From: Bacteroidaceae bacterium
GTDB lineage: Bacteria; Bacteroidota; Bacteroidia; Bacteroidales; Bacteroidaceae
DNA length: 64,000 nucleotides
Direction: 5' to 3'
NCBI GenBank assembly: GCA_045634085.1
Contig: JAZQZM010000015.1
Location: 235 to 64,234, forward strand
Made by a program: the position numbers and the translations under genes. Below are positions 1 to 64,000 of this stretch, piece by piece. The number at the start of each line of letters is the position of its first letter. Within the stretch, counting starts at the first letter, position 1. A model generated the notes under the pieces. That model saw only the letters and a program-made list of their open reading frames with translations. It did no database searches and had not been told where the DNA came from.

Positions 1-355
1 GCAACTTGTGGCGTCTTTCCGTCGCCCCAAAATCACCACATGGTATACCGGTGCACACTCTTTCCTTGAGAATTTCAATCCCACAATGGGTTACATAAAC
101 CGCAAGGCATGTTATAGCAATCAATGGGCGCGTACCGTTGACGGCAGGTGGCTTCCGGTGACACATGCACGTTTCACCTGTGATGCTACGGGACATCAGC
201 GACAGCGTCTTGACTATCGCGGCGGAGTGGAAGGCGAAGGTTTCTTCCTCACAATGGGAGGTTTCTTCGATGATTATCTGAAGTCGGGTACTTGGTTCGA
301 GCGTACAGGTAATGTGACGGAGGCCCCGGATATTGATTTTTCAACACTTGAATAA
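1..355 (+). CDS. 3' end of an unidentified protein-coding gene, truncated by the window edge
   Basis: The reading frame is open from the window start (frame 2) to the stop at 353-355. I recognised no family motif in the 115-aa tail. Confidence 0.4.
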   Translation, partial: QLVASFRRPKITTWYTGAHSFLENFNPTMGYINRKACYSNQWARTVDGRWLPVTHARFTCDATGHQRQRLDYRGGVEGEGFFLTMGGFFDDYLKSGTWFERTGNVTEAPDIDFSTLE

Positions 356-414
356 GAAGGTGCTTAAAATTTTGAAATTTTTATAACAAAATTGTGAAGG
401 TATATTATTTTGGT

Positions 415-422
415 TATCTTTG
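415..422 (+). promoter_or_regulatory. Bacteroidetes-type -7 promoter box (TAnnTTTG)
   Basis: TATCTTTG lies about 100 nt upstream of the ATG at 524. Confidence 0.4.
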
Positions 423-523
423 CATTTGTATCCTAACATGTGTAATGTGGTTTTTACAGGCATTTTGGTGATACTGACATTGGAGATATTTAAAAACAAT
501 ATTTATTTAAAACTCATTGTAAT

Positions 524-2197
524 ATGAACTTGAAGAAATTTTTCGGTCTTGCCCTTTGTAGTGTAATGGCCCTTGCAGGCACTACAGCACAGGCACAGTC
601 ACTTTCTCCTTCAACAAAGTGGCATTGGGACAAGGGTACTATTGTAGTTGAGACACCTGAGCGTCCTGCCGGTCAGGAGCACGCTCTGAATCTCGCAGTT
701 GCTCCAATCAAGACTGTACGCGTTGCTTTCGTGGGTCTTGGTATGCGCGGCCCCGGTGCTGTGGTACGTTTCTGCCGTATCCCGGGCGTTGAGATTGTAG
801 CTCTTTGCGACTATGAGTATGAGCGCGCAGAGAAGTGCCAGGAAGAACTTCGCAAGCAGGGTCTTATCCCGGCTGACATCTACTATGGCGAGAAGGGTTA
901 CGAGGAACTTTGCAAGCGCCCCGACATCGACCTCGTTTATGTTGCTGCTGACTGGAACCACCACTATCCTGTAGCAAAGTGCGCTCTTGAGAACGGCAAG
1001 CACACAGCAATCGAGGTGCCTTCTGCAATGAACCTTGAGCAGTGCTGGAGTCTTATCGACCTCGCAGAGAAGACACGTCTCCACTGTTTCATCCTCGAGA
1101 ACTGCTGCTATGACGACTATGAAATGAACGCTCTTGCAATGGCTCAGGTCGGCGTATTCGGCGAGATTATCCGCGCCGAGGGTGCTTATATCCACAGCCT
1201 CGAGTGGTTCTGGGACGCATACTGGAAGGACCCCGCCGACAACGACGTTGACAACCTCCACTGGCGTCTTAAGTACAACAAGGAGAACCGTGGCGACCTC
1301 TACGCTACTCACGGCCTTGGCCCCGTTGCACAGTGCCTCGACATTCACCGTGGCGACCGCTTCACAACATTGGTTGCAATGGATACAGATCCTTTCTTCG
1401 GTAAGGAACTTGTAAAGGAGAAGACAGGTAAGGAGTGCAAGGAGTTCCGTAACGGTGACCACACTACTACACTCATGCGTACAGCAAAGGGTAAGGTTGT
1501 TGAAATCCAGCACAACGTAATGACTCCACAGCCCTACAACCGTTTGTTCAAGCTCACAGGTACAAAGGGTTATGCAACAAAGTATCCTACACCAGAGCTT
1601 GCACTTTCAGGCGAGGCTCTCAAGGGCACAGGCGCTCCTCAGGTCGACAACCTCAACGCTCACGGTTTCATGAGCGCAGAGCAGAGAAACGCTATGATGG
1701 CAAAGTACTACCACCCAATCCTAAAGAAGTATGTTGAGAAGGGTCGCGACCTCGGTCACGGTGGTATGGACTTCGTAATGGATTCACGTCTCGTTTACTG
1801 CTTGCAGAACGGTCTTCCACTTGATATGGACGTTTATGACTTGGCTGAGTGGTGCTGCTTGGCAGAACTCGGTACATTGTCAATGGACAACAACTGCGCT
1901 GCTGTAACATTCCCTGACTTCACACGTGGTTATTGGGATGTTCAGAAGGGTTACAAGCATGCTTATGCTGCTCCTGAGGCAGAGGCTGCTGCTGAGGCGT
2001 ATGCCGAGGCTTACAGCGCTGCACAGAAGGAGGTAACTGCCAAGAAGAACCTTTGGGCTCTCTACGATGCAGTAAAGGCTGCAAAGGCTGCTGGTGATGC
2101 AAAGGCTGAGGCTAAGGCTCAGAAGAAGCTTGATGCCGCAAAGGCTGCAGCTGACAAGGCAATTGCAAAAGAGGTAAAGAAGGCTTTGAAGAAGTAA
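524..2197 (+). CDS. Gfo/Idh/MocA-fold NAD-dependent glycosidase, GH109-like (alpha-N-acetylgalactosaminidase family), exported, with an Ala/Lys-rich C-terminal tail
   Basis: There is a Sec signal (MNLKKFFGLALCSVMALAGTTAQAQ) and a Rossmann motif (VAFVGLGMRGPG). The blocks IEVPSA and ILENCCYD are typical of GH109 as I remember the family. The last ~75 aa are A/K/E low complexity. Confidence 0.7.
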   Translation: MNLKKFFGLALCSVMALAGTTAQAQSLSPSTKWHWDKGTIVVETPERPAGQEHALNLAVAPIKTVRVAFVGLGMRGPGAVVRFCRIPGVEIVALCDYEYERAEKCQEELRKQGLIPADIYYGEKGYEELCKRPDIDLVYVAADWNHHYPVAKCALENGKHTAIEVPSAMNLEQCWSLIDLAEKTRLHCFILENCCYDDYEMNALAMAQVGVFGEIIRAEGAYIHSLEWFWDAYWKDPADNDVDNLHWRLKYNKENRGDLYATHGLGPVAQCLDIHRGDRFTTLVAMDTDPFFGKELVKEKTGKECKEFRNGDHTTTLMRTAKGKVVEIQHNVMTPQPYNRLFKLTGTKGYATKYPTPELALSGEALKGTGAPQVDNLNAHGFMSAEQRNAMMAKYYHPILKKYVEKGRDLGHGGMDFVMDSRLVYCLQNGLPLDMDVYDLAEWCCLAELGTLSMDNNCAAVTFPDFTRGYWDVQKGYKHAYAAPEAEAAAEAYAEAYSAAQKEVTAKKNLWALYDAVKAAKAAGDAKAEAKAQKKLDAAKAAADKAIAKEVKKALKK

Positions 2198-2217
2198 TTG
2201 GTTCTTGCTCGATTATA

Positions 2218-2250
2218 CACGAGGCATCCCGCGGGATGCCTCGTGTTTTT
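2218..2250 (+). terminator. Rho-independent terminator
   Basis: A perfect palindrome CACGAGGCATCCCGCGGGATGCCTCGTG is followed by TTTTT. Confidence 0.8.
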
Positions 2251-2296
2251 GTTGCACATAAAATATATACATTGATTTTCTTGCGTAAAATAATGC

Positions 2297-2304
2297 TATC
2301 TTTG
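2297..2304 (+). promoter_or_regulatory. -7 promoter box (TAnnTTTG)
   Basis: TATCTTTG lies 56 nt upstream of the ATG at 2360. Confidence 0.45.
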
Positions 2305-2359
2305 CAGTAGCGTTTGCCGTAACCCTATTTGTATAATTACAGATTTGTACTATAAAATT

Positions 2360-3562
2360 ATGAGACGTATTGTTGTACTGTTTTCTCGGGTCCTTTTTTT
2401 GACACTCCTACTTGCGGGTAATGTGACAGCGCAGATTTCTGACAAAACTGTCAGGGCTTTGCAAAACCAGAATATGGGTATGTTGTATTCGATATACAAA
2501 GCCGACGTGAATGAACGTAAGGGTATAGAGAATTATTTATGTACTGTTGTCGACTGGGAACAGATTCCCTACGAAGAACTGATTGCCATACGAAACGGCG
2601 GAAATACGCAATTCGACTCTCTGGTGGAGTATTATGTGGCAGAAAAAGAGATAGAAATTATCAGGTACGTGATGAGCTCAAGTGCAGAAGAGTTGGGCAA
2701 ATACATTGATATGTATCCCCGTAGATTGCCAGCAATACATAATTTCATGCAAAGGGTCTTTTTCGCTGGTCTGGACTCATTGTCCTATGAAGAACTTGAC
2801 TATCTGAACAGGAAGTTCGACTACCCCGACATGAGTGAGATAAAAAAGAGTGTTGCTGCCAGGTCAGACGAGAGGTTTGAGTTTGCAAAAAGCAATATAG
2901 ATGAGTATTGCTCAATTGAAAGGGCGTACAGGGATAGGCTTGCGCTTATCGTAAAGGTTTCGGCATACCAATATCTTTACAGTCGTTTTCAGAATGTGGC
3001 AGAATACTACTCCACTATCGGACTGGTTCCCGATGATACCAACTCGATAATAAGGCAGTTTCAAAGAATCGTAGATGCGTATTTTGTTCCGGAGGATTTC
3101 TGTCAGCAGATACAAGACGATGTAGATAAATATAACGAGGCAATAAACAGGGCCAGGACAGAATATGTCAAGGAATGTGGTGTTAAAGGTATAGTAAAGT
3201 CTAACGTAAAAACTCCTGAAATAAAAGGATTTCGTTATGACCAGGGTTATGCCGTTGCAAGTTCAATACCGAAAGGTAGGGCCGATTACAAGGCATCGCA
3301 GGAGGCAAAATCCGAATTGGCTGAGGTCGCCAGCTGGTTTGTCGGCTCATTTTGGGCGGGCGTTGGCAAAGGAGTTCTTGATGTCCTTACAATGGATGAT
3401 CTTGCCATCTCCGAGATTGCTGCAAGAAAGGAGTATATGGAATATGTCTACTCGCAGCTTGAACAGGTTATCAATGAATATTGCAATGGCGTGGAAGCAG
3501 ATATAGATAAGCAGATAATCGAGAACCAATCAAAATTTAAGAAACATGTCAATAGGAAATAA
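2360..3562 (+). CDS. Exported hypothetical protein (about 400 aa, probably helical)
   Basis: This is a long ORF. I prefer the ATG at 2360 to the TTG at 2345. The signal peptide is MRRIVVLFSRVLFLTLLLAGNVTAQ. I recognised no family motif. Confidence 0.6.
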   Translation: MRRIVVLFSRVLFLTLLLAGNVTAQISDKTVRALQNQNMGMLYSIYKADVNERKGIENYLCTVVDWEQIPYEELIAIRNGGNTQFDSLVEYYVAEKEIEIIRYVMSSSAEELGKYIDMYPRRLPAIHNFMQRVFFAGLDSLSYEELDYLNRKFDYPDMSEIKKSVAARSDERFEFAKSNIDEYCSIERAYRDRLALIVKVSAYQYLYSRFQNVAEYYSTIGLVPDDTNSIIRQFQRIVDAYFVPEDFCQQIQDDVDKYNEAINRARTEYVKECGVKGIVKSNVKTPEIKGFRYDQGYAVASSIPKGRADYKASQEAKSELAEVASWFVGSFWAGVGKGVLDVLTMDDLAISEIAARKEYMEYVYSQLEQVINEYCNGVEADIDKQIIENQSKFKKHVNRK

Positions 3563-4811
3563 AAATTATATGTGCAAAGCGGTGGTTCTATGTCTTATTG
3601 CATTGTCACCGATAAGAACCAGTGCGCAGATTGTTGATCTGATTACTGATTACGTGGCCGGATGTGTATCGGATTATGTTGCTGACAAATTGGATTCCTA
3701 TCTTCATGATTCATGGAACGAAATGATCAGTCAGGGCGCCCAGGATGCCATTGTAAATAAAGCGTATGAATTGCGTGACTTCAACATCGATAAAAGCAAA
3801 TTGTCGTATCTGTTGAATTCTTCGCGGCACAGCAGCAATGGCGATATAAATATAAAGGCACTGTTCCAGCAGATTCCAAGTAGTATTGAAACCGAATTCT
3901 ATAAGAGTACGCATACCAAGTCGAACGTCCCCTTCTCATTCTTGGGCAAAGGTTTCATCGGGGAACCCGGTAGGGAGTATATTGACTCTATAAAAAGCGG
4001 ATTCTTTATAAATGAGCTGGAGGATGTGCTGTCTCAAAGTGTACTTGATTCGCTTTCATGCTTCGGGGGGGAGGACTTGAAGAATGAGATAAAGCGCAAT
4101 ATTCAGGAGAACAGAAGGCTGTTGCTCTTGTTCAATAATCATCCGTCTGCCGTGAGGATTTATGCAAATTCGCAAAAAACAGTCCTGCATAAAGACGCAA
4201 GGCACTTGTTGTATTGGGCAACTTGTGCAGACAGTATATATGGCAAGTTGTCTAAGAGCAACAGAAAGAAGTTTGTAAATGCGAGTGAAGTGCGCTTTGA
4301 GAATGACCGCTTGCTGTATGAAGGAAATACTCTTGCCCGTTGCCGAGACGGAAATACCTTTGTTGTGGATGATGTCATGATGCTTAATTTTTATCCAAAG
4401 GGAGATTCTGAATATAGAATTACCGGCAAAACGGCGTACAGGACCGATGTGTTCGGTCGTGTGGTTGAAATTGATTTCTTACTATCGCGGGGTGAGAAAA
4501 ATGAAAAGGTCAAGAATCCGATTAAATTCAAGCATGTGTGTAAGGCCATGGGCGTGAAGCCGGGAAAAGAACTGTATACGTATCTTCTGGAAAAATACAG
4601 GATAGCCCCTTCGTTGGCTTTTGCCGTTCCAATGGATGTGGATGACGCTGTAAAAAAGAATATAAAGATATTTCATAAAGCCCTGAAAAAGAAACTGAAA
4701 AAAGAGAACTGGCTGAAAGTTGGAATTGTACTCGAATACGATAGGTCGGTCTCAAGAACACCGAGTTCTATTACCGTCAAGTTTGGCAATGAAACCATGT
4801 GTCTGTATTGA
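3546..4811 (+). CDS. Exported hypothetical protein whose C-terminal ~120 aa resemble a degenerate Endonuclease_NS_2-type domain
   Basis: The signal peptide ends ...CLIALSPIRTSAQ. The start (3546, or alternatively 3570) overlaps or abuts the stop of the upstream gene. The C-terminal pattern is YRTDVFGRVVEI...GVKPGKELYTYLL...AFAVPMDVDD..KKN...NWLKVGIVLEYDRSVSRTPSSITVKF. Confidence 0.6.
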   Translation: MSIGNKNYMCKAVVLCLIALSPIRTSAQIVDLITDYVAGCVSDYVADKLDSYLHDSWNEMISQGAQDAIVNKAYELRDFNIDKSKLSYLLNSSRHSSNGDINIKALFQQIPSSIETEFYKSTHTKSNVPFSFLGKGFIGEPGREYIDSIKSGFFINELEDVLSQSVLDSLSCFGGEDLKNEIKRNIQENRRLLLLFNNHPSAVRIYANSQKTVLHKDARHLLYWATCADSIYGKLSKSNRKKFVNASEVRFENDRLLYEGNTLARCRDGNTFVVDDVMMLNFYPKGDSEYRITGKTAYRTDVFGRVVEIDFLLSRGEKNEKVKNPIKFKHVCKAMGVKPGKELYTYLLEKYRIAPSLAFAVPMDVDDAVKKNIKIFHKALKKKLKKENWLKVGIVLEYDRSVSRTPSSITVKFGNETMCLY

Positions 4812-4869
4812 TTCAGTCCATGTCGTGTCTGCAATAGGGTGCCCCAAAGCCCACTTTTAGAACAAACAG

Positions 4870-4907
4870 CCCCTGCCAGAGTTATTCTGACAGGGGTTGC
4901 TTTCTTT
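4870..4907 (+). terminator. Rho-independent terminator
   Basis: The stem is CCCCTGCCAGA / TCTGACAGGGG with one mismatch and a 5-nt loop. A T-rich tract follows. Confidence 0.7.
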
Positions 4908-5041
4908 GCAAAACGACTTTTGAGTCACCTTCTTTGTCGTTTATATCAGTCATTGTTCTATGTTTGAGTGTTAAAAAAACATTGTTTTGTGCGGATTCGT
5001 AATATTTTGTTGCTAAAAATGTCATTGTGCTTAAATTTTAT

Positions 5042-5049
5042 TATTTTTG
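5042..5049 (+). promoter_or_regulatory. Candidate -7 promoter box for the aromatic amino-acid operon
   Basis: TATTTTTG lies 88 nt upstream of the ATG at 5137. Confidence 0.3.
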
Positions 5050-5136
5050 TGGCTGAAGAAATAATTTATAACAAACGAAGTTCGCTGTTGCGTGGACATG
5101 TAGATACGTGACAGATATAAAGAAAATAATAGAATT

Positions 5137-6150
5137 ATGATAGCAGTTTTAAAACATGGAGTAACCAAGGCTCAGCAGGATAACCTTATCCATTGGCTTG
5201 AGTCGCAGAATGTGCGTGTGCATGTTTCAGAGGGAGAAATGCAGACTGTAATAGGTCTCATTGGCGATACCCGTAAGATTGATATGGACCTGCTTGCCGG
5301 TCTTGAGATAATAGACCGTGTAACACGTATTTCGGATCCATTCAAGAGTGCAAACCGTAGTTTTCACCCCGAGGATACTGTTGTGACCGTGGGCTGTGGC
5401 GAGAACCAGGTAAAAATAGGTGGAGGCAATTTCGCGATTATGGCAGGTCCTTGCTCGGTTGAGAGTGAGGAGCAGATACTGGCTGTAGCACGTGCTGTAA
5501 AGGCTTCAGGTGCAAACATCCTGCGCGGTGGTGCTTTCAAGCCACGTACATCGCCTTATGATTTCCAGGGACTGCGTGCCGAGGGTCTTCAGCTTCTTCT
5601 GAAGGCGCGCGAGGCAACAGGTCTTCCCATCGTTACAGAGATTATGAGTGCATCGCATCTTGACCTTTTTGCCGATGTGGACATAATACAGGTAGGTGCA
5701 CGCAATATGCAGAACTTCGAGCTCCTGAAGGAACTTGGCCGCAGCAACAAGCCAATTCTGCTTAAGCGCGGTCTGTCGGCTACACTAAAGGAACTTCTTA
5801 TGAGTGCCGAGTATATAATGTCCGAGGGTAATGAGCAGGTAATCCTTTGCGAACGCGGTATACGCAGCTATGACAACTACACACGTAACGTGCTTGACTT
5901 GGCTGCCGTTCCTGTGCTTCAGGGACTTACTCATCTTCCAATCGTTGTTGACCCGAGCCATGCTACAGGCGTATCGCGTCTTGTGCGTCCAATGGCATGT
6001 GCAGCAACAGCGGCAGGTGCCGATGGTCTCATCATCGAGGTACATAACAACCCTGTATGTGCACTCTGCGACGGCGCGCAGTCACTCACTCCCGAACAGT
6101 TCGATGAGGTTGCAAAGCGTGTTCGCGAGATTCGTGGCATAATGCACTGA
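5137..6150 (+). CDS. aroF: 3-deoxy-7-phosphoheptulonate (DAHP) synthase, type I-beta, with an N-terminal ferredoxin-like regulatory domain
   Basis: At 337 aa, the ~65-aa N-terminal extension followed by the IMAGPCSVES, LRGGAFKPRTSPY and VDPSH blocks is characteristic of KDO8PS-like DAHP synthases. Confidence 0.9.
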   Translation: MIAVLKHGVTKAQQDNLIHWLESQNVRVHVSEGEMQTVIGLIGDTRKIDMDLLAGLEIIDRVTRISDPFKSANRSFHPEDTVVTVGCGENQVKIGGGNFAIMAGPCSVESEEQILAVARAVKASGANILRGGAFKPRTSPYDFQGLRAEGLQLLLKAREATGLPIVTEIMSASHLDLFADVDIIQVGARNMQNFELLKELGRSNKPILLKRGLSATLKELLMSAEYIMSEGNEQVILCERGIRSYDNYTRNVLDLAAVPVLQGLTHLPIVVDPSHATGVSRLVRPMACAATAAGADGLIIEVHNNPVCALCDGAQSLTPEQFDEVAKRVREIRGIMH

Positions 6151-6161
6151 TAATACTGCCT

Positions 6162-6992
6162 ATGGTTGTAGGAATAGTAGGATTAGGACTTATAGGTGGT
6201 TCGGCAGCCAAGGCATTCAAGGCTGCCGGACACTCTGTTTATGCCTTTGATATAAATAGCCAGATAACAGGCTTCGCCAAGCTTGAAGGTACGGTCGATG
6301 AGGAACTTTCACAGGCCAACATGGGCAAGTGCAACCTGCTGCTGCTTACAGCTACACCGCAGGCGGTAATTGGGTATATGGACGGGAATGCAATGTATAT
6401 ATCCCCTGATACTCTTGTAATCGACTTCTGCGGTACAAAGCGTGCCGTATGCGAGAAGGGTTTTGCCCTTGCTGTAGAGTATGGCTTTACGTATGTGGGT
6501 GGTCATCCTATGGCCGGCCTACAGTATTCGGGATACAAGTACTCAAAGGAGGCTCTTTATAATGGTGCGTCGTTTATAATTGTACCGGCAGTGCACGATG
6601 ACATTGCATTGCTTGACCGTGTTAAACAGGCTCTTGCACCGCTTGGTTTCAAGAAATTTGTGGTTACTACTGCCGATTTTCACGACCGCATGATTGCTTA
6701 TACATCGCAGATGTGCCACGTGGTATCCAATGCTTTTATAAAAAGTCCCTCGTCAAAGTTTCATCGGGGATACAGCGCGGGCAGTTTCCGCGATTTTACC
6801 CGTGTGTCGCGCCTTAACGAGGATATGTGGACCGAACTGTTCCTTGAGAACAAGGAGCATCTTTTGAATGAACTCGATTTATTGATAAATTCTCTTCAGG
6901 AGTATCGCGAGGCAATTGTTGCCAATGATGCCGATACTCTCCGTGCACTGCTGCGTGACGGCAGGGTAGCAAAGGAAGAGGCTGAGAAATAA
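6162..6992 (+). CDS. tyrA: Prephenate dehydrogenase
   Basis: It has an NAD-binding motif (VGIVGLGLIGGS) and a GGHPMAG block, and sits in an aromatic-pathway operon. Confidence 0.85.
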   Translation: MVVGIVGLGLIGGSAAKAFKAAGHSVYAFDINSQITGFAKLEGTVDEELSQANMGKCNLLLLTATPQAVIGYMDGNAMYISPDTLVIDFCGTKRAVCEKGFALAVEYGFTYVGGHPMAGLQYSGYKYSKEALYNGASFIIVPAVHDDIALLDRVKQALAPLGFKKFVVTTADFHDRMIAYTSQMCHVVSNAFIKSPSSKFHRGYSAGSFRDFTRVSRLNEDMWTELFLENKEHLLNELDLLINSLQEYREAIVANDADTLRALLRDGRVAKEEAEK

Positions 6993-6997
6993 AATAT

Positions 6998-8047
6998 ATG
7001 CAGTACAGGACAATACATGTTGATGCATCGCGTAGTTATGATATTCTCATCGGACGCGGTATACTTGCCGGGCTTGGTGATTTTGTGCGCCCTCTGCTTG
7101 GGAATTGCCGCCTGGCAGTGCTCACCGACAGTAATGTCGATGCGTTGTATGGCAAGAGCATCATGGATATTCTGCAGGCTGCAGGCTATGAAGCCTGCAA
7201 ATATGTGATTCCAGCAGGCGAGGCATCGAAGTGTGCCCAGAATCTTCTGGCATTCCTGAACTTCATGGCCGGTGAGCAACTGACACGCAGTGATGCAGTG
7301 GTTGCATTCGGTGGCGGTGTAGTGGGTGACCTTGGAGGTCTCTCAGCCTCGTTGTATCTCCGTGGAGTAAAATATATACAGGTACCTACGACATTGCTTG
7401 CAGCTGTGGACAGTTCGGTCGGGGGTAAGACAGCCATCGATATCCCTGCAGGCAAGAATCTTGTCGGCAGTTTCTACCAGCCGTCACTCGTATGCTGTGA
7501 TACTGCGCTTATGGACACCCTTCACCCTAACATCTATCGCGACGGTTGCGCCGAGGTCATCAAATATGGTATGATTCTTGATGCTGCGCTCTACGATACC
7601 CTGCACACTCTTCCTTTCGACCGTGAGGCGGTTGTTGCACGTTGCGTCGAAATCAAGCGCGATGTGGTGCAGCAGGATGAGTTTGACAATGGTGTACGTG
7701 GCCTGTTAAATTTCGGTCATACCTTCGGTCATGCTATTGAGAAACTGAGCAATTTCGGCGTATCTCATGGCGAGGCCGTGGCAAAGGGTATGGTCATTGC
7801 CGCACGCATTGCTCCGTTGTGCGGCCTATGCGATGTCTCCGATGAACTTGCGGCATTGTTGGTGGAGTATGGCTTTGACATAAGTTGTCCTTACAGTGCG
7901 CAGCAGATATATGACGCACTTCTTTCCGACAAGAAGCGCCGAGGCGGGAAAATCTCGGTTGTGCTGCCTCGTGCCGTTGGCGACTGCATACTCTACGATA
8001 TGCCGGTTGAGGAACTTGGCGTCTTACTCTCTAAAGTGATTGTCTGA
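6998..8047 (+). CDS. aroB: 3-dehydroquinate synthase
   Basis: It has the blocks GGGVVGDLGG, VDSSVGGKTAI and NFGHTFGHAIE. Confidence 0.93.
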   Translation: MQYRTIHVDASRSYDILIGRGILAGLGDFVRPLLGNCRLAVLTDSNVDALYGKSIMDILQAAGYEACKYVIPAGEASKCAQNLLAFLNFMAGEQLTRSDAVVAFGGGVVGDLGGLSASLYLRGVKYIQVPTTLLAAVDSSVGGKTAIDIPAGKNLVGSFYQPSLVCCDTALMDTLHPNIYRDGCAEVIKYGMILDAALYDTLHTLPFDREAVVARCVEIKRDVVQQDEFDNGVRGLLNFGHTFGHAIEKLSNFGVSHGEAVAKGMVIAARIAPLCGLCDVSDELAALLVEYGFDISCPYSAQQIYDALLSDKKRRGGKISVVLPRAVGDCILYDMPVEELGVLLSKVIV

Positions 8048-9334
8048 ATGGAAAAGCAAGTACATGGAACATTGCATGGCAAGGTGACGCCACCGCCATC
8101 AAAATCTCAGGCTCATCGTCTGCTTATCTGTGCGGCTTTGGGCGCAGAACCATGTTCAATCGTGTGCAGCAGTGTAAATGATGATATCATGGCAACTATG
8201 CGTTGCCTCAATGCTCTTGGAGCAAAAATAACCTTTTCATCGGGCGTTTTCGATGTACAGCCGGTGAGTGTTGTCAAGGGAGGTACGCTTGATTGTGGCG
8301 AGAGTGGTTCAACACTCCGTTTCCTTATTTCAGTTGCTGCTGTTCTTGGCGCCGATGCTACCTTTACAGGTGCTGGCAAGTTGCCTCAGCGTCCCATGGC
8401 GGCGCTGACCGACGTTCTTGCTGCTCATGGAATGGATTTCGAACGCCATGCTGCCGAAGAACTGCCTGTCACATGTCGCGGGACACTGCATGGCGGTAGA
8501 TTCACTCTTCCTGGCAACATCTCATCACAGTATCTGACAGGTCTCCTTTTTGCACTGCCCTTGGCGGCCGTGGATAGTGAGATTGAGGTTGTCGGCGGGC
8601 TTACAAGTGCTTCTTACATTGACATGACTATAGACGCCCTGCATGTAGCCGGCATATCCGTTGAACGCAGTGGCAATATTTTCAGGATAAAGGGCAATCA
8701 GCAGTACCGTATGCCGTCGCGCGTGGTTATCGAGGGTGACTGGTCTTCGGCTGCCTTCTGGGTAGTGGCCGGTGTAATAGGCAAATCGCCAGTGACTGTC
8801 TGTGGCATGAACAACGGGTCTCTACAGGGAGATAGTGCCATTATAGACCATCTGCGTGGCATGGGTGCTTTCATAACCATAGACAATGACTCTGTTGTTG
8901 CAATGCCGTCGCACCTGTTCGGCGCAGAACTTGACTGTATGGATACCCCCGACCTTGTGCCCGTTCTTTCTATTGCAGCAACTGTTGCTCAGGGAACAAC
9001 CACTTTTACCAACGTTGGTCGCCTGCGCTTCAAGGAGAGTGACCGCCTTGCAGCAATGAAGAGTGTGCTTGAATCGTTCGGAATATCCTCAAGCATTGGT
9101 GAGGATACATTCACTGTCTATGGCGGTGAACCTGTTGCTGTTGCTCCTGTCGACAGTTTCGGCGATCACCGTATAGCAATGTCGGCAGCAGTAATGTCGA
9201 CAGTGGCACAGGGTGTCACAACAATAAAAGGCACAAATTGTGTCGCAAAATCATACCCATCTTTCTTTGATGGTTTTGCAGCACTTGGAGGAATTATTGA
9301 AGGTGAAAATGGAAAGGTGAAAAGTGAGAACTGA
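8048..9334 (+). CDS. aroA: 3-phosphoshikimate 1-carboxyvinyltransferase (EPSP synthase)
   Basis: It has PPSKSQAHR, GESGSTLRF and DHRIAMS blocks. At 428 aa its start abuts the aroB stop. Confidence 0.93.
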   Translation: MEKQVHGTLHGKVTPPPSKSQAHRLLICAALGAEPCSIVCSSVNDDIMATMRCLNALGAKITFSSGVFDVQPVSVVKGGTLDCGESGSTLRFLISVAAVLGADATFTGAGKLPQRPMAALTDVLAAHGMDFERHAAEELPVTCRGTLHGGRFTLPGNISSQYLTGLLFALPLAAVDSEIEVVGGLTSASYIDMTIDALHVAGISVERSGNIFRIKGNQQYRMPSRVVIEGDWSSAAFWVVAGVIGKSPVTVCGMNNGSLQGDSAIIDHLRGMGAFITIDNDSVVAMPSHLFGAELDCMDTPDLVPVLSIAATVAQGTTTFTNVGRLRFKESDRLAAMKSVLESFGISSSIGEDTFTVYGGEPVAVAPVDSFGDHRIAMSAAVMSTVAQGVTTIKGTNCVAKSYPSFFDGFAALGGIIEGENGKVKSEN

Positions 9335-9388
9335 GAACTTATGTCGGTAAGTTTCTTTAGATAGAACAAAATAAAAAACAACTATAAT

Positions 9389-10531
9389 ATGGACTTGGAT
9401 AAACTACGTCAGGAAATTGATGAGATTGATACCCAGATGTGCGACCTTTTCGCACGTCGCATGCAGGTAGTCTCAGGTATCGGAAAATACAAAAAGGAGA
9501 ACAATCTCCCCGTTTATCACCCTTCACGTGCACGCACAGTGCTGCAGAATGTGTCAAAGCGCCTAGGACCTGAGTTCGAGGGATATGGCCGTACACTCTA
9601 TCGTACAATCTTCGACCTCAGTGAGTCATATGAGACACGCATGCTCTCCGAGGGTAGCGAGTTCTTCAACTATTTCAAGGATATTGCATCGGTTCCGCCG
9701 CAGCCCTTCCCTAAACGTGGCTCAGTTGCATGTGCAGGCTGTGAGGGTTCATATGCCCACCTTGCATCGGAACGTCTTTTCGACCTTCCCGAAATCATGT
9801 ACATGAGCAATTTTGAGGGTGTCTTCAAGGCTGTGAATAGTGGACTCTGCGAGTTTGGTGTACTGCCTATCGAGAACTCTATTGCCGGTTCGGTGAATGC
9901 CATCTATGACCTGCTTGCCGCATACAATGTGAATATCGTGCGTGGTGTGCGCCTTAAAGTCGACCACGCAATCCTTGCAATGCCCGGAACAAAGCTCGAG
10001 GATATTCGTGAAATCTACTCTCATCAGCAGGCCATCAGCCAGTGTTCTGAATTCCTTTCAACACTCAAGAACGTGCGTGTGATTGCGTGCGAGAACACTG
10101 CCGAGGCTGCGCGCATGGTGGCTCAGAGTGGTGACCCCACAAAGGCATCCCTCTCATCACGTCTCTGTGCCGAACTTTATCAGATGCAGGTGCTCAAGTC
10201 TTCAATCCAGAACCGCGACAACAACTACACCCGTTTCATCTGCATTGCCAAAGAGCCCAAAATCTATTCGGGTGCCGACCGTTCCAGCGTTATGATTAAC
10301 ATCCCTAACCGCCCCGGTACTCTTTTCCGCATAATGTCCCGTTTTAATGCAACCGGTGTGAACCTTGTAAAACTCGAAAGCCGTCAGATTCCCGAACGCG
10401 AGTTCGAATACCGTTTCTATTTTGACATTGAGGCCTCCGTATACAGCGATGAGTTCCTATCCCTCATGTGTGAGCTTCATGAGTGTGGTGAGCAGTTCAG
10501 GTATTTTGGGACATATGCTGAAATAATATAA
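9389..10531 (+). CDS. pheA: Bifunctional chorismate mutase / prephenate dehydratase
   Basis: An N-terminal CM helix (LRQEIDEIDTQMCDLFARRMQV) is followed by PDT blocks (GSYAHLA, NYTRFICI) and a C-terminal ACT domain containing LESRQIP. Confidence 0.9.
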   Translation: MDLDKLRQEIDEIDTQMCDLFARRMQVVSGIGKYKKENNLPVYHPSRARTVLQNVSKRLGPEFEGYGRTLYRTIFDLSESYETRMLSEGSEFFNYFKDIASVPPQPFPKRGSVACAGCEGSYAHLASERLFDLPEIMYMSNFEGVFKAVNSGLCEFGVLPIENSIAGSVNAIYDLLAAYNVNIVRGVRLKVDHAILAMPGTKLEDIREIYSHQQAISQCSEFLSTLKNVRVIACENTAEAARMVAQSGDPTKASLSSRLCAELYQMQVLKSSIQNRDNNYTRFICIAKEPKIYSGADRSSVMINIPNRPGTLFRIMSRFNATGVNLVKLESRQIPEREFEYRFYFDIEASVYSDEFLSLMCELHECGEQFRYFGTYAEII

Positions 10532-10656
10532 TTATTATCTAAATTGGCGATGGCTGTGTTACGCTATGTTTTGAAAAAGGTCATTTAGGTCTACTAAACT
10601 CCCTTTTTCAAAACCGTCGCAAGCCTTGCCCTCCCCAATTTATATTAATAATTATG
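10526..10656. repeat. Hairpin element copy 1: long imperfect inverted repeat with a conserved apical motif
   Basis: The inner stem GTTTTGAAAAAGG (10568-10580) pairs with CCTTTTTCAAAAC. The apex is TCA-TTTAG-GTCTA-CTAAA-CTCC (10581-10602). The outer arms are AATTGG/CCAATT and ATAATTATTA-like. Confidence 0.6.
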
Positions 10657-10667
10657 CAGTTGTGCTT

Positions 10668-10768
10668 AAAAGTGCGATAACTGTGTTGTTGTGGCTGTTG
10701 CGTAATCCTCATTTACGTTTAGTAAACTCCGGTTTCTTAACAGCCACACGCCTTATACTCACCGTTTT
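10668..10768. repeat. Hairpin element copy 2
   Basis: The stem GTGGCTGTT (10691-10699) pairs with AACAGCCAC (10739-10747). The apex is TCA-TTTAC-GTTTA-GTAAA-CTCC (10709-10730). Confidence 0.6.
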
Positions 10769-10903
10769 ATGCTAACAATTTCTAATTTATCGCATTTTAC
10801 TCCAATCTTGTTATTATCTAAAATTCAGTATTGGAATTTTGGCGATAACTGCTTTGCTTTTGATTATGTGGACAGGATTTTCCTGTCCACTTTTTTATTA
10901 TTG

Positions 10904-13096
10904 TTATGCGTAGCTGTGCATACCTCCAAGCAGGAAATTGACACCGAAGTAGGTTATAAGCACCGTCAGGAATGCTACAATGCAGTATATGTGGAAGAAC
11001 ATGGGGCGGCGCATTGCCTTTATTGAACCGCCGTGCAGCGTGGCGCTGTAGACAAGCATTGTGATGAGTGCCCACACCTCCTTGGGGTCCCAGCCCCAGT
11101 AGCGCCCCCATGATATATTTGCCCACACTGCACCGATGAATATTCCGGCAGTGAGCAGGAACACGGCGGGGTAGAGCATGAGGGTGCTTGTCCGTTGCAG
11201 TGCGGCAATCTCCTCTTCTCTATTCTTGCAGGTTATCTTCATTATCACTGCTGCAATGCTGTTGAGCATGGTGAATGCCAATAGAGTGTATGCTATCATT
11301 ATCACCAGTACGTGTATGCACAGTAGCGGTGACTGAAGTACAGGCATCAGCGGGGTAATCTGCGGTGTAGCCTCGCCCATGGTGGCGACTAACAGCGTGA
11401 GGCCGCATACAATGTAACCGAATGGCAACATCATCCTTGTTTTGCCAAAAAGGGTTGTACCCAGTATACTGCACCATGCCATGAATGTCATTGTCTCATG
11501 ACCGTTTGACAGCGGAACATGTCCGCTAATGTGCCAGCGCAGGAGTATCTGCAATGTCAGGTATGTAACAATACCCCATGCAACGGTTTTCAGTATAATG
11601 GTGGCAACACGCTTTGCCTTACTCTCTTTTGTATGCACGCACATTATGAAAAAGAGTACAATACCTATTGTGAGGCATGCCATTGCAAGCTGGCGGTTGC
11701 CGTTTGTGCTGTTGTACAGTTTTTCGGCCTTGAATGTGGCCTCCGAAGGAATGCTCATGTCGCCTTCCTTTATTTGGTATTTTCTTATTTTTGCTGTTAT
11801 TGCCTTTACGCCTTCATAGTCGTGCATTGCGACCTTCTCGGCAACAAGGTTCATGCTCTTGCCAATGAACAGTTGTTTTTCATGTGGAATGTCGGAAGGT
11901 AGCGTGTCGGCAAATGAATGCCATATTACTTCTCCTGTTGCAGGGTCGGTGTGTGGGAAGATTTTCAACAAAGTTCCCGTGCATAGCATACTGATAATGC
12001 TGAATTTCTCGTTGGCCGAAGCAAAATTCTTTATTTCCGGATTATTCCCTTTGCGCAGGACTGTTTCCAATTTATAACCGTTGCGGTTTGTGAAATCGGT
12101 CAGTGCGGCATAGTTGCCTATTATGCCAAGCGCACTCTTCGTCTCTTTACCCTTAATCTTTATCATGGGCTCGCTTTTCCACTCATCGTAGTAAAAGAAC
12201 CAGCCGCAGAGGACCTGTTCGGCCGTGTACCCCTTGTAACTCTTTTTGCCATATACCTTTGCGGTAAAGTCAAGGGCGAGTGTCTGCAAGGGGCATATGC
12301 GGCCGTTGTAGTGTACATGAATGTCGCAGAATATCTCTGCAACATCCCGGGGCAGTGTCTGTGGCACTCCATGGGCATTGGCTGTTGACGCCGCTATCAT
12401 CAGCAACGCGGCGCCACCCCTGCGCAATGCAGCGCGGAAGCGGTTGCCCGGCTGCATAAAGAAGAGCAGCATTGACAGCAGCAGGAGTGCATAGCCTGCA
12501 TATGTAATCCCTATTCCCCACGGGTCGTGTGACACGATAAGGAATGTGCCTTTCTCATCGTTGTCGTAGCCCGATTGGTAAAAACGGTATCCTCGGTGCT
12601 TGAATATGTTGTTCATGGATACTGTTCCCTCAATTCGCCCATTGTCATATATTACAATGGTGCTCACGAAGTCCATGGGCGTCTGTGTGCCGGCATACCG
12701 TGTTACTTCAAAATCATGAAGTGAAATGCTGAAGGGGAACTTTTCTATACTGCCGTTGTCAAGTACATACTGGTTGGTGTATTCACCCACCCGCAGGTGT
12801 GTCTGTCCCTGCCTGCCTGTGGTGTGCGTCACGAGTGCACCTATGAGGATGACAGCAAAGGCAAGGTGCAGGCATAGTGTAACCGGTTGCTTGTGCAGTT
12901 TGCGCTGTAGGATATAAACAATGGCAGAGAGTGCTGCAACTGTCCATAGTGCAATCATCCAGTGGGCACGGTAGATATTCTCTAATGCATATTCTGTGCC
13001 ATACAGTTTCTCCATTATGGTTGCCACCATAAGAATGGTTGTTATCAGGGCAAAAAGACCGAACGAAAGGTATTTGAACAGTTTTTCTCGTCTCAT
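10904..13096 (-). CDS. ccsBA: Fused cytochrome c biogenesis protein (System II CcsB/ResB-like N-terminal part plus CcsA haem lyase)
   Basis: It is a multi-TM protein with the CcsA WWD-type motif WGRYWGWDPKEVWAL and conserved downstream His residues. I prefer the start MRREKLF (13096) to the upstream extension at 13174. Confidence 0.8.
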   Translation of the reverse strand: MRREKLFKYLSFGLFALITTILMVATIMEKLYGTEYALENIYRAHWMIALWTVAALSAIVYILQRKLHKQPVTLCLHLAFAVILIGALVTHTTGRQGQTHLRVGEYTNQYVLDNGSIEKFPFSISLHDFEVTRYAGTQTPMDFVSTIVIYDNGRIEGTVSMNNIFKHRGYRFYQSGYDNDEKGTFLIVSHDPWGIGITYAGYALLLLSMLLFFMQPGNRFRAALRRGGAALLMIAASTANAHGVPQTLPRDVAEIFCDIHVHYNGRICPLQTLALDFTAKVYGKKSYKGYTAEQVLCGWFFYYDEWKSEPMIKIKGKETKSALGIIGNYAALTDFTNRNGYKLETVLRKGNNPEIKNFASANEKFSIISMLCTGTLLKIFPHTDPATGEVIWHSFADTLPSDIPHEKQLFIGKSMNLVAEKVAMHDYEGVKAITAKIRKYQIKEGDMSIPSEATFKAEKLYNSTNGNRQLAMACLTIGIVLFFIMCVHTKESKAKRVATIILKTVAWGIVTYLTLQILLRWHISGHVPLSNGHETMTFMAWCSILGTTLFGKTRMMLPFGYIVCGLTLLVATMGEATPQITPLMPVLQSPLLCIHVLVIMIAYTLLAFTMLNSIAAVIMKITCKNREEEIAALQRTSTLMLYPAVFLLTAGIFIGAVWANISWGRYWGWDPKEVWALITMLVYSATLHGGSIKAMRRPMFFHIYCIVAFLTVLITYFGVNFLLGGMHSYA

Positions 13097-13160
13097 TGTA
13101 TGAAAGGGATAAAGGGATAAAAAATCTTTGGTCCCGCACGGGACCAAAGATAATAATATT

Positions 13161-14810
13161 TTAGATAGAGTCAATGAACTTCACTATAGCATCGCGCTCG
13201 TCTTTTGTGAGGTTACGGAAATTCTCAACAGTGAAACGCGCGTCACTCTTCGCATTGCCGTGCCACATGATAGCCTCCATTGTAGTGCGCGCGCGGCAGT
13301 CGTGCAGTCGGTCGGCTGTAGGCGAACCTGTACACTTCTGGTGAAGTCCGCGGCCCCATAGTGGAGTGGTGCGGCACCAACCGGTGCGTATGTCATTCTC
13401 CATGTGTAGCTTGTGCTGTACCATGTCTGTGTATGGCCATATCTTCTGGTGGGGGTAGCGTGGCAGTTCATCTCCGCCATCGGCAAAGAAACGTGCAGGG
13501 TCTCTCAGGTTGTCCTCGCCTGTTGTCCACGATGGGCGGTGGCAATATGTGCAGCCGATTTTCTCGAAGAGATTACGTCCTTTCTGCACATCCTCATCGT
13601 GTACATTACGTGCGGCAGGCACTGCAAGTCCGCGATGCCATACCATAAGGTCGGTGTACTCCTCATCGCTTACCTCTACGGGCAGGTTCTTTGATGTCAG
13701 ATAGGCGTATATGCGTTCCTCTATTGTACCCTCCCAAAACTCGGGGTATTTCTTATCGGGGTCAATGCCGGCAATATATTTCTCGAAGCCTGCCTGAACC
13801 TCGGGGTCCTTTGATGAGTAGAGTGCGTATGTTCCGGCAGCATCAAGATAGTGCATGCGGCGGTCGCTGCGTGTGGCGTTGGTGATGTTCCAGAATGCGT
13901 TTGCTCCGGCTCCGTCCTGCAACGGGCCACGGCTCATGGCGTATGTATAACGGCGTATGTATTTTGTGCCGTCACCGCCCTGTGCTGTGTTTGCATAGAA
14001 GCTCTTCCACTGTCCGTTCTCAAAATAGGCAGTGTTCAGTCCGTTCTGCATCAATCCCTCCTCTTCCTGCTTTTTCCATTCGGCGGTGATGTCATCATCG
14101 CTTATGGCATCGAGCAGTCCTGTACCGTAGATACCGATAGTCGACTCGAGTTTGACGCCATAGTTGCCCAGCTGGTCATATCCCTGGTTATATACATAAA
14201 TGGCATCCTCGGGCATGTTAACTTCGGGATATTGGAGCTCGTATGTCTCGCCGTCGGGGAACTTGTTACCCCATTCATCGGTATAATCTTTCCACTCGAC
14301 AGTAATCTTGCTCTCATCGACAGGTGCCTTGAATGGTGCGACAGCATGGCTCTGAGGCATTCCTGCAAGCCAGGGCACGTAACCCTCAGTATCCTTGTTA
14401 TACACGACAAGCAGGTTACCGTTGCCAATCTCGTTGGTATTGAATGTTCCGGCCTCAATACGTTTGCCGTGTCCGTAGCCCGGGTGGCAGTGAAGACACG
14501 ATGTACGTATGTATACAGGGCCCAGACCGTGGCGCACACCGCTGTTGTTGCTCATGAACGGCTTCTCAAAGAGTGCTTCGCCGTTTTTGAATGACTGGTA
14601 CATCCCGCCCTCCTCGACAGACACTGTTGGCTGCTCAAAGGCGTTGAATGTAGCAAGATGGGTGGTTCCAAGCTCTCCGCCGGTGTAGTACCACTCGGGG
14701 AGCTTTGCTTCGGGTTCTGGTGCAGGCTTGCTGTTGTCATCATCGCTACATGAGACAACGCCCAGACCTAAAAGTGCAAAAAGCAAAAGAGTATTCTTTT
14801 TCATAATCAA
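13161..14810 (-). CDS. Di-haem cytochrome c lipoprotein, DUF1111 / thiol-oxidoreductase (cytochrome c peroxidase-like) family
   Basis: It has a lipoprotein signal (LGLGVVSCSDD) and two CxxCH haem motifs (CLHCH, CTYCH). Its neighbour is an imelysin, as is typical for this family. Confidence 0.8.
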   Translation of the reverse strand: MIMKKNTLLLFALLGLGVVSCSDDDNSKPAPEPEAKLPEWYYTGGELGTTHLATFNAFEQPTVSVEEGGMYQSFKNGEALFEKPFMSNNSGVRHGLGPVYIRTSCLHCHPGYGHGKRIEAGTFNTNEIGNGNLLVVYNKDTEGYVPWLAGMPQSHAVAPFKAPVDESKITVEWKDYTDEWGNKFPDGETYELQYPEVNMPEDAIYVYNQGYDQLGNYGVKLESTIGIYGTGLLDAISDDDITAEWKKQEEEGLMQNGLNTAYFENGQWKSFYANTAQGGDGTKYIRRYTYAMSRGPLQDGAGANAFWNITNATRSDRRMHYLDAAGTYALYSSKDPEVQAGFEKYIAGIDPDKKYPEFWEGTIEERIYAYLTSKNLPVEVSDEEYTDLMVWHRGLAVPAARNVHDEDVQKGRNLFEKIGCTYCHRPSWTTGEDNLRDPARFFADGGDELPRYPHQKIWPYTDMVQHKLHMENDIRTGWCRTTPLWGRGLHQKCTGSPTADRLHDCRARTTMEAIMWHGNAKSDARFTVENFRNLTKDERDAIVKFIDSI

Positions 14811-15988
14811 TATTTTGACAATGCAGTCATCACCTCCTCAAGTGTGTCGACAAGGTCTGTTCCGACTGCTGTTACTGATGCATCAGCCTCAGGGCCTGTT
14901 GCGCTCTTTGCGAATGGCTCAGGAATTTTCTTGATGAGTACGATGCACTCCTCAATCTGTGCCTTTACTTTTGTGTCGAGTGCTGGATTAACGCTCTTTA
15001 TGTAGTCGCTTATTGACGCGTCGCCGGCATTGCTGCCCTGATAAGCGTTACGTATGCTTATTATGTTGCCTACAAAGTCATTGATTGAGTTGAGGCTGTA
15101 TGGCGACTCTATGTAGTTCTTGTCATCCTCGGAACTGCCGTTGGCCGGGCGGCCGATTTTTGTGTTTCCTACCTCATCGGCAATGTCGATGCAGCCCTGT
15201 ACAAGGTCCTCGGCTGCCTCCTGATAAGTTTTGTATAGACTACCGCCCTCGCCGGCATTCTTCATGCTCCAACCGTAGTTGATTGAAGGCTCAAGCTCAG
15301 CCTCGGCAAGGATATCCTGTTTCTCAACGCTTACATTCTCCATTCCTGCCCAAGAAGCTTCAAGGCGTATGCACTGGTTACGTAGGTCCTCGGCTACGGT
15401 ACACAAATACACGAGCTCCTCTTTTGTGTAGTTTGTGTTGTGAGGGAGAGATGCGTTGCCGTCATCGCTCAGCTCAAAGAGCATGTACTCTACAGCATGG
15501 AAACCGAGCAGACCATATCCTGCATTGTTGTCGATAGTCCAGCCCTTGCCGTTACGAAGGTCGACAAGCAGTTCCTCCATCGCATTCTTGTCAAGTGGCC
15601 ATGAGTCGATGTGCGGGTCAATGTTATAGTCGGCTGCGGCACCGTAGAGGAATGCCTCACTCTTTTCCCAATAGTCGCGGCACAGGTTCCAGTAGTTGCC
15701 GGCAGCCTTTACGTGCTCTGTTGCGAGTGTGCCGTTGTCAAAAGCCTCGGCAATGGCATTGCAGGCATCGGACATAAGTATGGCATTGTCGGCCATTCCC
15801 TTGTAGGTGGGGACAATGGTGTTGTCAACGTATGGCACGATGGCTGCCTTGAATGTCTTCTCTTTCTGGCTCAGCTCATTGCCCTGGCCGTTGTTGTCGT
15901 CATCGTCGCTGCAGGCTGTGATACCTATCATGAGTGTCGCTGCAAGCGCAATGTTCAAAAGTTTCTTGAAATCCATAGTGTTATTCAT
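14807..15988 (-). CDS. Imelysin-family (peptidase M75 / IrpA-like) lipoprotein
   Basis: It has a lipoprotein signal (IGITACSDDDD). The helical protein is of the size expected for the family and carries an HxxE-type block (HAVEYMLFE). It is paired with a DUF1111 gene. Confidence 0.7.
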   Translation of the reverse strand: MNNTMDFKKLLNIALAATLMIGITACSDDDDNNGQGNELSQKEKTFKAAIVPYVDNTIVPTYKGMADNAILMSDACNAIAEAFDNGTLATEHVKAAGNYWNLCRDYWEKSEAFLYGAAADYNIDPHIDSWPLDKNAMEELLVDLRNGKGWTIDNNAGYGLLGFHAVEYMLFELSDDGNASLPHNTNYTKEELVYLCTVAEDLRNQCIRLEASWAGMENVSVEKQDILAEAELEPSINYGWSMKNAGEGGSLYKTYQEAAEDLVQGCIDIADEVGNTKIGRPANGSSEDDKNYIESPYSLNSINDFVGNIISIRNAYQGSNAGDASISDYIKSVNPALDTKVKAQIEECIVLIKKIPEPFAKSATGPEADASVTAVGTDLVDTLEEVMTALSKY

Positions 15989-16000
15989 TTATTTGTTTCA

Positions 16001-17296
16001 TTACTTGAAAAGTCCCGCGTATGCTATTCCCAATGATATCGAAGGCTCGTTGTTGTAGCGGCTCTCGAGCAGGCCTATGCTGTATTCGCCTTTGATGACG
16101 ATATCCTTCACAGGGCAGTAGTTTATACCGGCTGCAATACGTTGTCTGCCGCACCATTTGTAGTCCTGTATGCTACCCTCGGTCTTGAACATGGAGTCAT
16201 AATACTCATATCGGCCGAAGAGGTAAAGCCTCTCGCTGTTCATCTTCTTGCCGTTGAACAGTGCGAGTATGTTATAACCGGCCTCAATGCCTGCGGCAAT
16301 GGCATCGGAGCCGACAGCCTGCTTGGGCGAGGGGGAGTCCTTGCGCATTGACATGTTGTACTTTGTTATCATCTCCGAGTCTGTCAAGTGGCCATAGTCA
16401 AAGTTACCCCTTACTGTAAGGTTCCTGCTTCTGTAGCAGAAATCGAATGCGCCTATGTATACAGTTCCTTTTACATCCTTGAACTTCGCATTGTCGGTAG
16501 CGCTCAAAGTGTTCTTGAAGGAGTTACCTACATAACCGCTGAATGACAGACGCAACCCTTTTATCGAGGTGTTGTCCACGCGGAATGCTCCTGCATAGCA
16601 GTTGGCAATCTTGAACTCATATGGGCTGCCGGCACCTCCGGCAATCCATGTCTGGCGTCCGAAACGGTCAGAGTCGAGTCCGGGCAGGAACATTACCTCG
16701 TATCGCCAACGGTCGGTCTCTCCCCATAGACTTATACCTGTCTCGTGCCAGGTACATGGCATGATTGTGCTCTCACCCTCGGGACGGTAGTTGGTAAAGA
16801 ACTCTGTGGGCATGTGGTACATGTTGGTTGCGCCCACGGGTACAATAATATGTCCCATCTTCAGGTTCAGTGCACGGCAGAAGCGCTTGTTTATCCAGAA
16901 CTGTTCAATGGCAACCTCGCCGCCACGCTCAACCTCCGACTCGTACTCACCGGCCTCCTCCTCTTCAATCTCCACGGCGCTCTCTGTGCCACCGTGCTCA
17001 AATTCAATCTCGGTACCCAATGTCCAGCCTTTGCCAAAGTCGTAGCCTACCCAAAAGACAATGTGCGGCAGGTCGAAACGGCCGTGGCTGTCATCATCCT
17101 TGTATGTGGCAGCATCGGTGTATCTCAGGTATTTGTCACTGTAGAAGTTGCGGGTGTATACAGCCTCGCCGTAGCCTCCCAATGAGAGCCGCGACCAGAT
17201 GTCGCCTTTCCCGCCAGTCTCGTTCTTCTCCTGTGCAACCGCAAAAGTGGCAGCAAAGGAGAGAATCAGCATTGTGATAATGATGTTTCTTTTCAT
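16001..17296 (-). CDS. Outer-membrane beta-barrel (porin-like) protein
   Basis: It has a signal peptide (MKRNIIITMLILSFAATFAVAQ), an alternating amphipathic beta pattern, and a C-terminal aromatic residue (…AYAGLFK). The start was trimmed from 17446 to 17296. Confidence 0.6.
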   Translation of the reverse strand: MKRNIIITMLILSFAATFAVAQEKNETGGKGDIWSRLSLGGYGEAVYTRNFYSDKYLRYTDAATYKDDDSHGRFDLPHIVFWVGYDFGKGWTLGTEIEFEHGGTESAVEIEEEEAGEYESEVERGGEVAIEQFWINKRFCRALNLKMGHIIVPVGATNMYHMPTEFFTNYRPEGESTIMPCTWHETGISLWGETDRWRYEVMFLPGLDSDRFGRQTWIAGGAGSPYEFKIANCYAGAFRVDNTSIKGLRLSFSGYVGNSFKNTLSATDNAKFKDVKGTVYIGAFDFCYRSRNLTVRGNFDYGHLTDSEMITKYNMSMRKDSPSPKQAVGSDAIAAGIEAGYNILALFNGKKMNSERLYLFGRYEYYDSMFKTEGSIQDYKWCGRQRIAAGINYCPVKDIVIKGEYSIGLLESRYNNEPSISLGIAYAGLFK

Positions 17297-17466
17297 TCCA
17301 ATACATTTTTTCGAGTGCAAAATTATTGCGATAGTCTGTGCCTGGCAATACCGAATTTGTGGTATTTTGTGATTGTGAAAAAACGTTGTTTTAATTATTT
17401 TTGGGTATTGTGCGTATTGTAGGGCAGCTGTAATTTTGTGGTGCATAATATGCTCCAGGAGATAAT

Positions 17467-18420
17467 ATGGCCGATACGGTTAAATACAAACCTACAGACA
17501 AACTGATGAATCTTGTCCGTGATAACTCGTCGCTGTTGATGGTGATGAGCCGTTTCGGCATATCATCAGGCTTCGGCGAAAAGAGCGTCGATGAGGTATG
17601 TAGTATGCATGGAGTGGATGTCGCCACATTCCTTGCGGTGGCAAACCTCATAAGCGGCAAGGGGAGTGATTACAGGAGTCTCTCGTTGCCTTCACTCATT
17701 GGTTATCTGCGTCGTGCCCACACATATTTTCTCGATTACAATCTGCCCACAATACGCCGCCGTCTCATTGAGGCACTCGATTGTTCCGGTTCCGATGACG
17801 TGGCTTTCCTCATCCTCAAGCTCTATGATGAGTATGTTACCGAAGTGCGCAGACACATGGAGTATGAGGATACTGTGGTGTTCACTTATGTCGATGACCT
17901 GTTGCAGAACCGCATGGGCAGCGGGTTTTCAATAAGTGTATTCAGCGGTAAGCATAATCATATTGATGTCAAACTCAAGGAACTAAAGGATATTGTCATA
18001 AGTTATTACCCCAACAAGTGTAACGACATGCTCAATTCTGTCCTGTTCGACATTATCAATTGCGAACAGGACCTGGCTTCGCACTGCAATGTCGAGGATA
18101 TGCTGTTTATTCCGGCCGTTGAGGAACTTGAACGGCGCGTGCGCGAGCAGGGTGGCTGCGAGCCTGTGACAGCAAATGATGATTCCGATACATCAAGAAC
18201 CGATATACTGAGTCAACGCGAGAAAGAAATTGTCGTGTGTATTGCAAAAGGTATGAGCAACAAGGAGGTTGCCGAAGCCCTCAATCTTTCAGTACACACT
18301 GTTACCACCCACCGCCGTAATATCTCCAACAAACTGCAGATACATTCTCCTGCGGGAATAACAATCTATGCGATAGTAAACAGGCTTCTTGACCTACACG
18401 AAATTCAGAAAATGCAGTGA
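17467..18420 (+). CDS. LuxR-family transcriptional regulator with an N-terminal ScdA/RIC-like hemerythrin domain
   Basis: The C-terminal HTH is LSQREKEIVVCIAKGMSNKEVAEALNLSVHTVTTHRRNI. The N-terminal part carries four His-containing blocks spaced as in hemerythrin-like cation-binding domains: RRAHTYF, RRHMEYEDTVVF, KHNHIDVKL and SHCNVEDMLFIP. Confidence 0.7.
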   Translation: MADTVKYKPTDKLMNLVRDNSSLLMVMSRFGISSGFGEKSVDEVCSMHGVDVATFLAVANLISGKGSDYRSLSLPSLIGYLRRAHTYFLDYNLPTIRRRLIEALDCSGSDDVAFLILKLYDEYVTEVRRHMEYEDTVVFTYVDDLLQNRMGSGFSISVFSGKHNHIDVKLKELKDIVISYYPNKCNDMLNSVLFDIINCEQDLASHCNVEDMLFIPAVEELERRVREQGGCEPVTANDDSDTSRTDILSQREKEIVVCIAKGMSNKEVAEALNLSVHTVTTHRRNISNKLQIHSPAGITIYAIVNRLLDLHEIQKMQ

Positions 18421-18460
18421 ACCGCGGCTGTTCATTCTCTTCTTTTTCATTTCTTTATTG

Positions 18461-18468
18461 TATCTTTG
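18461..18468 (+). promoter_or_regulatory. -7 promoter box (TAnnTTTG)
   Basis: TATCTTTG lies 30 nt upstream of the ATG at 18498. Confidence 0.5.
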
Positions 18469-18497
18469 TCCAAGCAGTAATTCTTAGAGGTAATAGT

Positions 18498-18926
18498 ATG
18501 AAAAAGATACTTGTAATTAACGGCCCTAACCTCAATATGCTTGGGTTGCGTGAACCGGCTCTCTATGGCGCAAAGGACTTTAAGGCTCTCCAGCAGTTTA
18601 TAATCTCTGCGGCAGAGGAACTCTCGTTAAATGTTGAACTGTTCCAGTCTAATCATGAGGGTGTCATTGTTGACAGGATTCAGGCTGCGTATGGTGTATT
18701 TGACGGCATACTCATTAATCCTGCTGCATACACCCATACAAGTGTGGCAATCCTAGATGCACTGAAGGCTGTGGCGTTACCGACTGTTGAGGTACACCTG
18801 ACCGATATCTCCACACGTGAGGAGTTCCGCCGTTTTTCTTATATCTCACTCTATGCGCAGAAGACTATCTGCGGCAAGGGTTTTGACGGTTACAAAGAGG
18901 GATTGGAGTATCTTGCACAATTATGA
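18498..18926 (+). CDS. aroQ: Type II 3-dehydroquinate dehydratase
   Basis: It has MKKILVINGPNLNMLGLREPALYG, SNHEG and INPAAYTHTS blocks. The start was trimmed from 18417. Confidence 0.92.
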   Translation: MKKILVINGPNLNMLGLREPALYGAKDFKALQQFIISAAEELSLNVELFQSNHEGVIVDRIQAAYGVFDGILINPAAYTHTSVAILDALKAVALPTVEVHLTDISTREEFRRFSYISLYAQKTICGKGFDGYKEGLEYLAQL

Positions 18927-20443
18927 AATTCTTCCACACATCTGCGATAAAGGAACTCGATGCCTACACCATAGAGCATGAGCCTATTGCTTCCATAGAC
19001 CTTATGGAACGTGCTGCACGTGCATTGACAGTTGCTATACTTGACCGTTATGCCGGTTGCAGCTTTGCTGTGTTCGCAGGCCCGGGTAACAATGGCGGTG
19101 ATGGCCTTGCTGTTGCACGCATGCTTGCGGCAAAGGGGTGTGACGTGGCTGTGTGGCTTATAAACCCGAAAGGAAAACTCTCGCCCGATTGTGCTGTGAA
19201 CCTTGAACGCCTGAAAGGAACCCCAGTTCTCACCAATGAGGTGCGTGGCGTCTTTGATATGCCCCAATTGGGAAGCAATACAATAATAATTGATGCTCTT
19301 TTTGGTAGCGGGCTCAATAAGCCGGTGGCCGGTTCTCTGTTTGCCGATGTGATAGACGGGATAAACGCCTTTGGTTGCCGTGTGGTGGCGGTAGACATGC
19401 CTTCGGGCCTGCTCGGCGAGAACAACCATCCGCCAAGTGGTGTGGTGGTGAATGCCGATGTCACGCTGACACTCCAGTTCCCGAAACTTTCACAGTTGAT
19501 GCCCGAGAATGCGCAGTATGTCGGCGATATGGAAATACTTGATATCGGGCTTTCAAAGGAGGGAATCGAGGAGGTGCCTTCTACGTTATATTATACCGAT
19601 GAAAAGGAGATAAAAGCATTGCTGAAGTCTCGTGGCAGGCATGCCCACAAGGGCAATTTCGGGCGCGCACTGCTGATCGCCGGTTCAAAGGGTATGGCTG
19701 GTGCCTCAGTCCTTGCTGCGCGTGCGGCTTTGCGTTCGGGTGTGGGGCTGCTCACGGTGCATGTCCCTGCTTGCAACAATGTCATTGTGCAGTCGTGTGT
19801 GCCCGAGGCGATGACGAGCATAGACAGCAATGAGTGCCGTTTCAGTGACAACATTGATGTTGCAAAGTACAATGCTGTTGCAGTCGGTCCTGGCCTTGGA
19901 CAGGGCAAGGAGAGTGAGGCTGCACTGCTCAATCTCATTGAAAACTGCACCGCACCTATGGTGCTTGATGCCGATGCCCTGAATATCCTCTCGCGCAACA
20001 AGGAGTGGCTGCAACGGTTACCGCATGGCAGCGTGCTTACGCCTCATCCGGGAGAGTTTGAACGTCTTTTCGGCAAATTCCCCGGCAGATACCATGCAAT
20101 GGAGTCGGTCCGTGCCTTGGCGCGTGACTATGGTATTGCCTTTGTGTTCAAGGGTGCATATACAACAGTAATTGCCCCCGACGGCAATCTCTATTTCAAC
20201 AGCACAGGCAACCCCGGCATGGCTACAGGTGGCAGCGGTGATGTGCTTACCGGTATTCTACTTGCTCTCTTGGCGCAAGGGTATGACTCTACCGATGCTG
20301 CACGCATTGCGGTATATGTTCATGGACTTGCCGGCGATATTGCCGTGGCCGGAAAAGGCGAGACTGCGCTTGTTGCGGGTGATATTGTCGAATGCCTGCC
20401 GCATGCGTGGCGGTCACTTGAAAGAAAGGAGGCTGTGCGATGA
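18923..20443 (+). CDS. nnr: Bifunctional NAD(P)H-hydrate epimerase / ADP-dependent dehydratase
   Basis: An N-terminal YjeF_N block (GPGNNGGDG) is combined with a C-terminal carbohydrate-kinase-like block (GGSGDVLTG). Confidence 0.9.
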   Translation: MKFFHTSAIKELDAYTIEHEPIASIDLMERAARALTVAILDRYAGCSFAVFAGPGNNGGDGLAVARMLAAKGCDVAVWLINPKGKLSPDCAVNLERLKGTPVLTNEVRGVFDMPQLGSNTIIIDALFGSGLNKPVAGSLFADVIDGINAFGCRVVAVDMPSGLLGENNHPPSGVVVNADVTLTLQFPKLSQLMPENAQYVGDMEILDIGLSKEGIEEVPSTLYYTDEKEIKALLKSRGRHAHKGNFGRALLIAGSKGMAGASVLAARAALRSGVGLLTVHVPACNNVIVQSCVPEAMTSIDSNECRFSDNIDVAKYNAVAVGPGLGQGKESEAALLNLIENCTAPMVLDADALNILSRNKEWLQRLPHGSVLTPHPGEFERLFGKFPGRYHAMESVRALARDYGIAFVFKGAYTTVIAPDGNLYFNSTGNPGMATGGSGDVLTGILLALLAQGYDSTDAARIAVYVHGLAGDIAVAGKGETALVAGDIVECLPHAWRSLERKEAVR

Positions 20444-21396
20444 GACCTCTCCAGTTCCTGCGCGACTGGTCGCTACCCATTGCGATGTTGGGCGGCGCCT
20501 CGGCCTATCTTTTCTATCGTGAACTTCCTTTGGCCGAAGGTACCGGTAATCTTGTGTCGGAAATAGTCTCATTTCTGCAACCAACACTCATATTTACAAT
20601 GCTTTTTGTCACCTTCTGCAAGGTGCGTATAAAAGAGCTCAGGCCTACACGCTGGCATCTGTGGCTGTTGCTGTTCCAGATGCTGCTGTTCATTGTCATC
20701 TCTGTGATTATAGGAACATTCCGTGGAATGTCACCTGCGGTAAGGGTACTCCTTGAGGCTGCCATGATGTGTTTTGTGTGTCCCACTGCAACAGCTGCAG
20801 CCGTGATAACATCCAGACTCGGTGGAAACTCTGCCTCGCTGATATCGTATACCATGCAGATAAACATTGCGGTGGCGCTTGTGGCTCCACTGTTCCTTGC
20901 TTACTCACACCCGGTAGAGGGCATGTCATTGGGCAGTTCCTTTGTCATAATTTTAGGAAAGGTCTTTCCATTGCTGCTGCTCCCGTTGTTGTGCGCTTCG
21001 CTGGTACGCAGGTTCCTGCCTAAGGTACATGGATGGATGGTGACAAAAGGGCGAGACTTGCCGTTCTATCTCTGGCTTGTGGCTTTGTCGCTTGCCATTG
21101 CCATGACCACAAGAGCGATAGTCCATTCACATCTCTCCCTGCTTGTCATGGCCGGCATTGCCGTGGTGTCGCTTGTGTGCTGTCTGGTGCAGTTTGCCGT
21201 GGGGCGCCGCATTGGGGCGCGTTATGGCGAGGTGATTGCCGCGGGGCAGTCATTGGGACAGAAGAACACCGTCTTTGCCATCTGGTTTGCCTATACTTTC
21301 CTGACTCCGGTTACCGCCATCGCCGGTGGTTTCTACTCCGTGTGGCACAATCTTGTAAATACCTGGCAACTCTACAGGCACAGACGCGGGAACTGA
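20440..21396 (+). CDS. Polytopic membrane transporter, SBF-like (bile acid:Na+ symporter fold)
   Basis: It has about 9-10 hydrophobic segments. The blocks CPTATAAAVITSRLGGNSA and GQKNTVFA resemble BASS-family signatures. The substrate is unknown. Confidence 0.55.
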   Translation: MRPLQFLRDWSLPIAMLGGASAYLFYRELPLAEGTGNLVSEIVSFLQPTLIFTMLFVTFCKVRIKELRPTRWHLWLLLFQMLLFIVISVIIGTFRGMSPAVRVLLEAAMMCFVCPTATAAAVITSRLGGNSASLISYTMQINIAVALVAPLFLAYSHPVEGMSLGSSFVIILGKVFPLLLLPLLCASLVRRFLPKVHGWMVTKGRDLPFYLWLVALSLAIAMTTRAIVHSHLSLLVMAGIAVVSLVCCLVQFAVGRRIGARYGEVIAAGQSLGQKNTVFAIWFAYTFLTPVTAIAGGFYSVWHNLVNTWQLYRHRRGN

Positions 21397-21446
21397 TGTT
21401 GCTGCTTAAAGGATGTTTGATGTAAAAATGGGGCTCTCGGACAGTA

Positions 21447-24400
21447 TCAGCACTGTCCGGCAATGATGCTGTGGTTGCGTATCTCCTCGATGAAAGCAAG
21501 TGCCGTCTCTACATTTTTTACGTTTTCAACGGTGATTATGCAGCGTCCGTCGCCCTCGCGCACCTTGCAGTTGAATGAACTTGTAGGGATGTAGCTCATT
21601 ATTGTACCGAATGTCTCGCTTGTGTAGTAACGTTCGTTACGGGTGTCGACAAGGAACAGGTTCATCCTGCCGCCTTTCAGGTAGATTTTCTCTACTCCAA
21701 GGCTCTGGGCTTTGCGGCGCAGGGTGACCATACGTATGAGTTCCTCGCCTTCGGGCGGTATCTTACCGAAACGGTCGCGCAGGCGTGCCTTGAAGGGTTC
21801 TATGTCCCTCGGTTCGGTTATAGAGTCTAGTTCGCGGTAAAGCAGGATGCGTTCGTTGCTGTCGGGGACATATATGGCCGGGAACAGCAGTTCAAGGTCA
21901 CTCTCTACGAAACACTCCTTCACATAGCGGTCTGTCTCGCTGCTGCTCTCTTCCTCCTCCTGTGTGAGTATGTCGCCGAACTCCTCCTCCTTGATTTCGC
22001 GTACGGCTTCGGCAAGAATCTTCTGGTATGTCTCATAACCCAAGTCGGCAATGAATCCGCTCTGTTCGGCACCCAACAGGTTTCCGGCTCCTCGTATGTC
22101 AAGGTCCTGCATGGCTATGTGCATTCCGCTGCCCAGTTCACTGAAACTCTCGATAGCCTCAAGACGTCGGCGGGCATCGGTGGGCAGGTTCTCTCTTGGT
22201 GGCGTGAGCATGTAGCAGAAGGCCTTGCGCTTGCCACGTCCTACGCGTCCACGCATCTGGTGCAGGTCACTCAAACCGAAGTTCTGCGCCTGGTTTATGA
22301 TGATGGTGTTCACGTTCGGTATATTGATTCCGTTCTCTACAATTGAAGTAGCGATGAGTACGTCATAATCATGGTTTATGAACTCATACAGTGTCTTCTC
22401 AAGCGCCGCGGGTTCCATCTGTCCATGTCCGGTGCACACTCTGGCATCGGGTACATGCTGTCTTATGAGTCTTGCCAGTTCATCCATTCCCGATATGCGG
22501 TTGGTTATTAGGAATACCTGGCCGTTGCGGCTGAGCTCGAAGCTGATGGCTTCCTTTATTACTTCGGCATTGAAGGTCTGTATCTCGGTATGTATGGGGT
22601 AGCGGTTTGGCGGCGGTGTCTGTATCATGGAGAGGTCGCGCGCGCCCATAATTGAGAACTGCAGGGTACGCGGGATGGGTGTTGCTGTCATGGTAAGCGT
22701 GTCCACATTCACCTTGAACTGGCGCAGCTTCTCCTTTACGGCAACGCCGAACTTCTGCTCCTCGTCAATAATGAGCAGTCCCAGGTCCTTGAACTTGACC
22801 TCCTTGCTTGTGAGTTTGTGGGTACCAATGACAATATCTACCTTACCCTCCTTTATCTCTTCGATAATCTTCTTGGTTGTTGCTGCACTGCGTGCTCGGC
22901 TAAGGTACTCGATGTTGCATGGGAAATCCTTCAGGCGTTCCTTGAATGTGAGATAGTGCTGGTAGGCAAGTACGGTTGTGGGTACCAGTACGGCAACCTG
23001 TTTGCCGTCCGTAGCGGCCTTGAAAGCGGCGCGTATTGCGACCTCGGTCTTGCCGAATCCTACATCGCCGCATATCAGACGGTCCATGGGACGTTTGCGT
23101 TCCATGTCGCGCTTCACTTCGTTTGTGGCTTTCAGCTGGTCGGGGGTGTCTTCGTATATGAAGCTTGCCTCAAGTTCGTTCTGCAGATAACTGTCGGGTG
23201 AGAATGCGAATCCCTCCTCCTTGTGACGCTGCGAATAGAGCTTTATGAGGTCGCGGGCAATGTCCTTTATCTTCTTCTTTGTCCTCTCCTTGATTCGTTC
23301 CCAGGCTCCTGTGCCGAGTTTGTTCACAGCAGGCGGCTCGCCCTCCTTGCCGCGGTACTTTGAAATCTTGTGCAGGTTGTGGATTGAGACGAACACGACG
23401 TCGTCATTCTTATATATGAGTTTGATGGCTTCCTGTGTAGAGTTGCCGCTGGGGATGCGCACCAGACCTCCGAACTTGCCCACGCCATGATCAATGTGCA
23501 CGATGTAATCGCCAATGCCGAACTCCTTGAGCTCCTTTATGGTAAGTGCAACCTTGCCGTTGCGTGCACGGTCGCTGCGCAGGCGGAAATTGTGGAATCG
23601 GCCGAACAACTGGTGGTCGGTGAAAAGGGCAATCTTCAGAATATTGTCGCAGAATCCCTCGTGTATTGTGTGCCCTATTGGTGTGAAAGGGATTTCATCG
23701 CCGCGTTCCTCGAATATGGCTTTCAGGCGTTCTGCCTGATGAAGGTCGTCGGTGAGCAGGAACAGTCTGTATCCTTTTTCGATGTACTCTTTGAAGTTGC
23801 GGCTTACAAGGTCAAAATCCTTGTGGAAAAGCGGTTGCAGTGATGTGCTGAACTTCACTTTCGTGTTTGCACTGTTCATGCTGCGCAGTTCCCAATGCTT
23901 TACACTTTTGGCAAAAGTCTCAACCTCGACAGCCGACATCAGTTCGGGCATCTCAGGTAATTCACTTTCTGATAGCCTTGCCTGCAGTGTGAACCCCTCG
24001 TTGCGCAGCTTCTCAATGCTTCCCTTTACAAAATCAATATCCTTTGTTATGAATATACTGTTCTTTGGCAGGAACGAAGTTATCGAAACTGTCTCTTTGC
24101 CTGTCACTTTGGGCACTATGCTTGCCTCCTCCGTGCGTTCTCTTGAGAGCTGGCTCTCGACCTCGAATGTCCTTATGCTCTCGACCTCGTCTCCAAAGAA
24201 GTCAATGCGGTAAGGAAATTCCGATGAAAAGGAGAAAATATCGATGAGGCTTCCTCGCATTGCGAACTCGCCCGGCTCGTATACGTATGTCACTTCCTTG
24301 AACTTCAGTGCCGTCAGGCGCTTCTCCACCTCCTCGCGGCTTATTCGGTCTCCCAAGGCAATTGAGAGGGTCTTCTCTTCAAGGTCGCCCTGCGATGCTA

Positions 24401-24833
24401 CCTTCTCGGCAAGAGCTTCGGGGTGTGTGACTATCACAAGCCCCTCTTTGCGGCGGCGGTTGATAAGGCGGCTCATTACCTCGGTGCGCAGAATGCGGTT
24501 GGCATCATCCTCCTGTCCGTATTTCATCGCACGGCGGAACGATGACGGGAAAAACAGTATGTTGCTGTCGTTTGATATCTGCATCATGTCGTGGTAGAAA
24601 TAACCGGCCTCTTCGGCATCGTTCATTACCACAAGCATGGTCTGTCCGGGGGCTCTCTGTTTGAGACCGCATAGCGTCATTGCCGCGCTGCTGCCCAACA
24701 ATCCCTCGAGAAAGGCATGCTTCCTGCCCCCCTCTTCACGCAGCTGCATCAGGGCGTCTACACCCGGGTGCTGTGCATATATGTGCTGAATCTCTTTCGG
24801 TTCCATTGTCAACAATAGCGCGAAATTAATCAT
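21447..24833 (-). CDS. mfd: Transcription-repair coupling factor
   Basis: This 1128-aa protein has helicase motifs GDVGFGKTEV and DEEQKFGV and a C-terminal TRCF domain. The start could instead be at 24806. Confidence 0.95.
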   Translation of the reverse strand: MINFALLLTMEPKEIQHIYAQHPGVDALMQLREEGGRKHAFLEGLLGSSAAMTLCGLKQRAPGQTMLVVMNDAEEAGYFYHDMMQISNDSNILFFPSSFRRAMKYGQEDDANRILRTEVMSRLINRRRKEGLVIVTHPEALAEKVASQGDLEEKTLSIALGDRISREEVEKRLTALKFKEVTYVYEPGEFAMRGSLIDIFSFSSEFPYRIDFFGDEVESIRTFEVESQLSRERTEEASIVPKVTGKETVSITSFLPKNSIFITKDIDFVKGSIEKLRNEGFTLQARLSESELPEMPELMSAVEVETFAKSVKHWELRSMNSANTKVKFSTSLQPLFHKDFDLVSRNFKEYIEKGYRLFLLTDDLHQAERLKAIFEERGDEIPFTPIGHTIHEGFCDNILKIALFTDHQLFGRFHNFRLRSDRARNGKVALTIKELKEFGIGDYIVHIDHGVGKFGGLVRIPSGNSTQEAIKLIYKNDDVVFVSIHNLHKISKYRGKEGEPPAVNKLGTGAWERIKERTKKKIKDIARDLIKLYSQRHKEEGFAFSPDSYLQNELEASFIYEDTPDQLKATNEVKRDMERKRPMDRLICGDVGFGKTEVAIRAAFKAATDGKQVAVLVPTTVLAYQHYLTFKERLKDFPCNIEYLSRARSAATTKKIIEEIKEGKVDIVIGTHKLTSKEVKFKDLGLLIIDEEQKFGVAVKEKLRQFKVNVDTLTMTATPIPRTLQFSIMGARDLSMIQTPPPNRYPIHTEIQTFNAEVIKEAISFELSRNGQVFLITNRISGMDELARLIRQHVPDARVCTGHGQMEPAALEKTLYEFINHDYDVLIATSIVENGINIPNVNTIIINQAQNFGLSDLHQMRGRVGRGKRKAFCYMLTPPRENLPTDARRRLEAIESFSELGSGMHIAMQDLDIRGAGNLLGAEQSGFIADLGYETYQKILAEAVREIKEEEFGDILTQEEEESSSETDRYVKECFVESDLELLFPAIYVPDSNERILLYRELDSITEPRDIEPFKARLRDRFGKIPPEGEELIRMVTLRRKAQSLGVEKIYLKGGRMNLFLVDTRNERYYTSETFGTIMSYIPTSSFNCKVREGDGRCIITVENVKNVETALAFIEEIRNHSIIAGQC

Positions 24834-24922
24834 TTCTCCGCAATAAAGAAAACAAAAACATGTTGCTTGGTATTATAATGCTATAAATTTTCTTAAAAAC
24901 GGCATTGAATGATTTATTGTTG

Positions 24923-24930
24923 TATATTTG
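24923..24930 (+). promoter_or_regulatory. -7 promoter box (TAnnTTTG)
   Basis: TATATTTG lies 34 nt upstream of the ATG at 24964. Confidence 0.5.
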
Positions 24931-24963
24931 CATTTAGCGTTATTCTAGCAGGTATATTGATTT

Positions 24964-25377
24964 ATGGAGAAATACAGTTTTGAATACGAGATGAAGGTGC
25001 GCGACTACGAGTGCGACATTCAAGGCGTGGTGAACAATGCCAACTATCAGCATTATATGGAACATGCCCGTCATGAGTTCCTGGAGACGTTCGGAGTGAG
25101 TTTCAGTGCTTTGCACGAGAAGGGGATAGACCTCATGGTGGCAAAAGTCGCCATTGAATACAAACGTCCTTTGCGTGGCGGTGACAGGTTCGCAGTGCGC
25201 ATAAACATGGTTCGCAAGGGTGCGAAACTGGTGATGCTGCAGGATATATACAATCTTGAGAGCAATGTCCTTTCGGCAAAAGGTGAGATAGATGTCGTAT
25301 GCCTGAAGGGCGGACGTCTCACACGTGGCGAGATTTTTGACGAACTGTTCAAGGATTACTTCAAAAGCAATATCTGA
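24964..25377 (+). CDS. Acyl-CoA thioesterase, 4HBT/YbgC family
   Basis: At 137 aa it is hot-dog-fold size and has the block VRDYECDIQGVVNNANY. Confidence 0.8.
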   Translation: MEKYSFEYEMKVRDYECDIQGVVNNANYQHYMEHARHEFLETFGVSFSALHEKGIDLMVAKVAIEYKRPLRGGDRFAVRINMVRKGAKLVMLQDIYNLESNVLSAKGEIDVVCLKGGRLTRGEIFDELFKDYFKSNI

Positions 25378-25378
25378 T

Positions 25379-25747
25379 ATGGAGACTCTTATTTCATTGG
25401 TGATATTCGGTGTGATATACTCGTTGGTATATGTTGTCAAGCATAAGCTTCCGAAAATTCAAGGTGATGAACCTGATGAAGTAATGGATGAACCTTTTCA
25501 GCAGACATATATGCCTGAGCCCGAGACTATTGCTCCTGCCGTCACAAAAAAGAAGGATGCCGGCAATAGAAAGAGGCCGTTGCTGTATGGCGAGGGCAAA
25601 GCGGCTGGGAACAAGGAACACCGTTCTACATACGATTCGTCGGTCGAAAATGAGTTGCCCAAAGGCAAACGCTTCAGCATCGGTAACAGATCTGAGGCAA
25701 AACGCGCATTCATATATTCCGAGATTTTCAACAGGAAATATCAGTAA
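25379..25747 (+). CDS. Small membrane-anchored hypothetical protein
   Basis: It has an N-terminal TM segment (METLISLVIFGVIYSLVYVV), a charged linker and a C-terminal AKRAFIYSEIFNRKY block. The start lies immediately after the thioesterase stop. Confidence 0.55.
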   Translation: METLISLVIFGVIYSLVYVVKHKLPKIQGDEPDEVMDEPFQQTYMPEPETIAPAVTKKKDAGNRKRPLLYGEGKAAGNKEHRSTYDSSVENELPKGKRFSIGNRSEAKRAFIYSEIFNRKYQ

Positions 25748-25792
25748 GTATTTATAAGTTCAGGATTTACAGACATTAAAAAAAGAGACGAT

Positions 25793-27280
25793 ATGAGCTA
25801 CCCTATTATCACAGCCCAAGAGGCTGCTGGCTACATAAAGAACGGGTATGGTGTAGGCATTAGTGGTTTTACCCTTTCGGGAACCCCCAAGACGGTGTTG
25901 CCCGAGGTTGCAAGGATTGCCGAGGAGGAGCATGCTGCAGGCAGGCCATTCAAGATAAACCTTTTTACAGGCGCATCGACTGGCGATGCCATTGATGGCA
26001 TGCTTACACGTGCCAAGGCTTTGAACTTCAGAGCTCCGTTCATCTCGAATCCGGTGGTGCGTGAAGCTATCAACAATAAGGAGATTGAGTATGCCGACCT
26101 TCATCTCTCCCTCATGGCACAGGACCTGCGTTATGGTTATCTAGGGAAGGTGGATGTAGCGATACTTGAGGCGATAGATATAACTCCCGACGGCAAGGTG
26201 TATCTTACCACTGCTGGTGGAATAGGTCAGACTGTGGCGAATCTTGCCGACAAAATTATAATTGAACGCAATACGTATCATCATACCATGGGGCTGCACG
26301 ATGTGTATGAACCCCTTGACCCTCCGTACCGCAGGGATATTCCAATCTATAATGCCGCCGACAGGGTGGGTAAACCATATGTTCAGGTCGACCCCAAGAA
26401 GGTCGTGGGTATCGTGGAGGTGTATTTGCCCAACGAACAGGTGGTTTTCAAGGAACTGGACCCCGTTACGCGCAAGATTGGTGAGAATGTCGTAGGTTTT
26501 ATACTTAATGACATGAAGCGTGGAATAATTCCTGCAACGGGACTGCCAATTCAGAGCGGTATCGGTAATGTGGCCAATGCCGTTCTCAAGGCTCTTGAGA
26601 ACTGTGCGGAATTGCCGGCACTTGACCTCTATTCCGAGGTGCTTCAGGATTCTGTTATCGACCTCATGGAGCACGGGCGTATAAAAGCCGGCAGTACATG
26701 TTCGCTTTCACTCAGTCAGGAATGCTTGCAGCAAGTGTATGATAACCTTGATTTCTTCCGAGACCGGCTCATTTTGCGTCCGTCCGAAATATCGAATCAT
26801 CCCGAAATCATACGTCGTCTGGGTATAATTGCCATGAATACAGCCATTGCTGTCGATCTGTACGGTTGTGTCAACTCATCACACATTGGGGGAACACGCC
26901 TTATGAACGGCATTGGTGGTTCGGGAGACTTTGCACGTAATGCGTATGTTTCAATATTCATGTGTCCGTCAACGCAGAAGGGCGGTGCCGTGAGTTCTAT
27001 TGTGCCTATGGTTACGCATGCCGATCACACTGAGCATGATGTAAGGGTTGTCGTGACGGAGTGGGGTGTTGCCGATTTGCGTGGCAAGGGACCCGATGAA
27101 CGTGCACGTCTGCTTATAGAGAATTGTGCCCACCCCGATTACCGTAATCTGCTTTGGGATTATCTCAAGATTTCAAAGAACGGTCACGTGTCGCACAATG
27201 TGGCTGCGGCTTTGGCTTTGAATACCGCATATGAACGTGAGGGTGACATGCGTAAAATTGATTGGAGCAAGTATATATGA
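25793..27280 (+). CDS. Acetyl-CoA hydrolase/transferase family enzyme (succinate/propionate CoA-transferase type)
   Basis: This 495-aa protein has a LMNGIGGSGDF block and the overall layout of the Cat1/ScpC family. Confidence 0.85.
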   Translation: MSYPIITAQEAAGYIKNGYGVGISGFTLSGTPKTVLPEVARIAEEEHAAGRPFKINLFTGASTGDAIDGMLTRAKALNFRAPFISNPVVREAINNKEIEYADLHLSLMAQDLRYGYLGKVDVAILEAIDITPDGKVYLTTAGGIGQTVANLADKIIIERNTYHHTMGLHDVYEPLDPPYRRDIPIYNAADRVGKPYVQVDPKKVVGIVEVYLPNEQVVFKELDPVTRKIGENVVGFILNDMKRGIIPATGLPIQSGIGNVANAVLKALENCAELPALDLYSEVLQDSVIDLMEHGRIKAGSTCSLSLSQECLQQVYDNLDFFRDRLILRPSEISNHPEIIRRLGIIAMNTAIAVDLYGCVNSSHIGGTRLMNGIGGSGDFARNAYVSIFMCPSTQKGGAVSSIVPMVTHADHTEHDVRVVVTEWGVADLRGKGPDERARLLIENCAHPDYRNLLWDYLKISKNGHVSHNVAAALALNTAYEREGDMRKIDWSKYI

Positions 27281-27816
27281 ACAGGAAAAAACTTGTAACC
27301 GAAATGGGGCGCATCGACCGTGATGCCTTTACCAAAGCCGATAAATTACCGTTGGTGGTGGTGCTTGACAATGTGCGTAGCCTGCATAATGTAGGTTCTG
27401 TGTTCCGCACCGGTGATGCATTCAGGGTAGAACGCATTGTGCTTTGCGGAATAACAGCTACTCCACCGAGTGCCGAGATACACAAGACTGCACTTGGAGC
27501 AGAGGATGTCGTCGAATGGCAGTACTTCGAGTCGACGATGGATGCTGTTGCTGCATTGCGTAACGATGGGTTCAGTGTATTTTCAATTGAACAATGCGAG
27601 GGTAGTATCGCACTACAGGATTTTGCGGCGGCTCCCGGTCGGCGCTATGCTGTCGTTCTTGGCAATGAGGTGAAGGGGGTGCAGCAGGCGGTCGTCGATG
27701 CTTCAGACGGCGCGATAGAGATTCCGCAGTTTGGTACAAAGCATTCGCTTAACGTGTCGGTAACGGCTGGAATGGTCATATGGGAGTTTGCCAAGAAACT
27801 TGGTCTTGTGCAGTAA
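27277..27816 (+). CDS. TrmH/SpoU-family RNA 2'-O-methyltransferase
   Basis: It has the motifs NVGSVFRTGDAF, VLGNEVKGV and IPQFGTKHSLNVSVTAG. Its start overlaps the upstream stop as ATGA. Confidence 0.85.
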   Translation: MNRKKLVTEMGRIDRDAFTKADKLPLVVVLDNVRSLHNVGSVFRTGDAFRVERIVLCGITATPPSAEIHKTALGAEDVVEWQYFESTMDAVAALRNDGFSVFSIEQCEGSIALQDFAAAPGRRYAVVLGNEVKGVQQAVVDASDGAIEIPQFGTKHSLNVSVTAGMVIWEFAKKLGLVQ

Positions 27817-27841
27817 TTTCAAAGATTTTGTGATGTAGATT

Positions 27842-28213
27842 ATGGGAAGAAACAAATTTTCACAGCGTGAGATAGGTATTATACGCAAACTGCTCGGTCA
27901 GAAGATGGTGGTCAGCCGGGGTGCCCAGAAGATGGTGCGCCATACTCTGCGTACGGTATTCGAGTTCAATATTTCCGACTTCAATGTTCAGGGAAAGGCT
28001 TTCGGGCCGCTTGATCTTGACGAGTGTGTGCGTAGGGGGAGGATTCATATTCTTGATGAGGCTACAATTGAAGCCATGAAACTGCGTCATGCCGAGAAGA
28101 AACGTCATGAGGAGTCCCTTGACCAGGCCGAGGCTATTGCCAATGGTGAGGTTGTTGACTGGCAGAAGGTGCTCGAGGAGTGGAACGAGTATTATAAGAA
28201 TAATCCAGAGTAA
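27842..28213 (+). CDS. Hypothetical cytoplasmic protein (123 aa)
   Basis: The ORF has normal coding appearance and a hairpin downstream. I recognised no motif. Confidence 0.5.
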   Translation: MGRNKFSQREIGIIRKLLGQKMVVSRGAQKMVRHTLRTVFEFNISDFNVQGKAFGPLDLDECVRRGRIHILDEATIEAMKLRHAEKKRHEESLDQAEAIANGEVVDWQKVLEEWNEYYKNNPE

Positions 28214-28234
28214 CTCGTTGAAGGCTTGTGAAAT

Positions 28235-28278
28235 AATAGACATGGGAGGGTGTGTGTGCATGCTCTCCCATGTCTATT
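28235..28278 (+). terminator. Hairpin, possible terminator
   Basis: A 14-bp stem AATAGACATGGGAG / CTCCCATGTCTATT encloses a 16-nt loop. The T tract is weak. Confidence 0.4.
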
Positions 28279-28333
28279 TCAATGGATTGTCCTAAAAAAG
28301 GTTGTCGTTAGTGGATATATGACAAAAAATGAG

Positions 28334-28341
28334 TACCTTTG
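28334..28341 (+). promoter_or_regulatory. -7 promoter box (TAnnTTTG)
   Basis: TACCTTTG lies 39 nt upstream of the ATG at 28380. Confidence 0.45.
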
Positions 28342-28379
28342 CCGGGTATTTATTATAAAATAATAATATTATATATACT

Positions 28380-30221
28380 ATGAAAGAATTTTTCAAGGTT
28401 CTCAGGAGGTTTGTTCCCCCATACAAGAAATATCTTGTCCTTTCGCTGGTTTTCACTTTGCTGTCGGCAATACTGAACGTGTTCTCGTTCATGGTAATCA
28501 TACCGATATTGCAGATTCTGTTCAAGATAACCGACACCAGTGGTGTGCAGTTCATTCCTTGGGAGGAGATGAACTCGGGCAACCTGAAGGATGTTTTTAT
28601 GAACAACGCCACATTCTACATGAATGAGCTTACCGCTGCGCATGGTGCCTCCACAGTGTTGCTTATGTTGGGACTATTCCTGGTTCTCATGACTCTGTTG
28701 AAGACAGCAAGTTACTTCGGTTCTTCGGCAGCGATAATTCCTTTGCGTACAGGTGTCGTGCGTGATATGCGTACAATGGTGTATGACAAGGTTGTTAGTT
28801 TGCCTATCGGTTTCTTCTCAAAGGAACGCAAAGGCGACATCATTGCAAGAATGACCGGCGATGTTACCGAGGTGGAGAACTCTATTGTCACCTCACTCGA
28901 CATGCTCATAAAGAACCCCATATTCATTGTCATCTATTTTGGCACACTCATATACATCAGCTGGGAACTGACCCTGTTTACAATATGTGTAATTCCTGTG
29001 TTGGGTTGGGTAATGGGGTCCATCGGGCGCAAACTAAAGGCGAAGTCTCTTGTTGCCCAGCAGAAACTGGGTGAGACCACATCACAGATGGAGGAGACTC
29101 TCGGAGGTCTCAGAATCATAAAGGCTTTCATTGCCGAGAAGAAGATGTCTGCCCGTTTTGCAAAGTGCAGCAATGAACTGCGTTCGGCAACCATGAAGGT
29201 TACAATGCGTCAGGTTTTGGCGCATCCCGTGAGTGAATTCCTGGGAACTTGTATCATTGTAATAGTCCTGTGGTTCGGCGGTATGCTGATTCTTGGTGAC
29301 AGTTCTCCAATCTCTGCTGCCGAGTTCATCTACTACCTGACAATCCTTTACAGTATAATCAATCCTCTCAAGGATTTCTCAAAGGCGTCATATAATATAC
29401 CTCGCGGTCTTGCCTCAATGGAACGTATTGATGCCATACTGAATGCCGAGAACCCTATTTCGGATGGTGGCAAGGGTGTTGAAATCCCTGAGATGAAGGA
29501 GGGAATCGAGTACAGAAACATCACATTCTCATACGATGGCGAACGCGATGTGCTCAAGAACATCAGCCTCAAGATAGAGAAGGGAAAGACTATTGCACTT
29601 GTGGGCCAGTCGGGTAGCGGCAAGTCTACAATGGTAGACCTTATCCCACGTTACTACGATGTCGAGAGTGGCGAGATAACCATTGACGGCGTGAATATCA
29701 AGGATATGAAGGTGAAGTCCTTGCGCGGTCTCATCGGCAATGTGAACCAGGAGGCAATTCTCTTTAACGACACATTCTACAACAACATAACCTTCGGTGT
29801 GGAGAATGCTACCATGGAACAGGTTATCGAAGCTGCCAAAATCGCCAATGCGCACGATTTCATCATGGAGACAGAGCATGGCTACGATACCAATGTGGGC
29901 GACCGTGGTTGTCTGCTCTCGGGCGGTCAGCGCCAGAGAATAAGTATCGCACGTGCAATTCTCAAGAATCCGCCGATACTTATCCTTGATGAGGCGACAT
30001 CGGCTCTTGACACCGAGAGTGAACGTCTTGTTCAGGAGGCTCTTGAACGTCTCATGAAGACCCGTACAACCATTGCCATTGCGCACCGTCTCTCTACAAT
30101 CAAGAATGCCGACGAGATATGTGTGATGCGTGACGGAGAGATTGTGGAACGTGGCAAGCACGAGGAGCTTCTGAAACTTGATGGCTTGTACAAGCGTCTC
30201 AACGACATGCAGTCGCTATGA
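28380..30221 (+). CDS. ABC exporter, fused permease/ATPase (MsbA-like)
   Basis: It has six N-terminal TM segments, Walker A (GQSGSGKST), the ABC signature (LSGGQRQR) and Walker B (ILILDEATSALD). Confidence 0.9.
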   Translation: MKEFFKVLRRFVPPYKKYLVLSLVFTLLSAILNVFSFMVIIPILQILFKITDTSGVQFIPWEEMNSGNLKDVFMNNATFYMNELTAAHGASTVLLMLGLFLVLMTLLKTASYFGSSAAIIPLRTGVVRDMRTMVYDKVVSLPIGFFSKERKGDIIARMTGDVTEVENSIVTSLDMLIKNPIFIVIYFGTLIYISWELTLFTICVIPVLGWVMGSIGRKLKAKSLVAQQKLGETTSQMEETLGGLRIIKAFIAEKKMSARFAKCSNELRSATMKVTMRQVLAHPVSEFLGTCIIVIVLWFGGMLILGDSSPISAAEFIYYLTILYSIINPLKDFSKASYNIPRGLASMERIDAILNAENPISDGGKGVEIPEMKEGIEYRNITFSYDGERDVLKNISLKIEKGKTIALVGQSGSGKSTMVDLIPRYYDVESGEITIDGVNIKDMKVKSLRGLIGNVNQEAILFNDTFYNNITFGVENATMEQVIEAAKIANAHDFIMETEHGYDTNVGDRGCLLSGGQRQRISIARAILKNPPILILDEATSALDTESERLVQEALERLMKTRTTIAIAHRLSTIKNADEICVMRDGEIVERGKHEELLKLDGLYKRLNDMQSL

Positions 30222-30775
30222 TGCCGGCAAGGAACATTGCGGTCTTCTGTGCCGCGTCAGAGGAGATAGACTCCCTTTATGTACTCAGTGCAACCGCGGT
30301 GGGTAATATGCTGGGACGAATTGGTGCTACACTTGTCTATGGTGGTGCCCGCTTCGGTCTCATGGAGGCGACGGCCAAGGCGGCAAAGGCTTCAGGGGCC
30401 AAGGTCGTGGGTGTCGTGCCCATGATACTTGAGGAACGCGGCAGGGTGAGCTCACTCATTGATGAAAAGGTTAATTGCCGTAATCTGAGTGACCGCAAGG
30501 ATATCATGCTTCAGCGCAGTGATATACTTGTAGCATTGCCTGGCGGGATAGGTACGCTTGACGAGATTTTTCATGTGATGGCAGCTGCAACCATCGGCTA
30601 CCACAGCAAGAAAGTGGTGCTTTATAACGTGAACGGTTTCTGGGATTCGCTTGTCGCACTGCTCAAGGCATCGAAGGAGAGTGGTTTCCTGCGTGGCGAC
30701 ATCGATCGTTACATGGCTGTGGCAGACAATCTGGAGGAACTTGAAAGAATTATAATGGATGCAACTGCTGTCTGA
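30218..30775 (+). CDS. LOG-family (TIGR00730) Rossmann-fold nucleotide phosphoribohydrolase
   Basis: It has VYGGARFGLME and the PGGIGTLDE motif. Confidence 0.85.
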   Translation: MMPARNIAVFCAASEEIDSLYVLSATAVGNMLGRIGATLVYGGARFGLMEATAKAAKASGAKVVGVVPMILEERGRVSSLIDEKVNCRNLSDRKDIMLQRSDILVALPGGIGTLDEIFHVMAAATIGYHSKKVVLYNVNGFWDSLVALLKASKESGFLRGDIDRYMAVADNLEELERIIMDATAV

Positions 30776-30880
30776 TTCTGTCGGCACAACAGTTACTCAG
30801 TCGCATTGTGCTGTGAGACAATATGATGCATAAGCGGCGATGTTTTTATAGTCAAAAAGATAAAGATTTTACAGAATAGT

Positions 30881-31807
30881 ATGGCAAAGGTAATTGGTAT
30901 CGGTGAAACGATACTTGACATTCTCTTCAAGAACGGGCAGCCTGTGAAGGCGGTTCCGGGCGGTTCAGTGTATAACAGCATGATTTCCCTTGGACGTATG
31001 GGTGTCAATGCCTCGTTCATCAGTGAGGTGGGTGACGACAAGGTGGGTGGCATGATTATCGAGCACTTGCGCGACAGCGGAGTCGACTCTTCATGCGTAT
31101 GCAGTTTCTCAGGCGGCAAGTCGCCTCTGTCACTGGCGTTCCTTGATGAGAACAATGATGCCGATTATCTCTTCTATAAGGATTACCCCAACAACCGCCT
31201 CGAGGTCGAGTTTCCCGAGATAAATCCTGGTGACATTGTCATATACGGTTCCTATTTCGTCCTCAATCCCGTGCTCCGTACAAAGACGAAGGCTTTCCTT
31301 GAGTATGCCCACCAGCAGGGTGCATTGCTCTACTATGATATAAATTTCCGCAAGACACATGTCCAGGAGAGGATAAAGCTCTCCGAGGCTCTCATTGAGA
31401 ACCTTGAATTTGCCGATGTGGTGCGTGGCTCGGCCGATGACTTCAGATATCTCTACGACATGACCGATGCCGAGAAGATATACAAGGAGAAGATAATGTT
31501 CTATTGCCGCAACTTCATTTTTACAAGCGGTGCCGGCGAGGTGCGCCTTTTCAAAGGCCGGGAGAGTGAACGTTATGCTGCAAAGAAGGTCGATGTTGTT
31601 AGTACGGTAGGTGCCGGCGATAATTTCAATGCCGGTATCGTATATGGCCTTGTAAAGTCGGGCATTGACCGTGATTCACTCACCGGTCTCACAATGGAGC
31701 AGTGGAACGGCATCATGGGCTGCGGTCTCGATTTCAGTGCGCATGCCTGCACACTTATTGAAAACTATGTGGACAAACAGTGGGCCAAGGAATATATAAA
31801 GGGATGA
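30881..31807 (+). CDS. PfkB-family carbohydrate kinase (fructokinase-like)
   Basis: It has an N-terminal GE.L.D block and a C-terminal VVSTVGAGDNFNAG motif. Confidence 0.85.
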   Translation: MAKVIGIGETILDILFKNGQPVKAVPGGSVYNSMISLGRMGVNASFISEVGDDKVGGMIIEHLRDSGVDSSCVCSFSGGKSPLSLAFLDENNDADYLFYKDYPNNRLEVEFPEINPGDIVIYGSYFVLNPVLRTKTKAFLEYAHQQGALLYYDINFRKTHVQERIKLSEALIENLEFADVVRGSADDFRYLYDMTDAEKIYKEKIMFYCRNFIFTSGAGEVRLFKGRESERYAAKKVDVVSTVGAGDNFNAGIVYGLVKSGIDRDSLTGLTMEQWNGIMGCGLDFSAHACTLIENYVDKQWAKEYIKG

Positions 31808-31850
31808 TGCTTTGTGCTGTTCCCTATTGGATTTTTTAAAATACTACACT

Positions 31851-33455
31851 ATGAAAAAGATACTTTTTGTTCTGACAACGATGGCTCTTTTGTGCGGATG
31901 CGCGGGCCACACTCACGAAAATGCCGATAGCCATGACGGGCATGTACACATGCACTCATTCACGGCATACACACATGAAGCGGAGCTCTTCCTGCAACAT
32001 GAAGGGCTTGAGGTAGGCAAGAAGGCGTGCATCACGCTTTATGTTACGACTCTGTCCGATTTCAAGCCTTCACAGGCTGATGAGGCGAACCTGCTGCTCA
32101 GGGTTGGAGGCAAGAGTCATACGGCGACAGCAAATGCGCACGGTGCCGGAATGTTCCATTTTGAACTGGTTCCCGAAACAGCCGGTGCCGGAACATTGTA
32201 CATAACCATAGGCGAGGAGACTGCACACTTTGATGTGACAGTGACTGAGTGCTGCGAATCACATGACCACGGCGATGCACACAGTCATGGACATAACCAT
32301 GATGCACATTCGCACGACGGGCATAATCATGCAGGCCATAATCACGAGGGGCATGACAATTCAGGACATTCTCATGGACACAGCCATGCTCCACACCCGG
32401 GCCATGGCGCCGAGACTCCTGCAAAGGAAGGTGATGTCTCTTTTGCCAAGGAGCAGAGCTGGAAAATAGATTTTGCAACAGCCGAGGCCAAGGAGTCGTA
32501 CTTCGGTGGTGCGGTAAAGGTTGCGGCAAAGGTAGTTGCTGCTCCGTCCGACTTTACTACCATTGTTGCTGCTGCAAGCGGCAAGGTGCAGTTTGCCGGC
32601 AATGTTGTCGAGGGCAAGGGTGTTACTGCCGGCGAGGCGCTTTTCTATCTAGAGGGCGGTGATGTGACCGACAACGACGCAGCTGTGAAATTTGCCGAGG
32701 CCGAGAGCAATTACCTTCTTGCAAAGGCCGATTATGAACGAAAAAAACTCCTTTTTGGCGACAAGGTAGTGTCGGAACGTGAATATCAGGCAGCCGAGGC
32801 TGCCTACGTGCAGGCTGGGGCGCGTTTCACGAGCATGAAACGCAGTTTCGGCAGCGGCAAGGTCACACTCAAGGCGCCAAAGAACGGTTACATAGCATCC
32901 TTGCTTGTCTCAAACGGTGACTATGTGGAGCCAGGTACCCCTATTGCTACAGTGCAGTCCAATGGCAGCATGAACATCGCTGCCGAGTTGCCGGTACGTT
33001 TTGCACAGCAGTTGAAGAATATCGAGGATGTGAATATTGTGCTAGCATCGGGCGAGGCCTTTTCAATGAATGCCATCGGCGGAAAGGTGCTGGCCGTTGG
33101 CAGTTCTGCCAACAGTTGCAACATGTTGCCCTTGACAATCTCTGCCGGTGCATTCGACGGAGCTATCCCCGGAAGCATCGTTACGTTGTATATAATCTCG
33201 AAGAGCAACGGACATGCCATCGCTTTGCCACGTACGGCTCTTGTAGAGGAGATGGGCAACTTCTTTGTCTTTGTACAGAATAATCCGGCCTCTTTTGAGA
33301 AACGTGCTGTTGAGGTCGGTGCTACCGACGGTATCAGGGTAGAAATTACAAAGGGTATGCACGCCGGGGAACGTGTTGTCACAAAAGGTGCTGTTGCACT
33401 CAAGTTGTCACAGGGTGCCGCGGCACTTGACCCCCATGCAGGTCATGTACATTAA
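31851..33455 (+). CDS. RND efflux periplasmic adaptor (HlyD/MFP) lipoprotein with a His-rich metal-binding insert
   Basis: It has a lipoprotein signal (MALLCGCAG). The His-rich run is SHDHGDAHSHGHNHDAHSHDGHNHAGHNHEGHDNSGHSHGHSHAPHPGHG. The C-terminal part has barrel-sandwich/beta-barrel adaptor features. The start was trimmed from 31812. Confidence 0.8.
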   Translation: MKKILFVLTTMALLCGCAGHTHENADSHDGHVHMHSFTAYTHEAELFLQHEGLEVGKKACITLYVTTLSDFKPSQADEANLLLRVGGKSHTATANAHGAGMFHFELVPETAGAGTLYITIGEETAHFDVTVTECCESHDHGDAHSHGHNHDAHSHDGHNHAGHNHEGHDNSGHSHGHSHAPHPGHGAETPAKEGDVSFAKEQSWKIDFATAEAKESYFGGAVKVAAKVVAAPSDFTTIVAAASGKVQFAGNVVEGKGVTAGEALFYLEGGDVTDNDAAVKFAEAESNYLLAKADYERKKLLFGDKVVSEREYQAAEAAYVQAGARFTSMKRSFGSGKVTLKAPKNGYIASLLVSNGDYVEPGTPIATVQSNGSMNIAAELPVRFAQQLKNIEDVNIVLASGEAFSMNAIGGKVLAVGSSANSCNMLPLTISAGAFDGAIPGSIVTLYIISKSNGHAIALPRTALVEEMGNFFVFVQNNPASFEKRAVEVGATDGIRVEITKGMHAGERVVTKGAVALKLSQGAAALDPHAGHVH

Positions 33456-33468
33456 TTGAGGTGTAGCT

Positions 33469-36400
33469 ATGCTTAACAGGATAATAAAATTCTCTTTGAA
33501 CAACAGGCTGTTCGTGCTGCTTGCCGTGGTGCTGACAGTCATTGGCGGTATATACTCTACAAAGAACATTGAGGTCGATGTCTTCCCTGACCTCACGATG
33601 CCGACGGTTGTTATTCTTACTGATGCTTCTAACATGGCGCCCGAGGAGGTGGAACGCCTTGTCACCTTCCCCATCGAAACTGCCGTGAATGGTGCTACCA
33701 ATGTGCGCCGTGTTCGTTCTTCCTCGTCGCAGGGATTCTCATTCGTTTGGGTGGAGTTCGACTGGGGAATGGACATATACCGTGCCCGCCAGATAATAAG
33801 CGAGAAGATGAGCCTGCTCTCGGGTCAGTTGTCCGATGGTGTGGTGCCTATGCTTGCCCCGCAGTCAAGCGTTATGGGTGAGGTGCTCTTCATTGGTATG
33901 GATGCTGATTCTACTTCAATGATGGAGTTGCGTACTCTTGCCGAATGGATAATCAAACCGGCAATTCTTGCTACGGGCGGTGTGTCCAATGTAACGATAA
34001 TAGGAGGAGACTACAAACAGTATCAGGTGTTAGCTGACCCAGTGAAGATGGAGATGTATGGCGTGTCAATGGGCGAACTGGAGGCTGCTGCCGGCTCAAT
34101 GTGTGTCAACGTGGGCGCAGGCGTACTCCGCGACTATGGCAACGAGTACAATCTTAGAGGTATGGGACGCAGTAATGATGTCGATGAACTCGGTAGCACT
34201 GTTGTAAAAATGTCGGGCGACACGCCTGTACGCGTTGCCGATGTTGCCGATGTTGTGATAGCTCCGGCGGTCAAGCAGGGCTATGCGGCATTGAACGGTT
34301 CTCCGGCGATAATCCTCTCGATATCTAAGCAACCGGGAGTCAATACCCTTGATGTCACCGGTAATATCGAACGCAACCTTGAGGATATTGCCAAGTCATT
34401 GCCGGCCGATGTGAGGCTACATACCGAAATCTTCCGTCAGGCCGATTATATTCAATCGTCAGTGAACAACGTGGGCCGTTCTTTGATTGAGGGAGCAATA
34501 TGTGTCATACTTGTTCTTTTCCTCTTCCTGGCAAATCTGCGTTCTACATTCATTTCTCTGCTTGCAATCCCGTTGTCATTGCTCGGTACAGTCATCGTGC
34601 TCTACCTGTTGGGTATGGACATAAACACTATGACCCTTGGCGGTATGTGCATTGCTATTGGTTCGCTTGTGGATGATGCCATAATAGATGTCGAGAATGT
34701 GTACAAGCGTCTCAGGGAGAACCACGCACTCCCTAAGGAGCAGCGTTGTTCGTCCTTTACGGTAGTCTTTGAGGCATCTTCGGAGATACGTGCTTCGATA
34801 ATCCATGCAACTCTCATAATTATGGTTACCTTCATGCCTCTATTTTTCCTTAGCGGTCTTGAAGGCAGAATGCTGAAACCGCTTGGTATTGCCTATCTCA
34901 TAGCGCTTGTCATGTCGCTTGTGGTAGCCATGACTGTGACCCCGTTGCTCTGCAAACTGATGCTCTCGGGCAACAGATATCTTACCAAGACCGAGAAGAA
35001 GACCTGGGTCGAGAAATGGCTTCTCGGTGCATACCGTTCTTCGCTTGAATGGGTGCTCGGGCATTCAAAGCCGGTAGTGTGCGCATTGCTGCTGCTGTTT
35101 ACTGCCTGTCTGTTCCTCTTTACCCGCATGGGACGCAGCTTCTTGCCTGAGTTCAACGAGAATGCTCTTACCATAGCTGCAGTATCACGCCCCGGTGTAT
35201 CCCTTGAGGAGAGCAACAGGATTGGTGCTGCCATAGAGAAGGAACTGCTTCAGGTTCCCGAGGTCACAAGTACTGCGCGCCGTACAGGCCGCGGTGAGCT
35301 CGACGAGCACTCGCAGACATCCAACGGAGCCGAAATTGACGTGAACTTTGTGCTTGGTGAACGCAGCAAGCAGGAGTTCCTTGCCGAGGTGCGTGAACGC
35401 ATGTCAAAGATTCCCGGTGTGGTGACATCGGTCGGTCAGCCTCTTGAGCACCGTATCGACCACATGGTGTCGGGTACACAGGCCGACCTTGCAATCAAGA
35501 TATTCGGTCCCGACCTCAGCACTCTCTTCCGTAAGGGAACCGAGATAAAGTCATTGCTGGCCGCATTCCCCGAGGTGGTGGATGTTAACGTAGAGCAGCA
35601 GGTCGAGACTCCCCAGCTGCAGATACGTGCCGATCGTGAGAAACTTGCCTACCACGGCATTACAATGGAGGAGTTCAACGGTTTCATTGAGGCTGCATTC
35701 CCTGGCAAGAAGGTGGGCAGCGTCTATGAGGAGGAACGTAGCTTTGACCTTATAATACGTCTTAACAAGGATTATACCGAGAGCATCGAGGGCGTGAAAC
35801 GTGCCCTTATAGACACTCCCAACGGCAAGGTAGTGCTTGACGATGTGGCATCTATCGTGTCGGTAGGCGGCCCTGGAAGCATAAGCCGCGAGAACGTACA
35901 GCGCAAGGTCGTGGTATCGGCCAACATAGCAAGTGGCGACGTTGCAGGAACCGTGGACCGCGTGCGCGATTATCTTGCAGGGAATCTTCAGCTTGATGAG
36001 GGCTACCGTCTTGAGTATGGCGGTCAGTTCGAGAGTGCCGATTCGGCATCGCGTACATTGTGGCTTGCCACAATGGTCGCAATCCTTGTAGTCTTTGTGC
36101 TGCTCTATAGTGAGTTCAAGAGCACTACACTCTCGGTTGTGGTTCTGTTGAACCTGCCGCTTGCACTCATCGGCGGTATCCTGGCTACATACTTTACATC
36201 GGCAGTCATGAGTATCCCGGCCATCATCGGTCTCATAACATTGTTCGGTATTGCAACCCGTAACGGAATCCTGCTGGTGTCGCGCTATCAGCATCTGCGC
36301 AGTGAGGGAGTGTCGCTTGATGAGGCCGTCCTGCACGGTTCGGCCGACCGCCTGACACCAATCCTCATGACCGCATTCACATCAGCCCTGGCGCTTGTAC

Positions 36401-36552
36401 CGATGATTCTCAACGGTTCAGCCTCGGGTAACGAGATACAGAGCCCAATGGCAGTGGTCGTGCTCGGCGGCCTGCTGTCATCGACACTACTTAACATCTT
36501 TATAATACCAGTTGTGTACCGTTGGGCTGTAAAAAAAGGCTGGGCATTATAA
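33469..36552 (+). CDS. RND inner-membrane pump, heavy-metal efflux (CusA/CzcA) type
   Basis: This 1027-aa protein has 12-TM RND architecture and a conserved GSLVDDAIIDVEN block typical of the HME-RND subfamily. Confidence 0.88.
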   Translation: MLNRIIKFSLNNRLFVLLAVVLTVIGGIYSTKNIEVDVFPDLTMPTVVILTDASNMAPEEVERLVTFPIETAVNGATNVRRVRSSSSQGFSFVWVEFDWGMDIYRARQIISEKMSLLSGQLSDGVVPMLAPQSSVMGEVLFIGMDADSTSMMELRTLAEWIIKPAILATGGVSNVTIIGGDYKQYQVLADPVKMEMYGVSMGELEAAAGSMCVNVGAGVLRDYGNEYNLRGMGRSNDVDELGSTVVKMSGDTPVRVADVADVVIAPAVKQGYAALNGSPAIILSISKQPGVNTLDVTGNIERNLEDIAKSLPADVRLHTEIFRQADYIQSSVNNVGRSLIEGAICVILVLFLFLANLRSTFISLLAIPLSLLGTVIVLYLLGMDINTMTLGGMCIAIGSLVDDAIIDVENVYKRLRENHALPKEQRCSSFTVVFEASSEIRASIIHATLIIMVTFMPLFFLSGLEGRMLKPLGIAYLIALVMSLVVAMTVTPLLCKLMLSGNRYLTKTEKKTWVEKWLLGAYRSSLEWVLGHSKPVVCALLLLFTACLFLFTRMGRSFLPEFNENALTIAAVSRPGVSLEESNRIGAAIEKELLQVPEVTSTARRTGRGELDEHSQTSNGAEIDVNFVLGERSKQEFLAEVRERMSKIPGVVTSVGQPLEHRIDHMVSGTQADLAIKIFGPDLSTLFRKGTEIKSLLAAFPEVVDVNVEQQVETPQLQIRADREKLAYHGITMEEFNGFIEAAFPGKKVGSVYEEERSFDLIIRLNKDYTESIEGVKRALIDTPNGKVVLDDVASIVSVGGPGSISRENVQRKVVVSANIASGDVAGTVDRVRDYLAGNLQLDEGYRLEYGGQFESADSASRTLWLATMVAILVVFVLLYSEFKSTTLSVVVLLNLPLALIGGILATYFTSAVMSIPAIIGLITLFGIATRNGILLVSRYQHLRSEGVSLDEAVLHGSADRLTPILMTAFTSALALVPMILNGSASGNEIQSPMAVVVLGGLLSSTLLNIFIIPVVYRWAVKKGWAL

Positions 36553-36612
36553 GTAGTTCAAAAAAGAATAGTGGTGACATTCGGATCATAAATTCTGATA
36601 GCATATAAATTA

Positions 36613-36659
36613 GGATGTACCCCAAAGTTTGTCGACAAACTTTGGGGTACATCCTTTTT
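36613..36659 (+). terminator. Rho-independent terminator
   Basis: A perfect 42-nt palindrome GGATGTACCCCAAAGTTTGTCGACAAACTTTGGGGTACATCC is followed by TTTTT. Confidence 0.85.
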
Positions 36660-36793
36660 CTGTTGGCCTCTCTTTTTGCTCTCTTTTTTACATTGATACC
36701 TTATAAAATGCGGTTAATGGTACAAATTCCGCCGTCTGCTTTTTAGGGTTCCAATATTAACACTAGTTAACAAATATGCCTTGATTTATATCT

Positions 36794-36801
36794 TAAATTT
36801 G
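36794..36801 (+). promoter_or_regulatory. -7 promoter box (TAnnTTTG)
   Basis: TAAATTTG lies 22 nt upstream of the ATG at 36823. Confidence 0.45.
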
Positions 36802-36822
36802 TATAAAAATTCCTACAAGATT

Positions 36823-37293
36823 ATGAAAAAGCGCATTGTTTTCCTTTTGTTGCTTGCTGTTGCTGCTGGGATTGCCGCGGCTTCCGTTCCCGACAAAAAG
36901 ATTGTTGTCAGGAGCCGGCAAGGTTCTGCAGAGTATGCTGTTGCCGATATCATGAGCCTTAAATTCGGTAACGGCGATGTCTATATGAACATGAACGACG
37001 GTTCTGTCGTGAACTGGGCTGCTGGCGGTATAGATATGATGTCGTTCCTCTATTATGAGCCCTCTCCCGAGACCGGTATCGGGGAGAACTGCGTCCAGTC
37101 TTTTTCTATTTTGGGCGGTTCCATTGTCATAACAAGCAGTGCTCCGGTAAAGGTCACATTGACTACCATAGACGGACGTTCCCTGTTTGCCGGTTATTGT
37201 AACGGTGAACTGCGCCTGCCTGTGCAGGAGTATCCCGCAGGTGTGTATCTCTTGAGTATAAACGGAGCAATCCATAAGATAATGAACCGATGA
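36823..37293 (+). CDS. Small secreted protein with a T9SS type-A C-terminal sorting domain
   Basis: It has a signal peptide (MKKRIVFLLLLAVAAGIAAAS) and a C-terminal pattern VKVTLTTIDGRSLFAG...PAGVYLLSINGAIHKI typical of Por/T9SS CTDs. Confidence 0.65.
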   Translation: MKKRIVFLLLLAVAAGIAAASVPDKKIVVRSRQGSAEYAVADIMSLKFGNGDVYMNMNDGSVVNWAAGGIDMMSFLYYEPSPETGIGENCVQSFSILGGSIVITSSAPVKVTLTTIDGRSLFAGYCNGELRLPVQEYPAGVYLLSINGAIHKIMNR

Positions 37294-40181
37294 AAAGGTG
37301 CTTTTTTGTAATAATATCCCTTTTGTCGGCAATAGTGGCGCGCGCCGACAAGGATGTCAAGTTCTACATGAACAACGGTGAAGTGAAATGTGTGGCAATG
37401 GAACGTGTCGACAGCATCGCTTTTGATGAGAAGGCCGATGTCATGAGAGTCACTCTTTTTGACAACTGTAGTGCCGAAGTGCAGTTCTCAGCAGTTGACA
37501 GCATTGGTTATGGCGAACTTCCCTCGGCGGTGACAGTAACATATCTTGGCGGCCGTGCAATTGTAGAAAATCCTTTTGCGTTTGACAGCGTGGCAGTGAA
37601 TGTCGATGGCGCCAAGGTTACCGTGACCTCGCAGACCTCAAAGGAGGTTGACTATAAGCTTGAGGGTACAAGTGACAACGGATGTTTCAAGATTTATGGT
37701 TCGCGCAAATATAACCTGTATCTCGATGGTGTTTCCCTTGTCAACGCTGGCGGTGCTGCCATCAACAGCCAGTGCAAGAAGAGGGCAAGGGTGTTTGTCA
37801 ACAAAGGTACCGTGAATACGTTGACCGATGCTGCCAAGTACACAACCGTTAGCGGCGAGGATGAGAAGGGTACAATCTTCAGCGAGGGGCAGTTGATTTT
37901 TGATGGCGACGGCAGATTGGTTGTCAACGGTCTTTACAAGCATGCTATCTGTAGTGATGACTATGTGGAGTTCCGTGGTGCTCTCCTTGAGGTTGCCAAG
38001 GCTGCGGGCGATGCCGTTCATGCCAACGATTCTGTTTTAGTGAAAGGTGGAACACTTCTTCTCAATTCACAGGGTGACGGCATTGATTGTGACGGCATTG
38101 TGAGAATGCTTGGCGGGGATGTGACAGTGATGGCGTCGGGTGATGATGTGAAAGGCGTCAAGGCTGCCGGCGATATACAGCTTGGCGGTGCTGACATCAG
38201 GATAACCATGCCGGGCGATGCATCAAAGGGTATAAAGAACAACGGTATGCTCTCCATTTTGGGTGGAGATATCAATATCGTTATGACCGGCAACAGCATT
38301 GTGACCGGCGTCTCTCCGTCATATGCAACCTGTATAAAGAGTGATTCTTCCGTCAACATTACAGGTGGCACTGTCACATTGACTGCAAGCGGCATTGCCG
38401 GACGTGGCATTTCGGCCGATGTGGATGTGAATATCCTTGACGGAACAACCACCATCGTATGCAGCGGCAATAGCGAGACCTATGACCCTACATATGACGA
38501 GATTCTTGGCGGTGATGAAGAGGAGGAACACAAAAGCTATGTGGTTTATGTGAGTGTACCCACGTCAACGGCAAGTAACCGTCCCGGTGGCAGTTCGTCG
38601 AATGTGTGGAAGAATGTCTATCTCTATGACAGCAGCAACACTCTTGTCGCAGCGCTCACAGATAAGGTGGTCATCAACAATACCACTTTCTACCGTTACG
38701 ATTTCGGCACTGAACAAACGGGTACATACTATTTCAAGAGTGACAATTATACAAGCGGCAGAACGACATACACAATACGGAGTTCGTCGTTTACAGGTCT
38801 TGCCGCAGATACCTATTACCAGATATCGTCAAGCTACAGTACATCAGGTTCTACACGCACCTATTCCATAACCGACGTGACCGGAAGTTTTGCCGGCGGT
38901 TCATCGGCTTCTTCAACCGAGGATTCATACGCAGCAGCGGGAATAAAGTGTGACAGGGACTTTACCCTGTCGGGCGGTACCCACACTATTACCATGAGTG
39001 GCAGTGAGTCAAAGGGTATAAAGGTAGAGGGTGCGGCTCTCATTGATGGCGGTGATCTTACAATAAATACCTCGGGGACTGCAAAGGTAGTGGCCTATGA
39101 TCCCTCATACTGCACAGCAATAAAGTGTGACGGTGCCTTGACTATTAACGGCGGCAATATCAATATAACGGCTACAGGTCAGGGTGGCATGGGAATCTCG
39201 GCTGACGGTGTGCTCACGATGAATGGCGGCAATGTTGATGTTACGCTTTCGGGTGCGGGCTCATCATATACTGCAACCACAGGAACCGACTATTATTCCA
39301 CAAAGTGCCTCAAGGGTGATGTAGCGGTGAATCTGTTGGGAGGAACTCTAAACTGTCTTGCAAAAGGCAATGGCAGCAAGGCAATCGTGGCATCGGGGGT
39401 GCTGACGATAGGTGCAGAGGGTGCCGATAACAGTCTGCTCAACATCAGTGCCGTGACACAGGGATCATCACTCGGCTCAACATCGGGCGGCGGCATGGAT
39501 AGTGGTTTCAACGCCGCGCCCAAGGCCATAAAAGGTGCTGCCAATGTATATGTGAATAGCGGTACGATATATGTTGAGACTAAGAATGACGGTGGCGAGG
39601 GACTAGAGAGCAAGGCGACCCTCACAATCAATGGCGGCATTATTGAGTGCAGCACCTACGATGACGGCATAAATGCCAAGACAGCCTTGATAATCAATGG
39701 CGGTTGCATATATAGTCACGCTACAAACAACGATGGAATCGACTCCAACGGTACGATAACCGTGAACGGCGGTATTGCACTCAGTTCGGGTTCTTCGGCG
39801 CCCGAGGAGGGATTCGATTGCGACCAGAACCAGTTTGTAATAAACGGTGGTATAATGGTGGGTACCGGCGGTGCTACAAGTAACCCCACATCGGCATCGC
39901 AGCCATACTCTTCGGTAACATCCGTATCAGTGACATCTGGCAAGTACATTTCGGTGAAAGACAGTTCGGGAACCGTGCTATTCTCATACAAGTGCCCCAA
40001 TACTGTGAACGGCGCCACGGTGCTGCTCTCTTCGCCAGAGTTCACGAAGACGTCTCATACATTGATGTACGGAGTCACATCCGTTGCCGGTGCTACAGAG
40101 GAACTTTTCGGTGGAGTCTACAGCGTAGGTGGAACTCTTACCGGTGGCTCGTCAAAGAGTTTTACTCCTGCTACGAAATAA
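37290..40181 (+). CDS. Large exported beta-helix protein containing two Cthe_2159-like (DUF4353, carbohydrate-binding) modules separated by a Ser/Thr/Tyr-rich insert
   Basis: It has a signal peptide (MKRCFFVIISLLSAIVARA). Both halves contain repeated GG-x-I/L turns with DGIDCDG, DDGINAK, NDGIDSNGTITVNGG and GFDCD blocks. Its start overlaps the upstream stop as ATGA. Confidence 0.6.
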   Translation: MKRCFFVIISLLSAIVARADKDVKFYMNNGEVKCVAMERVDSIAFDEKADVMRVTLFDNCSAEVQFSAVDSIGYGELPSAVTVTYLGGRAIVENPFAFDSVAVNVDGAKVTVTSQTSKEVDYKLEGTSDNGCFKIYGSRKYNLYLDGVSLVNAGGAAINSQCKKRARVFVNKGTVNTLTDAAKYTTVSGEDEKGTIFSEGQLIFDGDGRLVVNGLYKHAICSDDYVEFRGALLEVAKAAGDAVHANDSVLVKGGTLLLNSQGDGIDCDGIVRMLGGDVTVMASGDDVKGVKAAGDIQLGGADIRITMPGDASKGIKNNGMLSILGGDINIVMTGNSIVTGVSPSYATCIKSDSSVNITGGTVTLTASGIAGRGISADVDVNILDGTTTIVCSGNSETYDPTYDEILGGDEEEEHKSYVVYVSVPTSTASNRPGGSSSNVWKNVYLYDSSNTLVAALTDKVVINNTTFYRYDFGTEQTGTYYFKSDNYTSGRTTYTIRSSSFTGLAADTYYQISSSYSTSGSTRTYSITDVTGSFAGGSSASSTEDSYAAAGIKCDRDFTLSGGTHTITMSGSESKGIKVEGAALIDGGDLTINTSGTAKVVAYDPSYCTAIKCDGALTINGGNINITATGQGGMGISADGVLTMNGGNVDVTLSGAGSSYTATTGTDYYSTKCLKGDVAVNLLGGTLNCLAKGNGSKAIVASGVLTIGAEGADNSLLNISAVTQGSSLGSTSGGGMDSGFNAAPKAIKGAANVYVNSGTIYVETKNDGGEGLESKATLTINGGIIECSTYDDGINAKTALIINGGCIYSHATNNDGIDSNGTITVNGGIALSSGSSAPEEGFDCDQNQFVINGGIMVGTGGATSNPTSASQPYSSVTSVSVTSGKYISVKDSSGTVLFSYKCPNTVNGATVLLSSPEFTKTSHTLMYGVTSVAGATEELFGGVYSVGGTLTGGSSKSFTPATK

Positions 40182-40194
40182 GGTATAATGCCAA

Positions 40195-40238
40195 TACAAC
40201 AACAAAGGCGATGGAATTCCATCGCCTTTGTTGTTGTA
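40195..40238. terminator. Bidirectional terminator between convergent genes
   Basis: It is a perfect 44-nt palindrome TACAACAACAAAGGCGATGGAATTCCATCGCCTTTGTTGTTGTA. Confidence 0.8.
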
Positions 40239-40252
40239 TAATACTTGTTTTT

Positions 40253-41125
40253 TCAGTCTCTTACGTCGGCTCCCCACATCAGTTTCTCCTGCAGGTTCTG
40301 TATGAAAGTGTGCTCACGGCGGCGTATGATGAGTTGCTTGTAATCGGCCTTGCGAACGGTGATGTCTATACAGTCGTCGCAGCTCTCGTTACGGCCGTCA
40401 ATGGCAATAAGGTAGTTGTGGCTGCGGCTGTTCACCTTGATGCCGATTTCTGTGTCATCACTTATCACAAGCGGTCTTGCGCTGAGGCTGTGCGGTGCAA
40501 TGGGGGTGAGTACAAGTACGTTGGCGTCGGGGGCGATGATGGGGCCTCCTACACTCAGCGAGTAACCCGTAGAACCCGACGGTGCTGCAACAATAAGACC
40601 GTCGGCCTGGTATACTATCCTGTCCTTGCCGTTGAGGGTGACTTCAAGTGTCATCATTGAAGAACTGTCATGCTTCATTACGGCAATCTCGTTGAGTGCA
40701 AACGGGTAGTTCTTAAGCTCGGAATTGCTTGTGACAGCCTCTATTATGTTGTGTCTCTCAATGTCGTACCCGCCTTTGTGTATGACACCGATGACATAAT
40801 CAATGTCTTCGTTCGAGGTTGTGGTGAGGAATCCAAGACGCCCTGCGTTTATGCCAAGAATGGGAATCTCCTTGCGGCCGATACGGCTGGCTGTGCGAAG
40901 CAGTGTGCCGTCACCTCCGAAACTTATTGCAATGTCAGCCTGGAAACTATTGTCGTCAATCAGTTCCTCGGGCTCCGGGACTGTGAAACCCTCTTCTTTG
41001 AGAAAATCGTAGAACGGCCTGTCTATTGCAAAGGTATCGCCATGCCTTGATATAGCTGCAAACAGTTGTTCGATGCTTTTTGATTTTTTTATCTGGTGCT
41101 TGTTCCCGAATATTGCAAATTTCAT
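40253..41125 (-). CDS. nadK: NAD+ kinase
   Basis: It has GGDGTLL and the NE..VM and G.I.A.PSGSTGYSLS blocks. Confidence 0.92.
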   Translation of the reverse strand: MKFAIFGNKHQIKKSKSIEQLFAAISRHGDTFAIDRPFYDFLKEEGFTVPEPEELIDDNSFQADIAISFGGDGTLLRTASRIGRKEIPILGINAGRLGFLTTTSNEDIDYVIGVIHKGGYDIERHNIIEAVTSNSELKNYPFALNEIAVMKHDSSSMMTLEVTLNGKDRIVYQADGLIVAAPSGSTGYSLSVGGPIIAPDANVLVLTPIAPHSLSARPLVISDDTEIGIKVNSRSHNYLIAIDGRNESCDDCIDITVRKADYKQLIIRRREHTFIQNLQEKLMWGADVRD

Positions 41126-41225
41126 ATCTTTTTCAGTTTTGTTTGAATAACAGATATTGTCTTCTTTAATTCCCGTTCATCTGCAAAATTAAGATAAATT
41201 ATATTATAATATTTTTTATTTGTGC

Positions 41226-41233
41226 TATTTTTG
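41226..41233 (+). promoter_or_regulatory. -7 promoter box (TAnnTTTG)
   Basis: TATTTTTG lies 64 nt upstream of the ATG at 41297. Confidence 0.4.
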
Positions 41234-41296
41234 CAGAAAAATAGGGTAAAACCGCGAATGGAGATGCCCTGTGTGTCGAGAAAGAGCTCTTTATAT

Positions 41297-42016
41297 ATGA
41301 GAACCAAACTTAGTGTAAATATCAATAAAGTCGCAACAATCAGGAATGCCCGTGGCGGGAACAATCCTGATATCATAAAGGTTGCAAAGGACTGTGAACT
41401 GTTCGGTGCCGACGGCATAACAGTACATCCCCGTCCCGACGAGAGGCATATACGCCGTAGCGATATTCCTGCATTGCTGGCCGTGTTGCGCACAGAATTC
41501 AATATCGAGGGATATCCTTCAAAGGAGTTTATGGACCTGGTGTTGCGTGCACGCCCGTCGCAGGTGACATTGGTGCCCGACAAACCCGACCAGTTGACAT
41601 CGAACAGCGGTTGGGATACTGTTGAGCATCAGGATTTCCTGCGTGATATCCTCAACGACCTTCGTGCAGCCGGAATACGCAGTTCTGTGTTCATTGATGC
41701 TGACCCTCGTATGGCCGAGTTCGCAGCAAAGGCGGGTACCGACCGCGTGGAACTTTATACCGGTCCTTATGCCCATATGTATCCTAAGAATCCCGAGGCA
41801 GCGATTGCTCCTTTTCTTGAAACGGCACGTCGTGTAAAGCAACTGGGTATCGGGCTCAATGCGGGGCATGACCTCAGTCTTGAGAACCTGAAATATTTTA
41901 CCGATGTAATAACATGGGTCGATGAGGTTTCAATAGGACATGCACTTATATGTGATGCCCTGTATATGGGTCTAGAGGCAACAATTGCTGCCTACAAGAA
42001 ATGTCTGACAAAATAA
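41297..42016 (+). CDS. pdxJ: Pyridoxine 5'-phosphate synthase
   Basis: It has LSVNINKVATIRNARGG, HPRPDERHI and NAGHDL blocks. The start was trimmed from 41222. Confidence 0.92.
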   Translation: MRTKLSVNINKVATIRNARGGNNPDIIKVAKDCELFGADGITVHPRPDERHIRRSDIPALLAVLRTEFNIEGYPSKEFMDLVLRARPSQVTLVPDKPDQLTSNSGWDTVEHQDFLRDILNDLRAAGIRSSVFIDADPRMAEFAAKAGTDRVELYTGPYAHMYPKNPEAAIAPFLETARRVKQLGIGLNAGHDLSLENLKYFTDVITWVDEVSIGHALICDALYMGLEATIAAYKKCLTK

Positions 42017-42034
42017 TTAAAACAATAACTGACT

Positions 42035-42811
42035 ATGATTTTTTTAACTGAGATTGCCGCTGAGGCAACAAACGCAGAGGTGTTGGCAACAGTTGCCGAA
42101 CCGGTACAGGAGAGCTTGAATATTCTTGATCTTGCGATAAAGGGTGGCTGGATTATGGTTGTGTTGGCGATATTGTCAATACTCGGTGTATACATTTTCA
42201 TTGAACGATTCATGACCCTGCGCAAGTCTATGCAGAAGAATCCTTATCTGCTCGACCGCATCAAGGACAACCTCCGCGACGGGGATATAAAGTCTGCGGT
42301 CAATTATTGTGAAAAAAACAATACTCCCATGTCGCGTATCCTTGCCAAAGGTGTAAAGGATTTCAATCTTGACATGGCCTCTATCCGTCAGGTACTCGAC
42401 AATAATGCCGGTCTTGAGGTGGCTGCGCTTGAGAAAGGTCTGCCGGTTCTCTCTACCATTGCAGCTGTGGCTCCTATGCTCGGTTTCCTTGGAACTGTGA
42501 CCGGTATGGTACAGGCTTTTTGGCAGATGTCACAGGCCGGTAACAATATCGACGTCTCTTTGCTTTCGGGTGGTATCTATGAGGCTATGGTTACAACCGT
42601 GGGCGGTCTCATCGTGGGTATCATTGCAATTTTTGCTTATAACTTCCTGGTTGCCCAGGTTGACAAGGCGCAGAACCTTATGGAGGCAGATATGATTGCT
42701 TTCCTTGAGATTGTTTCCGAGGAAAAGAACGGAACAGCTGTCGGTGGCGCGAAAAAAACTGCTGCAGAAAAAAAAACCAGTCACAAGAATAAAAGCCTCT
42801 TGCTTATATGA
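42035..42811 (+). CDS. exbB: MotA/TolQ/ExbB proton-channel protein
   Basis: It has three TM segments and an APMLGFLGTVTGM block. Confidence 0.85.
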   Translation: MIFLTEIAAEATNAEVLATVAEPVQESLNILDLAIKGGWIMVVLAILSILGVYIFIERFMTLRKSMQKNPYLLDRIKDNLRDGDIKSAVNYCEKNNTPMSRILAKGVKDFNLDMASIRQVLDNNAGLEVAALEKGLPVLSTIAAVAPMLGFLGTVTGMVQAFWQMSQAGNNIDVSLLSGGIYEAMVTTVGGLIVGIIAIFAYNFLVAQVDKAQNLMEADMIAFLEIVSEEKNGTAVGGAKKTAAEKKTSHKNKSLLLI

Positions 42812-43224
42812 TAAAGAGAAATACCAAGGCAATCGATGTCTTTTCAATGTCATCAATGACGGATATCATCTTTTTGTTGCTGATATTCTTCATGCTGACA
42901 TCGACCATCGTTGCGCCTAATGCAATAAAGGTGCTGCTGCCCGAAGGTAAGGCGCAGACACAGGCAAAGCCTTTGGCACGAGTGACCATAGACAAGGAAC
43001 TGAATATCTTTGTCCAATGGGACAAGGATGAACCGATGCAGATAACGGAGTTTGATGAACTGACCGCCTTCCTGTTCGATTGTCGCGAGAAGGACAGCGA
43101 GATGTATGTCGCTTTGTATGCCGATGAGACAATCCCCTATGGCGAGGTTGTCAAGGTTCTTAATATAGCGAATGATAACGAGTTCAAGATGGTTCTGGCA
43201 ACACGCCAGCCCGATAAGAAGTGA
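42808..43224 (+). CDS. exbD: ExbD/TolR biopolymer transport protein
   Basis: It has an N-terminal TM segment with MTDIIFLLLIFFM and a periplasmic ExbD fold. Its start overlaps the exbB stop. Confidence 0.85.
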   Translation: MIKRNTKAIDVFSMSSMTDIIFLLLIFFMLTSTIVAPNAIKVLLPEGKAQTQAKPLARVTIDKELNIFVQWDKDEPMQITEFDELTAFLFDCREKDSEMYVALYADETIPYGEVVKVLNIANDNEFKMVLATRQPDKK

Positions 43225-44063
43225 TGAAGAATTTTTCAAAGGAGAAAATATATGGTTTGGTGGGTACTGCGGTATTTCACATGCTGCTGTTGCTTCTCTT
43301 GTATCTTCTTGTGATGGAGCACATTCCGCCCCAGCCCGAGAAGAGTAACATTGAGATGCAGGGTGCTGTTGAAGATGTTGCAGGCGAGAAGTTCATCGAG
43401 GCAAAAGTGGTGAAGGATGTGCCGCAGCAGGTACAGAATACTCCTTCTTCGGCGTCGTCAAAGGTTGTCAAGGAGCCGCTTATTGCCCAGAACAGTGAGC
43501 CGAGCCTGCCTGTTGACACTGTAAAGCCGAACAAGAAAAAGGAGGCTAAGCAGCCTGCCGTGAGTGATGCCGAGAAAAAGCGCATCGAGGAGGAGAAACG
43601 CAAGGCTGCCGAGGAGGCTGCGCGCAAGGCCGCAGAAGAGGCTGAGCGCAAGAAGAAGGAGAAAATTGCCAACTCGGTTGCGGGAGCATTCAGCAGTTCG
43701 GCAAAGACAAGCAGTGCCGGTGGCGAAAATGATGGTCTTGGTTTCTCAGGGAAAGCGGTTGATGGCACAGACAAGGGGTCTACTGCAGGAACAGGCAACA
43801 ATAGCGGCCCGGTATACAGTGTAGGCAAGCGTACTGTTGTCAAGGAACTGAGCAGGAATATCCCGGTTCAGGAAGAGGGTGATGTGGTTGTATATGTCAC
43901 AGTAAACCCTGCCGGCAAGGTTGTCAAGGCCAATGCTAAGACAACGTCGGTTACTTTGAAGCAGGTTGCCGAAAGAGAGGCATATAAGGTTGTCTTCAAT
44001 AAAGTATCTTCCTTGGATAACGAAGAGGGTACTATAACATTCAGGTTCAGAATGAATTATTGA
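43221..44063 (+). CDS. tonB: TonB-like energy transducer
   Basis: It has an N-terminal TM anchor, a Pro/Lys/Glu/Ala-rich spacer and a C-terminal TonB_C-like domain (VVVYVTVNPAGKVV...GTITFRF). It lies downstream of exbBD. Confidence 0.65.
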   Translation: MMKNFSKEKIYGLVGTAVFHMLLLLLLYLLVMEHIPPQPEKSNIEMQGAVEDVAGEKFIEAKVVKDVPQQVQNTPSSASSKVVKEPLIAQNSEPSLPVDTVKPNKKKEAKQPAVSDAEKKRIEEEKRKAAEEAARKAAEEAERKKKEKIANSVAGAFSSSAKTSSAGGENDGLGFSGKAVDGTDKGSTAGTGNNSGPVYSVGKRTVVKELSRNIPVQEEGDVVVYVTVNPAGKVVKANAKTTSVTLKQVAEREAYKVVFNKVSSLDNEEGTITFRFRMNY

Positions 44064-44611
44064 TTATGAAGAGGGTATATCTGTTCCTTGCCGACGGCTT
44101 TGAGACCGTTGAGGCATTGGCTCCGGTCGATGTAATGCGTCGTGCCGGCATTGAGGTAGTGACAGTTTCTATAATGAAGCGTCCTGAGGTCGTGTCGGCG
44201 CAGAATGTAAAGGTCGTTGCCGATGAACTATTTGAAAATGTATCGTTAGGTGACGCTGCGGCTTTGGTTCTGCCCGGTGGCGGTGTGGGTACCGACAACC
44301 TGTCGGCTCACGGACCGTTGTGTACAGCGCTTGTGGAGGCACATTCAAATGGTGTGTTGGTAGCTGCAATATGTGCGGCTCCAATGGTGCTGGGCCGCAT
44401 CGGTATACTTGAAGGATGCAAGGCTACATGCTATCCCGGTTGCGAGGGTGACCTCTTCGGCGCCGAGTACACTGCAGCACCCGTTCAGGAGTGCGGTAAC
44501 ATTGTCACTGGCTGTGGTCCCGGTGTATCATTTGATTTCGGCTTTGCAATAGTGGAACGCCTGTGTGGTGCCGATGTTGTGGCAACACTGCGTTCACAGA
44601 TGCAGTTCTGA
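44060..44611 (+). CDS. DJ-1/PfpI family protein
   Basis: It has a nucleophile-elbow block (VAAICAAP) and an LPGG block. Confidence 0.85.
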   Translation: MIMKRVYLFLADGFETVEALAPVDVMRRAGIEVVTVSIMKRPEVVSAQNVKVVADELFENVSLGDAAALVLPGGGVGTDNLSAHGPLCTALVEAHSNGVLVAAICAAPMVLGRIGILEGCKATCYPGCEGDLFGAEYTAAPVQECGNIVTGCGPGVSFDFGFAIVERLCGADVVATLRSQMQF

Positions 44612-44673
44612 GAAGATAAAAAGATGTGGTAAAGCTTCATGTGTGTAGTATGTGATGCTTTGCCTATAATTCA

Positions 44674-45381
44674 ATGAAGATTATGAAAAAATATATTATA
44701 GTTGTAGCGGGGGGCAAAGGGCTCCGTATGGGCGGTGATGTTCCAAAACAGTTTCAGACAATTGGCGGCAGACCGATACTTATGGTAACATTGGAACGTT
44801 TACATTCAATAGATCCCTCCTTGCAGCTTATATTGGTGCTGCCTGCCGAGCAGTTCGAGTTCTGGAAGGAGTTGTGCAGGCAGTACGATTTTGCTGTTCC
44901 ACTGTTGCTTACCAATGGTGGTGCCACACGTTTCCATTCGGTGCAGAACGGACTTGCTCAGGTTGATGACATTGACGAGGCACTCGTAGGTGTGCATGAT
45001 GGCGTACGTCCTTTTGTGTCACAGAAAGTTGTTGATGACTGTTTCCGTGAGGCATGGATTCATGGTGCAGCAATACCGATGACCGATGTACACGACAGTC
45101 TGCGCCACATTGTGGGTGCTGACGGAGTGACCGAGGTGGTTCCCCGTGACCGTTATCGTCTTGTCCAGACTCCGCAGGTGTTCAAACTCTCTGTTCTTCG
45201 TAAGGCCTACGAGCAGCGCTTTGTCGAGAGTTTTACCGATGATGCTTCGGTTGTTGAGGCGTCGGGTATGAGTGTTGTTGCCGTCGAGGGCAACAGGGAG
45301 AACATTAAGCTTACAACTCCATTTGACATGATGGTTGCAACTACCCTGATGGAATGCTGGATACCACAACAAGAAATATAA
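44674..45381 (+). CDS. ispD: 2-C-methyl-D-erythritol 4-phosphate cytidylyltransferase
   Basis: It has VAGGKGLRMG...PKQF, VHDGVRPF and QTPQ blocks. Confidence 0.92.
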   Translation: MKIMKKYIIVVAGGKGLRMGGDVPKQFQTIGGRPILMVTLERLHSIDPSLQLILVLPAEQFEFWKELCRQYDFAVPLLLTNGGATRFHSVQNGLAQVDDIDEALVGVHDGVRPFVSQKVVDDCFREAWIHGAAIPMTDVHDSLRHIVGADGVTEVVPRDRYRLVQTPQVFKLSVLRKAYEQRFVESFTDDASVVEASGMSVVAVEGNRENIKLTTPFDMMVATTLMECWIPQQEI

Positions 45382-47453
45382 AGTTCCTTCCGGGTGTCGG
45401 TGAGCAGCGTGCAACTCTTCTTGCCGGGGAACTGAACATACGTTCCCTGTACGATTTGCTGTACTATTTCCCGTATAAATACATTGACCGCAGCCGTGTA
45501 TTCAAGGTAAACGAGCTTGGCGGTCACCTGCAGCATGTGCAGTTGGTTGGCGAAATACGTTCATTTGAGGAGATGGGTGAAGGTGCCGGCCGTCGTCTTG
45601 TGGCACATTTTACTGATGGTACGGCATTTGTCGATCTTGTCTGGTTCAAGGGTATAAAGTATGTCAAGAACCGTCTGAAAGTAATGACCCGTTATGTGGT
45701 TTTCGGCAAACCCTCCATGTTCAACGGCAGGGTGAACATTGCGCACCCCGATGTCGATGACGCCTCATTGCTCCAGTTGAGCAACATGGGGCTTCAGCCA
45801 TACTACAACACGACAGAGAAGATGAAACGGCATGGACTGAATTCCAATGCCATGGCAAAACTGGTACAGAATCTGTTCCAGCTCCTTCAGGATGAGATTC
45901 CCGAGACCCTCTGCGACAGTATTGTACACAATCATGGGCTCATGTCGCTTGATGATGCTCTGCGCATAATACACTTTCCCAAGAATACCAAGGAACTGCA
46001 GCTGGCACAGTACAGGTTGAAGTTCGAGGAACTCTTCTACATTCAGCTAAACATCCTGCAGTATGCCCGCGACAGGCAGATGCGTTATGTAGGGCACCGT
46101 TTTGCAAAGGTCGGTGACATGTTCAACCGTTTCTACCACGAGAACCTTCCGTTCGAGTTGACAGGAGCCCAGAAAAGGGTGGTGCGCGAGATTCGTGCCG
46201 ATGTCAACAGTAACCGTCAGATGAACCGCCTTCTGCAGGGCGATGTGGGTAGCGGAAAGACTCTTGTGGCTCTGCTGTCAATGCTCTTGGCAAAGGATAA
46301 CGGTTATCAGGCATGTATACTTGCTCCAACGGAAATTCTTGCCGAGCAGCATTTTGCGACAATACGCCGCATGCTCGGCAATATGCCTGTCAGGGTGGAA
46401 CTGCTCACAGGCAGTACACGTCAGAAGGAACGTGCGCCGCTTTTCGAGGCTCTTGAGGCTGGTGATATTGATATTCTTGTGGGAACGCACGCAGTGCTGG
46501 AGGATAATGTGCTGTTCAGTAATCTTGGTCTTGTGGTCATTGATGAGCAGCACCGCTTCGGCGTAGTGCAGCGTGCCAAGATGTGGGCGAAGAACAGCAT
46601 TCCGCCACACATACTGGTAATGACTGCGACACCTATTCCACGTACGCTGGCAATGACACTATACGGCGACCTTGAGGTGTCGGTAATCGACGAACTGCCT
46701 CCGGGCCGCAAACCCATAACCACAACTCACATATTCCGTAACCGTGCTGACAGCATGTACTCCTTCATCCGCAAGCAGTTGCAGGAGGGCAGACAGGTGT
46801 ACGTAGTCTATCCTCTTATCAGTGAGAGTGAGAAACTCGACCTAAAGAATCTTGAGGATGGCTACAGGCAGTTGTGCAACATTTTCTGTGATTACAGGCT
46901 CTGCAAACTGCATGGAAAGATGAAACCCAAGGAGAAGGACGAGGAGATGCGCCGCTTTGCCTCGGGCGAGACACAGCTGCTTGTCTCTACTACTGTAATT
47001 GAGGTGGGTGTCGACGTGCCCAATGCTTCGGTAATGGTAATTGAGAATGCCGAACGTTTCGGCCTGTCGCAGCTGCATCAGCTCCGCGGCAGGGTGGGAC
47101 GTGGAGCTTCACAGTCATACTGTATTCTGGTAACCGACTACAAACTATCCGAGGATACCCGTAAACGTATGGAGATAATGACAACCAGCAACGACGGTTT
47201 TGAGATTGCCGAGGCCGACCTGAAACTGCGCGGTCCCGGCGACATGGAGGGTACGCAGCAGAGTGGAATCGCTTTTGACCTGAAGATAGCGAACCTTGCC
47301 CGTGACGAGCAGCTTCTGCAGTACGTGCGTGAGGTAGCACGTGAGGTTGTAAATGCTGACCCCGAACGTAACTCACCGTTGTATAAGGTTGTCTGGGAAC
47401 GTCTGCGCGCGATAAAGGAGATGAGAAACTGGAACTGGGGAGCCATATCCTGA
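45354..47453 (+). CDS. recG: ATP-dependent DNA helicase RecG
   Basis: This 699-aa protein has a wedge domain plus helicase motifs GDVGSGKT, DEQHRFGV and QLHQLRGRVGRG. Confidence 0.95.
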   Translation: MLDTTTRNIKFLPGVGEQRATLLAGELNIRSLYDLLYYFPYKYIDRSRVFKVNELGGHLQHVQLVGEIRSFEEMGEGAGRRLVAHFTDGTAFVDLVWFKGIKYVKNRLKVMTRYVVFGKPSMFNGRVNIAHPDVDDASLLQLSNMGLQPYYNTTEKMKRHGLNSNAMAKLVQNLFQLLQDEIPETLCDSIVHNHGLMSLDDALRIIHFPKNTKELQLAQYRLKFEELFYIQLNILQYARDRQMRYVGHRFAKVGDMFNRFYHENLPFELTGAQKRVVREIRADVNSNRQMNRLLQGDVGSGKTLVALLSMLLAKDNGYQACILAPTEILAEQHFATIRRMLGNMPVRVELLTGSTRQKERAPLFEALEAGDIDILVGTHAVLEDNVLFSNLGLVVIDEQHRFGVVQRAKMWAKNSIPPHILVMTATPIPRTLAMTLYGDLEVSVIDELPPGRKPITTTHIFRNRADSMYSFIRKQLQEGRQVYVVYPLISESEKLDLKNLEDGYRQLCNIFCDYRLCKLHGKMKPKEKDEEMRRFASGETQLLVSTTVIEVGVDVPNASVMVIENAERFGLSQLHQLRGRVGRGASQSYCILVTDYKLSEDTRKRMEIMTTSNDGFEIAEADLKLRGPGDMEGTQQSGIAFDLKIANLARDEQLLQYVREVAREVVNADPERNSPLYKVVWERLRAIKEMRNWNWGAIS

Positions 47454-47542
47454 TGACGCTGCAGCGCACATGTTCGGATGGGCATTTTGCGTCTCTGGCG
47501 ATATTCTTAACTTCTTAATTATCGTATTAATAACCTTTTTGT

Positions 47543-47550
47543 TATCTTTG
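47543..47550 (+). promoter_or_regulatory. -7 promoter box (TAnnTTTG)
   Basis: TATCTTTG lies 28 nt upstream of the ATG at 47578. Confidence 0.5.
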
Positions 47551-47577
47551 CATAAACTTATAACTAACTTATATAAA

Positions 47578-48051
47578 ATGGAAAGAACACTTATTCTCGT
47601 GAAGCCTAATGCCATTCAGCGTGGTCTTATAGGCGACATCATTACTCGTTTTGAACGCAAGGGCCTGAGATTTGTAGGCATGAAGATGCTGTTTATGACC
47701 GATGAGATTGTAAACGAACACTATGCCCATCTCAAGGAACGCCCATTCTTCCCTTACCTTAAGGCATCGATGCAGGCTGCACCGATTATCGCCTGCTGTG
47801 TGGAGGGAGCTGAGGCTGTTGATACTGTACGTCTGCTTGTAGGCGCTACAAACTCACGCAAGGCACTTCCGGGTACCATACGTGGCGATTTCTCAATGAG
47901 TGGTGAGCAGAATGTTGTTCATGCGTCAGATTCTGTCGAGAATGCACTTATAGAGATAAACCGTTTCTTTGCTCCAGGCGAACTGTACGACTATGAGTCG
48001 GCTGTCACACAGTTTGAGTATGGTGGCGAGGAGAGCCTGAAATTCAAATAA
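47578..48051 (+). CDS. ndk: Nucleoside-diphosphate kinase
   Basis: It has ERTLILVKPNA, the GTIRGDF block and the active-site NVVHASDS. The start was trimmed from 47470. Confidence 0.93.
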   Translation: MERTLILVKPNAIQRGLIGDIITRFERKGLRFVGMKMLFMTDEIVNEHYAHLKERPFFPYLKASMQAAPIIACCVEGAEAVDTVRLLVGATNSRKALPGTIRGDFSMSGEQNVVHASDSVENALIEINRFFAPGELYDYESAVTQFEYGGEESLKFK

Positions 48052-48055
48052 TAAA

Positions 48056-48919
48056 GTGAAGTTTATAAAGTCAATACTTTTTGCTGCGCTGTTTGTCGTT
48101 CCCTGCATTGGGGCAAGTGCGCAGGATATGCTTGTTGATGAGGTTGTAGTAGGCAAGCAGATGGACAGAGTCGATTCAATGGCATTGCACAATATGCTGT
48201 TGAACGAGTCGTTCGTCGTGCCCTCAATGGACATGTATCCCAAGTGGGAGAATACCGGTGTGCACTTTACAGCAACACTCCCCGATTCTTTCAAGATAGA
48301 CCTTACAGGCTATGTGATGCCTACTACAAACCGCAAGATTACCGATATCTTCGGATACCGTCCGCGTCGCAGACGCGTACATAACGGTCTTGACATCAAG
48401 GTAGCAAAGGGTGATACTATCTATGCTGCATTTGACGGTAAGGTACGTATTACAGCCTACCAGCGTCGCGGTTATGGACACTATGTGGTAGTACGCCATA
48501 ATAACGGCATAGAGACGCTGTATGCGCATCTGTCAAAGAAGCTTGTGATTGAGAACCAGAATGTAAAGGCCGGTGAGCCCATAGGTCTTGGCGGCAATAC
48601 AGGTCGTTCAACAGGTGCCCATCTCCATTTTGAGACCATACTGCTTGGAAAATGTCTTGACCCGGCCTTGCTATTCGATTTCAATAATCAGAGAACCACA
48701 GGCGAGAGCTACGTCTACCGTCGTCCCGGTTCAAAGTATGTCGAGAACGGAAAGGAGAAAGTTGCCGGTCCCGAGCCCAAGTATCACAAGGTAAAGCAGG
48801 GCGATACCATTGAGAGGATTGCCCGCAAGCATGGAGTTCCGCAGCGTACTATACTGAAACTCAATGGTCTGAAGGCCAATTCCATTATACGCCCCGGACA
48901 GAGGCTGAGATATCAATAG
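48056..48919 (+). CDS. M23-family metallopeptidase with a C-terminal LysM domain
   Basis: It has a signal peptide, HNGLDI (HxxxD), GNTGRSTGAHLHFE (HxH), and a LysM block (YHKVKQGDTIERIARKHGVPQRTILKLNGL). The start codon is GTG. Confidence 0.88.
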   Translation: MKFIKSILFAALFVVPCIGASAQDMLVDEVVVGKQMDRVDSMALHNMLLNESFVVPSMDMYPKWENTGVHFTATLPDSFKIDLTGYVMPTTNRKITDIFGYRPRRRRVHNGLDIKVAKGDTIYAAFDGKVRITAYQRRGYGHYVVVRHNNGIETLYAHLSKKLVIENQNVKAGEPIGLGGNTGRSTGAHLHFETILLGKCLDPALLFDFNNQRTTGESYVYRRPGSKYVENGKEKVAGPEPKYHKVKQGDTIERIARKHGVPQRTILKLNGLKANSIIRPGQRLRYQ

Positions 48920-48945
48920 GGCCATTTTCTCACGACATATTGCAT

Positions 48946-48978
48946 AAAAAAATCACTCCCGCCGGGAGTGATTTTTTT
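48946..48978. terminator. Bidirectional Rho-independent terminator
   Basis: AAAAAAA-TCACTCCC-GCC-GGGAGTGA-TTTTTTT lies between convergent genes. Confidence 0.85.
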
Positions 48979-48999
48979 ATGTCTGCACAGTATCGCGCA

Positions 49000-49644
49000 T
49001 TAGAAGATGTACGCTACTGATACCTGCCAGGTGTTTGTCCTTGACTTTACGATGTTGTTGTATGCATTGACTGTAGCATCCCATTCATTGCTGTAGTCAC
49101 TTGTGCTGCCAAGTGCAAGGTTGTAGTTTGCATGAACCTGTACATGGTCGAGCAGTATGACGCCGGCACCAAGGTTGAGGCTCAGGTTGCTGCTGCGAAG
49201 GGTGTATTCTGTAGGATATACACCACCCGCCGCGTTCAATGCGTCCACAACGAAGTTTCTGTCGCCGACGTTCCAGCTCCACTGCGGGCCGGCTGCCACG
49301 AACGGCTCGACGAACTTGTTGATAGCGGGGATAGAAATCTCATAGCGCAAGTATACTGGCAGGTCAATGCACTGTCTCTTGATGTTCTCTTCACCCACCT
49401 TTGTGCTTGTCTGTGAATAGAGCAGGTTTGCCTCAATGCCAAGGCCAACTATTGGCAATGTTACCTTTGCCATTGGACCCACGAACCAGCCAGTCTCGCC
49501 CTTTGCTGCCGCTTTCAGATCGCTAAGGTTAGTAGGTGTCTCTGCAAAGTTCGCACCGGCCTTGATACCCCAGTTGAACTGTGCAGCAGCCGGGATTGCT
49601 GTAAAGAGGGCAAGCGTCAATAGAATTCCAAAAAACTTTTTCAT
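49000..49644 (-). CDS. Small outer-membrane beta-barrel protein (OMP_b-brl_2 / PorT-like class)
   Basis: It has a signal peptide (MKKFFGILLTLALFTAIPAAAQ), alternating beta strands, and ends ...WQVSVAYIF. The start was trimmed from 49713. Confidence 0.6.
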   Translation of the reverse strand: MKKFFGILLTLALFTAIPAAAQFNWGIKAGANFAETPTNLSDLKAAAKGETGWFVGPMAKVTLPIVGLGIEANLLYSQTSTKVGEENIKRQCIDLPVYLRYEISIPAINKFVEPFVAAGPQWSWNVGDRNFVVDALNAAGGVYPTEYTLRSSNLSLNLGAGVILLDHVQVHANYNLALGSTSDYSNEWDATVNAYNNIVKSRTNTWQVSVAYIF

Positions 49645-49672
49645 GTTCTTTATCCTTTTAATAATTAAACAA

Positions 49673-49710
49673 AAACAGCATTGTGTGCCATAGGTACTAC
49701 AATGCTGTTT
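49673..49710 (-). terminator. Hairpin between gldN and the downstream beta-barrel gene (possible terminator or attenuator)
   Basis: A 12-bp stem AAACAGCATTGT / ACAATGCTGTTT encloses a 14-nt loop. The U tract is weak. Confidence 0.35.
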
Positions 49711-49778
49711 CAATACCTATTTTATGTCACAAAAAAACGATAAAATAAGTAAAAAAACAAAAAAAACGTGGAAAATAT

Positions 49779-50876
49779 TTATCGGCGTGTACGGCGTACC
49801 GAAACTTTTGCCGAACCACCGGTAGCCTTGGGCTCGCTTTGTTTCTTCTGTTTTGTCTCTTTCTTTGCCTGGGTCTGTTTCTCCTTGTTAGTGCGGCGTG
49901 TTGTCTTTTTTGCCTTCTTGCCGGGGTTCTCAGCTGCTGCAATAGAGTCGTTTGCCGCTTCAATGGCTGCGTTTATTGAATCCTGACGAATCTCTGCCAC
50001 AGTCTTGGTATTCCACAGGTTGGTGCGGAAGTCGGTAAGTTGCTGCTCAATCTTCTGCTGCTCCTTCTTAACAGATACAGAGTCCTTGCAGTATTGTGAT
50101 ATGGCAAGATTTCTCAGGTTCACGGTCTTGTATATCTCGCCTTCATATGCACCCTTTGTGAAGTAGTCATCGAGTGACATTGACGCAGCGTTGTTGAGAC
50201 TGCTTGCCATAACGCTTTGCTGTGCGAGCATGGGGGCTATCTCGTCGTAATTGACCCAGAACATAGGGTATTTTGTCGCTTCGTATGCAAACTCGTCACT
50301 GCGGTGCAGTACGGGACATATGGCTGTGACGCGTGTACCGTATGTACCGGTCTTGCTGTCGTAGTAATGGCTCTCCTTGACATAGTAGCTCAGGACCTCG
50401 GCACTCGGTATGTCACTCTTGCCCACAGTTATGGCTCCGTCTTTCTCCTCGTAGTAGATGCGGTAGTCCTCAAGCAGGTTCTTGGGGGATATTATGCTCT
50501 CCTCGGTGAATGACTCGTAACCGTCAAGATTATAAGTGTAGGCTGTAATCTTGCCGCTTATGATGTTGTTGAAGAGGAATGTGAAGAGGTTCATGCTGTT
50601 ACCGGTCTGCTCCACAGGGTAGTAGAGTGATGCGTTCTTCTCCTGCTGGAGGTCAAGAATACGGTATACATCACGTTTCCATTCAACCTCTTGGGGAACA
50701 ACCATACCAGGGTACTGGCTCTTTGCCCTCTGGGTAAGCGTGCTGTTTGTTGTATTACCCTTCGCTTTGCTCTCTTTCTTTGCATTGTCCTTCTGACGTG
50801 CCGGCGGCTGTGCGTCGGCTGCATGCACGGCAAGCAGGAGTGATGCAATGACTAATAGTCGGCTTATGTATTGCAT
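49779..50876 (-). CDS. gldN: T9SS periplasmic ring protein GldN/PorN, with a Lys/Arg-rich C-terminal tail
   Basis: It has a signal peptide and the WKRDVYRILDL...LYYP block typical of GldN. It sits last in the gldKLMN order. Confidence 0.85.
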   Translation of the reverse strand: MQYISRLLVIASLLLAVHAADAQPPARQKDNAKKESKAKGNTTNSTLTQRAKSQYPGMVVPQEVEWKRDVYRILDLQQEKNASLYYPVEQTGNSMNLFTFLFNNIISGKITAYTYNLDGYESFTEESIISPKNLLEDYRIYYEEKDGAITVGKSDIPSAEVLSYYVKESHYYDSKTGTYGTRVTAICPVLHRSDEFAYEATKYPMFWVNYDEIAPMLAQQSVMASSLNNAASMSLDDYFTKGAYEGEIYKTVNLRNLAISQYCKDSVSVKKEQQKIEQQLTDFRTNLWNTKTVAEIRQDSINAAIEAANDSIAAAENPGKKAKKTTRRTNKEKQTQAKKETKQKKQSEPKATGGSAKVSVRRTRR

Positions 50877-50897
50877 AATCGTATTGTTTGTTCGTTC

Positions 50898-52475
50898 TTA
50901 TTGTATGATTACTTCAAGTGATGTCGGCAGCAGACGTTCTACGCCATCGGGGCCAACAGCCTTCACGTGTGATATGTAGAAACGCTTGCCACGGCTCAGG
51001 TCGCGCATCATCTCCTTCTGGCGTGAAGAGAAGTTTGTGCCGTCCGAAACCATAGGTTTTGCATTGCCCATATTGTCGTAGAATACTGTCTCGAACGAGA
51101 GCACCTTGAACCCAATGTTCAGCAATCCGTCGTCGATGGCAGCCACTATTCCGTTCGAACTCATAAGAGCCTGCTTGCTGAGTCCCTTGCCACCGCGGTA
51201 GCGTTGTGTGTTGCCATCCTTGTCCTTGTATTCGATGAAAGGTGTGGGGTCGGGTAACTGGCGCACACGGAATGTGTATTCACCCATACTCTGGTTCTTG
51301 CCGGCTTCATTAAGTGCCGTTACACCAATGAGAATCTCCTCACCGACCTTTGTCGGTACTACGGTGTATCCTCCCTTACCGTCACTTTTTATGCTTCCGC
51401 TACCTTTTGATATGTTGGCCGAAATCTTGTTGGCGGGCACGCCCGGAACAGAGATGCTGACAGGGTTGGAGTAGCCTGCATAAAGCACGTTCATCATAGA
51501 GGCGCTTACTGTCGCTGTCGGGTCTACAACTGTGTAGTTCTGCTTGAAGTCATAGCGTGACTGTGAACCGGAGCCGTCGTTGACGAGCATGTAGCCGTTG
51601 AGGGTGTAGTCACCGGTCTTGTTGCACTGTATGCTGTACTCGCCATTCTCCGATTCAAGCATTTTGTCGCCGATGTATATCTGCGGGCGCTGTGTCGAGT
51701 CTACTGCGGCAAGGATAATCTGTGCCGAGAAGTTACCACCTCGGACGATATTCTTTGACGTAGGAATCACAAGAGCCTGAATCTGGTTCACGCGTACGTC
51801 ACCCAGGTCGATGTTCTTTGATAGTGTATGCAGAATCTCACCCTCGATGTAGCGTACATCGTTCTGTATCTTAGTAAGCAATGTAATGGCAGCAATGGCC
51901 GGCATGCTTTCAAAATGGTACTCCTGCCAGTTCTTGTGCAGAGCCTGGTCCCTTTGCGGTACATCTGTGCTCAGAGTCTTCTCTATAATTTCTTTTTGTC
52001 CGGGATTGTCAACCATCGAGAGTATCTTTTCGCGGTACTCCGATATGGTATTGTACAACTTCTCACCCTCGCCTGTACCGGGAGCAAGCATCACGTATGT
52101 TGCAGCCTCAAGGTCCTCGCGGTTTACCAGGTTCCTGTAGTCGCCGTCAGCACCGTCGGCTTTCTTTGCTATGCGGTCTTTCAGTTCGTCGGCATACTCA
52201 TAGATGGATGCTGTAATCTTCTTTACTTCCATTGCACGTTCGTACCACTCACGCACCTTTTCGGGGTTCTGCTCATAGTACAGTTCGAACGCGCTGTATA
52301 GCATGTTGTTCTGTTTTACCGTATTCTCGGTACTCTCTGAAAGGCTCTCGTCAACAAGCGTGAAACCGTTGAGTACGTCCGAAGATACGTTCAAGGCAAG
52401 CATCGCCATCAGAAGAACATACATGAGGTTAATCATCTTCTGACGTGGTGAGACTTTCTGTTTCTTGATTTTCAT
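50898..52475 (-). CDS. gldM: T9SS motor/stator-associated protein GldM/PorM
   Basis: It has the N-terminal PRQKMINLMYVLLMAMLALNVS TM block diagnostic of GldM. It is 525 aa. Confidence 0.9.
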   Translation of the reverse strand: MKIKKQKVSPRQKMINLMYVLLMAMLALNVSSDVLNGFTLVDESLSESTENTVKQNNMLYSAFELYYEQNPEKVREWYERAMEVKKITASIYEYADELKDRIAKKADGADGDYRNLVNREDLEAATYVMLAPGTGEGEKLYNTISEYREKILSMVDNPGQKEIIEKTLSTDVPQRDQALHKNWQEYHFESMPAIAAITLLTKIQNDVRYIEGEILHTLSKNIDLGDVRVNQIQALVIPTSKNIVRGGNFSAQIILAAVDSTQRPQIYIGDKMLESENGEYSIQCNKTGDYTLNGYMLVNDGSGSQSRYDFKQNYTVVDPTATVSASMMNVLYAGYSNPVSISVPGVPANKISANISKGSGSIKSDGKGGYTVVPTKVGEEILIGVTALNEAGKNQSMGEYTFRVRQLPDPTPFIEYKDKDGNTQRYRGGKGLSKQALMSSNGIVAAIDDGLLNIGFKVLSFETVFYDNMGNAKPMVSDGTNFSSRQKEMMRDLSRGKRFYISHVKAVGPDGVERLLPTSLEVIIQ

Positions 52476-52487
52476 CGCCTTTCTGTA

Positions 52488-53273
52488 TTAGATCTGTTGA
52501 CGGTTCGTGTTTGTTGTCATGGCCTCAATCATGCGGGTGTAGAGACTGTTCAGTTCCTCTACCTGCTGAGCCATCTTCTGTGTCTGCTCGTTTATCTGGT
52601 CAAGTGAGTTGAGCTGTCCGCTTGCATTGCGCAGCTGAATCTCGTATATTGCGTTCACGCCAGTGAGGTTGCGTCTCAGGGTCTCCATCTCCTCAAGATT
52701 CTCACCAAGCGCCTCGGTCTGTTTCGAAATCTGTGCAATAGCCTCGTTCAGTGTGCGTACCTGCTCAATGTATTCTTCGGTAACCTTGTCCATGTTGCTT
52801 ACATTCTCAGCATTTGCAACCGGGAACTGCTGTGGAACTGTACCCTCAAATGCAGGCTGTACAACAGTGGTGCCTGTCTGTACAGGAGCCACGTTCACGT
52901 TCTCGCCACAGTCGGCAGTCTGGCTGCCTGCTACTGCGCCGCCGGCAACAATAGGACCGTTGATGATTATTGGCTGTCCACCGGCAGTCTGTGCGTATGC
53001 TCCCGTTACGTTATTTGCCTCACTCTCTTCCTCAGCAACTTCGTAAGGACGTTCAAATGCCGAGAAGAAGAACACTAGTACCTCGGTACCCATACCCACA
53101 AAAAGCATGAGGTTGGCTCCTGCCAAGTGGGTTAGTTTGAATAGTGTACCAAGAATCACAATGGCCGCACCCCAACTGTATGCATAGTTCAGAATGGTCT
53201 TGCCACGCGGAGTGTCCATAAAATCCTGTATCTTGCTGATAATGCCTTTAGACTTTTTCATATGCTGTTTCAT
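52488..53273 (-). CDS. gldL: T9SS motor protein GldL/PorL
   Basis: It has two N-terminal TM helices (YSWGAAIVILGTLFKLTHL, GMGTEVLVFFFSAFE) and a cytoplasmic coiled tail. Confidence 0.88.
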   Translation of the reverse strand: MKQHMKKSKGIISKIQDFMDTPRGKTILNYAYSWGAAIVILGTLFKLTHLAGANLMLFVGMGTEVLVFFFSAFERPYEVAEEESEANNVTGAYAQTAGGQPIIINGPIVAGGAVAGSQTADCGENVNVAPVQTGTTVVQPAFEGTVPQQFPVANAENVSNMDKVTEEYIEQVRTLNEAIAQISKQTEALGENLEEMETLRRNLTGVNAIYEIQLRNASGQLNSLDQINEQTQKMAQQVEELNSLYTRMIEAMTTNTNRQQI

Positions 53274-53299
53274 TCTTTATTGTCCTTTGTTTGGTTCGG

Positions 53300-54733
53300 T
53301 TATCTCTTGCGGTCGGTTCCTGCATAGCTGCGTACACAGCGGAAACCAATGTATGAACGTGACTCGTTCTGGTACTCCGAAGTTCTTGTAGCGCCCTGGA
53401 TGAACTTGACGGGGTCCTTCCATGAACCTCCACGAACGGTCTTCTTCTTCATATAATAGGGGTCCTCTTTTGCTGCGCGGTAACGTAGGTCGGGATTGAT
53501 GTCACTCATCTGCAGCACGCCGGCGTCAGTGTATACTGTCGATGTCCACTCGGCAACGTTGCCGGCCATGTCGTAGAGACCGTTTGAGTTTGCCGAGAAT
53601 ATTCCGCAACGCGATGTTATGAGGCTACCGTCCTTGGTGTAATTGCCTTCTCCCGGCTTGTAGTTAGCGTAGTAGCATCCCTGGTCACTCTTGGTGTCCT
53701 CCTGTTCCCATGGGAAACGGTTACCCTCCTTGCCGCGTGCAGCGTACTCCCACTCGACTTCCGATGGCAGACGGTAACGCTGTATCCATTTGGCCTGTGC
53801 TCCCATGCCCTTGAGCAGATACTCAGTACGCCATGCGCAGAAAGCATTGGCCTGCTCCCAGCTTACGCCCACAACAGGGTAGTTGTCATAGTTGGGGTGG
53901 CTGAAGTAGAGCTGTAGGTATGTCTCGTTATTCGCATTGGGGAAATCATTTACCCAGCATGTAGTGTCGGGGTAGATGTTCACGATATAAGTGTTGAGGA
54001 AATCGTAAGGACTTGAGAGTGCGCGGTTGATAGTCTCTCTTACAATGTTGCCCTCGTCATCAATATATGCTGTGTCCTTTGAGATTGTGATGACCTCGTC
54101 ATAGTTTACAGGAATGTCGGTATTGCGGTTGCGTTCCTCCGGTTTCAGACGGTTCTTGCGCAATGCAGCCTGAGTGTGGTCATAGATTTCGTAGCGGTAG
54201 TTCATCTGCGCCGCGTCAAGCATTTTTTCGCCTGTAATGGGGTTGACGATGTATACACTCTCAATAGCACGCTGCTCATCCTCTGAAGGCTTTTTCCAGG
54301 GGATGGGCTTCTTCCAGTTGAGGTATGGAGTGATGGGCTCGCCATACTCGTCTTCGGTTATCTTGAATGTCTCGTCGCCGCCATATGCAGGGTCGGCGAG
54401 GCGTTCGCGGATAATGGAGTCGCGTACCCAGAATACAAATTGACGGTACTTGGCATTGGAAACCTCGGTCTCGTCCATCCAGAATGCATCTACCGAGATG
54501 TCCTTTGCAGGAGCACCGGTGCCCCAAAGCGAGTCACTCTTCTCGTCGCCCACCTTTATTGAGCCTCTTGGGATGAATACCATTCCGTAAGGATTAGGTT
54601 CGTTCACGGCAGTACCGCTTATTCCGGTAACTTCGCCGCCTTGCGAACTGCTCATTCCTGTGCGCGGGCTCAGACATGATGCCGCGGCGAATGAGAGAAG
54701 AACCATTGAGAAAAAGACTATTTTCTTCATCAT
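53300..54733 (-). CDS. gldK: T9SS lipoprotein GldK/PorK (FGE-sulfatase/SUMF1 fold)
   Basis: It has a lipoprotein signal (SFAAASC), MVFIPRGS, WMDETEVSN and RGGSWKD...IGFRCV blocks. Confidence 0.9.
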   Translation of the reverse strand: MMKKIVFFSMVLLSFAAASCLSPRTGMSSSQGGEVTGISGTAVNEPNPYGMVFIPRGSIKVGDEKSDSLWGTGAPAKDISVDAFWMDETEVSNAKYRQFVFWVRDSIIRERLADPAYGGDETFKITEDEYGEPITPYLNWKKPIPWKKPSEDEQRAIESVYIVNPITGEKMLDAAQMNYRYEIYDHTQAALRKNRLKPEERNRNTDIPVNYDEVITISKDTAYIDDEGNIVRETINRALSSPYDFLNTYIVNIYPDTTCWVNDFPNANNETYLQLYFSHPNYDNYPVVGVSWEQANAFCAWRTEYLLKGMGAQAKWIQRYRLPSEVEWEYAARGKEGNRFPWEQEDTKSDQGCYYANYKPGEGNYTKDGSLITSRCGIFSANSNGLYDMAGNVAEWTSTVYTDAGVLQMSDINPDLRYRAAKEDPYYMKKKTVRGGSWKDPVKFIQGATRTSEYQNESRSYIGFRCVRSYAGTDRKR

Positions 54734-55671
54734 TGCAATATTCTTATACTGTTATGTTTATTCTTTTCTTTCTTGAAAATGTCAAGGTTAATCTGGTATC
54801 CCAGAAAAATGTCGTGGCTGCCGTTGGCTGCTCCGATGCCCGATGTGAACAGTTCGTATCCGTAGCTTGCCGTTATGTTCATCATCTCCATGCCCACAAA
54901 GAAGGTTACAGATACGTCCGGACTGTATGTGAGGCCGCCAAAGAATTGCTTGTTGTCATAGTCATATGTTCCTCGGGCCGTTATGTCGGCACGCCACGAT
55001 ACAAAATCAGTCATCACCTGCAATGAGGGCTGTACTGATATTAACGTATTTTTTATCGGTATATTGCCTCCGGCAGTGAAATTAAAGTATTGTGATATCT
55101 CAACCTCGTTCTTTTCGCCCAGAAGTATGGTGGGCGCATTAAGGTGGAGACCCGATACTCCTGCGTAGAAATATTTGTGCTGGTAGAGTATTCCTGCGCC
55201 GAAATCGAACGAGTTGCCGTTGGCATTGCCACTGGGGAACGCCGGGTCGTTGCTGTCGCCTCCGAACTCTATGCCCTTGCTGTCGAATGCACTGTTGAGT
55301 ATGCCTATCTGCGCTCCTGCCGCCAGTCTGCCGCCGAACAACTTGAAACCGTAGGCATAGTTGAGGTAGATGTGCTGGTTGGTGAACATACCTATGTCGT
55401 CGTTCAATGCGCCAAGTCCAAGGTTGTGGTCGCCGCGCACAAATGGTATTGGCGCGTCAATGTTCAGGAGCATGCTCTTTGGGTTGTTCTCAAACCCCGA
55501 TAGCTGGTTGCTGTAGGCGGCGTATGCAAACATCTTCTGTTCGGCACCAGCACCTGCCGGGTTGTAGAAGTTGAGCATCTTCCAGTAGTGTGTGAAGTGC
55601 ACGTCATATTGCGCGCGTACGGTTGTGAACGCGCCGATGGTCATCGTGAGTATGAACAGCCACTTCTTCAT
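54730..55671 (-). CDS. porP: T9SS outer-membrane protein, PorP/SprF family
   Basis: After the signal peptide it has the QYDVHFTHYW..LNFYNPAGAG block. It is a beta-barrel and lies directly upstream of gldK. Confidence 0.85.
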   Translation of the reverse strand: MKKWLFILTMTIGAFTTVRAQYDVHFTHYWKMLNFYNPAGAGAEQKMFAYAAYSNQLSGFENNPKSMLLNIDAPIPFVRGDHNLGLGALNDDIGMFTNQHIYLNYAYGFKLFGGRLAAGAQIGILNSAFDSKGIEFGGDSNDPAFPSGNANGNSFDFGAGILYQHKYFYAGVSGLHLNAPTILLGEKNEVEISQYFNFTAGGNIPIKNTLISVQPSLQVMTDFVSWRADITARGTYDYDNKQFFGGLTYSPDVSVTFFVGMEMMNITASYGYELFTSGIGAANGSHDIFLGYQINLDIFKKEKNKHNSIRILQ

Positions 55672-55825
55672 TTTGCTTGAATCACCTGTTTACTAACGCA
55701 AAAAATGCCTGTATATTATAACATTGCATTGCATTAGATATATACGCCCGGTAAAATTATACAAAATTGCATCAAATTTTGAAAAAAAACAATACCGCCA
55801 GTCACTTGGCGGTAGTAAGTAGGAT

Positions 55826-55861
55826 AAAAAACGTGGCAAACGGTTGTTTTGCCACGTTTTT
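55826..55861 (-). terminator. Rho-independent terminator downstream of the T9SS-cargo operon
   Basis: AAAAACGTGGCAAA / TTTGCCACGTTTTT forms a hairpin with a 7-nt loop. Confidence 0.75.
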
Positions 55862-56002
55862 ATGTGATAATGCTGTCGGCTCAATTACTTTACATGTGTC
55901 TTTTTGCCAGTTGGCTCGCTTTTTTACCAGCGCCCCGCGGCGCGCAACCTGTGCCTGCGCTACCCGCGACTATCCGCTAAAAAGCTCACCGATAGCAAAA
56001 AA

Positions 56003-57010
56003 TTACTTTAGAAGTGTCTTTTTGCCATTTACAATGTAGATGCCTGCTGCAGTGACAGTCTCAATGCGGCGGCCTGTAATGTCGTATATTACGTCAGTGC
56101 CGTTCTCTGCTGTGATGCCTTCGATGCCTGCAAGGTCTTCCTGGCCGAACTTTACGTTGATTGTCTGGCCCAGCATTGCAGTCATGTCAATGTCGATGTT
56201 GCAGTAGAGCTTGTACTCGGTCATCTTGCCTGTCATGTCAACAGGAACATCGCCGAGCATTGGACCAAGCCACTCTTCTGCTTCAATGCTGCCCTCTGTG
56301 ATGACAATGTCCTGCTTTGTGGCGAAATTCTGTACACCGTCAACGTTCTCTGTTGCAATATTGTGGAGTACAATGTTTCCTACAGAAATGACATCTTCTT
56401 CATTGGCAAGCATGAAGTTGTTGAGTGAGAGTGTGTATGTGCCGTCAATCTTCTCGTCTACATTGATGGTTGCGCGCTGCTGGGTAGACATTCCGTTGAT
56501 TGTGACAACAAGGTCATCCTCATAGCTGCGGGCAACCTTTATGTCCTTGCCGAACTCAACATCGATAACCTGTCCAAGAGCTTCGGTAAGGTCAATGTTG
56601 ATTGTGCAGTAGAGTGAACCGTCGGTCATCTTGCCCTTGAGGTCAATTGTGATCTCAGTAAGCATGTCGGCGAGCCAGAAACTTGATTCTTCAGAGTCTC
56701 CTGCTGTGAGGGGCACAGTCTGCTTGCTTGCGAAATTGTCAATGCCATCGGCTGTCTGGTAGCTGATGCCTGGAACAACGATGTTGCCTACGGGTATTGC
56801 ATCCTCGCCCGAAACCATAATGAAGTTCAGCAATGACAAAGTGTATGTGCCGTCGGTCTTTGGCTCAACGTTGATTGTTGTCTGCATCGGGTCGCTTACA
56901 ACATCATTGATTGTAACGACCAGTTCATCGGTGTAAGTCTTTGTCTGTGCGGTTGCAAACATTGCTGTGAGTGCAACTGCCATTGAGAGTAAAAATTTCT
57001 TCATAAGCAA
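56003..57010 (-). CDS. T9SS cargo protein: two tandem calycin-like beta-barrel domains plus a C-terminal sorting domain
   Basis: After the signal peptide there are two ~140-aa repeats (DELVVTIN...DGTYTLSLLNF...VGNIV...GKMT...LYC.I.ID). The C-terminus VIYDITGRRIETVTAAGIYIVNGKKTLLK is CTD-like. Confidence 0.65.
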   Translation of the reverse strand: MLMKKFLLSMAVALTAMFATAQTKTYTDELVVTINDVVSDPMQTTINVEPKTDGTYTLSLLNFIMVSGEDAIPVGNIVVPGISYQTADGIDNFASKQTVPLTAGDSEESSFWLADMLTEITIDLKGKMTDGSLYCTINIDLTEALGQVIDVEFGKDIKVARSYEDDLVVTINGMSTQQRATINVDEKIDGTYTLSLNNFMLANEEDVISVGNIVLHNIATENVDGVQNFATKQDIVITEGSIEAEEWLGPMLGDVPVDMTGKMTEYKLYCNIDIDMTAMLGQTINVKFGQEDLAGIEGITAENGTDVIYDITGRRIETVTAAGIYIVNGKKTLLK

Positions 57011-57038
57011 TAATTTTATGTTTGTTTCAGTTTTCTAT

Positions 57039-57818
57039 TCAGAACAAATAAGTGAATCCAAAAGTTCCATAAATGGGGTAGAGCGGGAATGTCACGCTGC
57101 TGAAATCTTTGGGGAATATTCCATTCATGCTCCACTGCAGGTTGGCAAAAAGGGCAAGGTGCTCATATGCGCGGTATTCACCACCGGCCTGCACTCCCCA
57201 GTTGAACTTGCGTATGTCGCCACTGAAGTCATATTTTGCACTTGTCACTTCGGCCTTTTCACCGGTGGGATTCTGGTCGCGTATGTAGCCGTCATAAGCC
57301 TCTCCGCTGAATTCGCCGTCGAGCAGGTATGATGCGTATGCACCTGCCGATACGTTCCACCTCTCATTTATCCTGTACACTGCAAGTACCGGAAGCGTGA
57401 GGTATGTATTCTTTACGCTGGTCTTTACTTTGCCAGTCCATGCACCCTGTACCTTTCCGCTACCGTCGGTGTTCCAAGCCTCCATGTGGTAGTTCTTTGT
57501 CTTTGCTCTGGTGGTCATGCCCTTTGTCTCAAGCCTTATACCCCAGCGTATGCCCCAGGGCGATTCCTTGAAACTCTTCTCTACCGTACCCTCGATTGCG
57601 AGGTTAAGTCCCGGATTGTAGCTCTCGATTCCGCGTATTTCGCGTGGAAGCGGCAACGGTGCAGTACCGCCGATATTGTAGCCCGCACTCAGGCGTATGT
57701 GCCACCCTTTAAGGGCAGCTTTGATGATGTTGTTGTCCCTGTCGCCAATCTCTTTTGTCTGTGCAACAGCAGAGAGTGCTATGAATGATGCAAAGAATGC
57801 AATGATAATCTTTTTCAT
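57039..57818 (-). CDS. Outer-membrane beta-barrel protein (OMP_b-brl_2-like)
   Basis: It has a signal peptide (MKKIIIAFFASFIALSAVAQ), alternating beta strands, and a C-terminal ...GFTYLF. Confidence 0.6.
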   Translation of the reverse strand: MKKIIIAFFASFIALSAVAQTKEIGDRDNNIIKAALKGWHIRLSAGYNIGGTAPLPLPREIRGIESYNPGLNLAIEGTVEKSFKESPWGIRWGIRLETKGMTTRAKTKNYHMEAWNTDGSGKVQGAWTGKVKTSVKNTYLTLPVLAVYRINERWNVSAGAYASYLLDGEFSGEAYDGYIRDQNPTGEKAEVTSAKYDFSGDIRKFNWGVQAGGEYRAYEHLALFANLQWSMNGIFPKDFSSVTFPLYPIYGTFGFTYLF

Positions 57819-57845
57819 ATTGTCGCGTTTCGCCGTTTTTGCGGG

Positions 57846-59000
57846 TTATTTGTCGTTCCAGTTTATCTTCAGCTCGTCAATATACAGCGTGCTGCCTATT
57901 GCTCCCTCAAAGAAGGCACCCTCCTTGCTTGAACTTGCAACGACTGTTATCGCATATTCGCCCTTTTCCAGTTTCTCTTGGTCAAATGCCTTGCCGTTTA
58001 CTGCTGTGTAGGGGATTTCGAACGCAGTCCACTCCTGGGGCTCGCCAGGGTTCTGCAGCTCGGCAACCAATACTATCCTGTCGCTTGAAAGTACGTTTGA
58101 ACCGTCAAGTGTCACAATGTCTGCAGGGTCAACCTCGTAAAGAACCGAATAGATGGCACATGTATCTCTGCGCCCGGCAACCTCTTCTTTCGCCTTGTCG
58201 GTGAAGGTCTCTCCTGGCGTGTATTTGTAGTATCCGGTAAGCGAGAGTGGTTCGCTTGGTGCTATTGTCATGCCGAAACGTGTAGCCTCAAGAGGCTTCT
58301 TCATTGCATTGGCGCTAAGGAACTCACCAATGAAGATGTTTCCGGCTGCAATTGGCATGCCTGCCATCTTGCCAAAAGAACCTGTGTCGCGGGTTGTGAG
58401 TTTGATGCAGTGCCCCTTATATCCGGCAGAGTCGGCCGATGTAGGGAAGTCCTCTGGTGTCTTGCCCTTTCCCGTGAAGGAAAATCCGGCATTGCCGCTT
58501 GCCCACCAGTTGAGTCTTGTACCGTTGGCATCAACCTCATACCACACATTGTATTTGCCTTTGGGTGCCGGTTGGTCAAGTTCAAAGTTCTCGAATGAGA
58601 ATACGGCTTCGGTGTCAATTACTGTCTGCTTTGTGAATGAGACTCTGTAACTCTTGTTCCAGTTTCCGTCTTCCGATGTTACCATGTAATACATGTACAC
58701 ACCACGGTCGCCGTTCTCTTCAATGCGTTCTTCCTTTGAGATATGTGCTCCGTGTGTCAGTTCGAACTGCGGATTGAACTGCTTGAGTGAGTCAATACTT
58801 GTATCCTCCTTTACGTAAAACCTGACATCGTAGTTGCTTATGATTGGTTTACCCGACAGGATTTCCTTGTGTTCCTCCAGCCATGCCGCCTTTACCGCCA
58901 ATATGTCGCACTCTGCATTTGGTGCTTCGTCTCTGATACATGATGCAAGTGTCGTAAGGATAAGGAGAAGCAATGCTGTGAATATGTTTTTCTTAGTCAT
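57846..59000 (-). CDS. PCMD-domain (putative carbohydrate metabolism domain) lipoprotein
   Basis: It has a lipoprotein signal (TLASC). The C-terminal pattern is WWASGNAGF...PIAAGNIFIGEF...FGM...LTGYYKYTPGE...AITVVASSSKEGAFFEGAIGSTLYIDEL, as I recall for PF13201. Confidence 0.65.
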   Translation of the reverse strand: MTKKNIFTALLLLILTTLASCIRDEAPNAECDILAVKAAWLEEHKEILSGKPIISNYDVRFYVKEDTSIDSLKQFNPQFELTHGAHISKEERIEENGDRGVYMYYMVTSEDGNWNKSYRVSFTKQTVIDTEAVFSFENFELDQPAPKGKYNVWYEVDANGTRLNWWASGNAGFSFTGKGKTPEDFPTSADSAGYKGHCIKLTTRDTGSFGKMAGMPIAAGNIFIGEFLSANAMKKPLEATRFGMTIAPSEPLSLTGYYKYTPGETFTDKAKEEVAGRRDTCAIYSVLYEVDPADIVTLDGSNVLSSDRIVLVAELQNPGEPQEWTAFEIPYTAVNGKAFDQEKLEKGEYAITVVASSSKEGAFFEGAIGSTLYIDELKINWNDK

Positions 59001-59026
59001 AATTGCGCAAAATTGTATTCAATGTG

Positions 59027-59034
59027 CAAAAATA
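59027..59034 (-). promoter_or_regulatory. -7 promoter box on the minus strand (TATTTTTG)
   Basis: The reverse complement of CAAAAATA lies 27 nt upstream of the ATG at 59000. Confidence 0.45.
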
Positions 59035-59096
59035 ACTAAAAAACTCTCTGCAACGAATGTTTTTATTGTGTTTTGCTTGTTATTTAACATTTATAG

Positions 59097-59126
59097 ACAA
59101 AAAACATCAGCGTACTGCTGATGTTT
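59097..59126 (-). terminator. Rho-independent terminator of the STAS-kinase/phosphatase operon
   Basis: The stem CATCAGC / GCTGATG has a 5-nt loop. It is flanked by an A run, which reads as a U run on the minus strand. Confidence 0.65.
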
Positions 59127-59205
59127 AAAGTGAATGAAATGAAATCCTTGATATCGTTCTGCTCCATTCGAACGGTATTTGACTCCTTCAAAACTACTTC
59201 CGGTT

Positions 59206-60096
59206 TCATTTGGCCAGGACCATCGGTTCCAGATATCTTTCGCGCAAGAGTGTCATCATTTCCGGAGTCACTCCTATGCATTCCGTGAGATAGTTCCTGA
59301 GTGAGCCGTATCTTGCATCAATCTTTTTCAAAGTCTTCTCAAAGATGGCCGGATTGGCACCGATGAGAGTGTTTATGGCGGTTCTTTGTGCTTCACTCTT
59401 TGTCTCTATTCTTGCCACATGGGGGTCATAGTACTCCTTTGACAGAGTGAAATCGGCCATTATAAGGCCGTGGTCGGCACCTAAGGCTGCCAGAAGCATT
59501 GCCGATGCGCAACCGGCACGGTCCTTGCCCTGAGTGCAATGCCATAGCACTGCACCATCTTCGGGCTGCATTGTAGTGAGGTCGGCAAAGAACCGGCGAT
59601 ACACCTCCTGTGACGATTCGTCAAAGAATATCATGTCGTATATGTTTTCACACATCGCTTGAATGGCAGGGTGCTCGGCATTCTCAAGCAACATTAGTAC
59701 CAGCTCATTCTCCTTCCTGATTTTGACGCTGTCTTTTGTCTCACCTTTGTTAAAAGACAATGATAGTGGCAGGTATGTCGCGTCTCCGGGAATGATGTCA
59801 GGAGCAGCCAGAGCCTCTTCTTGGCCACGGAAATCGTAGATGCGCTGAAGCCTATATTTTTTGGCAAGGCGGATGGAATCTTCTTCGGACAGTCCCGATA
59901 ATCTGGCACTGCGAAGCAACAGCCCTTCCTTTACCCTTTTGTCGCCTATCCTGTAGCCTCCTAATTGCCTGGCATTATGAACGCTGGCAAGCCCTATCTG
60001 CTGGTTCTCCAGATGAAGTTCCTGGTTTTCGGGATATGTATTGCAAGAGACAAGCATCAGTAATATATATGCAATGGCATTAAATGAACGGACCAT
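59206..60096 (-). CDS. Lipoprotein tyrosine-phosphatase-family enzyme (CX5R, Y_phosphatase3-like)
   Basis: It has a lipoprotein signal (LLMLVSC) and the P-loop HCTQGKDRAG. Confidence 0.8.
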   Translation of the reverse strand: MVRSFNAIAYILLMLVSCNTYPENQELHLENQQIGLASVHNARQLGGYRIGDKRVKEGLLLRSARLSGLSEEDSIRLAKKYRLQRIYDFRGQEEALAAPDIIPGDATYLPLSLSFNKGETKDSVKIRKENELVLMLLENAEHPAIQAMCENIYDMIFFDESSQEVYRRFFADLTTMQPEDGAVLWHCTQGKDRAGCASAMLLAALGADHGLIMADFTLSKEYYDPHVARIETKSEAQRTAINTLIGANPAIFEKTLKKIDARYGSLRNYLTECIGVTPEMMTLLRERYLEPMVLAK

Positions 60097-60101
60097 ATCT
60101 G

Positions 60102-61304
60102 TTACAAGTTGTCTACTACGTTTACCAGGTATCTTACACCCCCGACAATGTTCTGTATGTTGGGGAAGAACACCTTGCGTGCCATGTCAATGATTGCAGG
60201 GCGGTATTTCTCAGTGTTCTTCGAGTTGAAACCTATGGCAAAAACTGTGCGTATGAGTCGCAGGGCATCCATCATGGAGCCGAACTTCTGAATCATCTCC
60301 GGGTCTTCTGTCCTGAAATACTTTTTTATGAAGCACTCTTTGAGAAGTGCGACCGTAGCATTGTCCATGCCGGCAATGCCCATTATCATCTCATCGGTTC
60401 TCATTCCGTTGAGGATTACAGCGATTGAAATAAGGTCATAGATAGGATGGCCTACGCCCATCTGCTCCATGTCGATCCAGAGCATCTCGCCGTCCTGTAT
60501 CATCAGGTTCTTCGGGTGGGCGTCGCAGTGTACGAGCCTGTCACCTTCGGGCAGTGCGTCAAGAATCTGCTTCAAGCACTCTCCCTCCTCCTCGGTAAAG
60601 TATATTGATGCGTTTTTGACCTGATTACGGTAGTTTTCTTTGGCGCTGGTGAATATCGGGTTATCGGTGCGGATAGAGTGGAGCAAGTTGAGCTGTCCGA
60701 TATATTTCTCGGTGAGTTCCTCCATGCGCTCCGGTTCGTTCTGCATGGTCTCGCCCAAAGTGAGGCTTTTGATGGTTTCATATACGACACCGCGTCGGCC
60801 CTCGCCGCAATCGACAATGTCGAATGATATGGCTGTAGGGATGCCCAGAAGGAATGCCTCCTTGGCCTTTGCGAGTTCCTTGTCAAGACCCTCGTATGTC
60901 TCGGGGTTGTAGTTGACCTTGACAATCTCATCTTCGCTTACTCTGTATACGGCACCGTTGCCGCCAAGGCCGATTCTTTCGCACTTGTCCAGGTCGATCT
61001 TACGCAATGCCTTTGTGATATTAATGATTCTTGAGAATCCGGTCATCTCAAAGACACTGTATACTGATGCCGGTACATTCTCTATCCTGAAATTCTTTTC
61101 ACTCTTCGCAATCTTGAGTATTGTGCGAAGGCCGCTTGATGCAATATATTGAAGCTCTGTCGCGTCAAGAACCATACTGCTATGCTGGTTGTTCTTGCAT
61201 ATTTCTATGATTTCGGCCTCGAACCTGATGGAATTTTCGGTATCAAGTCTTCCTGATAATGTTACATAAAGGCAATCATTGTCCAATCTGTAATTATAGT
61301 CCAT
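60102..61304 (-). CDS. Fusion protein: N-terminal STAS (anti-sigma-factor antagonist) domain plus an APH/choline-kinase-fold phosphotransferase
   Basis: The STAS part is LYVTLSGRLD...VLDATELQYIASSGLRTIL. The kinase part has GGNGAVYRV, IVKV (Lys), the catalytic LVHCDAHPKNLM and the metal-binding WIDMEQ. Confidence 0.75.
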   Translation of the reverse strand: MDYNYRLDNDCLYVTLSGRLDTENSIRFEAEIIEICKNNQHSSMVLDATELQYIASSGLRTILKIAKSEKNFRIENVPASVYSVFEMTGFSRIINITKALRKIDLDKCERIGLGGNGAVYRVSEDEIVKVNYNPETYEGLDKELAKAKEAFLLGIPTAISFDIVDCGEGRRGVVYETIKSLTLGETMQNEPERMEELTEKYIGQLNLLHSIRTDNPIFTSAKENYRNQVKNASIYFTEEEGECLKQILDALPEGDRLVHCDAHPKNLMIQDGEMLWIDMEQMGVGHPIYDLISIAVILNGMRTDEMIMGIAGMDNATVALLKECFIKKYFRTEDPEMIQKFGSMMDALRLIRTVFAIGFNSKNTEKYRPAIIDMARKVFFPNIQNIVGGVRYLVNVVDNL

Positions 61305-61599
61305 AATATTTCTTAATTGTTAATTGATAAAATCGTTGAACCTGTTTTTGGTGAAGTCATATTGGCGAGAAATCCTGTGCTGCAGATGTACTGCGGCCGC
61401 TGCAGATATCGCAGCCAACCAGCCTTGGCACTCTTCTATAATCTTGAAAACCACGATGCAAAGTTAATGAAATGCGCAAATACTTCAAAGTACATGGTTG
61501 TAAATATTTAACCAACAGGTTGTTTGTCAATGTGGATGAAGTCTGTTCCGGATAAATAATATAACAAAGACAAGTATCGTGATATGTGTCTTTTATGCA

Positions 61600-62129
61600 G
61601 GTAAGCTCCAATAGCCTATGGGAATCTTTAGGAAGGCAAATTGTAGATTGTAATGGGGCTTGTGACCCTTGTCAAGCCCCCCAAGAACGAGATTGTCACC
61701 ATACCCAATTCACACGTTATCTCCTCGCTGACCACCAATTACAGTTCATCGACGCAGGAGTATGGACTTATTATACACACCGATGTCACTTTCGGTTACG
61801 AAGTCCCCTGGGAACAGGTACACCAGCTTATGATACAGGCTGCTCTTGCAACACAGCATATCGAGTCCGATCCTGCTCCTTTTGTGTTGCAGACAAAACT
61901 GGACGATTGGTACGTTGTATACCAGATAAATGCCTACACCCGCCAGCCCGAGAAAATGGCAACCATCTACTCCGATCTTCACCAGCATATCCAGGACCTC
62001 TTCAACGAGGCCGGCATTGAGATAATGTCACCCCATTTCATGGTGTACGTCAGGCCGAGAGGGTATTCATGCCCGATGAGTATCTGCAGCCAAAAGAGAA
62101 GAACGAAGGCAAGAAGTGAGAGCAGATAG
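61600..62129 (+). pseudogene. Truncated, frameshifted remnant of an MscS-family mechanosensitive channel gene (C-terminal beta/alpha-beta domains only)
   Basis: KNEIVTIPNSHVISSLTTNYS and downstream cytoplasmic-domain sequence are present. No TM region lies upstream. The upstream piece (GRQIVDCNG) is in another frame. A plausible native C-terminus (FMPDEYLQPKEKNEGKK*) is in a different frame from about 62045. Confidence 0.6.
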
Positions 62130-62135
62130 CAGTAT

Positions 62136-62173
62136 AGAAGTAAGCGTTACAGGATTCTGTAACGCTTACTTCT
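62136..62173. terminator. Bidirectional terminator hairpin
   Basis: It is a 17-bp perfect stem AGAAGTAAGCGTTACAG / CTGTAACGCTTACTTCT with a 4-nt loop. Confidence 0.75.
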
Positions 62174-62186
62174 AATGTTAATTATG

Positions 62187-62642
62187 CTACTCTTCGTATA
62201 TATGAACATATCTATTTTCATCTAGAATGAATTTCTGCTCAAAAGGATAGATATATTTATTTTCTGGTATTTGGGGTGGTGTAATTTTTATCTTATCTAC
62301 TTCTACAACGGAGTATGCTTCTACGGTATTATTATTTATAAAAAGGATTGTAGTTAACGAATCAAACATCGTCTTTTTGTCACATATGCTTCTTAATCTA
62401 TCCGACATCTTCAAGTTGACAAAATCTTCTCTTTCTGTATTAAAATATGGATAAACCAAAAATATACTGTCATACTTTTCTTTGCAATAATCAACAAAGG
62501 TGAATGGCTTGCCAATTGCTTGCTTTTCAAGTTGAAGTTCTAGTTTTGGCTCGGTTGGATTGCAACCTATAAATAATAGCATGCCGATAGTGAATGTGAC
62601 TAAGCTATTCAAGAATTTTAAGCCTTCCATTGTTCGCTGCAT
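62187..62642 (-). CDS. Small lipoprotein, paralog B of a tandem pair (immunity-like)
   Basis: It has a lipobox (LLFIGC|N). Roughly half of its residues, judged by eye, match the upstream paralog (LELQLEKQ..KPFTF.DYCKE.YDSIFLVYPYFN...ILFIN...). Confidence 0.6.
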   Translation of the reverse strand: MQRTMEGLKFLNSLVTFTIGMLLFIGCNPTEPKLELQLEKQAIGKPFTFVDYCKEKYDSIFLVYPYFNTEREDFVNLKMSDRLRSICDKKTMFDSLTTILFINNNTVEAYSVVEVDKIKITPPQIPENKYIYPFEQKFILDENRYVHIYEE

Positions 62643-62696
62643 TTATTACATGTTTTAACAGTTCGTTTTCATCCCAGCCATTGATAATGGCAAATA

Positions 62697-63179
62697 TTAC
62701 TCATTGTGAATATGAATATTTCTTTCCTTGTCCATTATAAACTTCTGGTCGATTGGGAAGATATAATGTTTTTCAACTTCTCTTGCATTAAAGCCTGCAT
62801 TAGCAGTTGCTATAATTGAATAAGCCTTAACAATGCCTCTGTTTATAAAAAGTATAGTAGAGTATGAATCGGATAGAGCGTTTGATTCACAAATATCTTT
62901 TAGCCTGCAAGACATCCTGATATTTTTAAAATCCTTTTTTTCTATATTGAAATATGGATAAACCAAGAATATACTGTCATATCTTTCTTTGCAATAGTCT
63001 GCAAATGTAAATGGTTTATCAAATACTTGCTTTTCAAGTTGAAGCTCAAGTCTCTGCTCTTGAGGTGGAATTATTCCAAATGTGTTCAAAATATTTATAA
63101 TCTTGTTGCAACTTGTAAACAGGAAGGCGGCGATGAGAATGAGAAAGAGTCTCTTAAAATTCAATTTGTAATGTTCCAT
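62697..63179 (-). CDS. Small lipoprotein, paralog A of a tandem pair (immunity-like)
   Basis: It has a lipobox (AFLFTSC|N). The start at 63179 (or 63191) overlaps the 3' end of the upstream gene. Confidence 0.6.
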   Translation of the reverse strand: MEHYKLNFKRLFLILIAAFLFTSCNKIINILNTFGIIPPQEQRLELQLEKQVFDKPFTFADYCKERYDSIFLVYPYFNIEKKDFKNIRMSCRLKDICESNALSDSYSTILFINRGIVKAYSIIATANAGFNAREVEKHYIFPIDQKFIMDKERNIHIHNE

Positions 63180-63684
63180 TGTTAGCGGCATTTATTACTT
63201 TGTTTAAAAGTTCTACTTCATTCCAACCATTTATTATAGCTTGGTTGCCTAAATGGTATCCTACTGCATTATTATGTAGGTCCATTGCTTTTGCTCTATT
63301 ATTTGGTATATCTTCGTGTGTGTCACCAAACTCTTTTGCGAGTGGTGAGTTATAACCCGCAGAAACTTGGTTTAGTGCACACCAATAACAATGACGGATT
63401 GCGTCTCCATATCCATCTTCTGTGCCATCAAAATGCATCGTTGCTTTGAATGCTTTTTCTCTATTTTTTTTTATCTCTATGGCTAAAAATGGGTGCTTAA
63501 AAGATAATGTTTTTTCTTTTTCGGTTAGCTGGTTGTAGACCTTCTTGTAATCTTTGTACTTGTCACTGATGGGGTCATAACCATCTTCTTGCGGTGGGAA
63601 GTTTCCTTCATTCCAATTATCATACGCTCTTGCTCTCTCAAAAATGTTTGGTATTCTCTGGCCGTTGTTAACAAAGTTACTCAT
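63154..63684 (-). CDS. Small cytoplasmic-type protein with a DUF6973-like conserved block (putative toxin/effector)
   Basis: This 176-aa protein has no signal peptide. It carries the block GDAIRHCYWCALN...FGDTHED...AMDLHNNAVGYHLG. Confidence 0.55.
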   Translation of the reverse strand: MSNFVNNGQRIPNIFERARAYDNWNEGNFPPQEDGYDPISDKYKDYKKVYNQLTEKEKTLSFKHPFLAIEIKKNREKAFKATMHFDGTEDGYGDAIRHCYWCALNQVSAGYNSPLAKEFGDTHEDIPNNRAKAMDLHNNAVGYHLGNQAIINGWNEVELLNKVINAANNGTLQIEF

Positions 63685-63710
63685 AATTATTACACTTTAA
63701 AATTACAATG

Positions 63711-63718
63711 CAAAATTA
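63711..63718 (-). promoter_or_regulatory. -7 promoter box on the minus strand (TAATTTTG)
   Basis: The reverse complement of CAAAATTA lies 27 nt upstream of the ATG at 63684. Confidence 0.45.
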
Positions 63719-63865
63719 CCGTATAACCTTTTCTGCAAGGTTGCTGAATTGCCACTTTTAAGCAAATATACAAAACGTGCATGCCGTTGTCAATACTTTG
63801 CCGCAGGAAATGCGTTTTATTTTGTTTACTTTAACAAACAAGACAAGAGGTTGACTAAAAAGGTT

Positions 63866-63968
63866 CTTTTGTTGTTGTGCTCGCCCTCAAAATGCTCATT
63901 TACGCTTAGTAAACTTCGCTTTTTCGGGCCTAAAAATAACTCTTTTTATTCAACCTCATAACAACAAG
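63866..63968. repeat. Hairpin element copy 3
   Basis: The stem GCCCTCAAAATGC (63883-63895) pairs imperfectly with GCTTTTTCGGGC (63918-63929). The apex is TCA-TTTAC-GCTTA-GTAAA-CTTC (63896-63917). The outer arms are TTGTTGTTG / CAACAACAA. Confidence 0.55.
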
Positions 63969-64000
63969 TGGATAACCCAAAAGAAAATGGGTTATCCACT

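Follow-up and report, generated by a model that had tools for sequence, protein, structure and literature searches.

A probable interbacterial toxin-immunity cassette of the Min-Wnt (Pfam DUF6973) family with a putative orphan immunity gene in a Bacteroidaceae bacterium

Three minus-strand open reading frames in the same orientation lie close to the right-hand end of the window (the whole stretch of 64,000 nt from a Bacteroidaceae bacterium that was analysed here), which stops 316 nt upstream of the start codon of the first of them (Table 1). All three had been described in the first-pass annotation as an AT-rich islet, and both the genes and the base composition were confirmed, as the G+C content of the islet (62185-63798) is 33.4% compared to 48.3% for the whole window, and the lowest value of any islet-length stretch elsewhere in the window is 40.9%. 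The three genes form one operon. A leader of approximately 110 nt is conserved with loci L001 and L002, resemblance to other genomes starting at about 63798 (blastn boundary), and it contains two Bacteroidota-type TAnnTTTG boxes, the promoter box noted earlier at 63711-63718 (TAATTTTG) and an additional one at 63763-63770 (TATATTTG). On the left, the islet is bracketed by a decayed MscS gene, of which a C-terminal fragment remains (61653-62129; Pfam MS_channel_3rd), and by a hairpin that is likely the terminator of the islet operon, as had been proposed. On the right, a hairpin with a 13-bp stem was found at 63967-64000 where a hairpin repeat element had been reported, but since it occurs as a single copy in the window, the label of a repeat element is not supported.

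Table 1. Positions of the features of the islet in the window.
Feature	Positions	Strand	Evidence
5' leader/promoter region, cassette A	63685..63798	-	Alignment with L001/L002; blastn boundary; sequence read
Putative toxin gene, 176 aa, DUF6973 / Min-Wnt / BteO family	63154..63684	-	ORF; Pfam; homologs; AF2
N-terminal module of the toxin, ~aa 1-30 (MSNFVNNGQRIPNIFERARAYDNWNEGNF)	63595..63684	-	Local HMM search; identity counts; AF2
DUF6973 (Min-Wnt) domain, aa 59-169	63178..63510	-	Pfam envelope; invariant columns; BteO/9uu0 alignment
Lipoprotein 1, 164 aa, putative cognate immunity gene	62697..63191	-	ORF; 343 homologs; invariant Cys; position after DUF6973 genes
Remnant of a second DUF6973 gene, last 28 codons and stop (AIINGWDENELLKHVINAANNGRLKILE, then stop)	62605..62691	-	Translation; DNA alignment; tblastn
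Lipoprotein 2, 151 aa, putative orphan immunity gene	62187..62642	-	ORF; aa identity to L026/L007 lipoproteins
Hairpin, 18-bp stem	62135-62174	.	Terminator-like scan; between islet and convergent MscS fragment

The second and third genes encode lipoproteins whose lipoboxes were identified as previously noted, LFTSC in lipoprotein 1 (Cys28 at 63108-63110) and LFIGC in lipoprotein 2, the lipobox Cys being invariant among 20 aligned homologs. The overlap of 26-38 nt claimed between the toxin gene and lipoprotein 1 was reproduced and corresponds to 38 nt when counted from the first ATG (63191) and 26 nt from the second (63179). Most gene callers begin homologs of lipoprotein 1 at the second ATG and most homologs are called at 160 aa; 63179 is the likely start of lipoprotein 1 (160 aa), while lipoprotein 2 has an alternative start at 62630. 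None of the 343 homologs of lipoprotein 1 carries a Pfam domain, and the lipoproteins themselves matched nothing in Pfam or NCBIfam except for a sub-threshold match to YfbU, which we regarded as chance. A search of PDB sequences with the lipoprotein profile A3 returned nothing, and the AF2 model of lipoprotein 1 (pLDDT 45) was of too low confidence for fold comparison.

Comparison with other genomes revealed that the islet is made up of two cassettes that meet at 62692/62691. The first, cassette A, comprises the promoter leader, the toxin gene and lipoprotein 1, while cassette B retains only the final 28 codons of another DUF6973 allele, followed by the lipoprotein of that allele. The remnant begins exactly at the junction (tblastn, E=1.3e-6) and is 84% identical in nucleotides to the 3' end of the intact toxin gene of locus L026, with homology beginning at 62691. 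Unit B as a whole shares 79-84% identity with the corresponding DNA of L026, L007 and L028, and in these loci it comes after an intact toxin that has the same RLKILE/K tail. Lipoprotein 2 shares 80-82% amino acid identity with the lipoproteins that follow the RLKILE/K-tailed toxins of L026 and L007; the intact toxins of unit B-like cassettes in other genomes are only ~52% identical. Many loci carry toxin stumps or frameshifted toxins beside intact lipoprotein genes. Since cassette B keeps just the last 28 toxin codons and its own lipoprotein gene, lipoprotein 2 would be the orphan immunity gene of a deleted toxin allele of the L026/L007/L028 type.

The two lipoprotein genes had been interpreted as a tandem duplication, and their paralogy stands, as they share 47% protein identity and 63% DNA identity, and the two units are co-linear with long identical runs in common. 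However, a plain local duplication that diverged in place, without a second toxin ever being involved, is extremely improbable, because the repeat reaches back into the 3' part of a DUF6973 gene, 28 codons of whose tail open unit 2 in frame, and unit 2 stems from another cassette, being closer to the cassettes of other genomes than to unit 1. All external matches to unit 2 begin exactly at 62691, and in locus L002 cassettes A and B are both intact and in tandem, which is the probable ancestral state. A similar arrangement is found in the orphan toxin-tip/immunity modules of CDI and Rhs loci and in the AID arrays of gut Bacteroidales, where an immunity gene comes after a 3' toxin fragment in place of a working toxin, with the breakpoint in conserved toxin sequence, and relatives of the islet also carry arrays of such genes. 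The islet differs from these systems in having a single orphan beside an apparently active pair, with no recombinase or mobile-element gene seen, and its toxin is small and standalone, unlike the CDI and Rhs tips carried on a giant filament or in an Rhs cage.

The 176-aa product of the first gene contains the His/Glu/Cys-rich block that had been pointed out, with the motifs DAIRHCYWCALN, GDTHED and MDLHNNAVGYHLG. Its N-terminus is not hydrophobic, the protein has no signal peptide, in agreement with the earlier reading, and no TM segment, and residues 1-58 contain no hydrophobic stretch; neither a Sec signal, a double-glycine leader nor a T9SS C-terminal domain was seen in the sequence. Residues 59-169 match positions 2-122 of the 124-position Pfam model DUF6973 (PF22322) with 66.4 bits (E=2.4e-18), well above the gathering threshold of 27 bits, thus verifying the assignment that had been proposed and placing the protein in a family that is not a housekeeping one. 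We found 302 homologs. The signature residues are D94, R97, H98, H123, E124, K132, D135, H137, N138, N139 and G142, among which R97, H98, E124 (with H123), D135, H137/N138/N139 and G142 are invariant both in alignment A1 and in the cross-phylum alignment A4.

The AF2 model of the toxin is all-alpha (pLDDT 80 overall and >90 across the core), and its best matches in a viral structure library were DUF6973 proteins. A Foldseek search of PDB gave nothing significant (best E=0.42), and 9UU0 and TelC were not among the 50 matches listed, 9UU0 being either absent from that library or missed by the comparison. Three faint matches to serum amyloid A3 (E 2-3) in this search are compatible with the SAA-Wnt clade but count as no evidence alone. 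Searching PDB with the single toxin sequence by phmmer produced noise alone, e.g., nitrile hydratase. A weak match to Wnt-5a runs through MNLHNNEAGR and mirrors the Wnt link drawn by the authors who described Min-Wnt. Reading the His/Glu/Asp motifs as PLA2-like, HNH-like, zincin-like or Zn-PLC-like was rejected due to motif mismatch, the all-alpha model and the lack of Foldseek support, and Bte3 (Nat Commun 2026), being beta-rich, was rejected as unrelated.

DUF6973 had been regarded as a domain without assigned activity, which proved incorrect, since the family is the same as Min-Wnt, a predicted phosphoesterase family, and includes the experimentally studied effector BteO. Ten of ten diverse Min-Wnt sequences of the published set (Min-Wnt.tsv) pass DUF6973 with 41-80 bits, a BteO fragment scores 53.1 bits, and the cross-phylum profile A4 matches 9uu0_A (MBP-BteO) with E=3.5e-10, a link that emerged with profiles only and not with single-sequence phmmer. 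According to the computational Lipocone study, Min-Wnt is a family of the Lipocone superfamily, predicted to act as a lipid head-group phosphoesterase and found as polymorphic-toxin tips, with a His on H2, a Glu that ends H3 or lies close to its end, an Asp on H4, a downstream polar residue and a Gly capping H4 (eLife 2025, PMC12419801). The islet toxin shows the same conserved positions as H98, (H123)E124, D135, H137/N138/N139 and G142, with helix positions taken from the AF2 model. Further features in common with the Min-Wnt systems (Burroughs & Aravind 2020; Burroughs, Nicastro & Aravind 2025, PMC12419801) are the two-gene layout with lipoprotein or TM immunity, immunity genes arrayed in tandem, and links to Rhs and T6SS. 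For Bacteroidota, the latter study lists fusions of a lipobox and a Cystatin-like domain with Imm-Jellyroll or Imm-BamE, and a signal-less form with the N-terminal module shared with DUF5675 was not seen in the parts of it that were consulted.

BteO is an effector of the GA3 T6SS of Bacteroides fragilis GS074 with the partner BtiO (PDB 9UU0), and it is T6SS-dependent and toxic in the periplasm only (He et al., PNAS 2025, PMC12541434). Six residues, R143, H144, H167, E168, D187 and D191, are essential for this toxicity (PMC12541434), and five of them are kept in the homologous domain of the islet toxin, R143/H144 as R97/H98, H167/E168 as H123/E124 and D191 as D135, while D187 aligns with A131 and is not conserved. 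Both systems also have a Bacteroidaceae host, a toxin without a signal peptide and an exported immunity protein encoded directly downstream. In contrast, BteO has an N-terminal TM helix where the islet toxin has a soluble module of ~30 aa, and it shows DLLNN where the family has DLHNN. BteO is encoded in a T6SS locus (GA3 variable region 1), whereas no T6SS gene was detected in the scanned parts of the window (~37-61 kb), and BtiO is a Sec-signal OmpA-C mimic, whereas the islet lipoproteins do not detectably resemble BtiO, OmpA-C or BamE in sequence (Pfam, PDB). By sequence, the islet toxin belongs to the Min-Wnt/BteO family, and the islet adds a cassette to a family known from a computational catalog (Min-Wnt) and a single experimental study (BteO).

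In Bacteroidaceae, virtually every locus with sequence available downstream has a lipoprotein homolog whose gene overlaps the end of the toxin gene by ~28 nt, and in most of the distant loci examined from other phyla the DUF6973 gene is followed by an unrelated small lipoprotein or TM-anchored protein, so that synteny with small exported proteins extends beyond the islet; the immunity proteins of Lipocone toxins are described as TM proteins or lipoproteins (PMC12419801). As in polymorphic toxins, DUF6973 forms the C-terminal tip of Rhs/YD proteins (DUF6443/RHS-repeat proteins of 1106-1737 aa), and in Firmicutes and Chitinophagales it is placed behind a Sec or lipoprotein signal. Among Acidobacteriota, five loci show TssB-TssC-Hcp-TssE followed by the DUF6973 gene, and in four of these a DUF6973-lipoprotein pair lies between TssE and TssF. 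Moreover, in L045 and L036 DUF6973 lies within ~3.5 kb of Peptidase_C39 ABC (PCAT) exporters, and the N-terminal extensions of these proteins are possible double-glycine leaders. Altogether, 2743 cluster representatives match DUF6973, mostly as a C-terminal domain. A tip on varied delivery modules, downstream immunity and nearby orphans are the features of polymorphic toxins in the sense of Zhang et al. 2012, and all were observed here.

The best explanation overall is thus a cassette for interbacterial toxicity and immunity, with a toxin of the Min-Wnt (Pfam DUF6973) family, for which we estimate a probability of about 0.8, and the original proposal of a toxin with a cognate and an orphan immunity gene and a periplasmic target was supported on every test run. 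Lipoprotein 1 would reside in the periplasm of the producer and block the conserved groove of the toxin, guarding against toxin from sister cells, while lipoprotein 2 may be retained against neighbors still making the other allele. The toxin itself would act in the periplasm of the target cell on cell-envelope homeostasis, through a working groove formed by R97/H98, H123/E124 and D135 (with H137/N138/N139). Min-Wnt proteins without secretion signals or extracellular fusions are predicted to be antiviral from inside the cell (PMC12419801), and since the islet toxin has no signal peptide, it might be an intracellular anti-phage or abortive-infection effector, with the lipoproteins as an antitoxin-like brake or as unrelated neighbors. 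This is highly unlikely, as no sensor domain of the kinds described for those systems is present and the lipoprotein partner, being exported, could not come into contact with a toxin in the cytoplasm. The loci also bear hallmarks of polymorphic toxins, with divergent pairs in tandem, stumps of toxin genes beside intact immunity genes, and arrays of orphans; the N-terminal module also occurs on a cell wall-type toxin with a Sec-exported partner.

For the periplasmic toxin, the most likely chemical step, to which we give slightly less than an even chance, would be hydrolysis of a phosphate-linked lipid-carrier head group, e.g., of lipid II or another undecaprenyl-PP-linked precursor. This is the activity foreseen for Min-Wnt and demonstrated for its relative TelC. 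TelC of Streptococcus intermedius, an LXG/T7SS lipid II phosphatase of the same Lipocone superfamily, works only when outside the cytoplasm, and TipC, its immunity protein, is membrane-anchored and extracytoplasmic, providing a template for the enzymatic hypothesis (PMC12419801). It differs from the islet toxin in family (prok-TelC), T7SS delivery and Gram-positive hosts, and the two were matched directly neither by sequence nor by Foldseek. Alternatively, and somewhat less probably, the toxin may purely bind, the R-H / H-E / D groove clamping the peptidoglycan-binding OmpA C-terminal domain and uncoupling the outer membrane from the cell wall without catalysis, with the lipoprotein immunity as a decoy for the groove. 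Contact between BteO and OmpA-C was demonstrated by pull-down, co-IP and MST, OmpA overexpression suppresses BteO, a triple ompA mutant phenocopies it, and BteO showed no glycosidase or amidase activity, leading that study to conclude on a non-enzymatic mechanism (PMC12541434); the binding residues are those conserved in the islet toxin. However, these residues do not vary among members from at least seven phyla, including Firmicutes with Sec-secreted forms and TM-anchored partners, and match the ancestral Lipocone H/E/D active site, TelC and PTDSS1/2 being proven enzymes (PMC12419801), and a preprint, by its title, calls YfiM a lipid-linked oligosaccharide pyrophosphatase. Furthermore, the BteO study left out lipid II and undecaprenyl substrates and reported altered muropeptide composition (PMC12541434), the partners in different clades belong to unrelated families and are not all OmpA mimics, and BteO, lacking the His of DLHNN, may be an atypical member of the family.

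How the toxin would reach its target is suggested by the N-terminal module, which a local HMM search also found on DUF5675 toxins of related genomes. DUF6973 and DUF5675 are the only domains it carries, and a large search with the module profile retrieved 30-78-aa fragments alone and no new C-terminal domain type. Identity of the module between DUF6973 and DUF5675 toxins is 19-25/25 within a locus and 2-14/25 between loci; in the AF2 model it has a pLDDT of 45-63, with a low-confidence beta-pair at residues 4-5 and 9-10. DUF5675 is reported to be similar to C82 L,D-transpeptidases, which, like the periplasm-only toxicity of BteO, speaks for periplasmic action of the islet toxin, and the partner of the DUF5675 toxin is Sec-exported. 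Because the module is common to DUF5675 toxins and tracks the genome, a delivery tag is suggested, which would most likely serve for loading onto a secretion machine. The favored candidate, which by analogy we give even odds, is Hcp-cargo loading of a Bacteroidales T6SS. Unrelated GA3 effectors share an N-terminal Hcp2-Hcp3 loading region, which like the islet module sits on unrelated toxin domains and co-varies with host lineage, although it is 70-80 aa long compared to just ~30 aa in the islet toxin (PMC13035841); the same paper notes that BteO has a divergent N-terminal fold.

The surroundings of the cassettes allow another route, in which the toxin is not T6SS cargo but a diffusible bacteriocin-like protein, released via an exporter recognizing the N-terminal module, via outer-membrane vesicles or by lysis. 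No T6SS, PAAR or Rhs gene was found near the cassette in the Pfam-scanned part of the window (~37-61 kb), where the neighbors, as in L001, are housekeeping genes, T9SS genes and others. Nor was any such gene detected in the flanks, at most 10 kb long, of 45 Bacteroidaceae cassettes, whose recurrent neighbors are housekeeping genes, e.g., at a MetK-hyp-cobalamin adenosyltransferase site. The tblastn queries were Acidobacteriota T6SS proteins, which matched in Acidobacteriota only when searched against all loci and the window and would miss divergent Bacteroidales T6SS genes. The proximity to PCAT-type bacteriocin exporters in Prevotellaceae and Alloprevotella, the Sec-secreted forms of Firmicutes and the diffusible protein toxins known from Bacteroides (PMC12541434) also speak for such release. 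Nevertheless, we consider it unlikely, as the toxin lacks the export signals named above, the genome-tracking module on unrelated toxins behaves as Hcp-loading regions do (PMC13035841), small DUF6973 proteins of Acidobacteriota without the Bacteroidaceae module lie inside T6SS clusters, BteO is T6SS-dependent, and a periplasmic target means crossing the outer membrane of the target cell. Tentatively, and at clearly less than even odds, we propose that the reported OmpA-binding residues of BteO are the ancestral Lipocone catalytic residues, that the whole DUF6973 family would be periplasmic phosphoesterases cutting lipid II/undecaprenyl-PP carriers with OmpA binding being secondary or targeting, and that the short, genome-specific N-terminal tag common with DUF5675 toxins in uncultured gut Bacteroidaceae would define a delivery route for effectors whose genes lie far from secretion loci.

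In the searchable literature, the labels Pfam DUF6973, Min-Wnt and BteO are not connected with each other, and the present analysis ties them together. In doing so, it brings to light that the predicted enzymatic mechanism and the published non-enzymatic one, both resting on the same five residues, contradict each other directly. The islet also provides a putative orphan immunity gene with a breakpoint known to the base, for which the donor allele is intact in other genomes. Finally, the N-terminal module is a candidate tag on two unrelated envelope toxins of uncultured gut Bacteroidaceae, and could reveal effectors encoded away from secretion loci.

The AT-rich islet at the right end of the window belongs to a kind of system that is already known: it encodes a polymorphic toxin of the Min-Wnt/DUF6973 family, its putative immunity lipoprotein and a second, orphan immunity gene. 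An ORF scan recovered the three minus-strand genes where the first-pass annotation had placed them (see table), and the overlap it described between the toxin gene and that of lipoprotein 1 is 38 nt from the first ATG of the latter or 26 nt from the second (63179), which is the start in most database homologs. Both claimed lipoboxes are present (LFTSC in lipoprotein 1, LFIGC in lipoprotein 2), each with a basic N-region and a hydrophobic core, and the lipobox cysteine is invariant among 20 aligned homologs. The AT-richness was borne out, with 33.4% G+C in 62185-63798 compared to 48.3% for the window and a minimum of 40.9% for any other window stretch of islet length. The TAnnTTTG box at 63711-63718 is real, and a second one lies at 63763-63770, both within a leader conserved in related loci. 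Of the proposed flanks, the MscS fragment and hairpin on the left and the hairpin on the right were found, but the supposed repeat element on the right is single-copy in the window. The MscS fragment (61653-62129, plus strand) is C-terminal and comprises only MS_channel_3rd and the end of the beta-domain; within 61304-62129 it is preceded by ~350 nt of 36-41% G+C with no N-terminal channel part. This truncation may stem from the event that placed the cassette in the window.

Coordinates of the islet, its flanks, the nearby T9SS operon and the second toxin family (window positions unless a locus is named)
Feature	Position	Strand	Remark
Toxin ORF	63154-63684	minus	176 aa
Lipoprotein 1 ORF	62697-63191	minus	164 aa from first ATG
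Lipoprotein 2 ORF	62187-62642	minus	151 aa
Hairpin, left flank	62135-62174		18-bp stem
Hairpin, right flank	63967-64000
T9SS core operon	49779-55671	minus	complete
PorP/SprF	54730-55671	minus
GldK-like FGE-sulfatase-domain protein	53300-54733	minus
GldL	52488-53273	minus
GldM	50898-52475	minus
GldN	49779-50876	minus
DUF5675 toxin and partner	L002 18255-19503		also in L012, L015, L020, L035, L040, L041

The two lipoprotein genes had been read as a tandem duplication. In a DNA alignment the repeated units (63240 to 62698 and 62691 to 62188) are 63% identical, and since they align from 63240, the unit begins within the toxin gene. The spacer between the lipoprotein genes reads in frame as AIINGWDENELLKHVINAANNGRLKILE, which repeats the toxin's C-terminal tail (AIINGWNEVELLNKVINAANNGTLQIEF), and this toxin stump was recovered independently by tblastn (E=1.3e-6). 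Comparison with homologous loci in other genomes showed that segment A (63798 to 62692) matches locus L001 at 95%, to the limit of the L001 contig, and L002 at 86%, where the match stops at 62692; the similarity of the window to both begins only at ~63798. Segment B (62691 to 62185) matches L026 (84%), L007 (82%) and L028 (79%), all three matches starting exactly at 62691. In these three loci, segment B constitutes the final 86 nt of an intact DUF6973 gene together with its own lipoprotein gene, and the intact toxin (toxin B) is ~52% identical to the window toxin (toxin A), with the tail ...NNGRLKILE/K. Both cassette types are intact and in tandem in L002. By this comparison, the two lipoprotein genes did not arise by in-situ duplication. 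Hence, the window carries one active pair, made up of toxin A and lipoprotein 1, plus an orphan unit in which lipoprotein 2 is preceded by a mere 28-codon stump of toxin B; lipoprotein 2 is, judged from sequence, an orphan immunity gene.

The assignment of the 176-aa protein to DUF6973, proposed in the first-pass annotation, was upheld by Pfam (66.4 bits versus a cutoff of 27). AF2 models the protein as all-alpha, and pLDDT exceeds 90 over the conserved core; D94, R97, H98, H123, E124, K132, D135, H137, N138, N139 and G142 fall in invariant columns of the cross-phylum alignment. The term DUF6973 was not found in the literature searched; the family itself already goes by two other names, BteO and Min-Wnt. 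The family profile matches PDB 9uu0_A (narrow profile, E=0.0064; cross-phylum profile, E=3.5e-10), an MBP fusion (residue offset 296) of the Bacteroides fragilis T6SS effector BteO, and the aligned BteO fragment passes DUF6973 at 53 bits. BteO is T6SS-dependent, its toxicity is restricted to the periplasm, and intoxicated cells elongate, bleb and lyse. Its binding partners are OmpA proteins, through their C-terminal domains; BtiO neutralises it, and mutation of R143, H144, H167, E168, D187 or D191 abolishes both toxicity and binding (He et al., PMC12541434). In the three DUF6973 motifs, RH is R143/H144 of BteO, HE is H167/E168 and D is D191, with R97/H98, H123/E124 and D135 as their counterparts in the window toxin, D187 being the sole essential residue that is unconserved (A131 in the window). 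Burroughs, Nicastro & Aravind (PMC12419801) describe Min-Wnt as a Lipocone-superfamily family of prokaryotic Wnt-core homologs in which the His/Glu/Asp pocket is intact. In their account, Min-Wnt domains form the tips of polymorphic toxins, have TM proteins or lipoproteins as immunity partners and, by prediction, cleave lipid head groups linked through phosphate, e.g. that of lipid II, like the related TelC. All ten of ten sequences from the authors' Min-Wnt file pass DUF6973 (41-80 bits). The cross-phylum profile also gave a weak match to human Wnt-5a (9z67_A residues 100-194, E ~0.01) via FVDARE and MNLHNNEAGR (Wnt hallmark), which independently, if faintly, echoes the proposal that Wnt originated from bacterial toxins. 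The names BteO and Lipocone never occurred together in one paper of the literature searched, and Wnt, lipid II and undecaprenyl are absent from the BteO paper (PMC12541434).

A profile search returned 2743 cluster representatives of 130-1737 aa in which the DUF6973 domain is nearly always extreme C-terminal. Proteins of the DUF6443 or RHS-repeat type (including the one at L052) make up the long forms, so that the domain does form the C-terminus of polymorphic toxins. The reverse placement was seen in P0205 (788 aa), where DUF6973 lies near the N-terminus (127-235), ahead of LRR_5 repeats of the BspA type and a Listeria-Bacteroides repeat. Five Acidobacteriota loci carry a ~140-aa DUF6973 gene after TssB-TssC-Hcp-TssE, the DUF6973-lipoprotein pair being located between TssE and TssF in four, while the fifth (L075) ends before the pair can be placed. 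In Prevotellaceae/Alloprevotella, N-terminally extended forms occur within ~3.5 kb of Peptidase_C39 ABC exporters, in L036 also with an HlyD-family protein, and their extensions may be double-glycine leaders, most clearly in L045. Firmicutes forms carry Sec signals and Chitinophagales forms lipoprotein signals.

Synteny with small lipoproteins, which the first-pass annotation had made a point to check, was found at essentially every Bacteroidaceae locus with downstream sequence, a homolog of the window lipoproteins following the toxin with an overlap of ~28 nt. This lipoprotein family has 343 database relatives and no Pfam domain; relatives in L036, L045 and L061 have the motif WDxLYIxxPY in common. 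Many Bacteroidaceae loci contain divergent pairs in tandem, lipoprotein genes that are intact beside a stump or a frameshifted copy of the toxin, or arrays of lipoprotein genes alone. Of the distant loci examined in other phyla, most have a downstream gene for a small lipoprotein, or for a TM-anchored protein in the case of Firmicutes; the extracytoplasmic partner is near-universal, and the partners in distant loci belong to different sequence families. Internal-deletion derivatives of DUF6973, each upstream of an intact lipoprotein gene, were seen in L048 (10769-11005, the N-module joined directly to the last third of the domain) and L042 (89-550, without the RH helix). Two further lipoprotein families without Pfam domains recur among the toxin/immunity arrays, one of ~263 aa (L014 11220-12011, L015 5765-6556, L016 9097-9888) and one of ~305-311 aa with an internal duplication (L002 13224-14141, L015 2668-3603, L018 1905-2837, all minus strand); both could be immunity proteins for other toxins.

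In seventeen loci (e.g. L001 6910-9402, then 10001) the cassette occupies a recurrent insertion site, where it is preceded by MetK, a hypothetical gene of 215 aa and a cobalamin adenosyltransferase gene of the PduO type. [quoted passage not shown] Elsewhere in the window, 60102-61304 (minus strand) encodes a 400-aa protein in which an N-terminal STAS (anti-sigma-factor antagonist) domain is fused to an APH/TIGR02172-type phosphotransferase domain, an unusual architecture for an anti-sigma antagonist, and 37290-40181 (plus strand) a 963-aa protein with a signal peptide and three Cthe_2159 repeats (carbohydrate-binding/beta-helix-like), unrelated to the islet. A T6SS gene close to the cassette was found neither in the 45 Bacteroidaceae loci nor in the Pfam-scanned part of the window (~37-61 kb); the window itself reaches 316 nt beyond the start codon of the toxin on its upstream side.

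Neighbour clustering of the 45 loci revealed a second toxin family in 13 of them, whose first ~30 residues are the same as those of the DUF6973 proteins and are followed by Pfam DUF5675 (70 bits). These toxins are ~200 aa long, with the motif GIAIHxGxxxxDTxGCLLPG and faint Tlde1_dom similarity, and precede a different, Sec-signal 210-aa protein without a Pfam domain; a preprint reports that DUF5675 resembles peptidases of family C82 (L,D-transpeptidase) in structure. An HMM of the N-terminal module finds these two C-terminal types only. By ungapped count, the modules of the two families share 19-25 of 25 residues within a locus versus 2-14 between loci, and the module therefore tracks the genome rather than the toxin domain. 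Like behaviour is described for the N-terminal regions by which unrelated GA3 effectors are loaded into lineage-specific Hcp2-Hcp3 rings (PMC13035841). This is an analogy and not a demonstrated homology, and the Bacteroidaceae module is shorter and poorly modelled. By this analogy, loading as Hcp cargo of a T6SS would be our preferred guess for delivery, at about even odds.

For the chemical step, we favour cleavage of a lipid-carrier head group over pure binding of OmpA-C domains, with a probability of about 0.45, because the residues do not vary between phyla as far apart as Firmicutes and Acidobacteriota and fit the ancestral active site of the Lipocone superfamily, because immunity folds vary by clade and because secreted forms occur in bacteria without an outer membrane. 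Moreover, the BteO study saw altered muropeptides, yet lipid-linked substrates were outside its assays (PMC12541434). Pure binding is a tentative but serious alternative, since the sole experimental data are on its side, BteO indeed binding OmpA-C domains.

In the literature searched, we did not find the equation of DUF6973 with Min-Wnt and BteO, the conflict over mechanism that arises from it, the Bacteroidaceae N-module common to DUF6973 and DUF5675 toxins, or the window-type lipoprotein family as a DUF6973 partner. Toxin A would be delivered into the periplasm of a neighbour, where its conserved groove would attack an envelope component, while lipoprotein 1 would block this groove in the producer's own periplasm and lipoprotein 2 may protect against neighbours carrying toxin allele B.
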